Origin: Candidatus Binatia bacterium
GTDB lineage: Bacteria > Desulfobacterota > Binatia > UBA9968 > JAJDTQ01
Direction of reading: 5' to 3'
Length of the DNA stretch: 64,000 nucleotides
Assembly (NCBI GenBank): GCA_963666515.2
Contig: OY762897.2
Location: 4,032,001-4,096,000 of the forward strand
Both the position numbers and the translations under genes were made by a program. How positions within the stretch are numbered: position 1 is the first letter of the stretch; every line of letters begins with the position of its first letter. Positions 1-64,000 of this stretch are shown here, one piece after another. Below the pieces are notes generated by a model. It had not been told where the DNA came from, ran no database searches, and worked only from the letters and a program-made list of their open reading frames with translations.

Positions 1-141
1 TTCGGACTCCCCGCGGAGGCCGAGGTCCACTGCTGCATCCCCCTGGGCTATCCGGAGGGCCGCTTCGGCACCACCGCTCGCCTTCCCACATCGGCGACCA
101 CCTACTACGACGAGTGGGGCCAGCCGCCGCCGTGGGAGTAG
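1..141 (+). CDS. 3' end of a nitroreductase-family protein (partial, starts before the window)
   Basis: Frame 1 reads FGLPAEAEVHCCIPLGYPEGRFGTTARLPTSATTYYDEWGQPPPWE* with TAG at 139-141. The 'IPLGYP..G...R.P......D.W' pattern is typical of nitroreductase C-termini. Confidence 0.7.
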   Translation, partial: FGLPAEAEVHCCIPLGYPEGRFGTTARLPTSATTYYDEWGQPPPWE

Positions 142-159
142 ACCGGCCGGTCGCTCTAC

Positions 160-1179
160 CTACAGCCCGTACAGCGCCCGCGCGTTGTCGCCGAGGATAT
201 TGTCGACGATGGCGGACGGCACCGAGCCTTCGGTGCGGAGCAGGCGCAGGGCCTCGATCTGGCTGGAGGTGTCGTTGTGGCCGTAGTCGGTGCCGATGAC
301 GAGGTTGTCCTCGCCCGCGTCCTTGAGGATCACCGGCAGGTCGTCGGTGGTCTGGCAGGCGACGTACATGCGGTTCTCGGCCATGATGTTGTCGGGGATC
401 GGCCTGCCCATCTTCTGGAAGCGTAGCCGCAGGTCGTTCAGGGCGTAGGGCACCCACTGGGCGCTCACCTCGACGAAGCCCCAGCGGATCTTGGGGAACA
501 GCGCCGGGGTTCCTTCCATGAGCAGCGAGTGGAACGTCCCCACCACCGGCAGCTTGAAGCGCGAGAAGCCGGTCTCGCCCTCGTAGAGGTCGTGGATGGC
601 GGTGCTGTTGGTGCCGGCGTGGACGCAGATGGGCAGGTCCAGGTCGGTGGCGATCTCGTAGAGCGGGAACAGGTCGGGATTGCTCAGCCGCATCTCGTGC
701 TCGACTCCGCGCATGAAGATGCCGCAGGCGCCGTTTTCCTTGGCGAACTCCAGTTCGCCGCGTAGCGCGTCCATGGATAGCAGGGGAGGCATGCACACCC
801 ATCGCAGCCGGCCCCGGCCCTTCTTCCAGATCTCGGCGAGCCAGCGGTTGTAGCTCCTGCACATGGCCATCTCGGTGGCTCGGCTTTGGGTGCAGGGGCG
901 CAACATCAGCGTGGGGTAGAGCACCTGCACGTCCACCTCCAGCTCGTCCATGTGCTTGACCCGGGCGTCGATATCGCGCATCTCGCGCTGGTCGGCCGAG
1001 GTGTTGGGGCCGATGTTGTTGTTCTTGACGTGCAGCCGGTTGTCCACCACCCAGTACTCGGGGCCGCCTTCCTGCTTGACCGCGAAGGGCGCGTGCGCGC
1101 GTTCGGCCTCGGTCATGAACTCCCAGGTGAAAGGCGTTTCAACGACGTGGGCGTCGGCGTCGATGGTTCTCGGGGTCAT
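160..1179 (-). CDS. Amidohydrolase family protein (Amidohydro_2 type)
   Basis: 339 aa. N-terminal IDADAH metal motif, ICVH, and C-terminal GTDYGH. Confidence 0.9.
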   Translation of the reverse strand: MTPRTIDADAHVVETPFTWEFMTEAERAHAPFAVKQEGGPEYWVVDNRLHVKNNNIGPNTSADQREMRDIDARVKHMDELEVDVQVLYPTLMLRPCTQSRATEMAMCRSYNRWLAEIWKKGRGRLRWVCMPPLLSMDALRGELEFAKENGACGIFMRGVEHEMRLSNPDLFPLYEIATDLDLPICVHAGTNSTAIHDLYEGETGFSRFKLPVVGTFHSLLMEGTPALFPKIRWGFVEVSAQWVPYALNDLRLRFQKMGRPIPDNIMAENRMYVACQTTDDLPVILKDAGEDNLVIGTDYGHNDTSSQIEALRLLRTEGSVPSAIVDNILGDNARALYGL

Positions 1180-1231
1180 GGCTTTTCTCCGTCTCGTCGG
1201 GTTTCTTCAGCTTGGTCTGCGGTGGATCCCC

Positions 1232-1306
1232 GTAGGGGCGACCGGCGGGTCGCCCCTGCACAGACCCGGCGATGAACCCCACGTAGGGGCGGCCCGCGGT
1301 CGCCCT
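1232..1306 (+). repeat. Two GTAG-type REP-like palindromes
   Basis: GTAGGGGCGACCGGCGGGTCGCCCCT (1232-1257) and GTAGGGGCGGCCCGCGGTCGCCCT (1283-1306). Related copies at 12375-12395, 43033-43054 and 45871-45894. Confidence 0.8.
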
Positions 1307-2396
1307 AGTTCGGTGCGATGCTGTAGAGCCGCTGCGCGTTCTCTCCCATGATCTTGGGCAGCGAGTCCGCGGCGATGTCGTCCCGGTCCAGCACCTCCTT
1401 CACCACGTTGGGGAACTTGCAGTCGCCGTGGTTGTAGTCCGATGCGAACACCAGCCGGTCGTCGCCGATGAAGTCCATGACGTAGGGCAAGGTGGTCTCG
1501 TCGGGCTCGAAGGAGAAGTAGACGTCGCGCTGGCGGATGTACTCGCTGGGCGGCATGGTCAGCAGCGGCACCGCCGCCTGCATGTACTCGTAGTGCTCGT
1601 CCAGCCGCTCCATCCAGAAGGGCACCCAGCCGGCGCCGGCTTCGAGGAACGCCACCTTGAGCTTCGGGAACTTCTCCAGCACCCCGCCGCCGATGACGCA
1701 CATGACGCCGATCATCTGCTCGAAGGGATGGGTGGTGGCGTGCACGAACAGGGCGTTGTCGAAGCGGTCGGCCGCGGCCGCGGGCCGGCCCGAGCCTACG
1801 TGGACGCACACCGGCACGCCCAGCTCCTCGGCCGTGGCGTAGAACGGGTCGAAGTCGGGGTGGTCGAGGTTGCGCCCGGCGGAGTGGGCCGAGGTGGCCA
1901 CGGCCACGAAGCCCAGGTCCTCGACGCAACGCCGCAGTTCGGCCGCGGCCTCTGCGGGGTCCTGCATGGGCACGCAGGCCACGCCCTTGAGCCGCTCGGG
2001 CGCGTGGCGGCAGTACTCGTGGAGCCAGTTGTTGTAGGCCTTGGCGACGGCGCAGGCGTAGTCCTTGTCCTCCAGGAACGGCAGGCTCAGGAACACGGTG
2101 GTGCCGAAGTTGACCGCGATGGTGATCTGCTCCAGGTCCATGTCCTTGAGCCGCTGCACCGGGTCCCACATGCCGGTGGTGGGCTGGGGCGAGCGGTTGT
2201 GGGGCACGGCGCCGATGCCGCAGCCCACTCCCGATGGCTTGGCCCAGATGCGGCCCTCCATGAGCAGTTGCTCGCGGCCGTCGGCCTTGACCACCCGGGG
2301 CGCCTTCTTCTTGTAAGGCCCCTCCAGCAGGTCCTCCCACGGGGCGAACTTCTCCTGCACGTGGCCGTCGGCGTCGATGATGGGAAAACTCGCCAT
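1305..2396 (-). CDS. Amidohydrolase family protein (Amidohydro_2 type)
   Basis: 363 aa. IIDADGH, VCVH, FLEAG and ASDYNH motifs. AGGAG RBS upstream. Confidence 0.9.
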   Translation of the reverse strand: MASFPIIDADGHVQEKFAPWEDLLEGPYKKKAPRVVKADGREQLLMEGRIWAKPSGVGCGIGAVPHNRSPQPTTGMWDPVQRLKDMDLEQITIAVNFGTTVFLSLPFLEDKDYACAVAKAYNNWLHEYCRHAPERLKGVACVPMQDPAEAAAELRRCVEDLGFVAVATSAHSAGRNLDHPDFDPFYATAEELGVPVCVHVGSGRPAAAADRFDNALFVHATTHPFEQMIGVMCVIGGGVLEKFPKLKVAFLEAGAGWVPFWMERLDEHYEYMQAAVPLLTMPPSEYIRQRDVYFSFEPDETTLPYVMDFIGDDRLVFASDYNHGDCKFPNVVKEVLDRDDIAADSLPKIMGENAQRLYSIAPN

Positions 2397-2490
2397 GGCT
2401 GTCTCCTGTTGGCCGTGAAGGGAGACCGGGCGGCCCGCCCGGCCTTCGCGCGGGCCGTCCGGCAGGTCCCGTCAACGGCGGAAAAGCCGT

Positions 2491-3147
2491 TTACTTGAGG
2501 TGCTTGGCCAGGAACTCGGTGCTCCGCTCCCACGCCAGGTTGGCGGCGTCGGCGTTGTAGGCCGCCCCGGTCTCGTTGCCGAACGCGTGCTGCGCTTGGT
2601 AGCGGTAGATCTCGTGGGTGACGTTGCCTTCCTTGAGGCTCGCTTCCAGGGCGTCCACCTTGTCCGGGGTGAAGAAGCCGTCTTCCAGCGCGAAATGGCC
2701 CTGGAACGGCATGGCGATGGTGCGGGTGTCGGCCGCTTCCGCCGGCGGAACGCCGTACCAGCAGCAGGCCGCGTCCGTCTTGGAGTACACCGCCGCCAGC
2801 ACGGTCAGGGCGCCGCCCATGCAGAAGCCGATGACCCCCACCTTTGGACAGCTCTGCTTCAGGTGCTCCACCGCGCTGCACACGTCCGTGTTGGCGTTGC
2901 CGAAATCGAGGTTCTGCATGAGGTGGCTGGCTTCCTCCGCCTCCACCGTCACCTTGCCCCGGTAGAGGTCCGGTACCACGGAGGTGTATCCCATGCCGGC
3001 CAGCTTGTCGGCCACGCTCTTGATCTGATCGTTGACCCCCCACCACTCCTGGATCACCACCATGCCCGGCGCGTTGTCGTCGGCGGAAGCGCAGTACGCC
3101 GATACCTCTTCGCCGTCAGGCCGCTTGATCGTGATTGTGTCTCCCAT
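2491..3147 (-). CDS. Dienelactone hydrolase family protein
   Basis: IQEWWG, GFCMGG nucleophile motif and HAF. Start placed at ATG 3147 (MGDTITI) after an AGGAGG RBS. Confidence 0.92.
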   Translation of the reverse strand: MGDTITIKRPDGEEVSAYCASADDNAPGMVVIQEWWGVNDQIKSVADKLAGMGYTSVVPDLYRGKVTVEAEEASHLMQNLDFGNANTDVCSAVEHLKQSCPKVGVIGFCMGGALTVLAAVYSKTDAACCWYGVPPAEAADTRTIAMPFQGHFALEDGFFTPDKVDALEASLKEGNVTHEIYRYQAQHAFGNETGAAYNADAANLAWERSTEFLAKHLK

Positions 3148-3256
3148 GACTTTCCTCCTGGAATTGCTGGATTTCGTTCGGCGTCGGACGCCGACGGCCC
3201 TCAGAATAGTACGTCTCAAATTAACAGTCTAGGGAAACTCGGACCAATCCCGCTGA

Positions 3257-3410
3257 GCGAAATGGCGCCCTTCGACTTCGCTCCGCTACGCTCAGGGCGA
3301 ACGGTTAAGTCAAGACGGACCGACAAAGCTCCGTTCGAGCCTGACAAATGCCCCGTTCGCCCTGAGCGTAGCGACGCATAGCGGAGCGAAGTCGAAGGGC
3401 GCCATTTCGC
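3257..3410. repeat. Long inverted repeat pair, REP/REPIN-like (CCCTTCGAC...CTCAGGGCGAACGG family)
   Basis: 3257-3304 is the reverse complement of 3353-3410 apart from a 10-bp insertion (GACGCATAGC) in the right arm. A related sequence lies at 36325-36384. Confidence 0.85.
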
Positions 3411-3537
3411 CTGCCGGAAGCGCAGTTGACGCACGATTCCGATTCTTGTTAAGAATACCGCGCATTCAGGGCTTTCGCGTCTTCACGCCCGCCACGGCGG
3501 TCCGAAATCAGCGGAACAGGAAGAGAGGGACACGCAA

Positions 3538-4065
3538 TTGACCGAGGATGAAGTACTACAGATATTGGACTTGGTGGAGAAATCGAACTTCGACTATCTC
3601 GACCTCGAGATCGGCGATCTGAAGCTCACGGTCAGCAAGTCGGGAGTTCCCGCCGTACCCGCAACCGTCAGCGTGACCCAGGCCGCACCCGTCGCCGCAC
3701 CGGCCGCGGTTCCCGCGGCAGAGGCGCCCGCAGCCGCGCCTGCCGCGGCAGCCGAGGCCCCTGCACCGGCCCCCGCGGCCGGAAGCGCGCCCGCTACCCA
3801 GCCGGTCACCGTCAAGGAAGGCACCGTTCCCATTCCCGCGCCCATGGTCGGCACGTTCTACGCCACGCCGGAGCCCGGCGCGGCGCCGTTCGTCAAGCTC
3901 GGCGACCACGTGGACGCCGAGACCACGGTGGGCCTCGTGGAGGTGATGAAGGTCTTCAACGCCGTCAGCTCCAACGTTGCCGGCACCATCGACGAGGTCT
4001 GCGTCGAAAGCGGCCAGTTCGTCGAGCACGGCCAGACCCTCTTCCTGGTCCGCCCCGATGCCTAA
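3538..4065 (+). CDS. accB: Biotin carboxyl carrier protein
   Basis: Ala/Pro-rich linker, APMVGTFY, and biotinylation motif variant EVMKV. TTG start after a GAGGGG RBS. Confidence 0.9.
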   Translation: MTEDEVLQILDLVEKSNFDYLDLEIGDLKLTVSKSGVPAVPATVSVTQAAPVAAPAAVPAAEAPAAAPAAAAEAPAPAPAAGSAPATQPVTVKEGTVPIPAPMVGTFYATPEPGAAPFVKLGDHVDAETTVGLVEVMKVFNAVSSNVAGTIDEVCVESGQFVEHGQTLFLVRPDA

Positions 4066-4079
4066 AGAGAGTTTCTCCC

Positions 4080-5447
4080 GTGGCCGTTAGCCGTCTCCTG
4101 GTCGCCAACCGGGGCGAGATAGCGGTCCGCATCATCAGAGCCTGCCAGTCCCTGGGCATCGAGTCGGTGGCCGTGGTCTCCGAGGCCGACCGCGACAGCA
4201 TGCCCGCGCGCCTCGCGAACCGCTCCGTCTGCATCGGTCCGGCCCGTTCCACCGAGAGCTACCTCAAGGTCGAGGCGCTGGTGGCCACCGCCCTCGGCAC
4301 CGGCTGCGACGCCCTCCACCCGGGCTACGGCTTCCTCGCCGAGAAGTCCGAGCTGGCCGAGGCCTGCGCCAAGCACGGCATCACGTTCGTGGGACCGCGC
4401 GCCGACAGCATCCGCCAGATGGGCAACAAGCTGCTGGCCCGGGCCACCGTGGGAGCCTTCGGCGTGCCGCTGGTGCCGGGCTCGGACAACGTCCAGAACT
4501 TCCAGGATGCAGCCGGGGTGGCCGCGGAAGTCGGCTACCCGGTGCTGCTCAAGGCCGCGGCCGGAGGCGGCGGCAAGGGCATCAAGATCGTCCGCGAGGA
4601 CGGCGAGCTTCAGACCGCGTTCGAGACCGCTTCGGCGGAGGCCCGGGCGGCCTTCGGCGATCCCACCCTCTACATGGAGCGCTACATCCCCAACGCCCGG
4701 CACATCGAGGTGCAGGTCATCGGCGACCGCTTCGGCAACGTGGTGCACGTGGGCGAGCGCGACTGCTCGCTGCAGCGGCGCTACCAGAAGGTGGTGGAGG
4801 AGGCGCCGGCCGCGTGCATCCCGGAGGAGTTGCGGGAGCGCATCCGCGACGCCGGGCACAAGGTCGCCAGGGAGATCAAGTACGAGAACGCCGGCACCGT
4901 GGAGTTCATCTACGACGAGGACCGGCAGGACTTCTTCTTCCTGGAGATGAACACCCGCATCCAGGTGGAGCACCCGGTCACCGAGATGGTGACGGGGCTG
5001 GACCTCGTGCGGGAGCAGATCCGCGTGGCCGGCGGTGAACGGCTGTCGTTCTCGCAGGAGGACGTCCGCTTCAACGGCCACGCCATCGAGTGCCGCATTA
5101 CCGCGGAAGCGCCGTGGCAGGGGTTCCGGCCGTGCCCGGGAGTCCTGACCGAGTGGAGCCCGCCCCAAGGGCCGGGCATCCGGGTGGACACCCAGTGCTT
5201 CCCGGGCTACCGCGTCCCGCCCTTCTACGACTCGTTGCTGGCCAAGCTCATCGTCCACGCCGACGACCGCGAGCAGGCGGTGGCGCGCATGAAGCAGTGC
5301 CTCGGCCAGTTCAGGGCCGCCGGCATCGACACCACCATCCCGTTCCTGGCGGCGGTGATGGATGAGCCGGACTACGTCAGCGGCAGGGTCAGCACCCGCT
5401 GGCTCGAAGGGCACCTGGACGACCTGACGGCCCGCCACGCTTCCTGA
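4080..5447 (+). CDS. accC: Biotin carboxylase subunit
   Basis: ANRGEIA, HPGYGFLAE, GGGGKG, RDCSLQRR, EMNTRIQVEH and PPFYDS motifs. Confidence 0.95.
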   Translation: MAVSRLLVANRGEIAVRIIRACQSLGIESVAVVSEADRDSMPARLANRSVCIGPARSTESYLKVEALVATALGTGCDALHPGYGFLAEKSELAEACAKHGITFVGPRADSIRQMGNKLLARATVGAFGVPLVPGSDNVQNFQDAAGVAAEVGYPVLLKAAAGGGGKGIKIVREDGELQTAFETASAEARAAFGDPTLYMERYIPNARHIEVQVIGDRFGNVVHVGERDCSLQRRYQKVVEEAPAACIPEELRERIRDAGHKVAREIKYENAGTVEFIYDEDRQDFFFLEMNTRIQVEHPVTEMVTGLDLVREQIRVAGGERLSFSQEDVRFNGHAIECRITAEAPWQGFRPCPGVLTEWSPPQGPGIRVDTQCFPGYRVPPFYDSLLAKLIVHADDREQAVARMKQCLGQFRAAGIDTTIPFLAAVMDEPDYVSGRVSTRWLEGHLDDLTARHAS

Positions 5448-5451
5448 AGCG

Positions 5452-6258
5452 TCAGTCCTTGATGAATTCCCGGATGGCCTTGTGCGCCGCGTCCGGGTTG
5501 GAGAAGAAGTAGCTGTGCCGCTCGCCCGGCAGCACCACCAGCTTCGCGTTCGGAATCCCCTCCACCAGCATCTCCGCGCCTTTCCGGTGTGACATGTCGC
5601 TCACCACCGCGTGGTCGTCCTCGCCTACCAGCACCAGCGTCGGCACGGCGATGTCCTTGAGGCGGTGCCGGGTGTCGTGCTCCTGGCGCGCGATGACGTG
5701 CCGGAAGTAGCACTCCACCGACGACAGGTTGGCCATGCGCACCTTGAGGCAGTTCTCGATCTCCTCCGGGTGGTCCTTCTGGTACTGCTCGGTCCAGCCC
5801 ACCCCGATGGTGTGCTCACGGACGTATTTCTCGTAGCCCCACTCGACCATCTGCGTGGCGATCCTGAGCGGAATGCCGTGGGCGCCCGGATGGGCCGCTC
5901 CGGACGAGGCGAGGATCAGCTTCTTCACTCGCCCGGGGTGCTCCAGCGCCAGCAACTGCGCCACCCTGCCGCCCATGGAATGGCCGCAGACGATGGCGTC
6001 GGTGGCGTCGAGGTGGTCCATCACTGCGGCGATGTCGTCGGCGAACATGCGCGTGGTGTAGCGCATGGGCGTGCGGGTGGAGCGGCCGGTGCCTCGGAAG
6101 TCCGTGATGATGGTGCGGTGGTCCCGCGAGAACTCCGGCACCTGGAAGATGTTCCACACGTCCCCGTCGCAGGCGGTTTCCGAGATGAAAACGAAAGGCG
6201 GCCCGTCTCCCTGGACCTCGTAGTGGATGTCGGCGTCGCCGACGTTGAGCGTTGGCAT
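5452..6258 (-). CDS. Alpha/beta hydrolase
   Basis: GHSMGG nucleophile elbow, GEDD acid and C-terminal His (ERHS). Confidence 0.9.
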   Translation of the reverse strand: MPTLNVGDADIHYEVQGDGPPFVFISETACDGDVWNIFQVPEFSRDHRTIITDFRGTGRSTRTPMRYTTRMFADDIAAVMDHLDATDAIVCGHSMGGRVAQLLALEHPGRVKKLILASSGAAHPGAHGIPLRIATQMVEWGYEKYVREHTIGVGWTEQYQKDHPEEIENCLKVRMANLSSVECYFRHVIARQEHDTRHRLKDIAVPTLVLVGEDDHAVVSDMSHRKGAEMLVEGIPNAKLVVLPGERHSYFFSNPDAAHKAIREFIKD

Positions 6259-6345
6259 GATGACCTCCCGGGGTGTTGGCGTTTGTTTCGCAGATGTGCG
6301 AAAATACGCCGTTTATTTCCGGCAAATCAACCTAAGGGGGTATTT

Positions 6346-7401
6346 ATGATCAGGAAGACAGGACTGGCAGTCGCTCTCGTGGCGGCGCTCGGCTTGGCCG
6401 CGGGAAACCCTGCGGTGGCCGCGGATGACTTCTTCAAGGGCAAGACCATCCGGGTCATCGTCGGCTACGCGCCCGGCGGCGGCTACGACACGTACACGCG
6501 CCAGATCGTGCGCCACATGGGCCAATACATTCCCGGAAACCCGAGTTTCATCGTGCAGAACATGACCGGCGCCGGCAGCTTGGTATCCGCCAACTACATC
6601 CAGAGGAAGGCCAAGCGCGACGGCACCGTGCTCGGCGTCTGGAACAGCGGCTACGTGACCTTCCAGGCCCTCGGCGACTCGAAGGTTCGCATCAAGGCGC
6701 AAGACCTGACGTGGATCGGCGCTCCGGTCAAGGGCATTCCGGCATGTGCGTTCATGGGCTGGTCCGGCGTGAGGACGCTGAAGGATATGACCGAGCCCGA
6801 AAAGCCCATCAAGGTGGGCGGAACCCGCGCGGGTTCGACGGGCGTCGATCTGCCGAAGCTCCTGAACAAGACCATCGGGACGAAATTCGACGTGGTGTCG
6901 GGCTACAGCGGAACCGCCACGTCCCGGATCGCCATGCAGTCCAAGGAAGTCGCCGGCGCCTGCTGGGGCTGGGAATCCATGCGGGTCACGGCCCGGGCCA
7001 TGCTTGACGCCAAGGGGGACGACAAGATGATCCCCGTGCTCACGCACCGGAAGATTGCCGATCCCGAGCTCAAGGACGCGTTGATCATTCCGGATCTGAT
7101 CGAGAAGCGGGGCGGCAAGCAACATCTCCAGACCTACCAGGGATGGGTCAACCAGTACGAGTTCCAGCGCCCGTTTTCCGGTCCTCCGGGCATTCCCGCC
7201 GACCGGGTCAAAATGCTGCGGGACGCGCTTGCGAAGACGATGAAGGACCCGGTTTTCCTCAAGGAGGCCAAGGAGGCCAAGCTCATCATCGAGCCCGTGA
7301 CGGGTCCCGAGATCGAGACGTTCGTAAGTCAGATTCTCGGCATGTCCGCAGCGTCCAAGGAGACGCTGTCGTCGCTGCTGTTGCGGAGGAAGAAGAAGTA
7401 G
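6346..7401 (+). CDS. Tripartite tricarboxylate transporter (TctC/Bug-like) substrate-binding protein
   Basis: Signal peptide followed by FFKGKTIRVIVGYAPGGGYD...QNMTGAG. The true start is ATG 6346, inside the longer 5611 ORF. Confidence 0.9.
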   Translation: MIRKTGLAVALVAALGLAAGNPAVAADDFFKGKTIRVIVGYAPGGGYDTYTRQIVRHMGQYIPGNPSFIVQNMTGAGSLVSANYIQRKAKRDGTVLGVWNSGYVTFQALGDSKVRIKAQDLTWIGAPVKGIPACAFMGWSGVRTLKDMTEPEKPIKVGGTRAGSTGVDLPKLLNKTIGTKFDVVSGYSGTATSRIAMQSKEVAGACWGWESMRVTARAMLDAKGDDKMIPVLTHRKIADPELKDALIIPDLIEKRGGKQHLQTYQGWVNQYEFQRPFSGPPGIPADRVKMLRDALAKTMKDPVFLKEAKEAKLIIEPVTGPEIETFVSQILGMSAASKETLSSLLLRRKKK

Positions 7402-7429
7402 GCCTTCCCCGGGTCTACCATCGACGTGA

Positions 7430-7461
7430 GTCAGGGAGAGGACATCCGTCCTCTCCCTGAC
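7430..7461 (+). terminator. Perfect 14-bp hairpin after the binding-protein gene (terminator or mRNA stabiliser)
   Basis: GTCAGGGAGAGGAC-ATCC-GTCCTCTCCCTGAC. No U-tract follows. Confidence 0.55.
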
Positions 7462-7508
7462 GGCTTCCCCTTCCAGCCTCACTCCACCTGCGCACGCGAA
7501 AACGTTCC

Positions 7509-8429
7509 ATGGATCACGAGGGTGCCTCGCGGACCGCGGCGCTTCGCACCGAGCGGCTCGCGATCCTGGCGCTGCTCGTCGGCGCCGTCGCCACGGCCTT
7601 CGCCCCCATTCTCGTACGCCTGAGCGAACTGGGTCCGAGCCCGACCGCGTTCTACCGGTTCCTGCTGGCGATTCCTCTCTACTGGGTGCTGGCGCTGGCC
7701 GCGCCGGGCAGAGGCCGTCGCGTTCGCCATGAGAAGCCCGACGGTTCGCAGGTCTATCTTCTGATGGCGGTAGCGGGCGCCTTCCTCGCCGGCGACATGT
7801 CGGCCTGGCACTATTCGATTGTCATGACGACGGTGGCCAATGCCAGCCTGCTATTGAACGTGACGCCCGTGTTCGTCGTCCTGGGCGGATGGCTGCTGTT
7901 CCGCACGCGGGTGACCCGAACGTTCATGTTGGGCCTCGGCGCGGCCATGGCCGGCGTGGGGGTGCTTTCGGGAGCGAGCCTGGCGCTCAGCCGCACGCAC
8001 GTGCTGGGCGACCTGCTGGGCGTGGTGACGGCCATGTTCTATGCCGCCTACCAGTTGACCATCGAGCGCCTGCGGCGGAGCTTCTCCACCATCACGATCA
8101 TGCTTTACGCCATTCCGGCCAGTGCGATGGTCACTCTGATGGTCACACTCGTGAGCGGCGACACCATGGTTGTCAGGACGCCCGCGGGGTGGGCCGTGAT
8201 GTTTGCGCTGGCCGCCGGACCGCAAGTGCTCGGCCAGGGCCTGATCGCCTGGGCGCTGGCGCACCTGCCGGCGAGCTTCGTTTCCGTCAGTCTTCTGGTG
8301 CAGCCGATCGTCGCCGCCTCCATCGCCTGGTTCCTGTTCGACGAGCGCATCGGCGCGCAGCAGGCCATTGGAGCCGCCGTCGTCATGACGGGAATCACCA
8401 TCGCGCGGCGCGGTAGCGTGCGCCGGTGA
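7509..8429 (+). CDS. DMT/EamA family transporter
   Basis: 306 aa with about 10 hydrophobic segments. TTVANASLL and LVQPIVA motifs. Confidence 0.88.
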   Translation: MDHEGASRTAALRTERLAILALLVGAVATAFAPILVRLSELGPSPTAFYRFLLAIPLYWVLALAAPGRGRRVRHEKPDGSQVYLLMAVAGAFLAGDMSAWHYSIVMTTVANASLLLNVTPVFVVLGGWLLFRTRVTRTFMLGLGAAMAGVGVLSGASLALSRTHVLGDLLGVVTAMFYAAYQLTIERLRRSFSTITIMLYAIPASAMVTLMVTLVSGDTMVVRTPAGWAVMFALAAGPQVLGQGLIAWALAHLPASFVSVSLLVQPIVAASIAWFLFDERIGAQQAIGAAVVMTGITIARRGSVRR

Positions 8430-8481
8430 CCGGCATGGACGAACGGAATTCGCCAGCCGGGAGTGCGCACCGGTGACCGGC

Positions 8482-9717
8482 ATGCGCGAACGGGACCTTC
8501 TCCGCGGGTTGTTCGAGACGGCGGTCGCCGCCGCCGATCCGGCGAAGGTCGTGCCGCCGCATCTCCCGTCGCCGCCGCCCGGCCGCACCCTGGTGCTGGC
8601 CGCGGGCAAGGCCGCAGCTTCCATGGCCCGCGCCGTCGAGCAGCACTGGCCGACCGAAGTCGAAGGCATCGCGGTGACCCGGTACGGTCACGCAGTCGAT
8701 TGCGAGCGCATCGAGGTCGTCGAGGCCGGTCATCCGTTGCCGGACGAAGCGGGGCAGGGCGCGGCGTCGCGCTTTCTTGACGCCGCCGCCCGCCTGGGCC
8801 CGGACGACCTGCTGCTGTTTCTCCTGTCCGGCGGGGCATCCGCGCTGCTGGTAGAGCCGCAACCCGGCCTCAGTCTGGCCGACAAGCGGGCCATCAACCG
8901 CTCCCTACTGCAAGCCGGCGCTCCCATCGCCGAGATGAACTGCCTGCGCAAGCACCTTTCCGCCATCAAGGGAGGCCGCCTCGCCGCCGCGGCCGCCCCG
9001 GCCAGCGTCGTGACCCTCGCCATCTCAGACGTGCCGGGAGACAACCCGGCAGTTATCGGTTCCGGCCCGACGGCAGCCGACCCCACCACTTGCGCCGACG
9101 CGCTCGCGATCGCCGACCGCTACGGCATCGTGCTGCCGGACGTTGCACGGAAGGCACTGGAGCAGGGCAGGTGGGAAACGGTGAAGCCCGGCGATCCATG
9201 CTTTGCCCAGGCAGACTATGCGCTGGTGGCGCGCCCCGCAGACGCGCTTGCAGCCGCAACGGCAAGCGCACACGCGATGGAACTCGCAGTGGTGATTCTC
9301 GGCGACGACGTTCAAGGAGAGGCCCGCGACCTCGGCGCGGCGCACGTGGCATTGGCCCGCCGAAATGCCCCTGGAGTGCTGATTTCGGGCGGAGAAGCCA
9401 CGGTTACGGCCCACGCCCCGGACGGAGTCGGCGGCCCCAACCTGGAATACCTTTTGGCGCTCGCTCTGGCGCTGGACGGCATGCCCAACGTCCACGCCAT
9501 CGCCTGTGACACCGACGGCATCGACGGTTCCGCCGACGCTGCCGGCGCCGTCATCGGTCCCGATACCCTGGCGCGCGCCCGCGCCGCCGGAATGGACCCC
9601 TCGGACATGCTCGCCCGGCACCACAGCTACGAGTTCTTCCGCCGACTCGGCGATCTGGTGGTGACGGGTCCGACGCGTACGAACGTCAACGATTTCCGGG
9701 CGGTGCTGATTACCTGA
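8482..9717 (+). CDS. Glycerate kinase / hydroxypyruvate reductase (TtuD, MOFRL family)
   Basis: AGKAA, GHPLPD, LSGGASAL, SAIKGG, ISDVPGD, SGGE, DTDGIDG and TGPTRTNVND. Start at ATG 8482 or GTG 8473. Confidence 0.92.
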   Translation: MRERDLLRGLFETAVAAADPAKVVPPHLPSPPPGRTLVLAAGKAAASMARAVEQHWPTEVEGIAVTRYGHAVDCERIEVVEAGHPLPDEAGQGAASRFLDAAARLGPDDLLLFLLSGGASALLVEPQPGLSLADKRAINRSLLQAGAPIAEMNCLRKHLSAIKGGRLAAAAAPASVVTLAISDVPGDNPAVIGSGPTAADPTTCADALAIADRYGIVLPDVARKALEQGRWETVKPGDPCFAQADYALVARPADALAAATASAHAMELAVVILGDDVQGEARDLGAAHVALARRNAPGVLISGGEATVTAHAPDGVGGPNLEYLLALALALDGMPNVHAIACDTDGIDGSADAAGAVIGPDTLARARAAGMDPSDMLARHHSYEFFRRLGDLVVTGPTRTNVNDFRAVLIT

Positions 9718-9765
9718 ACGGATCTGCGGCGGAGCAACCGATATCCTGGTTGAAAGGGTTCGCTT

Positions 9766-10062
9766 TCACCCCACGAGGGTCAGGCCGGCGTCTTCGAAAC
9801 GCCGCGCGGCAGCGCACCGCTCGGCCTTCAGGTCTCTCGCCCACTGCGCGGTATCCACCTTGCGCTCGCGCAGAGATGTCTGCAATCGGTCGAGAGTGTC
9901 CAGTGCCGCATTCCGAGTCGGGACATCTTCGTTTGCCGCGATCCGAATGGCTCGCCGCAACACTTCGGACTTCGACACGCTCCAGCGTTTCGCCAATGCC
10001 TCCAGCGCACGTACGGATTCCACGTCCAGCGAATAGGTTGACTTGATTGAAGTTCTGGCCAT
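9766..10062 (-). CDS. Ribbon-helix-helix (CopG-like) putative antitoxin, no adjacent toxin
   Basis: STYSLD...LEALAKRWSVSKSEVLRRAI is an RHH signature. 98 aa. Confidence 0.75.
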   Translation of the reverse strand: MARTSIKSTYSLDVESVRALEALAKRWSVSKSEVLRRAIRIAANEDVPTRNAALDTLDRLQTSLRERKVDTAQWARDLKAERCAAARRFEDAGLTLVG

Positions 10063-10080
10063 ACTTCGACTGTATGGCCA
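10056..10080. promoter_or_regulatory. Palindromic operator overlapping the RHH start codon
   Basis: TGGCCATAC-TTCGACT-GTATGGCCA, a perfect 9-bp inverted repeat. Confidence 0.55.
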
Positions 10081-10207
10081 TCTCCTGATCGAGTCAATGT
10101 CTCCGGCATGTCGTGTCCTGGGCGACAGTAGCGAGGGAAACGGCCGTAGGGCATAGTCTGGTTATTGACATCTTTGCCCGCTTGGCGGGTGGTCGTAGGG
10201 AGTCAAC

Positions 10208-11287
10208 GTGGCGCAACGTAGCTGTCCCATTACGGGGGAAATGGCGGAGATAGCCGAATCTCCGGGGCATGTGGTTGTCGAGCATTCGAGACACGGGGGA
10301 TACGTGCTCGACGCCGATGCCCTGCCGGCTCTCGCCGTTGACGCCGAGGCAAGGGCGCGAATGGCGCGCTGGCTCCAAGAAACCTGCTCTCTGAGTCTTG
10401 CAATACCGAACCTCACCGTCGAGCACGTCGATCTCTTTGGGCGCCTTGCCGGTCTGGAGGCGCGTGTTGCGGAATGGCACGAACTGCATCGAGCCATCAA
10501 ACCCGAGGATGAGGAGCGACTGTGGAGGAAGCTCAGACTCGAATGGAACTACAACAGCAACCACATAGAGGGAAACACCCTGACCTACCACGAGACCGAG
10601 TTGTTGCTTCTCTATGACCGAGTGGCGGGCGGGCATCCGATGCGGGACTACGAGGAAATGAAGGCTCACAACGTTGCCGTCGATCACGCTCGCCAGATCG
10701 CTAACTCCGAGCAGGCGCTTGGAGAAGGTGACGTAAGGGACCTGAACAAGATACTCCTGAAGGAGCCGTTCTACCAGAATGCGGAGACGCCCGACGGCCA
10801 GCCTACTCGGAAACGTATCATTCCGGGCCAATACAAGACACAGCCTAATCACGTTCGAACGGCTACCGGAGAACTGCATCGATTCGCCGAGCCCGAGGAA
10901 ACCCCGGCGTTGATGGAGGGCTGGACTCGTGATTTCCGTCGCGATCTGAGCCGGAGCGCCTACCCCCTGCCGCTGTTCCTGGCGGAGTCTCATTGGAATT
11001 TCGTGCGCATTCATCCGTTCGACGACGGCAACGGTCGCACCGCGCGCCTGATCACGAACTATGTCCTGCTGAGACAGAATCTGCCGCCGATGGTCATCAA
11101 GAGCGACCACCGGGACTATTACATCGGTGCGTTGCAACACGCCGATCTGGGCCAAGTCCTACCGCTTGCCCGGTTCATGTTGGAGAACGTCTTGTGGTCG
11201 CTCGACGTGGCGATCCGGATTGCCAGAGGGGAATCGGTTCAGGAACCGGGGGATCCGGGGAGAGGACCGGGCAGTCTCGTCTGGTGA
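10208..11287 (+). CDS. Fic domain protein with an N-terminal extension
   Basis: Canonical HPFDDGNGRTAR motif and inhibitory-type NSNHIEGN motif. GTG start after AGGGAG. Confidence 0.92.
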   Translation: MAQRSCPITGEMAEIAESPGHVVVEHSRHGGYVLDADALPALAVDAEARARMARWLQETCSLSLAIPNLTVEHVDLFGRLAGLEARVAEWHELHRAIKPEDEERLWRKLRLEWNYNSNHIEGNTLTYHETELLLLYDRVAGGHPMRDYEEMKAHNVAVDHARQIANSEQALGEGDVRDLNKILLKEPFYQNAETPDGQPTRKRIIPGQYKTQPNHVRTATGELHRFAEPEETPALMEGWTRDFRRDLSRSAYPLPLFLAESHWNFVRIHPFDDGNGRTARLITNYVLLRQNLPPMVIKSDHRDYYIGALQHADLGQVLPLARFMLENVLWSLDVAIRIARGESVQEPGDPGRGPGSLVW

Positions 11288-11306
11288 CGCCGCACGCTTG
11301 GATCAC

Positions 11307-12347
11307 CTACACCAACCGCACCCCATACTCCTCCCGTCCCGTCACATGCCCGACGATGGAAGCCGCCGGCACGTCGTGGTCCACCAGCGCCTTTACCAGC
11401 GCCTCGCCGTCCTTTTCCGCAACGGCGATGAGCAGGCCGCCGGAGGTCTGGGGGTCGAGGGCGGCCTCGGCGAGGGCGTCGGAGACGGTGTCGGCGATGA
11501 CGGTCTTGTCGTCGAGGTACTCGCGGTTGCGCTTGCAGCCGCCGGTGAGGTTGCCGGTCTCGGCGAGTTGCGCCACGTCGGCGATGAGCGGCAGCCGTGA
11601 AGCCTCGAAGGTGATGCTGACGTTGCCGTCCAGGGTCATCTCCAGGCCGTGGCCCAGCAGGCCGTAGCCGGTGACGTCGGAGCAGGCGTGGACGTCGTAG
11701 TCCTTCATGACCGCGGCGGCGTACTTGTTGAGCGTCGCCATGGACGCCACCGCCTGGTCGATGCTCGCCTTGGAAGCGTTGCCGCGCTTCAAGGCGGTGG
11801 TGGCGATGCCGGTCCCCAGCGGCTTGGTGAGGATCAGCACGTCGCCCTCCCGGGCGCCGACGTTGCGCAGGATGCGGTCGGGGTGGACTGTGCCGGTGAC
11901 GGCCAGTCCGTACTTGATCTCCTCGTCGATGATGGAGTGGCCGCCGACGATGACGGCGCCGGATTCCTTGACCTTGTCGGCGCCGCCCCGCAGCACCTCG
12001 CCCAGCACCTCGATCTCCATCTTCCCCTTGGGGAAGCAGACGATGTTGAGGGCGGTGGCGGGCTCGCCGCCCATGGCGTACACGTCGCTGAGCGAGTTGG
12101 TGGCGGCGATCTGGCCGAACATGTAGGGGTCGTCGACGATGGGCGTGAAGAAATCCACGGTGTTGACGATGGCCAGGTCGGGACGCAACCGGAACACGCC
12201 GGCGTCGTCGGCCGTCTCGGTGCCTACCAGCAGTTCAGCGGATTCGAACTTGGGAAGCCGGTGCAGGACCTGCACCAGATCGGCGGGGCCGAGCTTGGCC
12301 GCTCAACCCGCGGCCTTGACTTCCTGGGTCAACCGGATCGGTTCCAT
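11307..12347 (-). CDS. selD: Selenide, water dikinase (selenophosphate synthetase), selenocysteine-containing
   Basis: From ATG 12347 the frame reads MEPIRLTQEVKAAG-[TGA 12305-12303]-AAKLGPADL...DDAGV...VDFFTPIVDD...SDVTGYGLLGH...DPQTSGGLL. UxxK replaces the CxxK active-site motif. 346 aa with Sec. Confidence 0.95.
12258..12278 (-). promoter_or_regulatory. Putative bacterial SECIS hairpin in selD
   Basis: The mRNA reads CUGGUGCAG-GUC-CUGCACCGG starting 24 nt after the UGA. It resembles the E. coli fdhF SECIS upper stem (GGUUGCAGGUCUGCACC). Confidence 0.75.
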
Positions 12348-12398
12348 GGTCTATCTCCGTTCGTCCTGAGCCTTGGGCGACCGCGGGTCGCCCCTCCG

Positions 12399-14309
12399 TC
12401 AACCCCTCCCCGGCTTGAGCTTCCTCACGTCGCCCACCCGCATGGTCACGCCGGTGCGGTCGAAGTGCTCCAGGACGGGGATGGTGTACTTGCGGCTCGA
12501 CTGCAGGATGTCCCTGAAGGTGGCCGCGCTCATCTCCTCGTGGTTCTCGAAGTAGCTATATAAATCGGCCTTGATCCTGTCAATGGAGTCCTTGAGGTAG
12601 TACAGCTCGGTGGTCACCCGGACGATCTCCCCCTGCCGTTCCATGACCCGGATGACCTCATTCAGCTTCGGGCGCTCGACTCCGATGGCCTTCTCGATCT
12701 CCTTGAGGTAGGGCGGGGCGAGGGGGTTCCTGGCCAGCGCGGCCGTGATCTTGCCGGACAGCGACTTCTCCTGCGCGCCCAGCTCCACGCGGTGGTCCGG
12801 CAGGCGCAGGTGGTTGCCGTCCCGGGCGCACACGCCCTCGGCCGCCAGCAGGTCTGCCAGGTCCCGGAACAGCCGCGCCGACACCCCGGCGGCCAGTCTC
12901 GCGCGGACCTCCTCCAGGTCCATGCCCGGCGCCAGCGGATGGCTCTTGTGGAACGCCTCCAGGGTGGTGCGGAGCCGCTCCCGAAAGCTGTTCCACTTCT
13001 CCTCGGTGGTGTAGACGCGCTCCCGTTCGGAATCGAAGGAGCGGAGCCCCTCCGTTCGATCCAGCCAGCCGCGCGTCTCCTCCCGCTTGAGGTTGAGGAA
13101 CTGGCAGATGGCGTCGACCCCGGTAGCCAGGCTCGTGTCCCCGTCCAGGAAGCTGCGGATCATCTCGGGCGTGTCGCCTTCGCGCAACGTCCGCAGCCGC
13201 TGCTCGACGTCCCTCTCCCGACGCCGGTGCCGGGGCGCCCGCGGGTCCACGACCTCGCCGCCCCCCAGGGTCCGTTGCGCGGTCTCGTCCCGCACGATGA
13301 AGTGGTCGCCGCGCATGACCAGCAGCGGCTCGGTCAGCAGCGTCTGGCAGTAGGCCGTCTCCTTGGGCTCCACCTTCTCGGTGTCGCCCAGGAAGATCAG
13401 CTTGCCCATGCGCTCGGCGGTGCCGAGGTGGATGCGCACCCGCTGGTGGTTGCGGATCCCCTTGGCGGCCGCGGGCCGTACCTCCAGGTGCGCATCGAAC
13501 CGGGTCGAGGCCAGGGTCAGCTCCTCGTGGCAGATCATGTGGCCGCGCTCCAGGGCGCCGCGTTCCTGGCCGGTGAGGTTCAGGGCCACGCGCTGGCCCC
13601 AGCCCGCGGACTCCACCGACTGGCCGTGCACCTGGATGCTGCGCACGCGGAACTTCTGGCCGCCCGGCACCGCGTGCACGTGGTCGCCGGTGCGCACCTC
13701 GCCCGCCAAGCCGGTGCCGGTGACGATGACCCCGTGGCCCTGCAGCACGAACACCCGGTCCACCGGCAGCCGGAAGAAGCCGCTGGGGGCGGGCCGGTCG
13801 ATGCCCGCCAGCGCGTCGAAGATGCCGTTCCGTACATCTTCCAGGCCTTCCCCGGAAACCGCGGAGAAGCGCGCCACCGGCGATCCTTCCAGCGCGGTCT
13901 CGAAGGTGAGTATCTCGATCTCCTCCTCCACCTCGCGCACCCGCGCCTCGGACACCAGGTCCACCTTGGTGATGACGAACAGCGCCGTCCGCACCCCCAG
14001 GAGGTGGACGATGTCCAGGTGCTCCTCGGTCTGCGGCATGACGCCGTCGTCAGCCGCAACCGTGAACAGCACGAGGTCGATGCCGTGGGCGCCGGCCAGC
14101 ATGTTGCGGATGAAACGCTCGTGGCCGGGCACGTCCACGATGCCCGCCTCGCTGCCGTCCGGCAGCGCCAGGTGCGCGAACCCCAGGTCGATGGAGATGC
14201 CCCGCTCCTTCTCCTCCTTGAGGCGGTCGGTGTCCTTGCCGGTGAGGGCCTTGATGAGGCTCGTCTTGCCGTGGTCGATGTGTCCGGCGGTTCCGATGAT
14301 GTAGGGCAT
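12399..14309 (-). CDS. selB: Selenocysteine-specific elongation factor
   Basis: GTAGHIDHGKT, GISIDLGF, DVPGHERF and C-terminal winged-helix motif SSRKYTIPVLEHFD. Confidence 0.97.
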   Translation of the reverse strand: MPYIIGTAGHIDHGKTSLIKALTGKDTDRLKEEKERGISIDLGFAHLALPDGSEAGIVDVPGHERFIRNMLAGAHGIDLVLFTVAADDGVMPQTEEHLDIVHLLGVRTALFVITKVDLVSEARVREVEEEIEILTFETALEGSPVARFSAVSGEGLEDVRNGIFDALAGIDRPAPSGFFRLPVDRVFVLQGHGVIVTGTGLAGEVRTGDHVHAVPGGQKFRVRSIQVHGQSVESAGWGQRVALNLTGQERGALERGHMICHEELTLASTRFDAHLEVRPAAAKGIRNHQRVRIHLGTAERMGKLIFLGDTEKVEPKETAYCQTLLTEPLLVMRGDHFIVRDETAQRTLGGGEVVDPRAPRHRRRERDVEQRLRTLREGDTPEMIRSFLDGDTSLATGVDAICQFLNLKREETRGWLDRTEGLRSFDSERERVYTTEEKWNSFRERLRTTLEAFHKSHPLAPGMDLEEVRARLAAGVSARLFRDLADLLAAEGVCARDGNHLRLPDHRVELGAQEKSLSGKITAALARNPLAPPYLKEIEKAIGVERPKLNEVIRVMERQGEIVRVTTELYYLKDSIDRIKADLYSYFENHEEMSAATFRDILQSSRKYTIPVLEHFDRTGVTMRVGDVRKLKPGRG

Positions 14310-14325
14310 GGCGTTTCCGTTCGCG

Positions 14326-15729
14326 TCACCGGCCTTCTCCGGGTTCCGGGAGGTTGGGCGCCAGCGCCTCGGGATCGCCGGCGCTCCTGAGATCGAGGAT
14401 GAAGCGGTCGTTCTTGATGCGTCCGATGATCGGCGGGTCGGCGGTCCAGAACAGCCGCGCCACCTGGTCGGCGCTCATGTCTCGGCCGCTGACCGCGATG
14501 CCCTTGCTGGGAATCTCCTCGGTGGGGAGGGCGCCGCTGCCGATCTGGCAGGTGGAGTCCACCAGCTCCAGCTCGTAGTCCGGCCCCAGCCGTTGCCGCA
14601 GCAGCGGCAGCACCTTCCGGCCGCCTTCCTCGATCTCGTCGAGGGGGCGGCTGAAGGCCCGCAGGGTGGGGATCTCGTCGAGCAGTTCCGGGGACTGGAC
14701 ATAGCTCCTGAGCGTCGCTTCCAGCGCCGCCAGCGTCAGCTTGTCGCAGCGCAGGGCGCGCTTCAGAGGATTGCGGTTCATGCGGTCGATCCAGCCCTCC
14801 TTTCCGGCCACGAGCCCCGCCTGGGGACCGCCCAGGATCTTGTCGCCGCTGAAGGTGACCACGTCCGCGCCCATGCCCACGCGCTCGGCCACCAGCGGCT
14901 CCCGCGGCAGCCCCATCTGGGCGAGGTCCACCAGCGCGCCGCTGCCCAAGTCCTCCATCACCGGCACGCCGCGCTCCCGGCCGATGGCCACCAAGTCCTT
15001 GAGTTCCACCTCCGCGGCGAACCCCACCACCCGGTAGTTGCTGGTGTGCACCTTGAGCAGCAGCCCGGTGTTCTCGTCGATGGCCTCGGCGTAGTCCCGC
15101 GGGTGGGTGCGGTTGGTGGTGCCCACCTCCCGGAGTACGGCGCCGCTCTTGGCCATGACCTCCGGGATGCGGAACGAGCCGCCGATCTCGATCAACTCGC
15201 CGCGGGACACGATGACGTGCTTACCCTCGGCCATGGAATTGAGCCCCAGCAGCACCGCCGCGGCGTTGTTGTTCACCACGGCCGCGGCTTCGGCACCGGT
15301 CAGCTCCCGGAGCAGCGATTCGATGGCGTCCTCTCGCTGGCCGCGCCTGCCCTGGCGGAGGTCGAACTCCAGGTTGACGGGATGGCGCGCCACCATCCCC
15401 ACGGCCTCGGCCGCGGCCTCCGACAGCAGCGCCCGCCCCAGGTTCGTATGGAGGATGGTCCCGGAAGCGTTCACCACCCGGACCATGCCCGGACGGGCGG
15501 CCCGGGTCAGCTTCTTTTCCAGGTCCGTTATGATAGATTCGTCCTGCAGCCGGTCGGAGGAAAGTTCCCGGCCGGACTTGATGCCCTCCCGCAGCTCGTC
15601 GATCAGGACGCGCAGGGTTTCCGTCACGAACCGCCGGCTGAACCGCTCCAGCAGCGGCGCCGCGGCGGGGTGGGTCATGACGCGGTCCACGGAGGGCAGC
15701 TCGCGCAGCAGGTTCGTTTCCGGTTTCAT
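14326..15729 (-). CDS. selA: L-seryl-tRNA(Sec) selenium transferase
   Basis: HTNLGRA, VVNNNAAAV, SRGELIEIGGSFRIP, EVGTTNRT and FSGDKILGGPQAG (PLP lysine). Confidence 0.97.
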   Translation of the reverse strand: MKPETNLLRELPSVDRVMTHPAAAPLLERFSRRFVTETLRVLIDELREGIKSGRELSSDRLQDESIITDLEKKLTRAARPGMVRVVNASGTILHTNLGRALLSEAAAEAVGMVARHPVNLEFDLRQGRRGQREDAIESLLRELTGAEAAAVVNNNAAAVLLGLNSMAEGKHVIVSRGELIEIGGSFRIPEVMAKSGAVLREVGTTNRTHPRDYAEAIDENTGLLLKVHTSNYRVVGFAAEVELKDLVAIGRERGVPVMEDLGSGALVDLAQMGLPREPLVAERVGMGADVVTFSGDKILGGPQAGLVAGKEGWIDRMNRNPLKRALRCDKLTLAALEATLRSYVQSPELLDEIPTLRAFSRPLDEIEEGGRKVLPLLRQRLGPDYELELVDSTCQIGSGALPTEEIPSKGIAVSGRDMSADQVARLFWTADPPIIGRIKNDRFILDLRSAGDPEALAPNLPEPGEGR

Positions 15730-15799
15730 CGGTTCGTGACGCAGGCGCCAAGCCTCAAACTAACCCCTCGCCGGGGCAGACGCAAATCTCGCCGCCAAC

Positions 15800-17002
15800 G
15801 TGACCACACCTTCTCCACCCGAGCCCCGGCGCTGGTTCTTCCTGTTCATCGCCACGCTGTCGCAGACGGCGATGTCCACCATCCACATGGGCATCCCGAC
15901 CGTGGTGCCGCTCATTCAGGCCGAGCTGGGCCTGAACCTCACCGAGGTCGGGGTCCTGGTTTCGATGATCAACGTCGGGGTGGTGGCCGCGGTGCTGGGC
16001 ATGGGCAAGGCCGCGGACCGCTACGGCGAGCGGCGCGTCATCGGCTACGGCACCGCGGCCTGCGGCCTGCTGGTGCTGACGGTGCACTTCGCTGGCGGCT
16101 TCATTGGATTGCTGGTGGTGTTCCTGCTCCTGGGGGTGCCGGTGGCCACCAGCACGCCGGCAGGCAGCAAGGCGGTGGCGGGATGGTTCCCGGACCGGGA
16201 ACGGGGCATGGCCATGGGCGTGCGGCAGACCGGCATTCCCCTGGGCGGCACCATCGGCGCGCTGACGCTGCCGGCCATGGGCCTGGTGTTCGGCTGGCGC
16301 TGGGCGCTGTCCCTGGTGGGAGTGGTCACCATCCTCGCCGGACTGATGGTGCTGGTCTGCTACAGGGAGCCCGAGCGGCCTCCGGCCGCGGGCGGCACGG
16401 CCCCCGTGGGCGGCCTCAAGGACATCGTGCGGCGCTCGGACATCTGGGCCGCGGCGTTCTACGCCTCGGTGCTGGCCGGGTGCCAGTGGTGCTACATCAG
16501 CTACATCGAGCTGTACCTCACCGAGCACATCTTCTACCCGCTGGTGTTCGCCGCCCACCTTCTGGCGGTGGGCCAGGCCTGCGGCGGCGCCGGCCGCATC
16601 GTCTTCGGCATCGCCAGCGACCGCCTTTTCTTCGGACGGCGCGTGCCGGTGCTGGTGATGCTGGGCCTTCTCGGCGCCGCCGCCGGCGTGGCCACGGCCC
16701 TGCTGTCACCGGGCATGCCGGCGTGGCTCGTGGCCCTGGTGGTCTGGCTCCTCGGCCTCGGCACCATGAGCTGGCAGGGACTGTACCTCGCCCTGGTGGC
16801 CAAGATCGCCGGCACCCGCGTGGCCGGCGTCGCCATCGGCATGACCAACACCGTGGCGTTCGTGGGCGTGGTGGTGCTGCCGCCCATCTTCGGCTCCATC
16901 GCCGACTACACGGAGTCCTACGAGGCGGCCTGGGTCGCCATGGCCGTCGCCATCGCGCTGCCGCTGCCGTTCCTGTGGAGGGTGAGGGAGGATTCGCTGT
17001 AG
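15800..17002 (+). CDS. MFS transporter
   Basis: 400 aa, about 12 TM segments. GKAADRYGERRV motif A and WFPDRERG. Confidence 0.9.
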   Translation: MTTPSPPEPRRWFFLFIATLSQTAMSTIHMGIPTVVPLIQAELGLNLTEVGVLVSMINVGVVAAVLGMGKAADRYGERRVIGYGTAACGLLVLTVHFAGGFIGLLVVFLLLGVPVATSTPAGSKAVAGWFPDRERGMAMGVRQTGIPLGGTIGALTLPAMGLVFGWRWALSLVGVVTILAGLMVLVCYREPERPPAAGGTAPVGGLKDIVRRSDIWAAAFYASVLAGCQWCYISYIELYLTEHIFYPLVFAAHLLAVGQACGGAGRIVFGIASDRLFFGRRVPVLVMLGLLGAAAGVATALLSPGMPAWLVALVVWLLGLGTMSWQGLYLALVAKIAGTRVAGVAIGMTNTVAFVGVVVLPPIFGSIADYTESYEAAWVAMAVAIALPLPFLWRVREDSL

Positions 17003-17008
17003 GTCCCG

Positions 17009-17845
17009 TCAGCGTGCCAGGCAGTGCTCCGCGATCTCGCGGTAGGTGGGCTGCCAGATCTCGCTACGGTGCCGGTTGGCGTACTCGATGATGCGCTCGA
17101 AACCGATGGCGAGATACGGCCGGCCGCCCAGCTCGGCGTGGACGCAGGCGTCGATCATTCCCGGGCGGCCGCCCTTGGCCTCCTCGTAGATGAAATCGAA
17201 GCCGTCCTTGAACCCGGTGAAGAAGGTGCCGGCGTTGCCCAGGCCGTTGCCCCAGGCGCGCCAGTCGTTGGCGTACCAGGTCTTGGGGATGACGCAGATG
17301 CGGCGGCCGTTGACCGATGCGACGTAGGGAACGTCGTCGTCCGAGGGGTCGCCGGACCACAGGTAGCCCGCTTCGGCCAGGAACCCCAGGGTCACGTCGG
17401 TATGGTGGCCGCCGGGACCGAACCAGCCCACCGGCCGCGTCCCGGTGATGTCTTCCAGTATCCGGGTGCAGGAGTCGATCTCCTCCTTCTGCTCCTCCGG
17501 GCTCAACTCCACCATGCTGACCTCGTTGGTGGTGCCGTGCCCGGCGATCTCGTGGCCGGCTTCGTGCAGCGCGCGCACCGCGTCCGGCCATTTCTCCGCG
17601 GCCAGCGAGTTCACCAGCACCATGGCGCGGACGTTCTGCCGCTCCAGGATCTCCAGGATGCGCCAGATGCCCACGTTGCCGCCGTACTCCGCGTGGGAGA
17701 GGGAGCTGTGGTTCACGTCGATGCGCGGGTCCATCTTGAAGCGGCCGGTCTTGCGGAAGGCTTCCAAAGCCACGCTGAAGGTGCAGCAGATGAGCTTGTC
17801 GTCCGGCCACCGGATCGTGCGTCTGGAAGCGGAGTCGTTGGCCAT
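17009..17845 (-). CDS. Polysaccharide deacetylase family protein (PuuE/allantoinase-like)
   Basis: WPDDK..., EYGGNVGIWRI, HEIAGHG, RPVGWFGP and DDDVPY motifs. Confidence 0.85.
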   Translation of the reverse strand: MANDSASRRTIRWPDDKLICCTFSVALEAFRKTGRFKMDPRIDVNHSSLSHAEYGGNVGIWRILEILERQNVRAMVLVNSLAAEKWPDAVRALHEAGHEIAGHGTTNEVSMVELSPEEQKEEIDSCTRILEDITGTRPVGWFGPGGHHTDVTLGFLAEAGYLWSGDPSDDDVPYVASVNGRRICVIPKTWYANDWRAWGNGLGNAGTFFTGFKDGFDFIYEEAKGGRPGMIDACVHAELGGRPYLAIGFERIIEYANRHRSEIWQPTYREIAEHCLAR

Positions 17846-17869
17846 GTTTCCTCCCTTTCCCGGATCGGA

Positions 17870-20095
17870 TTACCTCTTTCGTGTCTCTGCGGCGACCACT
17901 GCCAGCGCGTCCAGCGCCAGCCCTCCGGCGCCCCTGGGGCACGCCAGGAAGGGGTTGACGTCCACGCTTTCGATGACGTCTCCGGCCGCGGCCGCCAACC
18001 GGCCCAGGGCCACCAGCGCGTCGACGACGGCGTCGCGGTCGTAGGGTCCCGCGCCGCGGTACCCGTCCAGCAGCCGGCCGACCCGGGTGGATTCGATGAG
18101 CCGCGCAGCCCCTTCGCGGCTGATCCCGGGCGGCCCGAAGGCCACGTCCTTCAGCAGCTCCAGCCACACCCCGCCGGCCCCGAACATGATCACCGCCCCC
18201 ATCTCGGGGTCCCGCTGCATGCCCAGCACCAGTTCCAGCCCGGGCGGGGCCATCCGCGCCACCAGCCAGCCGTCCAGGCGGATGTCCGGGTCGTAGGCCG
18301 CGACGTTTTGCGCGATGTCCCGGCAGGCGCTCTCCACGGCCGCGGCGTCGCCGACGTTGACGCGCACGGCGCCGGCGTCGCTCTTGTGCGTGAGGTTCGC
18401 AGCCACTCCCTTCACCGCCACCGGGTAGCCGATGCGCTCGGCCAGCGCCAGCGCCTCCTCCCCGGTGCGCGCCAGTCCTTCCTCGATGAGCGGAATCCCG
18501 AACGCCGCCACCAGCTCCTTGGATTCAGGCTCGCTCAGCGGAAAGGCCGCGGACGCGCCCTCGGCCCGTCGCCGGAGCGTTTCGACCCGGGCCGCCGCCG
18601 CGGCGGACTCGGGCGCCGATGCCGGCGTCCCCGATGCCGGCAGGGGCGGCGCCGTCGCAGCCCCGGCCTCCCGGACGTTCCGCTGGTAATCCAGCACCGC
18701 GCGGATGGCGCGGAACGCGCGCTCGGGCTCGTTGAGACACGGAACGTGCGGAAAGCGGTTGCGGGCGGCGCGGCTGAACTCCGTCAGGTCGTAGGAAGCC
18801 GGGGACGTCAGCGCGAACGGTTTCTCCGCGGGTCCCAGGAAGCGGTGGTCGATGGCCTCCAGGGTCGCCAGCACCCGCGCGGCGCGCCGGCGGTTGGCGT
18901 CGGTGGCGCCCTCGTGGGGAGGCAGGTCTTCCTGGAACAGCACCATGTCCACGCCCGGGTCGTTGCGCACGGCCTCGACGACCTTCAGCACGTCTTCCAG
19001 AGGGCGGTTGAGATAGCCGTTGGCGTCCAGGGGATTGCTGACGGGCTGCCCCGCGCCCAGGAGTTCCCGGAGGCGCGTGCGCGTTTCCGGCGCGAACTCC
19101 GGCAGCGCCACCCGGTGCCGGTCGGCGGCGTCCTCGGCCAGGCCGCGCACCCCGCCGGAGTACACCAGCACGCCGACGCCCTCGCCCCTGGGCTCGCTCG
19201 CGTGCAGCAGCATGTCGATCACGTCCACGGCGTTGTCGGCGCTCTCCACCCGGATGACGCCGGCCGGACCGGCGACGGCGTCGAAGGCTTCCACCCGGCC
19301 GGCCAGGGAGCCGGTGTGCGAGAGCGCGGCGCGGCGGCCGCCCTCGGACACCCCCATCTTGAGCACCACCACCGGCTTGCCGGCGTCGCGGGCGGCCCGG
19401 CACGCGGCGAGAAAGTCGTCGGACCGCCGCACCGCCTCCACCAGGCAGAAGACCAGCCGCACCTCGGGGTCGGTGACGAAGTAGCGGATGTAGTCCGCGG
19501 TGATGAGCCCGGCCTCGTTGCCGCTGGTGACCACGTAGCTCACGTCGATGCCCCGGTCCATGAGGGTGCGCGCGATGCTGGGCGTGGTGGTGCCGCTCTG
19601 GCCCACCATGGCCACGGGGCCGGGGACCAGCTCCTGCACCCGGTCGTCCGGCAGCGTCAGCAGACGGGCGCGCGCCGACAGGTTGCCGAGGCAGTTGGGC
19701 CCGGAAACGGCGAGGCCGGTGTCCTCGATGGCCTCGCGCAGTTCCGCCTCCAGCGCGCGGCCCTCCGCGGTGCCGGATTCGGAGAAGCCGGTGGCGTAGA
19801 GCGTGGCGCTGCGGGCGCCCATGGCCGCGGCCTCACGCAGGATGCCCGGTACGCTGGCCGCGGCCCGCATCACCACCAGGTGGTCGGGAACCGCGGGAAG
19901 AGAGCGCAGGTCGGGATAGCACTCCACCCCCCATATGCGCTCGTGGTTCGGGTTCACCGGATAGACCGGGCCGTCGAACTCGAAGCGGACCAAGTTGGCG
20001 AAGATGCGCGCCGTCCACCCGGAGGGGTTTTCCCTGGCGCCCAGGATGGCGACGCTGGCGGGATTGAGCAGTGTCGCGACCTTGTCGGTGCTCAT
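17870..20095 (-). CDS. Acetate--CoA ligase (ADP-forming) family acyl-CoA synthetase
   Basis: LNPASVAILGA, GPNCLG, SGNEA, SHTGSLAG (phospho-His), NPLD, HKSDAG and DVNP. Start at ATG 20095. Confidence 0.9.
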   Translation of the reverse strand: MSTDKVATLLNPASVAILGARENPSGWTARIFANLVRFEFDGPVYPVNPNHERIWGVECYPDLRSLPAVPDHLVVMRAAASVPGILREAAAMGARSATLYATGFSESGTAEGRALEAELREAIEDTGLAVSGPNCLGNLSARARLLTLPDDRVQELVPGPVAMVGQSGTTTPSIARTLMDRGIDVSYVVTSGNEAGLITADYIRYFVTDPEVRLVFCLVEAVRRSDDFLAACRAARDAGKPVVVLKMGVSEGGRRAALSHTGSLAGRVEAFDAVAGPAGVIRVESADNAVDVIDMLLHASEPRGEGVGVLVYSGGVRGLAEDAADRHRVALPEFAPETRTRLRELLGAGQPVSNPLDANGYLNRPLEDVLKVVEAVRNDPGVDMVLFQEDLPPHEGATDANRRRAARVLATLEAIDHRFLGPAEKPFALTSPASYDLTEFSRAARNRFPHVPCLNEPERAFRAIRAVLDYQRNVREAGAATAPPLPASGTPASAPESAAAAARVETLRRRAEGASAAFPLSEPESKELVAAFGIPLIEEGLARTGEEALALAERIGYPVAVKGVAANLTHKSDAGAVRVNVGDAAAVESACRDIAQNVAAYDPDIRLDGWLVARMAPPGLELVLGMQRDPEMGAVIMFGAGGVWLELLKDVAFGPPGISREGAARLIESTRVGRLLDGYRGAGPYDRDAVVDALVALGRLAAAAGDVIESVDVNPFLACPRGAGGLALDALAVVAAETRKR

Positions 20096-20236
20096 GGCAG
20101 CGGGGTAGTATAGGTCAGGGCTCCCGGCCGTGGCAAACTTGCCGCGCCGACGGCGTCGCTGGCCGGCGTACCGGACGACGCGCAAAGCCCGACGGGCGAG
20201 CGGCAGGCACAGACGGCAACGAGCGGGGGGAGTATC

Positions 20237-20611
20237 GTGGCACAGACGGGTCTGATAGGCATCGTACTCGTATCCGTGGCGCTCAACGCCTTGGCGCAGG
20301 TCGGCCTGCGCGCCGGCATGAAGGCGGTGGGGTTCGATCTCAGCGTCCGATGGGCGGGCCAACTGCTCACGTCATGGCCGTTCCTGGCGGGCATGGGCTG
20401 TTACGCGGTCAGCATCTTCGTCTGGCTCTACGTGCTGTCACGGCTGCAGGTTTCGCTCGCCTATCCGTTCCAGGCCGCCGGCTACATTCTGGGCGCCGTG
20501 GTCGCGTGGATGTTGCTGGGCGAAGTGGTGCGGCCGGTCAACATGCTGGGATTGGTGCTGATCTTCCTCGGCCTGGTGTGCCTGTCGTTGGGTATCGCAA
20601 ACGATGGATGA
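20237..20611 (+). CDS. Small multidrug resistance / ArnE-ArnF-like 4-TM transporter (possible flippase)
   Basis: 124 aa. WLYVLSRLQVSLAYP and LLGE motifs. Confidence 0.8.
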   Translation: MAQTGLIGIVLVSVALNALAQVGLRAGMKAVGFDLSVRWAGQLLTSWPFLAGMGCYAVSIFVWLYVLSRLQVSLAYPFQAAGYILGAVVAWMLLGEVVRPVNMLGLVLIFLGLVCLSLGIANDG

Positions 20612-21620
20612 CGCGTTCGTGGTGTTCGGCGGGGCCGGTTTCGTCGGCCGGGCGCTGGTTGACCGGCTGCGGGCGGCCGGGGCGCCCGTGGTCGTGGTGG
20701 ATCACGAGGCGCACGCCGGACGGTCCCAGGGCAATGCCTTTCTTCAGGCCGACGTTTCCGACCCGCACCGGGTGGCGGCGCTGGCCGATCGGTTGCCGGA
20801 GGGGGCCGTCTTCGTGAATCTCGCGGCGCGGCAGTATCATTCCGGCGTTCCGCGCGCGGGAAGGCAGGCATGGTTCAACGCGGTCAACCTCGATGGCGCT
20901 TGCCACGTCGCCGATCTGGCCGTCAGGAAACGCGCGGCCGGCCTGGTGCAGTTCTCTTCGGACATGGTCTACGGCACGCCCTTGGAAGTGCCGGTGACGG
21001 AGAGCCACCCGCGGCGGCCCAACGGGGAGTACGGACGGTCCAAGAAACGGATGGAAGCGGCGCTGGCGGGGAAGGCCGCGGCGGCCGGGCTCAGGCTCAC
21101 GATCTTCCGCCCGCGCCTCATCGCCGGGCCCGGCCGGCTCGGCGTCTTCGCCAGGTTGTTCAGGCTCGTGCGCCGTCACCTGCCGGTGCCGCTGATCGGC
21201 TCTGGACGGAATCGATACCAGATGGTATCCGCTCAGGACTGCGCCCGCGCCGTGCTGCTGGCGCACGAGAGCCGGTTTCCGGAAGGGAGCTTCAACCTGG
21301 GTTCGGAACCCGGCGCCACGGTCAGGCAGTTGATGCACGATCTCGTGCGCCACGCCGGCTCCCGTTCGCCGGTCCTGCCGGCCCCGGCCCGGCCGGTGCG
21401 CCTTGCGCTCGCCGGCCTGGCGCTGGTGGGCATCGAGCCACTCTACCGGGAGCAGTACCTGATCGCCGACAAGGACTTCGTCGTGGATACGACCCGTGCT
21501 CGGGAAGTTCTCGGATGGCGGTCGAGCGAGGGCGACCGGGACATGCTCCTCGCCGCCTATGACCACTGGCTTCGGAGTCGGGCCGGACCCGGTGAGGCGG
21601 ACGTGAAGAGCGGGACGTGA
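20604..21620 (+). CDS. NAD-dependent epimerase/dehydratase (extended SDR)
   Basis: GGAGFVG, FSSDMVYG and YGRSK (YxxxK). Confidence 0.9.
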   Translation: MDDAFVVFGGAGFVGRALVDRLRAAGAPVVVVDHEAHAGRSQGNAFLQADVSDPHRVAALADRLPEGAVFVNLAARQYHSGVPRAGRQAWFNAVNLDGACHVADLAVRKRAAGLVQFSSDMVYGTPLEVPVTESHPRRPNGEYGRSKKRMEAALAGKAAAAGLRLTIFRPRLIAGPGRLGVFARLFRLVRRHLPVPLIGSGRNRYQMVSAQDCARAVLLAHESRFPEGSFNLGSEPGATVRQLMHDLVRHAGSRSPVLPAPARPVRLALAGLALVGIEPLYREQYLIADKDFVVDTTRAREVLGWRSSEGDRDMLLAAYDHWLRSRAGPGEADVKSGT

Positions 21621-22519
21621 CACGGACGAAGAACGACAGCGCGGCCGGCGGGCCGCTCGATCATTTCCGGGCGCTGCGCCCGCACCAGTGGATCAAGAAC
21701 GCGCTCGTGTTCGTTCCCCTCGTTGCCGCGCACGAGACCGGCGCCGGACCCTGGATGGCGGCGGCCGGGCTGTTCGCGGCGCTGTCGGCCTGCGCGTCGG
21801 GCACGTACGTGTTCAACGACCTGCTCGACCTCCCGTACGACCGCGCGCACCCGGGCAAGCGCCACCGTCCGATGGCGGCCGGCAAGACGCCGCTGCCGCG
21901 GATGGCCGGCATCGGCGCGGCCCTTGTGGCCGGCGGGCTCGTCCTGGCGTGGTGGGTCTCGCCGGCGGCGGCGCCGTACCTCCTTCTCTACGTGGTGATG
22001 ACGTGCGCCTACTCGTTGTGGCTCAAGCGCGGGGTGTTCCTGGACGTGATCGCACTCGCCCTGCTCTACGGGATTCGCGTCCTCGCCGGCGCGGCCGCGG
22101 CGTCCATCACGCCGTCTCCCTGGCTGCTCGCGTTCTCGCTGTTCATCTTTCTCGCTCTGGCCATCGTCAAGCGGCAGACGGAGCTGGGGCAAGGAAGCGG
22201 GTCCGGCCGCCCCGCGGCCGCCGGGCGCGCCTACCTCGTCGAGGATCTTCCGGTCATGGCGGCGCTCGGCGCCGCCAGCAGCTTCGCCTCGGTGGTGGTG
22301 CTCACCCTCTACATCCAGAGCCCGGTGGTGAACGGGCGTTATGACCGGCCGGAACTGCTGTGGCTCATCTGCCCCTTGCTGGTCTACTGGCTGGGGCGCA
22401 TGACGCTGCTCGCCAATCGTGGGGTCGTGGACGACGACCCGGTGGTGTTCGCGATGCGCGACCGGGCGAGCTGGTTGACCGGCGCCGCCATCCTGGCGGT
22501 GTTCGCCGGCGCGCTGTGA
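21617..22519 (+). CDS. UbiA family prenyltransferase, decaprenyl-phosphate phosphoribosyltransferase-like
   Basis: LRPHQWIKNALVFVP, YVFNDLLD...DRAHPGKRHRP, YSLWLK, KRQTE and DDDPVVFAMRD. Confidence 0.85.
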   Translation: MTRTKNDSAAGGPLDHFRALRPHQWIKNALVFVPLVAAHETGAGPWMAAAGLFAALSACASGTYVFNDLLDLPYDRAHPGKRHRPMAAGKTPLPRMAGIGAALVAGGLVLAWWVSPAAAPYLLLYVVMTCAYSLWLKRGVFLDVIALALLYGIRVLAGAAAASITPSPWLLAFSLFIFLALAIVKRQTELGQGSGSGRPAAAGRAYLVEDLPVMAALGAASSFASVVVLTLYIQSPVVNGRYDRPELLWLICPLLVYWLGRMTLLANRGVVDDDPVVFAMRDRASWLTGAAILAVFAGAL

Positions 22520-22535
22520 CGGGAGGAGGAGAGCC

Positions 22536-24308
22536 GTGCGCAGCGTGAGAAAACTGTTGGAACGGGCGCGGGCCGGACCTTGCGCGGCGGCGGCGTGGGG
22601 CGTCTTCCTCGTCGCTGCGTACGTCAGCCTGGTGAACCTGGACTACGCGGGATTCTGGTCCGACGAGGTGCTGGTCGCCTCTCCCGCCAGGAACCTGCTG
22701 GAAACAGGAGACATCGTGGGTTGGGACGGCCGCAACCTCATAGCCGGGCCCAACGGAGTGCATCTGAACGAGGACCTCCGCGACGTCGGGCCGCCGCTGC
22801 AGTACCTCCTCACCGCCGCGGGGTTCGCCCTCTTCGGCGTCGGCGAAGCCGGCGCCCGGATCTTTCACGCGCTTGCCGGACTGCTTGCGCTGGGATTCTT
22901 CTGGCTCGTTCTGCGCCAGCACCTGCCGGAGAACCCGCGCTTGAGGTTGTTCATCTTCCTGTTCGGCGCCTGGTCGGCGCAACTGCTCATGTATTTCCGC
23001 CATGCCCGCTATTACGGCGTCGCGGTCCTGTGCATGATGGCCATGTTCTACTGCTACGAACGCTATTGGCGAAGCCGGGAGACCGCACAGCTCGCGGCGG
23101 TGACCGTGATCGCGGCGCTGGCGTTCTTTAATCACTACGCTGCCGGGACCGCGACCATGCTTTCGCTCGGCGTCTGGCATCTGCTGTTTCGCGCCCGCGA
23201 GACCACACGGCGGCAGTGGCTGGCTTTTGCGGCTTGCGGCGCCTCGGTGGGAGCGCTCGGTTTGACGTATCTCCTCTTCATCGGGTTGGTCGGCGGCGGC
23301 CGGGACCCGACCGCGTCGTTCCTCACCGCGGATTTCGGAGAGTACGAGGGCGCAGTGCCCCTGTCGCTGCTCAAGATCTGGATTTGCGTGCGCGATCTGT
23401 TCGCCGCGGACTGGATATCGTGGCCGGTGTTCCTGTGGTTCGCCGGCATGTTGCTCCTCTCATGGCGAAGGCGGCGCCACGGATCGCCCCGGCAAGCGGG
23501 ACGGGCGAAGCGGGGGCAACGCGAACAGCCTGCCCGGACGGAACCGGGCGGTGACGGCCTGCCGTGGACTCCGGTGAGCCGAATCGTGCTCCTGGGCGCG
23601 TTGTTCGCGGTGATTTCCGCGCCGTTGTCGGTGCAGCCGGTGTGGCTGCCCGGGACGTCGCTCGACTTGCGATACTACGTCCCGGCGCTGCCGCTGCTGC
23701 TCGCGATGAAGGGGTTGTTTGCCGAGTGGACGTGGAGGAAGTCGAAGATCGCGGGCGGCGTGGTCGGCGCCGTCCTGCTGTTTACCAGCGCCGGCGCCGC
23801 TCCTTTCAACATCCGGTCGGTATTCACCGGCAAGCCCACGCTCGACTCCCATCCGTACCGGTTCGTGCGGGAAATCCACCGGCCTTACCGCGATGCCGTC
23901 CAGGTCGTTTCCGGCTACTTTCTGCGGCATGCCGGCCAGGACGATCTCGTGTACGTCCATCAGCGCCCTTTCTTCCGCGACGAGCTGACGTTCTACCTCA
24001 CCCGCCGCGTAAGGTTCTGTGGCGTACTCAACGAGAATTCGGTCCTGCCGCGCGACAAGCTCGAATCCATGGGTGTGCCGCCGCACATCTGGGGATGCTC
24101 ACCCGACTGGATTGTCGTTCCCGGGCCGGTGCAACGGGCGTTGTGGGAGCGAATCAAGCCGCAATACGATCTCGCCACGCTGCTGGACGTGTACCACGTC
24201 ACCACCCAGAGGGCGGAACTCAACCGGCACGAGTTCGAGCCTCTGCCCGCGCGGGGCGGCGTGCACGTCTTTCGCCGCAAGCCGCGGCCGGAACGGCGTG
24301 GGAACTGA
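22536..24308 (+). CDS. GT-C type membrane glycosyltransferase (ArnT/PMT-like)
   Basis: 590 aa. FWSDE motif after the first TM, PPLQY, ARYY, multiple TM segments and a soluble C-terminal domain. Confidence 0.75.
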   Translation: MRSVRKLLERARAGPCAAAAWGVFLVAAYVSLVNLDYAGFWSDEVLVASPARNLLETGDIVGWDGRNLIAGPNGVHLNEDLRDVGPPLQYLLTAAGFALFGVGEAGARIFHALAGLLALGFFWLVLRQHLPENPRLRLFIFLFGAWSAQLLMYFRHARYYGVAVLCMMAMFYCYERYWRSRETAQLAAVTVIAALAFFNHYAAGTATMLSLGVWHLLFRARETTRRQWLAFAACGASVGALGLTYLLFIGLVGGGRDPTASFLTADFGEYEGAVPLSLLKIWICVRDLFAADWISWPVFLWFAGMLLLSWRRRRHGSPRQAGRAKRGQREQPARTEPGGDGLPWTPVSRIVLLGALFAVISAPLSVQPVWLPGTSLDLRYYVPALPLLLAMKGLFAEWTWRKSKIAGGVVGAVLLFTSAGAAPFNIRSVFTGKPTLDSHPYRFVREIHRPYRDAVQVVSGYFLRHAGQDDLVYVHQRPFFRDELTFYLTRRVRFCGVLNENSVLPRDKLESMGVPPHIWGCSPDWIVVPGPVQRALWERIKPQYDLATLLDVYHVTTQRAELNRHEFEPLPARGGVHVFRRKPRPERRGN

Positions 24309-24319
24309 CGGAAGAGCTT

Positions 24320-25429
24320 TCAGGCGGCGCGGGACGACAGCCGCGCGTAGCGCTTGCGGTGCCGGGCGGCGTTGCCGTGCTGGCCCGCGAGCGACATGGC
24401 CCGCCGCAGGTAGAGGCTTGCGTCGTACTCGTCGGTGAAGCCGATGGCGCCGTGCATCTGCACCATGGACTTGGTCACGGAAAGCACCGCGTCCGAGGCC
24501 CGTGCCTTCACCGCGGCCACCATGGCGCGGTTGCCGCGCCCCTCGTCCATGGCCGCGCATACCTGGTAGAGCAGCGAGCGCGTCAGCTCGATGTCGACAT
24601 GGTCGTTCACCGCGCGGTGCTGCAGCGCCTGAAAGGAGCCGATGGGCCGGCCGAACTGCTCCCGCGTTCCGAGGTAGTCCACGGCCAGCGCCAACCCCTG
24701 CTCCATGACGCCCAGCATCTCGGCCGAGGTCCCCAGCAGCACCAAGTCCAGGGTGGCGGCGGCGACCTCCGCGCCCTGCGCGCCGTCCGCGATCACCTGA
24801 TCCGCGGACACGTGGACGTCCGACAGGGCCAGCGTCCCATGCTCCGTGCCGTCCACGCGGCCGCTTGGCGCGATTTCCAGACCGGCAGCGTCGCGCGGCA
24901 CCACGCACACCACCGTGCCGTCGCCGCCACGGGCGTCGACGATGAACCCCGAAGCCGCGGCCGCGCCGGGAACCGCGGCGGTGCGCCCAGTGAGCCGGAA
25001 GCCGCTGGACGCGGGCGCGGCCTGGACCCGGGCGCCGGCCGGGTCCTCGGCGACCGGGTCGTGCAGCGCCGGCAGGATGATGGAGCGGCCGCTCATGAGC
25101 CCCTCCAGAGTCTCGCCCATGGCCTCGGGTCCCGAAGCCACGACCCGGGCCGCGGCCATCAGCGAGGCAACGGGTTCGGTCACGAGCCCCCGGCCGGCCG
25201 CTTCCAGCACCAGCGCTGCCTCGGTGGCGCCCAGGCCTAGTCCGTCCCGCTCTTCGGGCGCCAGCAACGACAGCCAGCCGGCCTCCGCCACCACCGCGAG
25301 CCGGGCCGGGTCGAAGCCGTGCTCCGTGGTCCGCAACTCCCGGAAGCGCGCCGGGCCGGCGTGCCTTTCGATGAGCTTGTCGGCGCTCTCCCGAAGGATC
25401 GTCCGCGCCTCATCCAGGACGAGTTCCAT
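24320..25429 (-). CDS. Acyl-CoA dehydrogenase family protein (degenerate / partner-subunit type)
   Basis: REQFGRPIGSFQALQH and QMHGAIGFT motifs. Start at ATG 25429 overlaps the upstream TGA. Confidence 0.88.
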   Translation of the reverse strand: MELVLDEARTILRESADKLIERHAGPARFRELRTTEHGFDPARLAVVAEAGWLSLLAPEERDGLGLGATEAALVLEAAGRGLVTEPVASLMAAARVVASGPEAMGETLEGLMSGRSIILPALHDPVAEDPAGARVQAAPASSGFRLTGRTAAVPGAAAASGFIVDARGGDGTVVCVVPRDAAGLEIAPSGRVDGTEHGTLALSDVHVSADQVIADGAQGAEVAAATLDLVLLGTSAEMLGVMEQGLALAVDYLGTREQFGRPIGSFQALQHRAVNDHVDIELTRSLLYQVCAAMDEGRGNRAMVAAVKARASDAVLSVTKSMVQMHGAIGFTDEYDASLYLRRAMSLAGQHGNAARHRKRYARLSSRAA

Positions 25430-25962
25430 CAGGACATGAACTCGTGGATCGACATCATCAAGACGAGCGCCGTAAACCCGGCCCCGACCATCCACTGGAT
25501 CAGGCTGAAGCGTTTGTCCATGTGCTGGACCATGTCGTTGAACCGTTTGTCGGATGCCTCGAATCGCTTGTCCACGGCTTCGAACCGGTTGTCCATGTGC
25601 CGGACCAAGTCGTCGAACCGTTTGTCGGATGCCTCGAATCGTCGGTCTACGGCCTCGAATCGCTTGTCCATGTACCGGATCATGTCGTCGAATCGCCGGT
25701 CGAATGCCTCGAATCGTTCGTCGACGGCCTCGAATCGTCTATCCACGGCTTCGAAGCGCCGGTCCACGGCCTCGAAGCGCGCCACCATGAGTTCTCCCTG
25801 GGCCTTGAGCTGTTCCTCCACCCGGGTCATGCGCTCCAGGAGTTGCGGCCCGACGAAGACCTGCGGCGCCACCTCGGTGAGCCAACGGCTCAAGTTGCTA
25901 CGCACGTAGTCGCCGACACGCTGTAGATCCTGATCGTTCAATCCTGCCGCCGAGCCACTCAT
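25429..25962 (-). CDS. Membrane-anchored coiled-coil repeat protein (DUF1640/CCDC90-like architecture)
   Basis: 177 aa from ATG 25962 (GAGGAG RBS). RFEAVDR-type repeats and a C-terminal hydrophobic helix. Confidence 0.8.
   Translation of the reverse strand: MSGSAAGLNDQDLQRVGDYVRSNLSRWLTEVAPQVFVGPQLLERMTRVEEQLKAQGELMVARFEAVDRRFEAVDRRFEAVDERFEAFDRRFDDMIRYMDKRFEAVDRRFEASDKRFDDLVRHMDNRFEAVDKRFEASDKRFNDMVQHMDKRFSLIQWMVGAGFTALVLMMSIHEFMS
25507..25779 (-). repeat. Intragenic tandem repeats of 21 bp and 33 bp
   Basis: Encodes a 7-7-7-7-11-7-7-11-7-7-11 residue pattern (RFEAVDR / RFDDMIRYMDK). Confidence 0.9.
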
Positions 25963-26132
25963 GGTCCACTCCTCGTCCGGTCCCACGATACGGGGAATCC
26001 CAGTCCATTTCAATCTCCTACTATAATATCTTCGGCACGACCGGGCCGGACTTTAGGGAAACTCCGATTATTTGCCATCGTGGATACGGGCTCATCTCGC
26101 GGGCCCCGGCCGTATCTGGTAGGTTGCGCGTC

Positions 26133-27293
26133 ATGAGCACCATCAGCTTCATCGCGGACACCAGGGAGGACGCGGCGTTTCGGCTGGAGGTCCGAAGCTG
26201 GCTGGAGGAGAACCTGCCGCCGGAGTTGAAGGGCTGGTCCACGCGACCGCCGCCGGAGATGATCCGGCCGTGGCAGCGAAAGCTCTACGACCGCGGCTGG
26301 ATCGCGCCCAACTGGCCGAAGCAGTACGGCGGCATGGAGGCGACCCTCAACCAGCAGTTGATCCTGCAGGAGGAGTTCGGCCGCGCGGAGGCGCCGGTGC
26401 TGTCGCGGCAGGCGGTGGGGCACATCGGGCCGATCCTGATACGGCACGGCACCGAGGAGCAGAAGGCCGAGCACCTGCCCAAAATGCTCTCCGGCGAGGT
26501 GCTGTGGGCCCAGGGCTATTCCGAGCCGGGTTCGGGGTCCGATCTGGCGAGCCTGCGCACCCGCGGCGAGATCGACGGCGACGAACTGGTCATCAACGGC
26601 CACAAGATCTGGACCACCGGCGGCCACTACGCCGACTGGATGTACGCCCTGATCCGTACCGACCCGGACGCTCCGCGCAAGCAGTTGGGCATCTCCATGG
26701 TGCTCATCGACCTCAAGACGCCGGGGATCACCATACGCCCCATCAAGACCCTGGCCGACGACACGGAGTTCGCCGAGGAGTTCTTCGACGACGTGCGCGT
26801 GCCGCTCTCCAACGCGGTGGGGAAACTGAACGACGGCTGGCGCGTGGCCAAGGCGCTGCTGGATTCGGAACGGCTCGGCAACGCCAACCCGCAACTGGCC
26901 CTGGACATGCTGGAGCGGGTGCGCAAGGTAGCGCGCGCCACCGGCGCCTTCGACGACCCCGTGTTCCAGGACAAGCTGACGCAGGCAGAGTTGGACGTGC
27001 TGGCGCAGTCCGCGGTGTTCGCCCACGCCGTGCAGATCGCCCGGGCCGGCAAGGAAATCGGCGCGGACTCGTCCTTCATCAAGATCGTGTCCACCGACAT
27101 CGTGCAGCGCATCGCCGACCTGCTGCTGGAGGCGTCCGGCGAGCACGCCGCGGAGATTGGCCCGCTGGAGACACCGGACGGGCCGGTGGACGTCTCGGTG
27201 CTGTGGCGAGAGGTCCGGCGCATCTCCATCTACGCCGGCACCAGCGAGATCCAGCGCAACGTCACCGCCAAGCGGGTGCTGGGGCTGCCGTAG
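26133..27293 (+). CDS. Acyl-CoA dehydrogenase family protein
   Basis: WAQGYSEPGSGSDLASL, NGHKIWTT, FFDDVRVP and SIYAGTSEIQRN. Confidence 0.93.
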   Translation: MSTISFIADTREDAAFRLEVRSWLEENLPPELKGWSTRPPPEMIRPWQRKLYDRGWIAPNWPKQYGGMEATLNQQLILQEEFGRAEAPVLSRQAVGHIGPILIRHGTEEQKAEHLPKMLSGEVLWAQGYSEPGSGSDLASLRTRGEIDGDELVINGHKIWTTGGHYADWMYALIRTDPDAPRKQLGISMVLIDLKTPGITIRPIKTLADDTEFAEEFFDDVRVPLSNAVGKLNDGWRVAKALLDSERLGNANPQLALDMLERVRKVARATGAFDDPVFQDKLTQAELDVLAQSAVFAHAVQIARAGKEIGADSSFIKIVSTDIVQRIADLLLEASGEHAAEIGPLETPDGPVDVSVLWREVRRISIYAGTSEIQRNVTAKRVLGLP

Positions 27294-27315
27294 GAGCCTG
27301 TTCGAGTGAGGCAAC

Positions 27316-28224
27316 ATGCCCGAGTTGCCGGACGTCGAGCTGTATATCCACGCCCTGGAGCCACGGGTCGTCGGCGAGACCCTCGAAAAGGTCCGTCTCA
27401 CGAGCCCGTTCCTGCTCCGGTCCGTGGAACCGCCCATAGACCAGGCGGAGAACCGTCAGATACTGGGGCTGCGCCGGCTCGGCAAGCGCATCGTCTTCGA
27501 GCTGGAGGGCGATATCTTCCTGGTTTTCCACCTGATGATCGCCGGGCGGTTCCGATGGCGTCCCCGCGGGGCGCGCATCCCCGGCAAGCTGGGGCTGGTG
27601 GCCTTCGACCTCTCCTCGGGCACCCTGCTCCTCACCGAAGCCGCGTCCATGAAACGCGCTTCGTTGCATGTCGTGAGCGGCGCCGTGAACCTGGGGCAGC
27701 ATAACCCCGGCGGCATCGAGGTGCTGGAATGCGGCCTGGACGATTTCCGGTGCGCGCTGGCGAGGGAGAACCACACGCTCAAGCGTTCTCTCACCGACCC
27801 CCGGCTGTTCAGCGGCATCGGCAACGCCTACTCTGACGAGATCCTCCACCGTGCCCGCCTGTCGCCCATGAAGCAGACGCGCCACCTCGATGACGCGGAG
27901 ATCGAAACGCTCTACGGTGCGGTCCGGGAAGTGCTCCAGGAGTGGTGCCGCAGGCTCATCGAGGAGACCGGCGACGGCTTCCCCGAGAAGGTCACGGCCT
28001 TCCGCCCGGGCATGGCCGTGCATGGGCGCTACCGGGAGCCGTGTCCAGACTGCGGCTCCCGCGTGCAGCGCATCCGCTACGCGGCCAACGAGTGCAACTA
28101 CTGCGCGAGGTGCCAGACCGGCGGACGCCTTCTGGCCGACCGCTCGCTGTCGCGTCTGATGAAAAAGGATTGGCCTCGGACGCTGGAGGAGCTGGAGGAA
28201 ATCAGGACGGAACGGAGCCTTTGA
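27316..28224 (+). CDS. Fpg/Nei family DNA glycosylase
   Basis: N-terminal PELPDVE, HLMIAG, H2TH motif GIGNAYSDEIL and zinc finger CPDC...CARC. Confidence 0.92.
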   Translation: MPELPDVELYIHALEPRVVGETLEKVRLTSPFLLRSVEPPIDQAENRQILGLRRLGKRIVFELEGDIFLVFHLMIAGRFRWRPRGARIPGKLGLVAFDLSSGTLLLTEAASMKRASLHVVSGAVNLGQHNPGGIEVLECGLDDFRCALARENHTLKRSLTDPRLFSGIGNAYSDEILHRARLSPMKQTRHLDDAEIETLYGAVREVLQEWCRRLIEETGDGFPEKVTAFRPGMAVHGRYREPCPDCGSRVQRIRYAANECNYCARCQTGGRLLADRSLSRLMKKDWPRTLEELEEIRTERSL

Positions 28225-28237
28225 CGGAGGCGCGAAC

Positions 28238-29002
28238 TTACCCCTGTTCCTGCCGTCGCTTCTCCTCGGCGATCTCCCAGCCGCCCTGCGTGTACCATCC
28301 CACCTGCCGGAAGAGTCCGCTCAGGATCTTCACGTCGCGTTCCTCGAGGCCGGCGCGGCCCAGGACCCGGCGCAGGGCCAGCAAGATGTGCTCGGGGTTC
28401 TGCGGGTCGAGGAAGCCCACCTTGAGGAGGGTCTCCTTCATGCGGTCGAACAGGGCTTCGACCGCTTCCGCGGGGGCGCGCTTGATGCGATCTTCCTGCG
28501 GCGGGCCGAGGACCGCTGCCAGGTAGACTTCGTAGAGGCACACCATCACGGCCTGCGCGAGGTTCAGGGACGGCTGGTCCGGGTGGCTCGGGATGGTGAC
28601 GAGGCGCTGGCAGTACTTGAGGTCGGCGTTGCTGAGGCCGTGATCCTCGGGGCCGAACACCAGCGCCGCTGGCCTGGCGTCATCGGCCCGGACGGCCGCC
28701 ACCAGGTCTTGAGCGGCCTCGCGCGGCAGCTCGACGTGGTCGCGGTACAGGCCCTTGCGGCAGGTGGTCCCCACCACCAGGCCGCAGTCCGCGACCGCCT
28801 CCCGTATGGTCTCGAACCGCCGTGCGCCGTCAAGGATATCCCGGGCGTGAACCGCCATGGAACGTGCCGACAGGCTCTCGGTGCGTCCGCCGCCCACCAG
28901 CGCCATGTCGCTGAGGCCGGTGTTCTTCATGGCCCGGGCCACGGAGCCGATGTTGCCGGACCCCTTGGGCCGCACCAGCACCACGCGAATCTTCTTGAGC
29001 AT
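28238..29002 (-). CDS. trmJ: TrmJ/LasT family SPOUT tRNA methyltransferase
   Basis: GNIGSVARAMKN, LVFGPEDHGL and SLNLAQAV. Start at ATG 29002. Confidence 0.85.
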   Translation of the reverse strand: MLKKIRVVLVRPKGSGNIGSVARAMKNTGLSDMALVGGGRTESLSARSMAVHARDILDGARRFETIREAVADCGLVVGTTCRKGLYRDHVELPREAAQDLVAAVRADDARPAALVFGPEDHGLSNADLKYCQRLVTIPSHPDQPSLNLAQAVMVCLYEVYLAAVLGPPQEDRIKRAPAEAVEALFDRMKETLLKVGFLDPQNPEHILLALRRVLGRAGLEERDVKILSGLFRQVGWYTQGGWEIAEEKRRQEQG

Positions 29003-29115
29003 TTCGGTCAAGGCAGGACCGGACACCGTCGTGGCCACAGCCGGCGGCTTGAAGGAAAGTGTATCGTATGTTCTATTATTGCCATGGAAATCGAGAATGG
29101 AAATAGGAGGCAACG

Positions 29116-29994
29116 ATGGAATTTCCCGGTCTGAAGATGATAATCGCGTCTGCGGCGACGGTGCTGGTCCTGGTGGTGTTGGCCGGGAGTTACGTGACCG
29201 TTGACAGCGGTCACGTGGGAGTCGTGCGCCGGCTCGGTGCCGTCCAGATGCAGCCGCTGCCGGAAGGGTTTCACCTCAAGGCGCCGTTCGTCGACCAAGT
29301 GGCGGAAGTCGACATACGGCTGCGCAAGGCGCAGAAGGAGGCGGGAGCCTCGTCCAAGGACCTGCAGGTGGTCACGACGCAGGTCGCCGTCCAATACTCT
29401 CTCAACGGTGCCGTGATGCCGTTGACGTACCAGAAGATCGGTACCCGGGAAATGGTGGAGAGCACTCTCATCGATCCGGCGATCCTGGAGTCGGTCAAGG
29501 CCATCACGGCCCAGTATACCGCGGAAGAGTTGGTTACTCGCCGCGCGGCGGTGAAAACCAAGATACAGGGCGCCATCGAGGCGTTCGTCAATGCCACGCT
29601 GACGCAAAAGAACGTTCCCGGCGCCCTGAGCCTGGCCAATGTGGCGATCACCGATTTCGATTTTTCCGATGAGTTCAACCGCGCCATCGAGGAGAAGGTG
29701 AAGGCCGAGCAGGAAGCGTTGCAGGCGCGAAACGAGAAGCTCCGCCGTGTGACGCAGGCCGAAGCCGCGGCCGCGGAGCGCACCTTGGCGGCGGACGCGG
29801 AAGCCTACCAGATCGAGGTCGCATCGAAAGCGCGCGCCGAGGCGATCCGGCGCGAGGCCGAGGCGCTTCGCGACAATCCGTCGATCATCCAACTCCGCAT
29901 CGCCGAGAAATGGGACGGCAGGCTGCCGCAGGTCAATGGCGGCAACGCGATTCCGCTGTTGAACATCGATGCCACGGGCCGCGCTCAGAAGTGA
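29116..29994 (+). CDS. SPFH/prohibitin family protein
   Basis: N-terminal TM, EGFHLKAPFV, SSKDLQ, FNRAIEEK and EKWDGRLP. Confidence 0.9.
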   Translation: MEFPGLKMIIASAATVLVLVVLAGSYVTVDSGHVGVVRRLGAVQMQPLPEGFHLKAPFVDQVAEVDIRLRKAQKEAGASSKDLQVVTTQVAVQYSLNGAVMPLTYQKIGTREMVESTLIDPAILESVKAITAQYTAEELVTRRAAVKTKIQGAIEAFVNATLTQKNVPGALSLANVAITDFDFSDEFNRAIEEKVKAEQEALQARNEKLRRVTQAEAAAAERTLAADAEAYQIEVASKARAEAIRREAEALRDNPSIIQLRIAEKWDGRLPQVNGGNAIPLLNIDATGRAQK

Positions 29995-30065
29995 CGGCCG
30001 TGCGGCCGCGGTTGTGGGTTTCATCTGTCCGTCTGCAGGCGGGCGGTGATCAAGGGTCCGGATGA

Positions 30066-30809
30066 TCAGGACCCCTTGTTCCTGGCCCTGGCGATCATCG
30101 CCGTGAGATCCTCGATGGGGACCGCGCCCCTGACGATAAGGTCGCCGACCACCAGCGCGGGGGTGCCGTCGATGTTCAACGCCGCGGCGAGCTTGTGGTT
30201 GTTGCCCAGGACGTTCTTGATCCTGGGCGTCTCCATGTCTCTCCTGAGACGGTCCGTGTCCAGGCCCACGGAGCGCGCGACGCTCATGAGGATGTCGTCG
30301 GTGAGCGGGCCGTCGGCGCGCATTAGCGCCTCGTGAAACGCCTGGTAGTAACCCTGGTTCCTGGCCGCCAGCGCCGCCTGGGCCGCGCGGAACGAGTCGG
30401 GACCCAGCACCGGGAACTCCTTGTAGACCACCCGTAGACGGGGGTCGCGCTTCATGACCGTCTCCAGGGTGGAGGCGAACCGCTTGCAGTAGCCGCAACG
30501 GTAGTCGAAGAACTCGACCAGGGTCACGTCGCCGTCGGGATTGCCGCCCACGAAGGAGTCCGGGTCCGCCAGAAGCGCCTGCCGGTGCGCCTGGATCGCG
30601 GCGCGGTCGCGTCCGGCCTGCTGCCGCCGCTGCCGCTCCCGGTGGCGCTGCACGGCCTCGAAGATCACCTCCGGGTTGTCGAGGAGATACTCGCGGACGA
30701 TTTTCTCGATCTCCTCCACGGAGCGTGGCCCCATGGCCTGTTCGGCGCCCACAACCGGCGCCCCGCCCATGAGGAAAACCAACAGACACCCTGCCGCGAA
30801 ACGTAACAT
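30066..30809 (-). CDS. DsbA family thiol-disulfide oxidoreductase (Com1-like)
   Basis: VREYLLDNPEVI, EFFDYRCGYC, KEFPVLG and GTP cis-Pro. Start at ATG 30809 with a signal peptide. Confidence 0.9.
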   Translation of the reverse strand: MLRFAAGCLLVFLMGGAPVVGAEQAMGPRSVEEIEKIVREYLLDNPEVIFEAVQRHRERQRRQQAGRDRAAIQAHRQALLADPDSFVGGNPDGDVTLVEFFDYRCGYCKRFASTLETVMKRDPRLRVVYKEFPVLGPDSFRAAQAALAARNQGYYQAFHEALMRADGPLTDDILMSVARSVGLDTDRLRRDMETPRIKNVLGNNHKLAAALNIDGTPALVVGDLIVRGAVPIEDLTAMIARARNKGS

Positions 30810-31011
30810 TGCGATGCTCCTTGAACGGACTGCTTCGTACCGGTCCTTCGTCCCGATGCGCCCGGATATGCATGCGGATGCGTCCCGGACGGATGAGGCC
30901 AGTCTACGTGAGATCGTCCGCGGCCGCCAGCCCACTCGCCCTTGAAGGCTTGCCGAGCCAGGTGAGCTGATATAAAATAGGGCAATTATATATCGTATTA
31001 CGTGGCTCTAT

Positions 31012-32346
31012 ATGGCAATTCCCTATATAAACAGACATGGAGAACGCGAGATTGCGCAGTACATCGCCGATCCCACGCCGTTCAAGCCGGTGCTGCTCCT
31101 GGAAGGCGCCCGTCAGGTCGGGAAGACCACACTGGCGGAACGCGTCCTTCGGCAATCCACCAAGCACGCCGTACACGTGAACCTGGAGCGGGACGCGCTC
31201 ATCCGGTCGACCATCGACGACTGCCGGGACTTTGCCGAATACGAGGACGTGCTGCGCGACCGCTTCGATTTCCGGGGCGACGCAGGCCAAGTCCTGTTCA
31301 TCGACGAGGCGCAGGAGAGCCGCAAGCTCGGCGAGTTCGTGCGTTTCATGAAGGAAGAGTGGCCGAAGGCCACGGTCATCCTGTCCGGCTCCACGCTCAC
31401 CCGCCTGTTCCGCGCGACGACCCGCTATCCCGTGGGCCGTGTCCGCCGTTTCGTCCTGGGTCCCTTCTCGTTCTCGGAATTCCTGCTGGCCCTTGACAAG
31501 AAGCACCTCACGGACATCGTGCTGAGCACTCGAACCCGCCTGAGCAATCAACGGCACACCCAACTCCTCGCGCTGTTCGACGCATTCCTCCTCGTCGGCG
31601 GACTTCCCGCGGTCGTGCAGGCGTACGCCTCGGGCGGTGACCACCGGCTGGTGCTGAGACAGATCATCGCCGATTACGAACAGGACTTCATCCGCATCTT
31701 CGGCGAAGACAGCAGCGACATCGCCAGGGCCTGCCTGCGCAGCGTGGCGAATTTCGCCGGCGGCGTATCGAAGAATACCGCTGTCGTTCCGTCCCCGAGT
31801 AACCGCGTCAACGAGCGGATCAACCAGATATTTGCGAGGCTGGAGAGTTGGCATCTGGTCCTTCGTGCGGACCAGAAGGGAACCAACCCGCAGGCCAGTC
31901 ACGGTTACCTGCCCAAGCGGTATCTGTTCGATACGGGCGTGCTGCGCGAACTGCGTGAGTCCGCGGTGCCATCCATCAGCGCCGTCAACACCTTGTCCGC
32001 GGCGATGCGAACACCTCTCGGCGCGGTGATCGAAAACCAGACCGCCATCGAGCTGGCGCGTTCCGGTACGGACCTCTCCGGTTGGAAGCGGACCCCGTCG
32101 GGGGCGGAGATCGACTTCGTCGTCAAACGGGGCGATACCGCGGTTCCGGTCGAATGCAAAGCGGCGCTGGCGGTGAACCGCAAGCACATGCGAGGAGTCG
32201 CCAGCTATCTGCGACAGCATGGGCTCCGCACGGGATACCTGACGAGCCTGGCGCCGTACTCGATCACGACAATGGACGACGTGCGGATCGTGAACCTGCC
32301 AGGCTACCTTCTTGAGCGCCTCGGCCGTATCTCTGATTCGCTGTAG
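31012..32346 (+). CDS. AAA+ ATPase with a C-terminal DUF4143-like domain
   Basis: Walker A GARQVGKT, Walker B FIDEAQ, GGLP, KRYLFDTG and EIDFVV...PVECK. Confidence 0.88.
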   Translation: MAIPYINRHGEREIAQYIADPTPFKPVLLLEGARQVGKTTLAERVLRQSTKHAVHVNLERDALIRSTIDDCRDFAEYEDVLRDRFDFRGDAGQVLFIDEAQESRKLGEFVRFMKEEWPKATVILSGSTLTRLFRATTRYPVGRVRRFVLGPFSFSEFLLALDKKHLTDIVLSTRTRLSNQRHTQLLALFDAFLLVGGLPAVVQAYASGGDHRLVLRQIIADYEQDFIRIFGEDSSDIARACLRSVANFAGGVSKNTAVVPSPSNRVNERINQIFARLESWHLVLRADQKGTNPQASHGYLPKRYLFDTGVLRELRESAVPSISAVNTLSAAMRTPLGAVIENQTAIELARSGTDLSGWKRTPSGAEIDFVVKRGDTAVPVECKAALAVNRKHMRGVASYLRQHGLRTGYLTSLAPYSITTMDDVRIVNLPGYLLERLGRISDSL

Positions 32347-32394
32347 CCGGGAACGGGCTGCTGGATGCAGCACCTCCAACCTTGTGCCGCCTTT

Positions 32395-32449
32395 ACGTAA
32401 CAGACTCGTAACAATCGTTTAATTTCTCTGTGACGTAGCCGTCATAGAC
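32395..32449 (+). promoter_or_regulatory. Pho-box-like array of five phased 11-bp repeats upstream of pstS
   Basis: ACGTAACAGAC / TCGTAACAATC / GTTTAATTTCT / CTGTGACGTAG / CCGTCATAGAC, compared with the PhoB half-site CTGTCATnnnn. Confidence 0.75.
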
Positions 32450-32558
32450 CGATAACTACCGTTGGTTGAGTCCTGCCAACACTGGCAGGGTCGTGGGACC
32501 CTTCGCCCGGTGATCGGGTATCGGCGACAAAGGTTCTAACCAAAAGGAGGGTTTCCCT

Positions 32559-33602
32559 ATGTTTCGGAACGGTCTGTTGACGGCGGCGGTGGTCGCACTG
32601 GCCGCGGCGGGTCTGGCGACTTCGGCCTCGGCGCAGTCGCGCGACTACATCCAGATCGTGGGCTCGTCCACGGTCTATCCGTTCACCACCGTGGTGGCCG
32701 AGCAGTTCGGCAAGACCACCAGGTTCAAGACCCCCAAGGTCGAGTCCACGGGCTCGGGCGGCGGCCTGAAGCTTTTCTGCGCCGGCGTCGGCGTCGAGCA
32801 CCCGGACATGACCAACTCTTCGCGGCGTATCAAGAAGACCGAGGTCGAACGCTGCTCCAGGAACGGCGTCCAGGAGATCGTCGAGTTGAAGGTGGGCTAC
32901 GACGGCATCGCGGTGGCCAACTCGAAGAAGAGCAAGCCGCTGGCCCTCACGCCCCAGGATCTCTATCTCGCCCTGGCCAAGGACGTGCCGGCCAACGCCG
33001 ACGGCAGCGAGCGCAAGCCGAACCCCAACAAGACCTGGAAGGACGTGAACCCCAGGCTCCCGGCCCTGAAGATCGAGGTGCTGGGACCGCCGCCGACGTC
33101 CGGCACCCGCGACGCCTTCGTGGAGTTGGTGATGGACGCGGGCTGCAAGAAGTTCGCCGCCATCAAGAAGATGTCCAAGAAGCCGAGACGGGCCGCCTGC
33201 CGCACCATGCGTGAGGACGGCGCCTTCGTCGAGGCGGGCGAGAACGACAACCTGATCGTGCAGAAGCTCGACGCCAACCCCGACGCCTTCGGCATCTTCG
33301 GCTTCAGCTTCCTGGACCAGAACACCGACAAGCTCCGGGGTGCTTCCATCAACGGCGTCAAGCCCGAGTTCGAGACCATCGCCGACGGCAGCTATCCGGT
33401 GTCGCGTCCGCTGTACCTCTACATCAAGAAGGCCCACCTGGACGTGATATCGGGCATGAGGGAGTTCCTCGCCGAGTACACCAGCGAGAAGGCCTGGGGC
33501 GATGAGGGTTATCTGTCCGACAAGGGGCTGATCCCGATGCCCGGGAAGGAGCGCCAGCAGTTCTCTTCGGACGTGAAGAACGTGAAGAACCTGGCTCTGT
33601 AG
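32559..33602 (+). CDS. pstS: Phosphate ABC transporter substrate-binding protein
   Basis: Signal peptide, VGSSTVYP, STGSGGG, SGTRDAF and YPVSRPL. Confidence 0.95.
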   Translation: MFRNGLLTAAVVALAAAGLATSASAQSRDYIQIVGSSTVYPFTTVVAEQFGKTTRFKTPKVESTGSGGGLKLFCAGVGVEHPDMTNSSRRIKKTEVERCSRNGVQEIVELKVGYDGIAVANSKKSKPLALTPQDLYLALAKDVPANADGSERKPNPNKTWKDVNPRLPALKIEVLGPPPTSGTRDAFVELVMDAGCKKFAAIKKMSKKPRRAACRTMREDGAFVEAGENDNLIVQKLDANPDAFGIFGFSFLDQNTDKLRGASINGVKPEFETIADGSYPVSRPLYLYIKKAHLDVISGMREFLAEYTSEKAWGDEGYLSDKGLIPMPGKERQQFSSDVKNVKNLAL

Positions 33603-33608
33603 ACGTCC

Positions 33609-34988
33609 ATGGGCGCCCCGAGCCTGATTATTGCGTTGCTGGTCGTGAGTTGCGTCAGCTACCACCTGGGCTGGCGCCGCTCCATCTCCCTGGCCCAGGG
33701 GACCGTCCGCAACCTGCACTCCCTCCCCGGCTACCACGGGCTTTACACCGCCCTTTGGGCTGCGGTGCCGGCCCTCCTGCTGCTGGCCCTCGGAGCGGCC
33801 CTGAAGGGCCCCGTCGTAACCCGCATCGTGGTCGCCGACCTGCCGCGGGAGATTCAGAGCCTGCCGCCGGAGCGGCTCAATCTGGTCATCACCGACGTCC
33901 GCAACCTGGCATCCGGGAACATCGCTTCCCGGAAAAGTCCCGCCATAGTGGCCGCGGCGGACCGTTACGTGAGGCTGCAGGGCTACGCCGCCATCGCCAT
34001 CTGGGTGGCCGTGCTGGCGCTGGCGGCGTTTTGCAGCGCCATGGCCTGGCGCGCCATCAGGCCCGGCAAACGCGCGCGGAATTCCGTCGAGCGGATCGTG
34101 CTCGGCTTCCTCATGGCCAGCTCGACCATCGCCATCCTGACGACCATAGGGATCGTGCTCTCCGTGCTGTTCGAGTCGATCCGCTTCTTCCAGGCGGTGC
34201 CGGTGACCGAGTTCATCTTCGGCACCGAGTGGAGCCCCCAGATGGCCATTCGCGCCGACCAGGTGGGCGCTTCCGGAGCCTTCGGCGCCATTCCGCTGTT
34301 CGTCGGCACGCTGCTCATCTCCTTCATCGCCATGCTGGTGGCGGTCCCGGTAGGTCTGATGTCGGCCATCTACCTCGCCGAGTACGCGCAACCACGGGTG
34401 CGGGCGGTGGTCAAGCCCCTGCTGGAGGTGCTGGCGGGGATCCCGACCGTCGTCTACGGGTTCTTCGCGGCCCTGACGGTGGCGCCGTTCATGCGCGGGT
34501 TGGGCGAGAGCGTGGGGCTCGACGTGGCGTCCGAGAGCGCCCTGGCCGCGGGGCTGGTCATGGGCATGATGATCATTCCGTTCGTCTCCTCGCTTTCCGA
34601 TGACGTGATCAACGCCGTGCCCCAGGCCATGCGCGACGGCGCCTACGCGCTGGGCTCGACCCAGTCGGAGATCATCCGGAAGGTGGTCATCCCGGCGGCC
34701 CTCCCGGGCATCGTCGGCGGCGTCCTGCTGGCGGTGTCGCGCGCCATCGGGGAAACCATGATCGTCGTCATGGCCGCGGGACTGGCCGCGAACCTCACCG
34801 CCAATCCGCTCAGCGCGGTTACCACGGTTACGGTTCAGATCGTGACGCTGCTGACCGGCGACCAGGAGTTCGACAGTCCCAAGACGCTGGCCGCGTTCGC
34901 ATTGGGCCTGGTGCTCTTCGTGGTCACCCTGGGCCTCAACGTCATCGCCCTGCAGGTGGTGCGCAAGTACCGGGAGCAGTACGAGTAG
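33609..34988 (+). CDS. pstC: Phosphate ABC transporter permease
   Basis: LAGIPTVVYG and SRAIGETMIV. Second gene of the operon. Confidence 0.95.
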   Translation: MGAPSLIIALLVVSCVSYHLGWRRSISLAQGTVRNLHSLPGYHGLYTALWAAVPALLLLALGAALKGPVVTRIVVADLPREIQSLPPERLNLVITDVRNLASGNIASRKSPAIVAAADRYVRLQGYAAIAIWVAVLALAAFCSAMAWRAIRPGKRARNSVERIVLGFLMASSTIAILTTIGIVLSVLFESIRFFQAVPVTEFIFGTEWSPQMAIRADQVGASGAFGAIPLFVGTLLISFIAMLVAVPVGLMSAIYLAEYAQPRVRAVVKPLLEVLAGIPTVVYGFFAALTVAPFMRGLGESVGLDVASESALAAGLVMGMMIIPFVSSLSDDVINAVPQAMRDGAYALGSTQSEIIRKVVIPAALPGIVGGVLLAVSRAIGETMIVVMAAGLAANLTANPLSAVTTVTVQIVTLLTGDQEFDSPKTLAAFALGLVLFVVTLGLNVIALQVVRKYREQYE

Positions 34989-34996
34989 CACTGATC

Positions 34997-36286
34997 ATGG
35001 CCACGCGTCCGAAAAGCACCATCGAGACCGTGCGCGCGACCCTGGCCCGCCGGAACCGGGCCGAACGCCGCTTCCGGAACTTCGGGCGGGCCGCGGTTCT
35101 CCTGGGACTGGTGTTCCTGGTGCTGATGTTCGTGAACATCGTCGTCACCGGCTACTCGGCCTTCCGGCAGACCTACGTGAAGCTGCCGGTCCACTTCGAC
35201 CCGCAGGTGATCGACCCCCAGCGCACCGGCGATCGCGACGTCCTCGGCGCCGCCGACTACGGCGCCCTGGTCAAGACCTCGGTGCGTTCGCTCTTCCCCG
35301 AGGTGCGGGGGAGACGGGACCGGCGCGCTCTCGCCAAGCTGGCCAGCCGGGGAACGGTGTTCGAGCTTCGCCGCATGACCCTGGAAGATCCCTCGCTGGT
35401 GGGCGCCCGGGCGGAGATATGGGTGCCCGTGGACGACGATTACGACATGCTCCACAAGGGCAACGTCGACCGGACGTTGCCGGAAGCGGACCGGCGGCTG
35501 TCCGACAAACAGATCGGATGGTTCGACCGGCTCGTGGCCGACGGACGCGTCGAGTCGCGTTTCAACGCCACCTTCTTCAGCGCCGGCGACTCGCGGGAGC
35601 CGGAGCTGGCGGGCATCTGGGGAGCGGCGATGGGTTCGTTCTTCACGCTGGTGGTGACCTTGCTGCTGTCGTTTCCGCTGGGGGTGGCCACCGCGGTCTA
35701 CTTGGAGGAGTTCGCGCCCAGGAATCGCGTGACCGCGCTGATCGAGGTCAACATCAACAACCTGGCGGCGGTGCCGTCCATCGTCTTCGGCCTGCTGGGC
35801 CTGGCGGTGTTCATCAACTTCTTCGGTCTGCCGCGCTCCGCGCCACTGGTGGGGGGGCTGGTGCTGACGCTGATGACGCTTCCCACCATCATCATCGCGG
35901 GCCGGGCGTCGCTCCAGTCCGTGCCGCCCTCGATCCGGGAAGCGGCCCTGGGGGTGGGCGCGTCCAAGATGCAGATGATCGTGCACCACGTGCTGCCCCT
36001 GGCCATGCCCGGCATGTTGACCGGCACCATCATCGGCATGGCCCGCGCCCTCGGCGAGACCGCGCCGCTGTTGATGATCGGCATGGTGGCGTTCGTCGTG
36101 GACGTCCCGCAGAGTGTCACGGACGCGGCCACCGCGCTGCCGGTGCAGATCTTCCTTTGGCTGGACAGCCCCGAGCGCGCCTTCGTGGAGCGGGCTTCGG
36201 CGGCGATCATGGTGCTGCTGGCGTTTCTCATCGCCATGAACGCCCTGGCCATCGTGCTGCGGCGGCGTTTTGAAAGACGCTGGTAA
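34997..36286 (+). CDS. pstA: Phosphate ABC transporter permease
   Basis: NLAAVPSIVFG, REAALGVGAS and ARALGETAPL. Confidence 0.95.
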   Translation: MATRPKSTIETVRATLARRNRAERRFRNFGRAAVLLGLVFLVLMFVNIVVTGYSAFRQTYVKLPVHFDPQVIDPQRTGDRDVLGAADYGALVKTSVRSLFPEVRGRRDRRALAKLASRGTVFELRRMTLEDPSLVGARAEIWVPVDDDYDMLHKGNVDRTLPEADRRLSDKQIGWFDRLVADGRVESRFNATFFSAGDSREPELAGIWGAAMGSFFTLVVTLLLSFPLGVATAVYLEEFAPRNRVTALIEVNINNLAAVPSIVFGLLGLAVFINFFGLPRSAPLVGGLVLTLMTLPTIIIAGRASLQSVPPSIREAALGVGASKMQMIVHHVLPLAMPGMLTGTIIGMARALGETAPLLMIGMVAFVVDVPQSVTDAATALPVQIFLWLDSPERAFVERASAAIMVLLAFLIAMNALAIVLRRRFERRW

Positions 36287-36324
36287 ACTGGCACAAACAA
36301 GGGGAACTCTGATTGTCAACGCGT

Positions 36325-36384
36325 CCTTCGACTTCGCTCCGCTTGCGCTTCGCTACGTCTGTCCTGAGCCTTGTCGAAGGGCGC
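36325..36384. repeat. REP-like element between pstA and pstB
   Basis: Shares CCTTCGACTTCGCTCCGCT with 3269-3287 and ends CCTGAGCCTTGTCGAAGGGCGC. Confidence 0.7.
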
Positions 36385-36413
36385 GGTGACAATCAGTTCA
36401 GGAGACGCCGATT

Positions 36414-37292
36414 GTGGCCGACCAACCGGGTGTAGCAGTCATGGAAGCGGGTGCGCTGGAGTTCCGGGGAGCCGAGATGGAAGACGTCGACGAGCGGCGG
36501 GAAAGCCGCGAGACCGTGGGCACGCCGTTCTCGGACACACCGCGCATGACCTGCCGCAACGTCAACGTCCATTACGGCGACAACCACGCCATCAAGAACG
36601 TGAGCCTGGATATCGGACGGGAGCAGGTGCTGGCGATGATCGGCCCGTCCGGGTGCGGCAAGTCCACCTTCCTGCGGGCGCTCAACCGCATGAACGACAC
36701 CATCGACGGCTGCCGCATGACCGGCGAGATCACGCTTGACGGCAACGACATCTACGCCAGGGACATGGACGTGGTCCAGCTACGGGCGCAGGTGGGCATG
36801 GTGTTCCAGAAGCCCAACCCCTTCCCCAAGTCCATCTTCGACAACGTCGCCTACGGCGTGCGCATCCACGGGCTGGCGGAGTCCAAGTCCGAACTGGAGG
36901 GCATCGTCGAGCACAGCCTGAAGCGCGCCGGCCTGTGGGAAGAGGTGAACGACCGGCTCCATCAGCCCGGCACCGGCCTGTCCGGCGGCCAGCAGCAACG
37001 ATTGTGCATCGCCCGGACCATCGCGGTGAGTCCGGAGGTCATCCTCATGGACGAGCCCTGCTCGGCCCTCGACCCCATCGCCACCGCCCGGGTCGAGGAC
37101 CTGATCCACGAGTTGGGCCGCGACTACACCATCGCCATCGTCACCCACTCCATGCAGCAGGCCGCCCGGGTATCGCAGCGCACCGCCTACCTCCACCTGG
37201 GAGATCTGCTGGAGGTGGGCCCCACCGACCAGATATTCACCAACCCCATCCACCCCCTCACCGAGGACTACATCACCGGGCGTTTCGGCTGA
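36414..37292 (+). CDS. pstB: Phosphate ABC transporter ATP-binding protein
   Basis: [36 protein letters not shown] and YITGRFG. Confidence 0.97.
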
Positions 37293-37703
37293 TCAGCGCG
37301 ACGACCGGTACAATTCCACGAAGTCTCTCGGCGAGACCACCTCGACGCCTTGTCGGTGGCGTTTGGGGTAGTGCTTGAGATTCCCCGTCACCAAGCATCC
37401 GGCCTGACCGGCCAAAGCCACGGCCAGAAAGACCTCGTCGTCGGGATCGGGAAGGCGCCCAGGCAGGAGGCGCGCCTCCACCGGCTCGCCGTCTGCCTGG
37501 ATCTGGTCCAACAGGGATTCGACGCGGGCGAGGCTGAACGGAAACGCCGGCCGCAACAGGACTTGACGGTATTCGCCCAGGATACGGGCGTCGTAGCACA
37601 ACCGAACCGCCCGGGCGGTTACCAACCGCACGATCTCGCCAGGGGGGCCGAAGGCGGAGAGCAGACCCGATACGAGGACGTTCGTATCGAGCACGATCTT
37701 CAT
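37293..37703 (-). CDS. PIN-domain toxin
   Basis: VLDTNVLVS, DPDDEVFL and VTGNLKHY. Confidence 0.9.
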   Translation of the reverse strand: MKIVLDTNVLVSGLLSAFGPPGEIVRLVTARAVRLCYDARILGEYRQVLLRPAFPFSLARVESLLDQIQADGEPVEARLLPGRLPDPDDEVFLAVALAGQAGCLVTGNLKHYPKRHRQGVEVVSPRDFVELYRSSR

Positions 37704-37987
37704 CGAGTGCGTTCTCGGCGCGCCGCGGTGATTTCCGCCGCGATCTCCTGGGGCGACATGCGGTCGGTGCCGGTCTTCTGGGAGGCTTGCTGCATGGCGG
37801 TGACGGCAGCCTGGGCGCGCGCGCGGCGCATGGCGCTCAGTGATTCTTCCAGGGTGTCGTCCGAGGTTGCGGAGAGCAGCGCAATGGGCTTGCCATTGGA
37901 GGTGATGACCAGATCCCGTTCTTCAGCCAGAGTCTTCCAGACGGCTGCCGACCGGCTGCGCAACTCGCGGATGGCTACAAAGCGCAT
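37700..37987 (-). CDS. Phd/YefM family antitoxin
   Basis: MRFVAIRELR...LVITSNGKPIALL. AAGGAGG RBS and ATGA overlap with the toxin. Possible operator TGTAC-N8-GTACA at 38007-38024. Confidence 0.88.
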   Translation of the reverse strand: MRFVAIRELRSRSAAVWKTLAEERDLVITSNGKPIALLSATSDDTLEESLSAMRRARAQAAVTAMQQASQKTGTDRMSPQEIAAEITAARRERTR

Positions 37988-38102
37988 GGCGGCCTCCTTC
38001 CTGTTGTGTACGTGACAGGGTACATGATCGTGACACGCCAATCAACGTAGCCGACGGCGAAAAAGACCAGCAACTTATGGCAGAAATTACGGGACGCGAC
38101 GC

Positions 38103-39029
38103 TCAGTTGCCGGTAACCGAGTCCACGTGGCCGAATATCGCCGCGAGCTTCTCCTGTGCTTCGGGCGGCAGCGGCGGCTTGAGCGCCGCTGAGACGTTGG
38201 TTTCCAGGTGCCGCTCGTCGCCGGTTCCGGTCAGCACCACGTCCACGCCCGGCTCGTGCACGCAGAAACGGTAGGCTGCCTCCGCGAGGGTCTCGGCGCA
38301 GCCGTTCCCGGTGAGGAAGCCGAGGTCGGCGCCGGGCTCCAGGATACCGTTGCGCTCCATTTCCCGCAGCAGCTTGGCGAGGCTCTCGGGCCGGCTCAAC
38401 GCGCGCCGGACAGCGAACATGATCAGGGTGCCCACGCTCTTCTTCCGGGTGAGCGGGAACACGCTCCGGCGCGCGGACGGGTTCAGCAGGTTGAAGCCGA
38501 CCATGACCACGTCCCACCAAGGGTCATGCAGGCCCCGCTGCAGCATCTCGTGACGCGGGTTGGCCGGGAACTCTTCGGTGATGCCCACCGCACGGATCTT
38601 GCCTTCCTCGCGCAACTCCGTCAGTACGGGCGCCATCACGCTCGCCGCGAACTCGTAGCGCGCGTCGCCCACGCCGTGGAGATGGAAGACATCCACGTAG
38701 TCCGTGCCCAGCCGTTTCAGGCTTGCCTCCACCCCCGCCCGCATGGCGCCCGCGGGATCCGCATCGTCCGGCTCCGGCATGATCTTCTTGGTGGAAACCA
38801 CCACCCGGTCCCGCGGGACGTCGCGGATGGCCGCTCCGACGATCTCCTCCGTGCCGTAGTTTTCCGCGGTGTCGAGGAAGTTCACGCCCAGGTCCAGCGC
38901 CTTCCGCACCAGCCGGACGGAGTGGTCCCGGCCCATTCCCGTGCGCTGGCCAAGCCGGCTGGGTCCGCCGCAACCGAGTCCGACGACGCTCACCGTGAGC
39001 CCCGTTTTGCCGAGGTTGGTGTAGTTCAT
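38103..39029 (-). CDS. Aldo/keto reductase
   Basis: LGKTGLTVS, GVNFLDTAENYG, SLKRLGTDYVD and EGKIRAVG. Confidence 0.92.
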   Translation of the reverse strand: MNYTNLGKTGLTVSVVGLGCGGPSRLGQRTGMGRDHSVRLVRKALDLGVNFLDTAENYGTEEIVGAAIRDVPRDRVVVSTKKIMPEPDDADPAGAMRAGVEASLKRLGTDYVDVFHLHGVGDARYEFAASVMAPVLTELREEGKIRAVGITEEFPANPRHEMLQRGLHDPWWDVVMVGFNLLNPSARRSVFPLTRKKSVGTLIMFAVRRALSRPESLAKLLREMERNGILEPGADLGFLTGNGCAETLAEAAYRFCVHEPGVDVVLTGTGDERHLETNVSAALKPPLPPEAQEKLAAIFGHVDSVTGN

Positions 39030-39103
39030 GGAGAGTCCCGCACACCGTGGCGCTGAAGTGCGTCCCTGATCTCTTCAGCCTGGAGGTAGGTGAACGCGGC
39101 CAT
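39026..39103 (-). pseudogene. 25-codon stub, probably the N-terminus of a deleted partner (nucleotidyltransferase-like) gene
   Basis: MAAFTYLQAEEIRDALQRHGVRDSP*. It overlaps the end of the upstream small ORF, and its stop overlaps the AKR ATG. Confidence 0.45.
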
Positions 39104-39320
39104 ACCCGAGCCATTCCGGGAGGTTGTCTTCGCACCAGCGCCGGTACTCTTCCATGGTGTCGAAAGACCGGTACTTGGCGTCATCGAGAACGGGTTTGTA
39201 GGTATGAATGAATGCGTACCGCCAACGCACGGCGAGCGGTCGCCGCGCCGCGGCTTCGAACTCCGCCAGCCAATCCGATTCGATGGTCGGGGTTTCAGTC
39301 GTCCTGTCCGAAGCCGTCAT
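39075..39320 (-). CDS. Small hypothetical protein
   Basis: 81 aa, ...AFIHTYKPVLDDAKYRSFDTMEEYRRWCEDNLPEWLGY. Protein-like composition. Confidence 0.7.
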   Translation of the reverse strand: MTASDRTTETPTIESDWLAEFEAAARRPLAVRWRYAFIHTYKPVLDDAKYRSFDTMEEYRRWCEDNLPEWLGYGRVHLPPG

Positions 39321-39458
39321 CCGTAGCACAATATGGCAGACGGCAGGGCATTGCGCCACCACTCTCCCGATTATCGGGGCGGCGTTTTCGTTGATTTTCC
39401 GCCGGTTTGTTGCAATGGTTTGCGCCATGCGATGTGGTCGATACGACCGGAGGGGCTC

Positions 39459-40418
39459 ATGGCGGAGCTAGCAGGATGCATGGCCATGTCGCACGGGCCG
39501 CAGTTGATGATGGCGCCTCACCGCTGGCATCTGCTGGCGGCCAAGGACCGGCGGGAGCACGGCGCGACGGCGTCGGGGCCGGACGCGGAGGGCGACTCCG
39601 ACGAGGTCCGGTGGGCCAAGTGGCGGCGCTGCATGGAGGCCATCGACACCTTGCGGGCCACGCTCCACGAGTGGGCGCCTGACGCGCTGGTCCTGGTGGG
39701 GGACGATCAGCACGAGAATCTGCTCGACGACGCCATGCCGCCCTTCACCGTGTACGTGGGCGCGGAGGCCGAGGCCAGCGTGAGCCTGCGCTACCTGAAC
39801 GAGTCGCCGTCCACCAACCGGTCCCGGTACGACGTGCCCCAGCGGCTGGGGGAGACCCTGGTGGAAGGGCTCATGGAAGAGGGGTTCGACGTGGCCTGGT
39901 CCCGGAATCTCAGGCATCCGGGCGGCCTCGGACACGCCTTCGCGCGACCGCTCAAGTTCCTGGCGTCGGACGGCCACATCCCGATCCTGCCGGTGATGGT
40001 GAACACCTACTATCCGCCGGCGCCGTCGGCCCGGCGTTGCGTCGAGTTCGGCAGGGCGCTGCGCGGGGTGTTGGCCGCCAACGACGAGGCGGCCAGGGTG
40101 GCGGTGCTGGCCTCCGGCGGCCTCAGCCATACGAGGATCGACGAGAAGTTGGACCGCAAGGTGATCGCTGCGTTGGAGGCCGCCGACATGGACACCCTCG
40201 GAGACATACCCGCCGACGTGCTGGTGCGGGGCACATCGGAGATCCGCTGCTGGATGGTGGTTGCGGCGCTGGCGGGAGCGCCTGCGAGAATGATCGACTA
40301 CCAGCCGCTCTACAGGTCGGCAGGCAACGTGGGTTGCGCCATGGGCTTTGCGGTGTGGGATGTGCCGTCGGTCACGAGATGCGGGACCGTGTGGGAGGAC
40401 GAAGAGGCGACCACCTGA
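39459..40418 (+). CDS. LigB-like (class III) extradiol ring-cleavage dioxygenase
   Basis: MSHGP, GDDQHEN, GHAF, VNTYYPP, ASGGLSH and GTSEIRCW. GGAGG RBS before ATG 39459. Confidence 0.85.
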   Translation: MAELAGCMAMSHGPQLMMAPHRWHLLAAKDRREHGATASGPDAEGDSDEVRWAKWRRCMEAIDTLRATLHEWAPDALVLVGDDQHENLLDDAMPPFTVYVGAEAEASVSLRYLNESPSTNRSRYDVPQRLGETLVEGLMEEGFDVAWSRNLRHPGGLGHAFARPLKFLASDGHIPILPVMVNTYYPPAPSARRCVEFGRALRGVLAANDEAARVAVLASGGLSHTRIDEKLDRKVIAALEAADMDTLGDIPADVLVRGTSEIRCWMVVAALAGAPARMIDYQPLYRSAGNVGCAMGFAVWDVPSVTRCGTVWEDEEATT

Positions 40419-40465
40419 TCGAGGATCGGCAATGGATCGAAACCCGCCGAAGGAGTGAACGCGCC

Positions 40466-41740
40466 ATGATGACCGCGGAGGAAAACAGGCTGTTGACGTC
40501 CACCGCGCCGGGTACGGGCTGCGGCACCCTGCTGCGGCGTTACTGGCAGCCCGTGGCCCTGTCCGAGGAGCTGAAGCCCGGCGGCGCGCCCTTGCCGGTG
40601 CGCTTCTTCGGCGAGGACTTGGTGCTCTTTCGCGACGACCAGGGTCGGCCCGGTCTCCTGGGCATCCATTGCTGCCACCGGGGCGCAGACCTGAGCTACG
40701 GCCGGGTGGAGGACGGCGGGCTCCGGTGCATCTACCACGGCTGGCTCTACGACGTGGACGGCAACTGCCTCGATCAGCCGGGCGAGCCGGAAGGGGGGAA
40801 GCACCGGGACGCCGTCCGCCAGCCCGCCTATCCCTGCCAGGAACGCGTGGGGGTCATCTTCGCGTATTTCGGCGGCGGCGAGCCGCCGCTGCTGCGCAAC
40901 TTCGAGTTCCTGGCCGCTGCCCCGGAGCACGTTTTCGTAAGCAAGATCTACCACGAATGCAATTTCCTGCAGGCCAACGAGGGCAACATCGACCCGGTGC
41001 ACCTGTCATTCCTGCACCGGAACCTCCAGGAGAGCGAGCGCGACAGGCAGCGCGTGGTGCGCGGCGGCAACTCCTCGCCCAACAGCCTCTTCGGCCGGGA
41101 CAACGCCCCCACCATCGACGTCGAGCTTCAGGAGTTCGGGGTACGGATTTACACGACCCGGCGGCTCCCGGACGATAAGACGTATCTGCGGGTGTCCTAC
41201 TTCGTCATGCCCAACTTCAGCGCGTTCCCGGGCCAGACCGGCGGCGACGGCTACTCGATCAACTGGCACGTGCCCATCGACGACACCCACCACTGGAAGT
41301 TCGTGTTCGTGTACAGCCGCAGCAAGCCCATCAGCCGGGAGGTGGCGTTGCGGGACCGCTCGGAAATGACGGAGGATTACCGGCTGATCCGCAGCAAGGC
41401 CAACCGCTACCAGCAGGACCGGGACATGATGCGGGACAAGTCCTTCAGCGGCATCGGCTTCAACTTCCAGGCCCAGGACCTCTGCGTCACCGAAGGCGAA
41501 GGGCCGGTGCAGGACCGCACCCAGGAGCACCCTGTGACCTCCGACAAGGCCATCGTGGCCGCGCGCAAGCTCATCCTGAGCGGCATCCGCGACGTCCAGG
41601 ACGGCGGCGAGGCCCCCAGCGTCCGGCGCGACGCTGAGTCCAACCGCTTTCCGGAGATGGCGGTGTTGTCCGAGGTGGTGCCCGCAGACGTGCCCATCAA
41701 GGAGCACACGCGGCAGCGGGTGGAGGAGATCGCTTACTAG
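40466..41740 (+). CDS. Rieske non-heme iron oxygenase, phthalate 4,5-dioxygenase-like
   Basis: RRYWQP, Rieske motif CCHRG...CIYHGW, mononuclear site EGNIDPVHLSFLH, and VPIDD. Confidence 0.9.
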   Translation: MMTAEENRLLTSTAPGTGCGTLLRRYWQPVALSEELKPGGAPLPVRFFGEDLVLFRDDQGRPGLLGIHCCHRGADLSYGRVEDGGLRCIYHGWLYDVDGNCLDQPGEPEGGKHRDAVRQPAYPCQERVGVIFAYFGGGEPPLLRNFEFLAAAPEHVFVSKIYHECNFLQANEGNIDPVHLSFLHRNLQESERDRQRVVRGGNSSPNSLFGRDNAPTIDVELQEFGVRIYTTRRLPDDKTYLRVSYFVMPNFSAFPGQTGGDGYSINWHVPIDDTHHWKFVFVYSRSKPISREVALRDRSEMTEDYRLIRSKANRYQQDRDMMRDKSFSGIGFNFQAQDLCVTEGEGPVQDRTQEHPVTSDKAIVAARKLILSGIRDVQDGGEAPSVRRDAESNRFPEMAVLSEVVPADVPIKEHTRQRVEEIAY

Positions 41741-42993
41741 CCTCTTCCGGCCTTCCGGGCCGCGGCCGTCAGCAGCGCGTCCAACTCATCCACATAGGGG
41801 CTGTTGGTGCCGGTGTTCATGTAGTGCACGGCGCCGGGCTGGTAGTCGGCCATGCTGCCACGGTCTTCCATGGACAGGCGGATGCACTGGTTCTCCGCCG
41901 GGTCGCGGAACGTGTTGATGGGGTCGCCGCCGTCCTGGACCACCTGGATCTGCTCGTTGAGTAGATGGCGGAACATGACGATGCCGCGGTCGGACTCGGT
42001 CAGCCGCTCGGCGGTTCGGTCGAGGCACTCGCCTTGGGAAGCCCACACCATCAGGTCCTGGCCGGCCACGAAGTCGGGCAGGTCCTTGATCGGGACCTCG
42101 AAGGTGGGCACCGGGTCCTGCCTGGGGGCCTCGGCCTCCGGTCCCGGGAAATAGACTTGGTAGCCCAGGTGCCAGGTGTGGGTGTCGTCCACCGGGACGC
42201 GCATCTGGAACTCGGCGTAGCCGAGCTGGCCGATGCGGACGTAGTTGGGGAACACCAGCGGGTGGCCGACGCGCCATCCCTCCGCGTCCTCGGTTTCGCC
42301 TTCCAGCAGCCGGTACTTCTGGATGCCCACCGGCACCCGCTCGAAACGGATCTTCACGTGGTGGCGGCCGACCCGGTTGAAGCGGGCGATCTGGCGCTCG
42401 TCCGTGCTGCCGAGGCGTTCCAGCACATACTGGCCGAAACGGCCGTGCAGGTGTTCGGTGTGGATGGTGTCCACCGCGTTCTCCTGGCACTGGAGCCAGT
42501 TGCATGGAAGCATGGTGGCGCCGATCTGCCGGAAGACGTTGTCGATGACGAAGAGGTCCCAGCGGGGCAGCAGCGGAGCGGGGGCGGGGCCGAGGTAGCC
42601 CCAGACCAAGCCGCCCAACTCCTGCACCGGATAGGACTTGAGCCGCACCGTTTCCTTGAACTGGTGCTCAGGCGACTCGCCGGGCTGCTCGATGCACTGT
42701 CCGGCGGTGTCGTACATCCAGCCGTGGTAGGGGCAGCGCAGTCCTTCCTGCTCCGGGATGCCGTGCCGGAGGTCCACACCCCTGTGGGCGCAGCGTTGCG
42801 AGACCAAGCCGAGGCGTCCCTGGCGGTCACGGAACAGGGTCAGCGATTCCCCGAGGATGCGCGTGCCCTTGACCGGGTTCTTCGCCAGCTCCTCGCTGGT
42901 GCCCACCGGGTGCCAGTAGCGACGCAGCAACTCACCGGTGGGGGTTCCCGGACCCACCCGTGTCAGTCGTTCATTCTCTTCGGCGCTCAACAT
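41737..42993 (-). CDS. Second Rieske non-heme iron oxygenase, phthalate dioxygenase-like
   Basis: RVGPGTPTGELLRRYWHP, CAHRG...CPYHGW, ENAVDTIHTEHLH and VPVDD. Confidence 0.9.
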   Translation of the reverse strand: MLSAEENERLTRVGPGTPTGELLRRYWHPVGTSEELAKNPVKGTRILGESLTLFRDRQGRLGLVSQRCAHRGVDLRHGIPEQEGLRCPYHGWMYDTAGQCIEQPGESPEHQFKETVRLKSYPVQELGGLVWGYLGPAPAPLLPRWDLFVIDNVFRQIGATMLPCNWLQCQENAVDTIHTEHLHGRFGQYVLERLGSTDERQIARFNRVGRHHVKIRFERVPVGIQKYRLLEGETEDAEGWRVGHPLVFPNYVRIGQLGYAEFQMRVPVDDTHTWHLGYQVYFPGPEAEAPRQDPVPTFEVPIKDLPDFVAGQDLMVWASQGECLDRTAERLTESDRGIVMFRHLLNEQIQVVQDGGDPINTFRDPAENQCIRLSMEDRGSMADYQPGAVHYMNTGTNSPYVDELDALLTAAARKAGRG

Positions 42994-43082
42994 GGTCGTC
43001 TCATGGAAACGGGCCGTTCCGTGTCAACGTCTCGACCCGGCGGGTCGTCCCTACGCTACAATTCGATGACACGAACAGGCTC

Positions 43083-44096
43083 CTATAGGTCCAGTGTGCT
43101 GGGTGCGAACAGATCCTTCAGCTTGGCCTTTTCCTTGGTCAGCCCCTGCTCATACGAATAGTCGATGATGGTCTCGATCATCTCACGGTTGTCGCGGATC
43201 CCGTACGGATAGGGGTCGTCACCGAATATCGCACGGGTCTTGGCCAGATACTCCTGCCCGAATACCAGCGCGGTGGGGATACTCGCAGCCAGCCGGTCCT
43301 GAGCCACCTCCTTGGCCGCAACGAACGCCTTGTACAGGTTGAACGCCAGCCAAGGGTGCTTCCGGTGAATGTCGCCCCGGATGATGTAGGCATGGTTGGC
43401 CGGGATGTAGCGGTGCTGCTCGAAGAACCGCTTGCCCTCGGCGATCCGGTCGGGAAACAGCGGCCTGATCTTGCTCCAGTCCCCTTCACGGGCGCGGATT
43501 CGGGTGGAGCGGTCGATGATGTTGCTGCCCTTCTGAAAGGCGCGGTGCACTGCGGCCACGTCGATCTCATTGGCCACCAGCATGGAGGCCAGACTCTTGT
43601 CCGGCGGCACCCGCTGGAAGGAGATGCCCTCGGGCGGCGTGAAGCCGGTGGCGCCGCCGTGGCTCAACTCGTCGGTCCGCTCCATGAACCAGTGGACATT
43701 GTACTGGGACACGCCGAAGTCGTGCTCCAGGATGCCGCGGGTCCACAAGGCCGCGGTCTGCTGATACTCGCCCACGCCGATGCGCTTGCCCGTGATATCC
43801 TCTGGCCGGCCGATGCCCGAGTCCACGTGGTACGAGAGCTGCGTGTGCATGAACCGCCGGGAGGGAAACACCGGGATGGCCATCATGTCCATGCCACGCG
43901 AGCGGGCGATGAGGTAGGACGACAGCGACATCTCCGAGATATCGAACTCCTCGAAGTTGAGTTGCCGCCAGAACGTCTCCGAAGGGTCCGAGAGAGTCGG
44001 GATCAGCTCCACGCCCTCGGGCTGGACGACCCCTTCGACGAGCGGGCTCACCCGCTCGTTGTCGCCGGTTACGAAGCTCAGGGTCATTCGCGCCAT
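43083..44096 (-). CDS. 4,5-dihydroxyphthalate decarboxylase-like (OphC/Pht5 family, binding-protein fold)
   Basis: EFDISEMSLSSY, IPVFPSRRF, GVGEYQQTAALWTRGIL and DPYPYGI. No signal peptide. Confidence 0.8.
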   Translation of the reverse strand: MARMTLSFVTGDNERVSPLVEGVVQPEGVELIPTLSDPSETFWRQLNFEEFDISEMSLSSYLIARSRGMDMMAIPVFPSRRFMHTQLSYHVDSGIGRPEDITGKRIGVGEYQQTAALWTRGILEHDFGVSQYNVHWFMERTDELSHGGATGFTPPEGISFQRVPPDKSLASMLVANEIDVAAVHRAFQKGSNIIDRSTRIRAREGDWSKIRPLFPDRIAEGKRFFEQHRYIPANHAYIIRGDIHRKHPWLAFNLYKAFVAAKEVAQDRLAASIPTALVFGQEYLAKTRAIFGDDPYPYGIRDNREMIETIIDYSYEQGLTKEKAKLKDLFAPSTLDL

Positions 44097-44301
44097 GGGT
44101 CGGCAGCTTTCATGAGGTCACCGCACCGGCCGGTGTTGGCGAAAGGATGCGGTCGTGTATGCCGTCGAGGTTGCTTCCATGCTACGTTGGGCAAAGATAC
44201 AATGACGATGCCGTGAGGGGCAAGGAAGGTTGTGTCGCGCAGTGGGCCATGGTGGATGCGCCGAACGGGAACATTGCCCGGACGGATTCGCAGGAGGAGA
44301 A

Positions 44302-44715
44302 ATGGGCGAGATCGTCGTGAAAGTTGAACTGGAAAATGCCGTGGATCGGGGCAGCTTTGAGCAGGGTCTGCGCGACGAGGCCAGCATCCGCAACACCCAC
44401 GTCGACGCCATTATCGATACCGGCGCAGCCATGTCCGTGTTGCCGCAGAACGTCGTCGAGCGGCTAGGGCTGAGAATCCGGCGGACGGCTGTCGTCACTT
44501 ATGCCGATGAAAGGAAGGAGGAGCGGCCCATCGCCGGGCCTGTTACCATCACCGTCTGCGACCGGTTCATGAGCACGGACTGCATCGTCGGGCCGCCCAT
44601 GAGCCAGCCGCTGGTGGGCCAGATTGTCCTCCAGGCCCTGGACCTGATTGCTGACTGCGCCAACCATACGGTAGCGCCACGCTGGCCGGACTACCCGGTG
44701 CTGAACCTGAGATGA
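44302..44715 (+). CDS. Clan AA (retropepsin-like) aspartic protease
   Basis: AIIDTGA motif and LVGQIVLQALDL. AGGAGG RBS. Confidence 0.85.
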   Translation: MGEIVVKVELENAVDRGSFEQGLRDEASIRNTHVDAIIDTGAAMSVLPQNVVERLGLRIRRTAVVTYADERKEERPIAGPVTITVCDRFMSTDCIVGPPMSQPLVGQIVLQALDLIADCANHTVAPRWPDYPVLNLR

Positions 44716-44800
44716 GGAGGGCTGGCGCCGTGCGTGCGACGGGTCATCCCGGCAAGCGCCGGATCGGCCATAGTCGAAGTGGAGACGGCACGATAAGTAC

Positions 44801-45841
44801 ATGAGGCCCCACCGCGAAAGGATCGACCTCGGCCCCACTCCCTACGACCGGTTCGTGAAGGGGGAAGGGATTCCCGTGCTCACGGGCTACCATATCCGCG
44901 ACATCATGGAGGTGGAGTTGGAGCCCTGGGCGCGCATGGGCGCGCGCGGGTGCTACCTCAACATGGCCGACCAGCAGGACACCGACGCGTACGTGTGCGA
45001 GATCGCGCCGGGGGAGCAGACGCTGGCGCAGCGGCACCTGTTCGAGGCCATCGTCTACGTGGCCCACGGCCAGGGCGCGACGTCGGTGTGGCAGGAAGGG
45101 GTGCCGAGCAAGACCTTCGAGTGGAGCGCCGGGGCCGCCTTCGCCATCCCGCTGAACGCTTCCTACCGGCACTTCAACGTGTCCGGCACGGAGCCGGTGC
45201 GGCTGATGGCCTCCACCACTTGTCCGCGCCTGCTCAACATGTTCCACAACGAGGAGTTCCTGTTCCGCAACCCGTTCGTGTTCCGGGACCGCTTCCGCGA
45301 CGAAGACGACTACTTCCGCGCCAACAAGCGGCTGGCCACCCGTTGCTGGGAGACCAACCTGATCCCGGACGTCAACGAGTTCGCGCTGGACGACTTTCCG
45401 ATGAAGGGGAAGGGCGTGCGCATCATGCGCTTCACGCTGGCGGACACCACCTACGGCTGCCACATCCAGGAGTTCCCGGTAGGGAGCCGCAGCCATTTCC
45501 ACCGGCACGGCCCCGGCGCCATCCTCATCGTCACCGAGGGCGAGGGCTACGTCATGCTGTGGCGCGAGGGCGACGAGGAGCAGGGGGTCTACGAGATCCG
45601 CCCCGGCACCATCTACTCGCCCGGCGACCTCATGTACCACGGGCATTTCAACACCGGCCACACCACCATGCGCCACTTCGCCATCCGCGGGCGGAGCCCC
45701 AAGTACACCAGCGACCGCTTCCCCAACCCGCTGTGGAACATGCTCATGATCGACGAGGAGCCCGCCGGCATCCACGACCGCTACCTGCGGGACCTGGAGT
45801 GCAACGGCGTCAACGCGGAGGTCTCGGTGGTGCGCGAATGA
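44801..45841 (+). CDS. Bicupin protein
   Basis: Two cupin-like motif sets: QRHLFE...YRHFN and HFHRHGPGA...YHGHFN. Confidence 0.8.
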   Translation: MRPHRERIDLGPTPYDRFVKGEGIPVLTGYHIRDIMEVELEPWARMGARGCYLNMADQQDTDAYVCEIAPGEQTLAQRHLFEAIVYVAHGQGATSVWQEGVPSKTFEWSAGAAFAIPLNASYRHFNVSGTEPVRLMASTTCPRLLNMFHNEEFLFRNPFVFRDRFRDEDDYFRANKRLATRCWETNLIPDVNEFALDDFPMKGKGVRIMRFTLADTTYGCHIQEFPVGSRSHFHRHGPGAILIVTEGEGYVMLWREGDEEQGVYEIRPGTIYSPGDLMYHGHFNTGHTTMRHFAIRGRSPKYTSDRFPNPLWNMLMIDEEPAGIHDRYLRDLECNGVNAEVSVVRE

Positions 45842-45962
45842 TCACGACGGATCAGGCGGCGCGAGGCCCGGCAGGGGCGACCCGCGGTCGCCCTCTGTGA
45901 CCGGCCTCTACGCGAGGACGAACGGCTCAACCGATGCAAACGAAACCGGAAGCGAGGATCTG

Positions 45963-47426
45963 ATGATGGGACACTATCCGGTCTACGACGACCTGAGGGG
46001 CTTCATCGAGGAAGCCAAGAAAGTCAGCGAGTGGCGCGAAGTGAACGGCGCCGACTGGGACCGCGAGATCGGCGCCATCGTCGAGGCGTCGGCCGAGCTG
46101 ATCCCCCAGGCGCCGATGCTGATCTTCGACAACATCAAGGACTATCCCCAGGGCTACCGGCTGCTGAGCCTGCCCTATGCCTCCTACAAGCGCGTGGCCG
46201 TGGCGCTGGGGCTGCCCACCGACCTGCCCAAGCTGGAGCTGCTGCGGCTGGCGGCGCGCAAGGTGAAGTCGGCCCAGCCGCTGGCGCCCAAGGAAGTGGA
46301 TTCCTCGCCGGTGATGGAGAACGTCTTCACCGGCGCCGACGTGGACCTGTTCAAGTTCCCGGCGCCGCGCTTCCACGAGCACGACGGCGGGCGCTACCTG
46401 GGCACCGCGGACAGCCTGGTGAACGCCGACCCCGACAGCGACTACATCAACTCCGGCACCTACCGCATGCAGCTCCACGATCGCAATCTCCTGGGGCTGT
46501 GGATGAGCCCGGGCCAGCAGGGGCGGCTCATCTGCATGCGCTACTGGGAGCAGGGCAAGAGCTGCCCGGCGGTGGCCACCTTCGGGCAGAACCCGCTGGT
46601 GTTCATGACCTCCTACTCGAAGCTGCCGTGGGGGCGTTCCGAGCACGAGATGGTGGGCGGGCTCATGGGCCGGCCCATGGAATACATCCGCGGTCCGGTG
46701 ACGGGCCTGCCGATCCCGGCCAGCGCCGAGATCGCCATCGAGGGCGAGATCCCGCCTCCGTCGGAGGAAGCCCGGGAGGAAGGGCCGTTCGGCGAGTGGC
46801 CGGGCTACTACTCCGGCGGCACCATCGGCACGGGCGTGGACCAGCCCGTCATCCGCGTCAAGGCGCTCTACCACCGCAACGATCCGATCCTGGAGGACGC
46901 CGCGCCCATGTGGCCCGGCGCCATCAAGATGGACCTGCACCTGTCGTCGGGAGTGCTCTGGGACCAGCTCGAGGCCGCGGGCATCCAGGACATCACCGGG
47001 GTCTACAGCCACACGTCCTTCATGGTGGTGGTGGCCATCAAGCAGCGCTACGCCGGGCACGCCAAGCAGGCGGGCATGGCCGCGCTGAGCGCCTCGGCGG
47101 CCGCGCGCAACGGCCGCTACGTGGTGGTGGTGGACGACGACATCGACCCCAGCAACCTGAAGGAAGTCATCTGGGCGATGATGACCCGCGTCGACCCCAA
47201 GACCAACATCGATCTGGTCGACAGCGCCTGGAGCACTCCGCTGGACCCGCGCATGCCGCCGGACAAGCGCGAGTCGGGAGACCACACCAACAGCCGGGCG
47301 CTGATCTGCGCGGTGCGCCCCTTCGAGTGGCGCGACAAGTTCCCGCGGGTGAGCCGGTCGAGCCGCGAGCTGCGGGAGCAGGTCATCAAGAAGTTCGGGG
47401 ACATCATCCCGTTCCCCGGGATCTGA
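45963..47426 (+). CDS. UbiD family (prFMN-dependent) decarboxylase
   Basis: DLRGFI, HEHDGGRY, NSGTYR, EGPFGEWPGYY and VVVVDDDID. Start at ATG 45963 or 45966. Confidence 0.92.
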   Translation: MMGHYPVYDDLRGFIEEAKKVSEWREVNGADWDREIGAIVEASAELIPQAPMLIFDNIKDYPQGYRLLSLPYASYKRVAVALGLPTDLPKLELLRLAARKVKSAQPLAPKEVDSSPVMENVFTGADVDLFKFPAPRFHEHDGGRYLGTADSLVNADPDSDYINSGTYRMQLHDRNLLGLWMSPGQQGRLICMRYWEQGKSCPAVATFGQNPLVFMTSYSKLPWGRSEHEMVGGLMGRPMEYIRGPVTGLPIPASAEIAIEGEIPPPSEEAREEGPFGEWPGYYSGGTIGTGVDQPVIRVKALYHRNDPILEDAAPMWPGAIKMDLHLSSGVLWDQLEAAGIQDITGVYSHTSFMVVVAIKQRYAGHAKQAGMAALSASAAARNGRYVVVVDDDIDPSNLKEVIWAMMTRVDPKTNIDLVDSAWSTPLDPRMPPDKRESGDHTNSRALICAVRPFEWRDKFPRVSRSSRELREQVIKKFGDIIPFPGI

Positions 47427-47429
47427 GTC

Positions 47430-48614
47430 ATGTCGCGGGTTCTGCGCATGGGCATGGCCGGGCTGGGCGTGGCGAGCACCCAGATCCTGCCTGTGCTGCA
47501 GCAGGTGGAACACATCCAGATCGCTGCGGCCACCGACATCCGCAAGGACGCCCTGGCCAAGTTCGCCCAGGAGTACGGCGCGGCCACCTATGACAGCGTC
47601 GCCGCCCTGTGCGCCAGCCCCGACGTGGACTTCGTCTACATCGCCACGCCCAACGAGCTTCACGCCGAGCACGTGGTCACCGCGGCCCGCCACGGCAAGC
47701 ACGCCATCGTGGAGAAGCCCATGGCGCTCTCCATCGAGCAGTGCGAGGCCATGAACCGCGCCGCGGAGGAGAGCGGCACCGTCCTCCTGTGCGGCCACAC
47801 CCACAGCTTCGATCCGCCCATCCGGAAGATCCGCGAGATCGTCAGGAGCGGCGAGCTGGGGAAGCTCCGCATGCTCCATTCCTGGAACTTCAACGAGTTC
47901 ATGTACCGCCCGCGCATGAGCCACGAGCTGGCCACCAGCCACGGCGTGGTGCTGAACCAGGGCCCCCACCACGTGGACATCGTCCGGCTCATCGGCGGTG
48001 GGATGCTCAGGAGCGTCCGCGCCACCACCGGCATCTGGGACCCCGAGCGGCCCCACGAGGGCAGCTACATCTGCTATCTGGAGTTCGAGGACGGCGTCCC
48101 GGCGACGCTCGTGTATAACGGCTACGGCTTCTTCGACACCGCCGAGCTGTTCGACTGGGTGGGCGAGGGCGGTCAGCCAAGGGACCCGGAGCACAACCTC
48201 AAGGTGCGCTGGCGCCTCAGGAGCATCGGCAACGCCGCGGAGGAAGAGCAACTCAAGGAAGATATGCGCTACGGCAGCGCCCGGGAAGGGGAGTTCAGCC
48301 ACGTCTGGCACGGCCCCCGGCGCCAGCCGTTCTTCGGCCTCACCCTGGTGTCCTGCGAGCGCGGCGACATCCGCCAGTCCCCCGACGGGCTCATCGTCTA
48401 CGGCGAGGACGGGCGCCGGGAGATCGACTTCACCGTGGGCCGCCGGGGACGCGAGGCCGAGGTGGAAGAACTCTACGGGGCCGTGGTACAAGGGCGCCCG
48501 GTGTTCCACGACGGCCGCTGGGGCGAGGCCACCCTGGAGGTCTGCCTCGCCATGCTCCAGTCCTCGGCCGAGAAACGTGAGGTGTTGCTGAAGCGGCAGG
48601 TGCCGTGCGATTAA
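47430..48614 (+). CDS. Gfo/Idh/MocA oxidoreductase, phthalate cis-dihydrodiol dehydrogenase (OphB/Pht4)-like
   Basis: GLGVA, VEKPMAL, GHTHSFD, FMYRPR, NQGPHHVD, YNGYGFFD and HDGRWGEATLEVC. Confidence 0.85.
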   Translation: MSRVLRMGMAGLGVASTQILPVLQQVEHIQIAAATDIRKDALAKFAQEYGAATYDSVAALCASPDVDFVYIATPNELHAEHVVTAARHGKHAIVEKPMALSIEQCEAMNRAAEESGTVLLCGHTHSFDPPIRKIREIVRSGELGKLRMLHSWNFNEFMYRPRMSHELATSHGVVLNQGPHHVDIVRLIGGGMLRSVRATTGIWDPERPHEGSYICYLEFEDGVPATLVYNGYGFFDTAELFDWVGEGGQPRDPEHNLKVRWRLRSIGNAAEEEQLKEDMRYGSAREGEFSHVWHGPRRQPFFGLTLVSCERGDIRQSPDGLIVYGEDGRREIDFTVGRRGREAEVEELYGAVVQGRPVFHDGRWGEATLEVCLAMLQSSAEKREVLLKRQVPCD

Positions 48615-48636
48615 AAACGACGCCGATGCCCGTCCC

Positions 48637-48663
48637 CGTCATTCCGGCGAAGGCCGGAATCCA
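48637..48663 (+). repeat. CGTC-type REP-like palindrome
   Basis: CGTCATTCCGGCGAAGGCCGGAATCCA with stem ATTCCGGC/GCCGGAAT. Confidence 0.7.
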
Positions 48664-48719
48664 GGAGGGTGGACGGCGGAAAGGTTGAATCTCAGCAGAA
48701 CAAACTCAAGGAGGACACA

Positions 48720-49796
48720 ATGAACAGAGTGCTGGTACTGACCAGTCTGGTAGCGCTCGTCGCCTTCGCCGGCTCCGCCTTCGCGATGGACCACATCCGC
48801 GCCAAGATGATCGAGAAGGCCAAGAAGGAGGGCGAGTTCGTGGTGGCCGGCAGCAACGCCGCCGAGTTCCGGGACCGGCTCAAGGGATTCCGCAAGGCGT
48901 ACCCCTGGCTCAAGGTCAAGGCGTTCGACGCCAACACCTCGGCGACCGTCAACCGGGTGGTGACCGAGGCCAAGGCCGGAAAGCTCACCATCGACATGGT
49001 GGGGGTGGACGAGAGCGGCACCGAGTCGCTGGCGCAGAAGGGGCTCCTGAAAGGCTACGACTATCCCCACATGAAGGACATGATCGGCAACACCCAGCCC
49101 AGGCACGGGCAGTACGTCGACGCCTTCATGAACCCGCGTGTCCAGGGCATCTACAACACCGACCTGGTCAAGCCCGCGGACGTGCCCAGGAACTGGGACG
49201 ACATGACCTCGGCCAAGTACAAGGGCTTGGTGCTGCTGTCGCGCTCCGCCGAGGAGTTTCCGTCCCGTATGGCGTGGCTCTGGGGCAGCACCGACAATCT
49301 CAACTGGGAGAAGAGCTTCGACTTCTTCACCAGGATGGTGAAGAACCAGAAGCCCGCCATCGGGCGGGGCTACGCCGGCGGCACCAAGCGGGTGGCGGCC
49401 GGCGACGTGGGCATCTTCTGGTTCCCGGCCCTGGGCACCTACTCGAAGCTCAAAGCCAAGGGCGCTCCGGTGGAGATGATCGCGTTCCCGAAGTTCCCCA
49501 TGACGTTCCGTTCCTTCGCCATCATGAAGGATGCGCCGAACCCGGCGGGCTCCTGGCTGCTCATCGACTACCTGATGTCGCCGGAGGGCCAGTACGAGTA
49601 CACCGACGTGGTGAGCGCCAAGGTGGTGGTCAACAAGAACGCCAAGTCCGGCAAGCTGGCCAAGATTCTGGTGGACGGCGGCGCCACCGAGAAGAACGCG
49701 GCGCTGGTGGAGCCGGACACCGCGGCCAAGATCTACACACCCGCGGTGCTGAAGAAGTCCGAGGACTTCTTCTTCAAGCTGCTGGGGATCAAGTAG
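48720..49796 (+). CDS. ABC transporter substrate-binding protein (Fe3+/AfuA-like cluster)
   Basis: Signal peptide, AKKEG, YNTDLV...PRNWDD and APNPAG..LLIDYLMSPEGQ. AAGGAGG RBS. Confidence 0.85.
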   Translation: MNRVLVLTSLVALVAFAGSAFAMDHIRAKMIEKAKKEGEFVVAGSNAAEFRDRLKGFRKAYPWLKVKAFDANTSATVNRVVTEAKAGKLTIDMVGVDESGTESLAQKGLLKGYDYPHMKDMIGNTQPRHGQYVDAFMNPRVQGIYNTDLVKPADVPRNWDDMTSAKYKGLVLLSRSAEEFPSRMAWLWGSTDNLNWEKSFDFFTRMVKNQKPAIGRGYAGGTKRVAAGDVGIFWFPALGTYSKLKAKGAPVEMIAFPKFPMTFRSFAIMKDAPNPAGSWLLIDYLMSPEGQYEYTDVVSAKVVVNKNAKSGKLAKILVDGGATEKNAALVEPDTAAKIYTPAVLKKSEDFFFKLLGIK

Positions 49797-49806
49797 CGTT
49801 TCCGAT

Positions 49807-49845
49807 CCCGCGGGCCGTGTAGCCGCAACGCTCACGGCCCGCGGG
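49807..49845 (+). terminator. 13-bp GC-rich hairpin between the binding-protein and permease genes
   Basis: CCCGCGGGCCGTG...CACGGCCCGCGGG. A typical position for a differential-stability hairpin. Confidence 0.55.
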
Positions 49846-49852
49846 CCGATCC

Positions 49853-51610
49853 ATGAACGGCACCGCAATCACGCCCGGCACGAACGGCGTCAGGCCCTCC
49901 TGGGGCCGTACCGTCGATCTCCGGCTGGTGGCCTTCTGGAGCATCGCCGTCGTCATCGGCGTGCTCGTCATCGTGCCCTTGGGCCTGCTGGTGGTGAACA
50001 GCTTCCGCAGCGCATCGATCGGCGATATCGAGTTCAGCCTCAAGGGCCTTACCCTCCACAACTACATCGAAGCCTACAGCAGCCCGGCGACCTTCCGGAT
50101 GCTCTTCAACTCGCTGTGGTTCGCCGTCGGCTCCATGATCCTGGCCATGTGCATGGGCGGCGTGCTGGCGTTCCTTGCGGAGCGCACGGACATGCGCTGG
50201 CGCGACGCGATCCCCATGATGGTGATGATCCCGTTGATCATGCCGTCGGTGGTGAAGGGCATCGCGTGGATCTTTCTCCTGTCGCCGCGTATCGGGGTCA
50301 TCAATCAGGTCGGCCGGTGGCTCGGCCTGGACGGCCCGATCCTGAGCGCCTACTCGCTGCCGGCCATGATCTGGGTCGAGGGCGTGAGCATGAGCCCGCT
50401 GGCGTTCCTGCTCATCGCCGGCACCATCCGGCGCATGGACCCGTCGCTGGAGGAGGCCGCCCTGGGGAGCGGCGCGTCCACCTGGACCACCTTCTCCAAG
50501 GTGCTGCTGCCGCTGCTCAAGCCCGGCTTGGCGGGCGTCGCCATCCTGCTCTTCGTGCGCGGCATCGAGGCCTTCGAGATCCCCATGCTGCTGGGCTTCA
50601 GCTCGGGCATCTTCGTCTTCAGCACCACCATCTACTACTCCATACGCGGCGCCTTCCCGCCGGACTACGGGCTGGGGTTCGCCTACAGCATGACCCTGGT
50701 GGTGGTGACGCTGATCGCGATCCTGTTCTACCAGCGCCAGTTGAGGCACTCCGAGCGCTACACCGTGGTGGTGGGCAAGGGCTACCGGCCCCGAGTCATG
50801 CCCTTGGGCAGGTGGATGTGGCCGGCCTGGGGTTTCGTCGGCTTCTACTTCGTGTTCGCGGCCGTGCTGCCGCTCCTGATCCTGGTATGGAGCTCGCTGC
50901 TGCCCTACTACCGGCCGCCCTCGTGGAAGGCGTTGTCGGCCGTGAGCCTGGAGAACTACTGGGAGCTGTTCGCTTCTCCGGCGCTGCTGAACGTCGCCTC
51001 CAACACGCTGCTCCTGGGGGGCATCAGCAGCATCGCCATCATGTTCCTGGCGATCCTGTGCTCGTGGTTCGTCTACCGCACCAACATCACCGGCCGGAAG
51101 GTGCTGGACGTGGTGGTGTTCCTGCCCTACGCGGTCTCGGGCATGGTCATCGGCGTCGCCTTCCTGGTGGTGTTCCTGTCGTTCCCCAACCCGCTGTACA
51201 ACACCATCTGGATCATCGTGCTGGCCTACGTCGTCAACTACCTGCCCATCGGCACCCGCTTCACAAACGCCGCGGTGGTGCAGGTGCACAAGGAGCTGGA
51301 AGAGGCCGCCTGGGGCAGCGGCGCCGGCTTCTGGACCACGCTCCGGTTCGTCTGGTTCCCGCTGCTGCTCCCGGCATTGGTGAACGGCTTCCTGTTCGTG
51401 CTGATCCTGAGCTTCAAGGTCATGTCCATCGCCATGCTGTTGCGCGGTCCCGACAGCATGGTGCTGTCCGTGTACCTCTGGCACTTGTGGGACACCGGCA
51501 ACCCCGGCACGTCGTCCGCCCTGTCCGTCCTGCTGGTGGTGGTGGTCACCGCCTTGAGCGTCCTGGCCCGGCGGTTGGGCGGGAGCGTGGCGGGCGGGCG
51601 CGAGCTGTAG
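49853..51610 (+). CDS. ABC transporter permease (FbpB-like, two fused halves)
   Basis: 585 aa with two EAA motifs (LEEAALGSGA and LEEAAWGSGA). Confidence 0.92.
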   Translation: MNGTAITPGTNGVRPSWGRTVDLRLVAFWSIAVVIGVLVIVPLGLLVVNSFRSASIGDIEFSLKGLTLHNYIEAYSSPATFRMLFNSLWFAVGSMILAMCMGGVLAFLAERTDMRWRDAIPMMVMIPLIMPSVVKGIAWIFLLSPRIGVINQVGRWLGLDGPILSAYSLPAMIWVEGVSMSPLAFLLIAGTIRRMDPSLEEAALGSGASTWTTFSKVLLPLLKPGLAGVAILLFVRGIEAFEIPMLLGFSSGIFVFSTTIYYSIRGAFPPDYGLGFAYSMTLVVVTLIAILFYQRQLRHSERYTVVVGKGYRPRVMPLGRWMWPAWGFVGFYFVFAAVLPLLILVWSSLLPYYRPPSWKALSAVSLENYWELFASPALLNVASNTLLLGGISSIAIMFLAILCSWFVYRTNITGRKVLDVVVFLPYAVSGMVIGVAFLVVFLSFPNPLYNTIWIIVLAYVVNYLPIGTRFTNAAVVQVHKELEEAAWGSGAGFWTTLRFVWFPLLLPALVNGFLFVLILSFKVMSIAMLLRGPDSMVLSVYLWHLWDTGNPGTSSALSVLLVVVVTALSVLARRLGGSVAGGREL

Positions 51611-51639
51611 CCTTCCGTCGTGTTGACATGAAGGGTCAC

Positions 51640-52248
51640 ATGCCGAATCCTGGAAGGATGCTGCGCGCCTTCACCACGGCTCTGTCCGCATTGCTCCTGG
51701 CCTTCTCGCTGGCGGCGCCGCAGGCGCGCGCCAACCCACACGTGTGGGTCGAGGCCAGGATGACGTTCGAGTTCGAGGACCATCAGGTCAAGGGGCTCGC
51801 GTTCACGTGGGAGTTCGACGACTACTACAGCTCCCACACCATCCGATCCTACGACCGCGACGGCGACGGCTTCTTCACGCGGCCGGAGATGCGGGCGCTT
51901 CGTGCCGGCATGTTCGATCCGCTGGGCGCGTCCGACTACCACGTGCACGTGTGGGCGGGAGGCGGAAAACGCGAGGGCCACGAGATCGACCGCTTCACGG
52001 CGAGAATCGCGGAAAAACGGCTCGTCATCGATTTCTCCGTGCCGGTCGCACCGCCCGCCGATCCGGGTGAAGATCCCGTAATCGTCAGCCTGTTGGATCA
52101 CAAGAACGAGGTGGACTTCAGCTTCGCCCCGTCGGGTTTCCTGAGGGTGATGGGCGCGCTGAAGCCAGGCTGCAAGTTTCGGGTCCAGCGCGGCAGGGGT
52201 GAGCAGTCCGGCCATCCCCGGCCCGTGACCCTCAAGTGCGGAGGCTGA
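51640..52248 (+). CDS. DUF1007-like periplasmic protein
   Basis: Signal peptide, NPHVWV, WEFDDYYS and EF-hand-like DRDGDG. Start is uncertain (51628, 51640 or 51658). Confidence 0.75.
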   Translation: MPNPGRMLRAFTTALSALLLAFSLAAPQARANPHVWVEARMTFEFEDHQVKGLAFTWEFDDYYSSHTIRSYDRDGDGFFTRPEMRALRAGMFDPLGASDYHVHVWAGGGKREGHEIDRFTARIAEKRLVIDFSVPVAPPADPGEDPVIVSLLDHKNEVDFSFAPSGFLRVMGALKPGCKFRVQRGRGEQSGHPRPVTLKCGG

Positions 52249-52251
52249 ACC

Positions 52252-53274
52252 GTGACGGTCCAACAACAGCGCAGGAACCGCAGTCCGAGGCTGGCCGCAT
52301 GGCTGGCGCTGGCAGGCATCGGGTTGATCGCGGGTCTGTTTGTCACACAGCCCGCGGTTTCTCAGACCACGGGCGTAACGCCGGAAATCGAAATCGTCGA
52401 GGACGACGGCGGCGCGTTCGCGACGCTCACCGAATACATCAAGGATTTCCAACGCCGCGCCAACACCCAGATCGCGATCCACATGAAAGCCATCGAGCGC
52501 GGTGACGACCTCGGAGCGTTCTTCCTCGGCCTCGCCATCGCGTTCGCCTACGGCATCTTCCACGCGTTCGGACCGGGACACGGGAAGTTCATCATCGTCT
52601 CGTACTTCCTCGGCCGGGAAGCGCGGGTGATGCGCGGCGTGGTCATGGCCCTGCAGGTCGCGATCGTCCACGTCATCGCGGCCATCATCATCGTCTGGCT
52701 GGCCGACACGGTCCTCCGGGCCGGCTTCGGGATCGGGCTTTCCGAAGTGCCGGGTGTGCGCGCCGCAAGCTTTCTCATCATCGTCGGCATCGGTTTGTAC
52801 ATGATGTATCAGGCCGCGCGAACGTCAGGGGGTGCGGTCGCCGCCGGCGGGTCCGGTCATGGACATGGCCACGACCATGAGCATTCGCACGGCCACGGCA
52901 GCGGCGGCGACCATGGCCACGATCACGGCCACAGCCACGGCGGCAGGCTCGAAGGAGGCATGCTGGCCCTGGCGGCGGGCATGGTGCCCTGTCCGGGAGC
53001 CGTCCTGATCATGCTGTATGCGGTGGCCAACGACATGATCTACCCGGGGTTCCTGCTCGTGGCCGCGATGTCGCTCGGCATCGGGCTGTCGATCTGCGCG
53101 GTGGGAGTCGGAGTCATTCTCGCTCGGCAGTTCGCCATGCAGTTCATGGAGCGGTCGGGCGGAAGCCGGGGCGCCGCCGTCCTGCGCACCACGCTGAACT
53201 ACGCCGGGGCCACCTTCGTGACCCTCGTCGGACTGGTGTCCTTCATCGCATTTCTCGACGTGCCGTTGGGGTGA
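52252..53274 (+). CDS. RcnA/HoxN-like nickel/cobalt transporter
   Basis: YGIFHAFGPGHGK, a His-rich loop (HGHGHDHEHSHGH...HGHDHGHSH) and GMVPCPGA. Confidence 0.85.
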   Translation: MTVQQQRRNRSPRLAAWLALAGIGLIAGLFVTQPAVSQTTGVTPEIEIVEDDGGAFATLTEYIKDFQRRANTQIAIHMKAIERGDDLGAFFLGLAIAFAYGIFHAFGPGHGKFIIVSYFLGREARVMRGVVMALQVAIVHVIAAIIIVWLADTVLRAGFGIGLSEVPGVRAASFLIIVGIGLYMMYQAARTSGGAVAAGGSGHGHGHDHEHSHGHGSGGDHGHDHGHSHGGRLEGGMLALAAGMVPCPGAVLIMLYAVANDMIYPGFLLVAAMSLGIGLSICAVGVGVILARQFAMQFMERSGGSRGAAVLRTTLNYAGATFVTLVGLVSFIAFLDVPLG

Positions 53275-53301
53275 GGTGGAGGCCGGCGCCAGGAACTGCC
53301 A

Positions 53302-54444
53302 ATGATACGGGTCAGCAGTCTCGAAAAGGTCTATGAAACCGCGGAGCGGGAGTCTGTCCGCGCCTTGGCCGGGATCGACTTCCAGGTCGAGGAAGGGGAG
53401 TTCTACGTTCTCCTGGGGCCGTCCGGGTGTGGCAAGAGCACGACCCTGCGGTGCATCGCGGGTTTCGAGGAGCCCACCGGCGGCGTGATCCAGATCGGCG
53501 ACCAGGTGGTGTTCTCGGACGCCGACGGGATCAACGTCCCGCCGGCCAAGCGGGACTTCGGCATCGTGTTCCAGTCCTATGCCATCTGGCCGCACATGGA
53601 CGTGTTCCACAACGTCTCGTTTCCGCTGGTGCACGGTCAGGGAAGCCGGCCGCCGCGCCGGGAGGTGCGGGAACGGGTCATGCGGGCGTTGGAGCTGACC
53701 CAGCTTCAGGACCTGGCCGACCGGCCGGCACCGTTCCTGAGCGGCGGCCAGCAGCAGCGGGTGGCCCTGGCCCGGGCGCTGGTTCGGGAGCCCAGCGTGC
53801 TGCTGCTCGACGAGCCGCTGAGCAACCTGGACGCCAAGCTCCGGGAGGAGATGCGGATGCAGATCCGCGACATCACCAAGCGGCTCAACATCACCAGCAT
53901 CTACGTCACCCACGACCAGCTCGAAGCCCTCACCATGGCCGACCGGGTCTCGGTGATGAGCACCGGCGAGATCATGCAGGAAGACTCGCCGCTGGAGATA
54001 TACAAGCACCCGGCGGGCCGGTTCGTGGCCCAGTTCATCGGCGTCGCCAACCTGATCCCGGGCCGCATCGAGTCCGTGGACGACGGCCACATGGGGCGGG
54101 TTGCGACATCGGTGGGCGTCTTCGACTGCACGCTGTCCGGCGGGCTACGGGGAGGGGACCAAGTGTCGCTGATGATCCGCCCGGAGGATGCGGTGGTTCA
54201 ACCGGAGAGCACGGGAAACTCAGGGAACGTGGTGTGCGGCGAGGTGAAATCCGTGGTCTTCGTGGGCGAGATGCTGGACTGCACCCTGTCCCTGTCCGGC
54301 CTGGACATGCGCGTCAAGGTGCACCCCTCCACCACACTGGCGGCGGGCGAGACGGTGGCGGTTCACGCGCCGCCGGAACGCTGCCACGCAATCGCGGGAG
54401 GCGAGGTTTCTTCGGAATTGAAACGAGAAGGAGACAACCTGTGA
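53302..54444 (+). CDS. ABC transporter ATP-binding protein (FbpC/PotA-like, C-terminal TOBE)
   Basis: [26 protein letters not shown] and LDEPLSNLD. Confidence 0.93.
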   Translation: MIRVSSLEKVYETAERESVRALAGIDFQVEEGEFYVLLGPSGCGKSTTLRCIAGFEEPTGGVIQIGDQVVFSDADGINVPPAKRDFGIVFQSYAIWPHMDVFHNVSFPLVHGQGSRPPRREVRERVMRALELTQLQDLADRPAPFLSGGQQQRVALARALVREPSVLLLDEPLSNLDAKLREEMRMQIRDITKRLNITSIYVTHDQLEALTMADRVSVMSTGEIMQEDSPLEIYKHPAGRFVAQFIGVANLIPGRIESVDDGHMGRVATSVGVFDCTLSGGLRGGDQVSLMIRPEDAVVQPESTGNSGNVVCGEVKSVVFVGEMLDCTLSLSGLDMRVKVHPSTTLAAGETVAVHAPPERCHAIAGGEVSSELKREGDNL

Positions 54445-55436
54445 TCATCGACATCCACAACCACATCGTCGCCGGCGAGGAGCTGAGCCGCTACCAGGCC
54501 AGCCTCATCAACAGCCGGGGCTTTCACGGCAAGCGCAAGTCTCCCGTCACCGAGGAAAGCATCAAGACGGCCACCTGGAACGGCCACAAGCACACCGAGG
54601 TGCTGGACCAGGTGGGCACGGACATGGCCTTCATCTCGCCCCGCCCCTACACCATGATGCACTCCGAGAAGCCCGAGAAGATCGTCCGCTGGTACTGCGA
54701 GGCCGTCAACGACGCCATCGCGCTCCAGGTCAAGGTCGAGCCCACCCGGTTCCGCGGCATCGCCGGCCTGCCGCAGAACGCCGGCGTCGGCCCCGAGAAC
54801 ACCTTCGAGGAGATCGACCGCTGCATCAACGAGCTGGGCATGGTGGGCATCATGATCAACCCCGACCCCGGAGAGGGAGACGGACTCACCCCCGGCATGG
54901 GCGACGAGTACTGGTATCCGCTCTACGAGAAGATGGTCGCCATGGACATCCCGGGTCTGGTCCACTCTGCGAGCTGCCGGAACCAGCGGGAGTCGTTCCA
55001 CGGCCACTTCATCACCGAGGAGAGCATCGCCATCCTCTCGCTGCTGAGCTCTAACGTCTTCACCAACTTCCCCGGCCTGAAGCTCATCATCTCCCACGGC
55101 GGCGGTTCGGTGCCCTACCAGGTGGGGCGCTGGCGCTCCCAACTCCGAGGCCCCAACAACACCGAGAACTTCGACGAGCGCCTGCGCCAGCTCTACTTCG
55201 ACTCTGCCCTCTACAACACCGAGTCCCTGGAGCTGCTCTTCAAGGTCGCCAAGCCCGACCGCTGTCTCTTCGGCAGCGAACGTCCCGGCGCCGGCTCCAA
55301 GCCCAACCCCCGCACCGGCCGCTGGTACGACGACGTCAAGCCCCTCATCGAGGAGATGGACTGGCTGAGGGAGGAGGAGAAGGCCGGGATTCTGGGAGGT
55401 AATGCGGAGAAGGTGTTCAGCCGGTTCGAGCCGTAG
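54441..55436 (+). CDS. Amidohydrolase, LigJ (4-oxalomesaconate hydratase)-like
   Basis: GTG start overlapping the ATPase stop. IIDIHNH, ISPRP, INPDP, WYPLYEK, SHGGGSVPYQ and LFGSE. Confidence 0.8.
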   Translation: MIIDIHNHIVAGEELSRYQASLINSRGFHGKRKSPVTEESIKTATWNGHKHTEVLDQVGTDMAFISPRPYTMMHSEKPEKIVRWYCEAVNDAIALQVKVEPTRFRGIAGLPQNAGVGPENTFEEIDRCINELGMVGIMINPDPGEGDGLTPGMGDEYWYPLYEKMVAMDIPGLVHSASCRNQRESFHGHFITEESIAILSLLSSNVFTNFPGLKLIISHGGGSVPYQVGRWRSQLRGPNNTENFDERLRQLYFDSALYNTESLELLFKVAKPDRCLFGSERPGAGSKPNPRTGRWYDDVKPLIEEMDWLREEEKAGILGGNAEKVFSRFEP

Positions 55437-55445
55437 GATAGCTGT

Positions 55446-55655
55446 ATGTCACGCACTACCGTCAACATCGACGATGAGGCGTGCACGGAAGTCATGCGCC
55501 GTTATGGACTGTCTACCAAGCGGGAAGCTGTGAACCTTGCGCTACGAGCGCTCGCACAAGAGCCTTTCAATATACATGGGGCACGGCGTCTCGGTGGGCC
55601 GGGATGGGAGGGTGATCTCGAACAGTTTCGCGTCGGCGACTCGTGTTCCCGATAA
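55446..55655 (+). CDS. VapB-like antitoxin, no intact toxin downstream
   Basis: MSRTTVNIDD...TKREAVNLALR...GWEGDL. Confidence 0.8.
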   Translation: MSRTTVNIDDEACTEVMRRYGLSTKREAVNLALRALAQEPFNIHGARRLGGPGWEGDLEQFRVGDSCSR

Positions 55656-55755
55656 ACACAGGGAGCAAACACCCACACGTGCTACGGAGTGTCACGGGTT
55701 GACACGACCTATGTACGGGGCGATGATCGGAAACTGCCAGAATATGCGTATGTTC

Positions 55756-56484
55756 TCACGTCGAGAACGGTTTGAACACATTCAAGAGTAGGAGCTCGAT
55801 ATGGTAGGTGACGGCGTTCGCTCCGATCTTTAGCGAATTCGGGTGACTGCAGCCGTTCCGGAGGTTGAGGCAGGCTGCTAGTTCGGCCTTTACGTTTTTC
55901 CCAATCACAGAGATCGCAGCTATGCGGTCAAGAAAATCTGCCTCTCCCATTCGCCCGAGGTCGTCAGTGGTTTTTGCTGTCTTCCACTTTAAGTCAACGC
56001 GTTTCGCTTCCGTGTTGAACGCCTTCAAGTGGTTGACGAATACGTGTTGCCGAAGGACATCGACGGCCGCGAGCCACGACATTACTATAGCCGATCGAAA
56101 GAGATGGGCCTCGTAACACTTGATCGCCTCTTCGACAAAGGCGTAGGTATCGGGGTTGCCGATCTTTGCGAGTTCCTCCCGAAGCTCTGTGGCGACTTTG
56201 GCCTGAGCCGAGTTTCCGATTGGTAAACCGAGCTGACGAAGCCGTTCCAGGCCTGTTTCAGTAATTTCCCAACCGCTCGGCGTGCGGATTGCGAGCCCTT
56301 TAGATCTCCGAAGAATATTGGATACGTTCCACGTCTTCGGAATACGCATGCCGCCTTCGGCCGCCCGCACACCAATCTCGTGGACTTGGCAGCCCTCAAC
56401 AAATGTTGCGAGGACCACGAGCAGCTTGTCTAGACGAGAAATATCGCGATGAAGCCAAGTTTTGAGATCGGTCTTAGATATCAC
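55756..56484 (-). CDS. Hypothetical protein with an N-terminal winged-helix-like region and a C-terminal HEPN-like domain
   Basis: 242 aa, GTG start after AAGGAAG. EEAIKCYE...RSAIVMSW helix and RNGCSH (RxxxxH) motif near the C-terminus. Confidence 0.75.
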   Translation of the reverse strand: MISKTDLKTWLHRDISRLDKLLVVLATFVEGCQVHEIGVRAAEGGMRIPKTWNVSNILRRSKGLAIRTPSGWEITETGLERLRQLGLPIGNSAQAKVATELREELAKIGNPDTYAFVEEAIKCYEAHLFRSAIVMSWLAAVDVLRQHVFVNHLKAFNTEAKRVDLKWKTAKTTDDLGRMGEADFLDRIAAISVIGKNVKAELAACLNLRNGCSHPNSLKIGANAVTYHIELLLLNVFKPFST

Positions 56485-56521
56485 GCGCCAGCTTCCTTGC
56501 TCAATTGGCGGGAATTATAAA

Positions 56522-58186
56522 CTCGATTGTTGCAAAAACCACGGCTGAATTTAAGAGTCAGGCGCGGGGCGTGAGGGCTGCGAGGGCGTGACGCAGTTCT
56601 GCTTCGAGATTCGGATTGGTATTCATCGACAGGATGAGCTTGCCGGCGGGGCGAATGATACGTCCGGCTCGTTGAATGAGGGTACGGCGCAGGGTTCCGA
56701 TTTCGCGGAAGCACCACAGGGCGGGGCGCTTGGCTGTGGTGGAACGCTCACGGGGGTGGATTCGCATCTGGAGTTCGCGGGTGAGGTTGTGAGCGAGGAT
56801 GCTGGCGAACATGTACAACTGGTTCCCGACGCGTGTTTTGACGGGCACGTAGCCCATTTGGCAGTGGGACTTCAACTCGGCGAAGATACCCTCTTGGGAT
56901 CCCCGTCCTTCGTGGAAGAGCGCCACGTTGCGTGGGCGGATTCTCTTGTTGGTGACGATGACCTTGAACTCGTACCCATGGGAGACCGGCTTGAAGAGGT
57001 CGAGTTGGATTTCCTCCTTGTCCTGGTATCGGACGGGTTTTCTGATGAAGACGAAGCGATAGCGGGTGTTCCAGGACTTGGGCTTCCAGCGGGTCTCGAA
57101 GTAGCCGAGTCCATTGGCCATGGGCCGCCATCGTTGTCTGCCTTCGATCATCCCCTTCAGTTCGGCCAAGCGCTCGAAGGGCACCGAGACGGTGAAGGTG
57201 ACACCCAGGGAGTGAAGCCGGTCGACGATATCCCTGCTGAAGAAGGCGCTGTCCATGCGCACCTCGATCCTGGCCCGGGGCAGGCTTGCGCGCACGGTGC
57301 ACACACAGCCCTGGATGAAGGCATCGGCGCCCTTGGAGTCATGGACGTTTCCCGGCCGATGGTGCACGTCGAGCACCTGGTCGGTCTGGGCCACGGTGCA
57401 AAACAGGGGGTAGTAGCTGCGCGCCCCTTTCTTCTTCTTGTTGAACCCCACCGCGGTGCCCTCGGCGTGGCGCCCGGTGCTCAAGACCGAGCCGTCGAAG
57501 TCCAGGGTGATAGTCGCGAAACCTTCGGCCACCAGGCGCTCGATGACCACCGTTCTCGACTCGGCGCGGACGTTGTCGACGCTGCACGCGTCGGCACTCT
57601 TCAGCGAGCGGCTCACGGTAGACACGTCCGGCAAGCGTTTCAGCCCAAGCAACCGCCGGACCAGTTCATCATCCCGGTAGTACGCCAAGTCTTGCAACTG
57701 TCGGTGTCCGATGATGAGATGCACCACCAGCAGCAGCAACACGACGTGGTGACCGTAGATCGGATTGGCTTTCAGGTGGCGGAAGCACCGCCCCAGCCGC
57801 TCCTTGAGACCCAGGTGGGAAAAGAAGCACTGAAAGAGGATGAGCCCCGAATACGATGTCAGTTTCTGCGGCTCGAATCGAACCTCCATGCCCAGCGTGG
57901 CTTTACCTCGAACCGCGGTTCTGCTAAGTTTCATTTCGTGGTCTCCGTTTCATCGGGTATTGGGATGATACCAACGATGATTATATCAGTTTCGGAGACC
58001 ACATCCTTGAGCTCACCTCGTTTTGTTCGAAAAAATGTCGCAACAACCCCCCTCGATTTTATCTCACGGGCGGCTGTGGCTTAGCTTCACAGATGGTGAG
58101 CCTGAGCTATTTGCCGTATGACACCGGAGAGCCTTTGTAGGACGGCCTGAGCGGGCTCTTCAAGAGGGCGTTTTGCAACTGACGGG
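56522..58186 (-). mobile_element. IS1380-family insertion sequence (1665 bp)
   Basis: 4-bp duplication TAAA at 56518-56521 and 58187-58190. Terminal IRs CTCGATTGTTGCAAAA / CCCGTCAGTTGCAAAA (12/16). Confidence 0.88.
56558..57934 (-). CDS. IS1380 family transposase
   Basis: 458 aa intact. LTSYSGL, TLDFDGS, YYPL, RPGNVH, VRMDSAF and RGSQEGIFAELK. Confidence 0.93.
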   Translation of the reverse strand: MKLSRTAVRGKATLGMEVRFEPQKLTSYSGLILFQCFFSHLGLKERLGRCFRHLKANPIYGHHVVLLLLVVHLIIGHRQLQDLAYYRDDELVRRLLGLKRLPDVSTVSRSLKSADACSVDNVRAESRTVVIERLVAEGFATITLDFDGSVLSTGRHAEGTAVGFNKKKKGARSYYPLFCTVAQTDQVLDVHHRPGNVHDSKGADAFIQGCVCTVRASLPRARIEVRMDSAFFSRDIVDRLHSLGVTFTVSVPFERLAELKGMIEGRQRWRPMANGLGYFETRWKPKSWNTRYRFVFIRKPVRYQDKEEIQLDLFKPVSHGYEFKVIVTNKRIRPRNVALFHEGRGSQEGIFAELKSHCQMGYVPVKTRVGNQLYMFASILAHNLTRELQMRIHPRERSTTAKRPALWCFREIGTLRRTLIQRAGRIIRPAGKLILSMNTNPNLEAELRHALAALTPRA

Positions 58187-58251
58187 TAAAGAATACTTGA
58201 ATACGCTCCGTGATCCTGTAGGTTCTCTAAATCAACTCAAGGGAGTATGCA

Positions 58252-59225
58252 ATGGGTAACCAGCAAGCACCGGGCAAGGCTTACAGAGAGGGGCTTTCGG
58301 TATTCGAGTTGTTCGAGATGTCCCGGACGAAGCGGCCTGTCGCTGGTTCGAGGGTGCCCGGTAGGCAGCTGGCCGGTACTGCGGGCACTGCGGTTCCGAG
58401 GACACCCACGAGGCTCCCAATGAGAAGCCTATGCCCTACCGCTGCCGGACTGCCGCAAGTACTTCAGCGTCAAGGTCGGAACGCCTATGGAATCCAGCAA
58501 GCTCCCGCTCCGCAAGTGGGTGGTCGCCGTGTACCTGATGACCACGGACCTGAAGGGCGTTTCCTCGATGAAGATGCACCGCGACTTGAAGGTCTCGCAG
58601 CCTACCGCGTGGTTCATGATTCACCGCATCCGCGAAGCATGGAACATGGACGGCGGTAAGCCTTTCCTGGGTTCGGTGGAAGTGGACGAGACCTACATGG
58701 GCGGCAAAGAGCGGAACAAGCACAACTCCAAGAAGCTCAAGGCCCGCGGGCCGGTCGGCAAGGCTGCGGCGGTGGGGATGAGGGACCGGGACAGCAACAC
58801 GGTCAGCGCGGCCGTCGTGAACAGCACGGACCGCCAGACCCTCCAGGGCGTCGTGCCATACCAGACGGCCCCGAGGGCACGGGTCTTTACCGACGAACAC
58901 GGGCCTACCGGAGTCTCCCGAATCACCAGACCGTCAAGCGCAGCGTGGGCGAGTACGTGGACGGCATGGCGCTCACACCAACGGCATCGAGTCCTTCTGG
59001 TCGTTGCTCAAGCGCGGCTACAAGGGCACCTACCACAAGATATGCGCCAAGCATCTTCAGCGCTACGTCAACGAGTTCGCCGGGCGGCACAACGTCCGGT
59101 CTAGGGACACCCTGGAGCAGATGCGCGCCGTCGCCTGCGGGTTCACCGGGAAGCCGTTGCGGCTCCAGGACCTGATCGCCAGCCCGGACAAGGACGTGCC
59201 CGTCGCGGGTAGCGGCGTGTTCTGA
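58252..59225 (+). pseudogene. IS1595 family transposase, multiply frameshifted
   Basis: Pieces lie in different frames: APGKAYREG..., zinc ribbon CGHCGS...YRC/DCRKYFS, VEVDETYMGG, VFTDE, HTNGIESFWSLLKRG and HLQRYVNEF...LRLQDLI. At least four frameshifts. Confidence 0.9.
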
Positions 59226-59546
59226 TAAACCTAAACCAGGGAAGGAAGGCTCCAATGGGTGAAACACAGGACTGTATCCGAAATCGTGGAATGTCCGGCG
59301 GGAGTTGATCAACAGCATCCTAGACCACGGCAACACACTAGTTGAATCTCTCAAGCGGGTACCGGAGACGCGGAGCGAGTTGACGCCTGAACGATGGAAG
59401 GGTATCTTCTCGGAAGAATTGAGGAAAGCGATGGCCCGCTACGGCAACGGTGAACCCCTACTTTCCGAGTAGGAACTGGTCACCCCGCCTGCATCACCAA
59501 CCCCGGCTGCGGTCGGTGATAATCCCCCAACATAGATGAGGCTTGC

Positions 59547-59900
59547 ATGGAATGGCTCTCAGAACTTCCTTCCTGGATATGGATCCTGACTTCTCTCCTC
59601 ACTAGCGGATGGATAGCATGTAAAGTTTCCCTTAAGGGGAGCTTCGAGGGAGAAGATCTAGCCTTCATTGTTTACTGGCTAGGGTTGGTCGCAATCATAA
59701 TCGTTCCGCAAATATGGCGGGATCCTCCCAGGATTGTTGTGATCGCTCCTGTTGCTATGGAGAAAGCAGAAGAGGAGCGCATCCGGATGCAATGCATGAT
59801 GGAAGCAATGGACCGGACCGCCACTGAAGGGGGCCCGGTGCTCCTTCGCTACAACCAAGCCTGCCTTGTGCAACATGGCTTTGTCTTGAAAGAGCGGTAG
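59547..59900 (+). CDS. Small membrane protein, passenger of the IS1595 element
   Basis: 117 aa with two hydrophobic segments and a C-terminal Cys pair. GAGG RBS. Confidence 0.6.
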   Translation: MEWLSELPSWIWILTSLLTSGWIACKVSLKGSFEGEDLAFIVYWLGLVAIIIVPQIWRDPPRIVVIAPVAMEKAEEERIRMQCMMEAMDRTATEGGPVLLRYNQACLVQHGFVLKER

Positions 59901-60031
59901 CGGCTGCGACTTCAGGACCTGACCGAACTGCTAATCCGGCAAGGCCACGGCCGTCCCTATGACGGCGGACGACGGCGGGGGTGGTGCTTCTGACCTTTGA
60001 CCTGACGGGCCGCTGGTGGTAGTGTGGCGTG

Positions 60032-60184
60032 ATGCCTACGAAGCCCGCCAAGAGACCGAAGCCCGAACACCGCCCGATGCCGGAGGATCCGCGCGTGCTG
60101 GCACGGGCGATGTTCCGGGCGGCTGATAGGAAGATCAACAAAGAGCGGGCAGCGGAGGAGAAGCCCGCTGCCCAAGAGGGCTAG
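60032..60184 (+). CDS. 50-aa basic ORF near the right end of the IS1595 element
   Basis: MPTKPAKRPKPEHRPMPEDPRVLARAMFRAADRKINKERAAEEKPAAQEG*, directly after a TTGACC-N17-TAGTGT promoter-like sequence. Confidence 0.5.
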   Translation: MPTKPAKRPKPEHRPMPEDPRVLARAMFRAADRKINKERAAEEKPAAQEG

Positions 60185-60221
60185 GTTCGCCCCTCTAATC
60201 TACCGGCGCAAATCAGTGCCA

Positions 60222-61001
60222 TCAACTGTTCTTTATAATTCCCCAATTGGCAGTTGTGTAGACCCATACATGCTTTCCGTTTACCTCTTCCTTTTTGCGC
60301 TTGAGGCGACTGTCCCGAACCGCTTTCAGAAGGTACTTTGGAAGGCTCGTCTGTTTGACAATAATGCCACGCTCATGAAAGCGCTCCTCCAGTTGACCCA
60401 GGGTCCTTCCAACGTCGAAGAAACCGTCGGTCAGGACTTCATCGAAGACGGCTCCGGGGCGGTGACCTGGTTGTGTTGAACCCTTCGCACTCCTTGTTGG
60501 CGTTTGCTTGAGTTCCGACTCACCGTTCAGGTCTGTCGTGGTTTCGGCATGAGAATCGTTTGGATTCTTCTTGTTAGATCGCTTCTTGTGACTGGTGCTT
60601 TTTTTTGAGGGGTTCGAAACGCTGTCCTTTCGGCCAAGTTCCAGCCTGATCGCATCCAGGGCCGAAGGACGGATTGTGTATTTCCCCGATCTCGCTGTCA
60701 GAAGATTTCGGTCTTTCAGGTCCTTCAGCACCGGCCGTAGGCTACCGCCTTGTATCCCCAGCAACTCTTCCATACGCGAAGGTGCCACCTCTACGTCAAT
60801 TGCTTCGTCCAGGACAAATTGCCAACCTTGCTGGGCGACGAGGAAGATTAGTATCTTCGCCCTGCTCGAAAGCATTGTTGCGTTTGGCGTAAAGACGGTT
60901 TCGCGCTCGTCAGTGTCGTAGCGGACGTAATCGGAGATGATCGACTCAATTGCGTCCTCGGTCAGCTTAGCTTTCTGTGCGACGAGATCTTTCAATGCCA
61001 T
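60222..61001 (-). CDS. Hypothetical protein with two winged-helix-like domains and a Lys/Ser-rich linker; the last 7 residues come from the IS end
   Basis: 259 aa from ATG 61001. ELLGIQGGSLRPVLKDLKDRNLL...GKYTI and GFFDVGRTLGQL...TSLPKYLLKAVR...VWVY are wHTH-like patterns. Confidence 0.75.
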   Translation of the reverse strand: MALKDLVAQKAKLTEDAIESIISDYVRYDTDERETVFTPNATMLSSRAKILIFLVAQQGWQFVLDEAIDVEVAPSRMEELLGIQGGSLRPVLKDLKDRNLLTARSGKYTIRPSALDAIRLELGRKDSVSNPSKKSTSHKKRSNKKNPNDSHAETTTDLNGESELKQTPTRSAKGSTQPGHRPGAVFDEVLTDGFFDVGRTLGQLEERFHERGIIVKQTSLPKYLLKAVRDSRLKRKKEEVNGKHVWVYTTANWGIIKNS

Positions 61002-61026
61002 AGGAATAGACCTTTCTGTATGGATA

Positions 61027-61066
61027 ACACGAATACACGAATACACGAATATCTGTGCCTTGTCAA
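61027..61066 (-). promoter_or_regulatory. Sigma70-like promoter overlapped by three tandem 8-bp direct repeats
   Basis: Minus strand reads TTGACA (61066-61061) then ATTCGTGT x3 (61050-61027), covering the expected -10 position. Confidence 0.6.
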
Positions 61067-61243
61067 CTGGGGCCCAGGTCAGAGTAGGAAGGAAAGGATG
61101 TAGTCATCTTCGCATTCATATTGGGGAGGCTGACTCGCAGACGGTACCATGTTGGGTTTGCCTTTCATACGGGAGTGGTGTTCGAGGTACCTGGCCCAGC
61201 ACAGGTTGCTCGGTATCGCGGATCACCGCGTCTCCGTGGGGCA

Positions 61244-62335
61244 CTAATCCATTGTCCTCCAGCTTAACCTGGCCTTCAGGCCGTTCAGGTGCGTCCAGGG
61301 AAGAAGCCGTCGGTGCTGAAGCATGCCGACCACGATACCCGGGGCAATCCCCTGCTCATCGGCAAATTCCCGAACGGCCACTTCACTGAACAGCAGTGCG
61401 GCAATGAATTGCTCCCACGGACGTTGAGGGATCAGGATGTTGGATGCCCACTCATTCGCCTCTGCTTCCAACCCCGCGTCTTCTCCATAAACCTCGTCAA
61501 CAAAAATTTGTCTCTTGCTGTGAAGAAGAATATGCGCCGCTTCATGGAAGAAGCTAAACCATAAATGGTCATCGGACTTGTGGCGCGCACTTAGCTGAAT
61601 AACGGCCTTCCTTGGCGTGAGCCATTTGGCTGCACCGCTAACGGCGGTCTTTGGCAGTGGAGGTACTAGCGCAAGGGCAACGCCCGCCTCATTGCATAGC
61701 CTTTCAACCTGTTGCAGAGCCTCGCCCGTCGGCTCCCGCGTCAGCCCGCGGATACTCCGAACCGCATACCTAAACCGGCGTTCGTTGTATTCCGCACAAT
61801 GCTGGCGTTCGGCTTCGAGTTCACCGAGCCGAAGCCAAGTGACCAATGCCACCTTGTCGCTCTTGAAGCTTGGGGAGTGCCGAAAGGCGACGTTCGCGAG
61901 ACCATAGCGTCCGGTCCATGCGGCGATTGAACCGACGCCGAAGAACGCGAGTAACTTCGATACTGTATCGGTATCGGAGTCCGGGCGTTGGAAACAATCT
62001 CGCTTGACCAACTCCCGGACCGGAAAGGCCTTGGCCCAGTCCACCGCCGCAGCCGCGTCCTTGGCCTCAGCCTCCCGAGCCCTGCGAAGTTGATAGTCGG
62101 ACTCGATCCCAAGCCAGATGCTGGCATCAACGCCAAGCACCTTCTCGAACTGGAGTGCCGTTTCCGGTTCGAGCGGTGCCTTACCTGCGATGATCTCGCT
62201 GATCAGCTTGGGGGAGCGTCCGCACCTGCGTGCGAACTGGGCGTGCGAAATTCCTTGGACTTCCAGGCGCTCCTCAAGGAGCCATCCTGGCGGAACCGCA
62301 TAGTCCGGCTTGTATTGGTTGGTCGCCGTCGCCAT
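61244..62335 (-). CDS. higA: HigA-like HTH antitoxin fused to an ImmA/IrrE-type metallopeptidase domain
   Basis: VPPGWLL, HTH (SHAQFARRCGRSPKLISEII), WLGIE and C-terminal WFSFFHEAAH (HExxH) ... EAEANEWA. Confidence 0.88.
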   Translation of the reverse strand: MATATNQYKPDYAVPPGWLLEERLEVQGISHAQFARRCGRSPKLISEIIAGKAPLEPETALQFEKVLGVDASIWLGIESDYQLRRAREAEAKDAAAAVDWAKAFPVRELVKRDCFQRPDSDTDTVSKLLAFFGVGSIAAWTGRYGLANVAFRHSPSFKSDKVALVTWLRLGELEAERQHCAEYNERRFRYAVRSIRGLTREPTGEALQQVERLCNEAGVALALVPPLPKTAVSGAAKWLTPRKAVIQLSARHKSDDHLWFSFFHEAAHILLHSKRQIFVDEVYGEDAGLEAEANEWASNILIPQRPWEQFIAALLFSEVAVREFADEQGIAPGIVVGMLQHRRLLPWTHLNGLKARLSWRTMD

Positions 62336-62347
62336 GTGTCTCCTCCC

Positions 62348-62683
62348 TTAGTGATAGTCGATCACGTCCAAGATCGTGATCGCGGTGACTTGTTGCGTGT
62401 CGATCCCTCCTTCGTCCTTACAAGGAGGTGGCTGGTGACTGGGTTCGAAAACGAGCCGATGGGGGTGAACGAGATCCACTGCGAATTGCCCCTCCCGAGC
62501 GCCGCTGAGCTGATGTCGTCTCTCCGGTCTGGTAGACGGTACCAAGGCCAGATTGCGGGCGGTCTTGAGAACCGCCATCCGCATCATGATGACCTTGGCC
62601 ATCTGCGCCCCATAGGTCTTCCGGAGCGCAGCCACCGTGTTGAAGGTCCTTTCGAGTTTGCGGGTACGGAAAGCGATGTCCAT
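62348..62683 (-). CDS. higB: HigB-like (RelE-fold, 'killer protein') toxin
   Basis: RRHQLSGAREGQFAVDLVHPHRLVF and C-terminal VIDYH. Confidence 0.88.
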   Translation of the reverse strand: MDIAFRTRKLERTFNTVAALRKTYGAQMAKVIMMRMAVLKTARNLALVPSTRPERRHQLSGAREGQFAVDLVHPHRLVFEPSHQPPPCKDEGGIDTQQVTAITILDVIDYH

Positions 62684-62738
62684 TGACGTGACTCGGTAAC
62701 GTTACGCAATAGGTAACGTTTTTAGGAGCTGACGTCAA
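62683..62738 (-). promoter_or_regulatory. Putative higBA promoter/operator
   Basis: Palindrome GTAACGTTAC (62696-62705), direct repeat GGTAACGTT (62695-62703 and 62712-62720), and minus-strand TTGACG at 62738-62733. Confidence 0.55.
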
Positions 62739-62777
62739 GTGGAGGAGACAGGAACGCGCAGGGAGCGGCAGTGACCG

Positions 62778-64000
62778 TCATCCTCGACCTGTCCGCTCAA
62801 ACCCATACGCTGCGCGATAAATCGTAATCTCGTCGAAGTGACGCCCCACCAGCATCATCCCCACCGGCCGGCCATCCTCGGTGGCGCCGCACGGCAGGGT
62901 GATGGCAGGGTGGCCGGTGACGTCGAAGGGGCCGGTGTTGGCCAGCATTTCGCTGGAGCGCCGGGAGCGCTCGGCGGCACCGGCGTCGGCAGCGGGCAGG
63001 GGAGTGGCGGCCATGGGCGTGGTGGGCATGAGCAGCAGGTCGTATTCGGAGAGGACCTCGTCGTAGGCCCGGCGTATGGTGCGGCGCAGGTGCTGCGCCT
63101 TGACGTAGTAGCGGCCGGGGTGGCGGCTGCGCACGAATCCGCCGAACAGGATCAGCGTCATCAGGCTTTCAGGAAGTTCACGCCAGCGCCGTCGCCAGGC
63201 GGCGAGTTGCTCGGCCGGGCCCGATGAGCCGAGACCTTCGGCGTCGTTCATGGCGCCGCAATAGCCCATGGAGTGGGCGAGGCTCTCCACGTAGATGGGT
63301 TGGGCCAGCAGCAAGGCCTGTTTGTGAACGGGCACCGAGACCTCCTCGATGTGGAGCCCTGCGCCGGCCAGACGCTCGGCCGCGGCTCGCACCCGCTCAT
63401 CCACTTCGGTTTCGGCGTTTCGCTGTCCGAAGCCCTCCTTCACCACCGCTACACGTAAGCCTTTGGCGCCGGCCCTGCGCGCCCTGGTGTATTTGACCGG
63501 TTGCCAGGAGCTTGGCTGGCGCGGGTCCATGCCGTCGCGTCCGGCGAGAACCTCCAGCAGCAGGGCGTTGGTCTCCACGTCCGGCGTCATGGGGCCGCAG
63601 TGGTCCAAGGTCGGGTCCACGCCCAGTATGCCGGTGTAGGGGACGAGCCCGTGGCTGGGCTTGAGCCCCACGATGCCGCACCAGGCCGCGGGCACCCGGA
63701 TGGAACCGGCCTGGTCGCAGCCCAGGGCCATGTCGGCGTCGCCCGAGGCCACGGCCACGGCGCTGCCGGACGACGAGCCGCCCGCGGAGTAGCCGGCCTT
63801 GTGCGGGTTGACGACCGGCCCGTTGGCGCAGGTATGGCTCCCGCCGGAAAGGGAGAGGTACTCGCAGTTGGTCTTGCCGATGATCTCGGCGCCGGCGTGG
63901 AGTGCCCGGGTGACCACGGTGGCGTCGACGTCGGGCACGTAGCCCTCCAGGAACGAGGCGCCGTTCATCGTCGGCAGTCCGGCCACGCAGATGGGGTCCT
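62778..64000 (-). CDS. Amidase signature family protein (5' end beyond the window)
   Basis: GKTNCE, GGSSSGS, GCDQAGSIRVPAAWCG and GLKPSHG. Confidence 0.93.
   Translation of the reverse strand, partial: DPICVAGLPTMNGASFLEGYVPDVDATVVTRALHAGAEIIGKTNCEYLSLSGGSHTCANGPVVNPHKAGYSAGGSSSGSAVAVASGDADMALGCDQAGSIRVPAAWCGIVGLKPSHGLVPYTGILGVDPTLDHCGPMTPDVETNALLLEVLAGRDGMDPRQPSSWQPVKYTRARRAGAKGLRVAVVKEGFGQRNAETEVDERVRAAAERLAGAGLHIEEVSVPVHKQALLLAQPIYVESLAHSMGYCGAMNDAEGLGSSGPAEQLAAWRRRWRELPESLMTLILFGGFVRSRHPGRYYVKAQHLRRTIRRAYDEVLSEYDLLLMPTTPMAATPLPAADAGAAERSRRSSEMLANTGPFDVTGHPAITLPCGATEDGRPVGMMLVGRHFDEITIYRAAYGFERTGRG

Follow-up and report, generated by a model that had tools for sequence, protein, structure and literature searches.

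Two genes of the window (the whole 64,000-nucleotide stretch of Candidatus Binatia contig OY762897.2 that was analysed), here called A and B and now 3.7 kb apart, are one operon that has been split by nested IS elements. Judged from their sequences, they belong to what appears to be a widespread, unnamed and toxin-antitoxin-like family. The explanation that we hold to be somewhat better than evenly probable is that A-B is a modular RNase module of the toxin-antitoxin or abortive-infection type on an acquired islet, in which A would bind repeats, repress the operon and restrain B.

The insertion and the empty site

The insertion into the A-B locus spans 56510-60243 (3734 bp) and ends in perfect 12-nt terminal inverted repeats (56510-56521 and 60232-60243). 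The target duplication that flanks it has the length of 8 bp typical of the IS1595 family. The transposase of the outer element is read in two frames on the plus strand (58487-59104 and 59004-59225), both of which NF033547 matches in the family scan (E 3.9e-32 and 1.8e-5), and the termini of this element agree 20/22 after the nested IS is taken out. The latter is an IS1380 copy that sits inside one terminal repeat of the IS1595-family element; its transposase is matched by NF033539 (E 4.5e-71) and TAAA stands on both sides of it (56518-56521 and 58187-58190). Its ends and the 4-bp duplications were fixed through comparison among its copies, of which the same genome contains six more at 100% rounded identity, one at 95% and some that are partial. 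The IS1595-family element marks the earlier event, having entered exactly at the stop codon of A, and the IS1380 element later went into its end. As the insertion lies at the stop of A it uncouples B from the promoter of A, and the present frame of A runs for 7 extra codons into the IS up to a stop at 60222-60224 (259-aa form, P0371).

Table 1. Positions in the window of genes, domains, signals and mobile elements at the A-B locus
Feature	Positions	Strand	Details
Gene B	55756-56484	-	242 aa, GTG start
Gene B HEPN domain	55759-56166	-	residues 107-242
Gene B RNGCSH motif	55843-55860	-	residues 209-214
Gene B wHTH	56221-56451	-	residues 12-88
Gene B ribosome-binding site	56492-56498	-	AAGGAAG, 8 nt before GTG, read in sequence
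Target-site duplication, copy 2	56502-56509		8-bp direct repeat CAATTGGC
Outer IS1595-family element, cut-off terminal repeat	56510-56521		perfect 12-nt inverted repeat of 60232-60243
Nested IS1380-family element	56522-58186	-	1665 bp; transposase 56558-57934
Outer IS1595-family element, main body	58191-60243		frameshifted transposase and passenger ORFs
Target-site duplication, copy 1	60244-60251		8-bp direct repeat CAATTGGC
Gene A	60246-61001	-	252 codons, translation ends ...VYTTAN
Candidate operator for A	61027-61051	-	8-nt unit in three perfect tandem copies, coding strand ATTCGTGT
Candidate -35 box of A-B promoter	61061-61066	-	TTGACA, read in sequence

A preliminary description of this DNA had proposed that nested IS elements split an operon, and that excision of 56510-60243 together with one repeat copy would give back a natural stop to A after 252 aa and a 16-nt spacer with a ribosome-binding site in front of B. 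All of this is borne out. A second assembly carries A (P0123, 252 aa, one residue different) and B (called there as a protein of 257 aa, P0372) on one contig of 270,312 bp. Once 56510-60243 and one repeat copy are cut out of the window by coordinates, the remaining sequence encodes a protein identical to P0372 in every letter, which the present window, IS included, does not. In the rebuilt empty site a stop follows directly after A, its TGA being made up by A56501 and the target duplication copy at 56502-56509, and the spacer to B is indeed 16 nt long and contains the AAGGAAG listed in Table 1. In addition, a contig of metagenome run X2 appears to join 56501 to 60244 and to skip 3742 nt (3734 + 8); with 8 letters that fit both sides, a depth of 9.2 and a short side of 22 letters this contig is weak when taken alone, but it and the second assembly give independent proof of the empty site. 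The restored locus has the layout of type II toxin-antitoxin systems, in which two small genes read in one direction are set apart by a short spacer or overlap, with the gene in the antitoxin position first.

Folds of A and B and the promoter repeat

The structure model of B (pLDDT 96) predicts a winged helix followed by a HEPN domain, which is the architecture previously assigned to it. When aligned with VIA-align, residues 107-242 match best to AF_0298 (Z 11.7, rmsd 2.5, 112 aa), followed by Roquin (Z 10.7), AbiA (Z 10.5) and the HepT-type SO_3166 (Z 9.4); the HEPN matches range from Z 11.7 to 8.5 and those of the winged helix lie at Z about 8. The HEPN domains of Csm6 align at Z 8.6 and 7.3, and that of sacsin aligns too. 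HEPN proteins also make up the top rows of a Foldseek search, at E 0.1-0.5, all E-values being 0.1 or worse. The domain has the four-helix up-and-down fold and the Rx4-6H motif (R209-N-G-C-S-H214) of HEPN proteins, and among 87 sequences of the B family (33-73% identity) W137, R209, N210, H214 and P215 are invariant, so that the RNGCSH motif noticed earlier in the C-terminal domain proves conserved at its R, N and H. At the level of sequence, B resembles characterised HEPN nucleases weakly (E about 1e-4): the B profile matches PDB entry 'Dandelion-hepn' across the motif (E 1.2e-4), and B matches the PADLOC model of PD-T7-3 over a stretch of 41 residues only (E 3.4e-4). The precomputed annotation of the window's B protein (P0003) and of all 120 listed homologues is PF27235.1 (AF_1680), and the nearest ESM-Atlas clusters are 100% PF27235. 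Fold and motif lead us to predict that B is a HEPN RNase.

Protein A is composed of two winged-helix domains (residues ~37-126 and 178-252) joined by a disordered basic linker (126-179) in its AlphaFold model (pLDDT 79). VIA-align agrees with the two winged helices, which the preliminary description had also noticed, and places residues 37-122 with a Crp-family winged helix (Z 8.5) and residues 175-252 with the DNA-binding domains of Fur and PadR (Z 9.6-9.1).

A-led operons have a new feature at their promoter, an 8-nt tandem repeat (GTGTATNN) that is conserved among them. The array of the window is called by TRF with period 8, 3.1 copies and 100% matches. The sequence GTGTATNNGTGT is present at 13/14 loci with A as first gene as opposed to 0/8 loci where A is not first, in the 2.33 Mb compared it occurs 20 times, always a short way ahead of an A gene, and the tandem repeat is kept regardless of the type of effector. 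TTGACA is found just 5' of the repeats in 6/14 A-led loci including that of the window; as this box has no canonical -10 behind it, a consensus scan for sigma-70 promoters reported none that is complete at the repeats. The conservation of the repeat at this position suggests that A is likely an autoregulator of its operon.

HEPN folds are also found in non-toxic regulators, MtlR being an example. A and B might accordingly be ordinary regulators that control islet genes, with the HEPN domain of B serving to bind a ligand or RNA or for mild RNA processing in the manner of MtlR. Such a role would suit the winged-helix DNA-binding folds of both proteins, the operator-like repeat and the presence of MtlR/YggD-type regulators in the fold list of B, where MtlR has Z 8.0. 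It is, however, at odds with the invariance of R-N-x3-H-P across the 87 diverse sequences and with the unrelated genomic contexts in which the module sits, which hold no conserved target genes. Moreover, A takes the same operon position in front of further proteins that carry a B-like winged helix, of which two have a Ymh HEPN domain, and on balance we regard non-toxic regulation as improbable.

Partner genes and genomic setting

But are A and B one pair, as had been assumed? They do occur together, and the pairing is real but a minority combination. Upstream of B in 80 loci from species-representative genomes stands A in 2 and an unrelated winged-helix protein of ~168 aa, the 'short' partner, in 72. 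Conversely, A is followed by B in 5 of 26 informative loci, by a different effector of ~250 aa in 17 and by a Ymh-HEPN protein in 2. The next gene on the same strand has a B-like winged helix in 24 of these 26; a HEPN domain is recognised in 7 of the 24 effectors (B 5, Ymh 2) and an Rx6H domain is present in 17, the Rx6H pair being invariant in the ~250-aa effectors that carry a B-like winged helix. As an indirect sign of linkage, the contigs of 17 of the 97 other A homologues are equal in length to that of a B homologue among the 120 listed. The stop of the 'short' partner overlaps the start of B in most loci, by about 17 nt, and two gene calls (P0222, P0229) are fusions of B with the C-terminal domain of A or with 'short'. 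As A and B each occur mostly with other partners, no specific fit between them is apparent, and since A-B is not a fixed pair the unit is a modular family and not one two-gene system. As far as sequence comparison can tell, small winged-helix proteins (A, 'short' and a ~176-aa type) precede the effectors of this larger family, and in the latter a B-like winged helix seems to be coupled to an AF_1680 HEPN, a Ymh HEPN or an Rx6H-pair domain.

The AT-richness reported earlier for this region is confirmed: positions 60541-60600 contain 26/60 G+C, and A and B have a G+C content of 52.5% and 53.4%, respectively, compared to 66-69% in the flanks. Acquisition of the operon on a low-G+C islet is part of the explanation that we favour by a small measure. 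Of 400 other genomes drawn from the phylum to which the window belongs, only 5 yielded B, in all cases at 23-33% identity, and its closest relatives in the genome collection are mostly from Alphaproteobacteria. It was not found among 50,697 phage records, and a plasmid search returned distant HEPN-domain matches only.

The islet (55.6-62.8 kb) holds four genes on the same strand, namely a 111-aa gene, an HTH-peptidase gene, A and B. Family scans of proteins encoded from 55.4 to 62.7 kb matched only transposases, the HigA-peptidase and a VapB, and no reverse transcriptase. A 363-aa protein of the islet matches PD-Lambda-2_B (E 1.5e-36) and HigA (E 7.4e-14); the 111-aa protein, A and B match no PD-lambda-2 model. 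PD-lambda-2 consists of a HigB-like gene, a HigA-peptidase gene and a P4-antitoxin-like third gene, which is required for defence (PMC9519451). A-B could replace this component as the third part of a PD-lambda-2-like system together with the 111-aa and HTH-peptidase genes, as the common strand of the four genes, the 363-aa match and another locus (L097), in which an A homologue has a member of the same HTH cluster, 375 aa long, in its vicinity, would allow. A has, however, a candidate -35 box and operator of its own 240 bp after the peptidase gene, and 0/5 other A-B loci have that HTH cluster in the flanks examined. The 111-aa protein has no match in the family scans, and we judge this arrangement to be very improbable.

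Known systems and the proposed mechanism

The earlier statement that A and B are not a named system stands, given that neither has a match to one in PADLOC-DB 2.0, Pfam-A or NCBIfam. That they are undescribed holds only in part: the family of B is listed in Pfam 38.1 as PF27235 (AF_1680), but as an uncharacterised family, for which a literature search found no described function, partner or operon. In the HepT-MntA (HEPN-MNT) toxin-antitoxin systems, the toxin to which B would correspond is a HEPN RNase of small size that has an Rx4-6H motif and is encoded beside a neutralising partner. That partner, however, is a nucleotidyltransferase that AMPylates the toxin, whereas A consists of two winged helices and has no NTase family match in Pfam-A, PADLOC-DB and NCBIfam scans; B in turn has an extra N-terminal winged helix. 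With AbiE the module shares the upstream winged-helix protein, there the antitoxin AbiEi, which autoregulates via repeats at its promoter. The 'short' partner has a weak AbiEi match (E 0.005) and A none in the PADLOC search, and the toxin AbiEii is a nucleotidyltransferase where B is a HEPN protein. The CRISPR ancillary RNases Csx1 and Csm6 (CARF-HTH-HEPN) resemble B in combining HTH and then HEPN in one chain, but B lacks a CARF sensor domain and a CRISPR context and would be controlled by partner proteins instead of cyclic oligoadenylate.

The closest characterised sequence relative of the HEPN domain of B is PD-T7-3 (DARNA), to the family of which the 'Dandelion' entry probably belongs. DARNA is a HEPN tRNA anticodon nuclease that acts via abortive infection. 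Its one chain of 456 aa begins with the HEPN domain and ends in a large Pds5-like domain, and the protein assembles into a dodecamer whose activator is ssDNA that phage SSB presents (bioRxiv 10.64898/2026.02.22.705581). B differs in its 242 aa, its C-terminal HEPN domain and its partner gene. In retron type IX (Retron-Kva2), a HEPN nuclease becomes less toxic through a winged-helix protein that acts alone and covers the active site of the nuclease; reverse transcriptase and msDNA are required, and the HEPN domain is without an Rx4-6H motif (bioRxiv 10.64898/2026.07.14.738597). This antitoxin mechanism is what we propose for A or the 'short' partner. The islet itself is not a retron of this type, as it lacks a reverse transcriptase among the proteins scanned, and A, B and the two upstream genes match no PADLOC retron model.

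These parallels in abortive infection also speak for a dedicated anti-phage system, in which the winged-helix proteins would be sensors of a phage nucleic acid or protein and would set the HEPN RNase free only when the cell is infected. The PD-Lambda-2_B homologue on the same islet points in this direction, as do the shuffled partner genes and effector domains, a common trait of defence systems, and the integrases, methylases or MADS genes that adjoin some B loci. Yet housekeeping genes make up most of the 116 ORFs that directly adjoin B at 59 loci, and no more than 4 integrases, 4 DNA methylases and 3 MADS-protein matches are among these ORFs. With 11/116 ORFs at most, there is no clear signal of the defence-island enrichment for which the preliminary description had proposed to survey homologues, and no component of the module matches a PADLOC-DB 2.0 system. 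We therefore consider a dedicated anti-phage role possible but rather unlikely.

In the toxin-antitoxin-type module that we prefer, A would bind the promoter at its three tandem copies of ATTCGTGT, repress the operon, and hold B inactive or gate it. If A were lost or diverted, B would be freed to cut RNA and growth would stop. A bolder and tentative proposal, to which we give a minor share of credence, is that A, 'short' and the ~176-aa proteins are interchangeable adaptors that dock on the winged helix shared by the effectors as on a handle, and that sensing of nucleic acid switches the HEPN nuclease on, which would make the family an undescribed and widespread class of abortive infection. 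If this were true, at least three different effectors of the RNase type, with an AF_1680 HEPN, a Ymh HEPN or a permuted Rx6H domain that precedes the winged helix, would be governed by a switch that needs neither a small molecule nor a covalent modification.

An operon split by nested insertion sequences

The genes of the double winged-helix protein A and of the winged-helix-HEPN protein B belong to one operon, which was split by nested insertion sequences (IS). This had been proposed in the preliminary description from a reconstruction of the empty site, and a natural empty-site sequence now bears out both the operon and the reconstruction. A second assembly carries on a single contig of 270,312 bp an A of 252 aa that differs at one residue (P0123) and a 257-aa gene call for B (P0372), whose 15 additional N-terminal residues are readable solely across the joined site. 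A model built from the coordinates by deleting the insertion and one repeat copy has a stop codon immediately after N252 of A and encodes P0372 exactly, whereas the window as present does not. We regard the operon assignment as solid. In addition, one contig of metagenome run X2 links 56501 to 60244 with eight letters common to both sides (depth 9.2), which is weak on its own because it is a single contig whose short side measures 22 letters. The same run contains IS-occupied contigs at depth 13-23, and the insertion may be polymorphic in this sample. The IS-split and intact alleles are a possible natural allele pair in one population.

Features of the A-B operon, its insertions and its surroundings (positions in the window)
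Feature	Position	Strand	Details
VapB antitoxin gene	55446-55655	plus	PF09957, E 3.8e-15; at the islet edge, its end 100 bp away from the B stop codon
Gene B	56484-55756	minus	242 aa, GTG start; AAGGAAG 8 nt upstream
8-bp direct repeat	60244-60251 and 56502-56509		CAATTGGC on the plus strand; the first copy includes the bases that follow codon 252 of A
Whole insertion	56510-60243		3734 bp between the 8-bp repeats; ends are perfectly complementary 12-nt arms
Inner IS1380-family IS	56522-58186	minus (direction of B)	1665 bp; transposase against NF033539, E 4.5e-71; TAAA on both flanks
Outer IS1595-family element, main body	58191-60243		additional ORFs, e.g. 59547-59900 (117 aa, no family match)
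Gene A	60246-61001	minus	start 61001; 252nd codon AAT ends at 60246
Three perfect 8-nt repeats	61027-61051	minus	3 x ATTCGTGT; between TTGACA and the start codon of A
Candidate -35 box	61066-61061	minus	TTGACA; upstream of the 8-nt repeats
HigA-like HTH and M78/ImmA peptidase gene	within 61244-62683	minus	363 aa; PD-Lambda-2_B, E 1.5e-36; TIGR02607, E 7.4e-14

Removal of the IS1380-family element leaves an outer element of 2065 bp, the termini of which agree at 20 of 22 positions. Its IS1595-family transposase is disrupted by a frameshift and matches NF033547 in two separate frames (E 3.9e-32 and E 1.8e-5). The IS1595-family element thus entered first, at the stop codon of A, and the IS1380 element inserted later into its terminal repeat. 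A longer relative of the outer element, 82-84% similar, is present in the same genome (G000:C1:4324484-4327772), as are further copies of IS1380, with a rounded identity of 100% in six cases and 95% in one (L002-L008), and partial copies; the full copies number at least seven. Of six other full copies examined, three likewise have 4-bp duplications. The full copies at 100% rounded identity, together with a summed contig depth of ~4 to 25 times that of flanking genes in four metagenome runs, suggest that this is a currently active, multi-copy IS.

In the IS-bearing genome A keeps all of its 252 residues and gains seven (P0371), and B keeps its ribosome-binding site at a distance of 3.7 kb from the promoter of A. 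It is possible that transcription of the IS1380 transposase gene reads through into B, since the two genes are co-oriented and the strand of B shows no terminator-like site between them.

Domain structure of B and A

Searches of Pfam-A, NCBIfam and PADLOC returned no family for B at their thresholds; in a large protein collection, however, B itself and all 120 of the relatives listed bear the label PF27235, the uncharacterised family AF_1680 of Pfam 38.1. A word-indexed search found 1110 relatives, and clustering at the 50% identity level gave 902 representative clusters (E <= 0.001), 182 of which reach 1e-30. In the AlphaFold model of B (pLDDT 96) residues 12-88 resemble PadR/MarR winged helices (Z ~8), while residues 107-242 adopt a HEPN fold, closest to AF_0298 (Z 11.7), Roquin (10.7), AbiA (10.5), HepT-type proteins (9.4), sacsin (9.3) and Csm6 (8.6). 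Foldseek likewise ranks HEPN proteins at the top, but with E-values of only 0.1-0.5. The RxxxxH motif, earlier read as the HEPN signature, lies in this fold and is strictly conserved: across 87 sequences (33-73% identity) the sole invariant residues are W137, R209, N210, H214 and P215. The assignment of B as a winged helix joined to a HEPN domain is solid. Among characterised proteins, the closest to it in sequence are the PDB entry 'Dandelion-hepn' (profile match E 1.2e-4, with an alignment spanning the motif) and PD-T7-3 of PADLOC (E 3.4e-4), the latter renamed DARNA and described in a preprint as a HEPN tRNA anticodon nuclease of abortive infection (bioRxiv 10.64898/2026.02.22.705581). In all ten longer representatives (P0279, P0340, P0343 and seven more) an AF_1680-type HEPN domain follows other N-terminal regions of 150-260 aa, which have no Pfam match, so that the HEPN domain is a mobile module in its own right.

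For A, 98 relatives were found, and Pfam, NCBIfam and PADLOC gave no family. Its model (pLDDT 79) falls into three parts, namely a folded N-terminal domain whose residues 37-126 resemble winged helices of the Crp/MarR type (Z 8.5), a basic linker (126-179) that is disordered and varies across the alignment, and a C-terminal winged helix (178-252) like the DNA-binding domains of Fur and PadR (Z 9.6), in agreement with the two wHTH-like domains and basic linker first recognised from the sequence. Winged helices occur in both proteins, and A and B might be plain regulators; next to the invariant motif of B, we consider this improbable.

Partners of A and B

A and B had been presented as one pair. 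This holds in so far as the A-B order recurs, with A directly upstream of B at two of 80 B loci (L015, L016) and B directly after A at five of 30 A loci, but B is mostly accompanied by a ~168-aa winged-helix protein ('short') and A mostly by an effector of ~250 aa. The B loci are the best 80 of 161 confirmed, on one-genome-per-species contigs. 'Short' lies upstream in 72 of the 75 B loci with an upstream same-strand ORF, its stop usually overlapping the start of B; a third, ~176-aa winged-helix protein precedes it at nine of these loci, and weak A-like ORFs are found nearby at three B loci. The A loci (11 genomic and 19 metagenomic, near-duplicates L110/L111, L120/L121 and L102/L122 included) continue after A with the ~250-aa protein in 17 cases and with a Ymh-domain protein of 362-387 aa (PF09509, E ~2e-11) in two; four end at a contig edge and two have no recognised follower. 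The A-B pair is one combination within a modular family. Indirectly, 17 of the 97 other A homologues, mostly the closest relatives of A, lie on a contig of the same length as that of a B homologue among the 120 listed.

What the alternative effectors have in common with B is a winged helix, C-terminal in the ~250-aa protein (E 1.6e-4 in profile comparison with the N-terminal one of B) and N-terminal in the Ymh type (E 2.1e-4). The Ymh domain is counted as a HEPN family in PMC3710099. In the ~250-aa effector an R...H pair (Rx6H spacing) is invariant, and the N-terminal domain of this protein shows no sequence tie to HEPN: its profile matched B in the winged helix alone, PDB sequences only in MarR-type wHTH domains and a Ymh protein not at all, and Atlas leads to Ymh and DUF4145 reached no more than 0.77 and 0.76. 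Many A loci with this effector begin with a ~160-aa protein (s160) related to 'short' (probability 93.6%). A relationship of 'short' to A itself found no support: comparing their profiles gave no significant match (E 0.028, probability 1.8%) and shows only that both have winged helices in corresponding positions.

At two loci (L120, 2284-3835; L121, 3495-5046) the winged-helix halves of A are encoded apart, by two genes that flank the ~250-aa effector gene, which shows that the domains of A are able to work as separate proteins. Conversely, among the 150 best B representatives the C-terminal winged helix of A (P0222) and 'short' (P0229) are each joined in frame to a B homologue in one gene call, which could reflect either a genuine fusion or a frameshift in the assembly. 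Phylogenetic trees imply at least two partner switches for A and at least three for B, and since well-supported branches force just one in each, partner swapping is suggested rather than established. The co-fold of A with B scored 0.00, below the mark, and speaks neither for nor against their contact.

Candidate operator, genomic islet and proposed mode of action

The tandem repeats at the promoter of A are a new point relative to the preliminary description. Two or three repeats (GTGTATNN) occur at the same position in 13 of 14 loci with an A homologue as first gene and in none of eight where another gene precedes A, and they persist at A identities down to ~41%, regardless of the following gene. 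Moreover, GTGTATNNGTGT has 20 matches in 2.33 Mb of sequence searched, all directly upstream of an A gene. No common repeat was seen by eye upstream of 'short'-led and s160-led operons. We propose the repeats as a candidate operator of A, one within easy reach of a gel-shift assay.

A and B (52.5% and 53.4% G+C) lie in an islet of low G+C extending from ~55.6 to 62.8 kb between flanks of 66-69%, which upholds the AT-richness noted earlier from a correct count of 26/60 G+C at 60541-60600. At its edge the VapB gene is followed by no VapC-like ORF, and the islet may thus have replaced the VapB toxin gene. The HigA-like peptidase gene lies directly upstream of A-B inside the same islet, and a 111-aa ORF ahead of it occupies the place of the HigB-like gene of PD-lambda-2. 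The 111-aa protein, which may be HigB-like, matched nothing in Pfam, NCBIfam or the PDB sequences; its only PADLOC row was at chance level (E 0.027).

Around B loci nothing is conserved beyond the module itself, and a larger system that includes the HigA-peptidase gene seems very unlikely. The immediate neighbours of B (116 of 144 selected ORFs, 59 loci) comprise four integrases, four DNA methylases and three MADS matches, the remainder being varied and often housekeeping, with no clear defence-island association. No B was found in the phage collection and hardly any on plasmids, and within the phylum only five of 400 other sampled genomes hold even a distant relative. In its behaviour the module resembles a small cassette that moves by horizontal transfer. 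A dedicated phage sensor-effector system, for which the likeness of B to PD-T7-3 might speak, is conceivable but rather doubtful to us beside these neighbourhoods.

CRISPR, retron, Abi and toxin-antitoxin systems repeatedly use HEPN RNases as their executioners; what sets the systems apart is the way in which the RNase is restrained. On balance we lean towards A-B being a toxin-antitoxin or abortive-infection-like module, and it is in this sense that we infer toxin, antitoxin and defence roles. B would be the predicted HEPN RNase; A would bind the tandem repeats and thereby repress the operon, and would restrain B via the winged-helix handle of the effector, so that loss or diversion of A would set B free. 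The nearest mechanistic precedent is retron type IX, in which, according to a preprint, the winged-helix protein alone mitigates the toxicity of the HEPN nuclease and occludes its active site (bioRxiv 10.64898/2026.07.14.738597). Our literature search found no description of A-B or of a wHTH-HEPN module, and no wHTH-HEPN passage turned up in PMC11090510.

Taken together, A-B appears from its sequence features to be a HEPN toxin-type module whose partner is of a new type and whose candidate operator is open to testing, and it illustrates that unrelated-looking hypothetical genes can be a single operon concealed by nested IS elements. The family of B, with its many clusters and no described function or partner, gains a partner logic of swappable winged-helix proteins. 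If these adaptors are sensors or antitoxins, HEPN nucleases would have a further, new mode of control, and defence-system catalogues would gain a new family.
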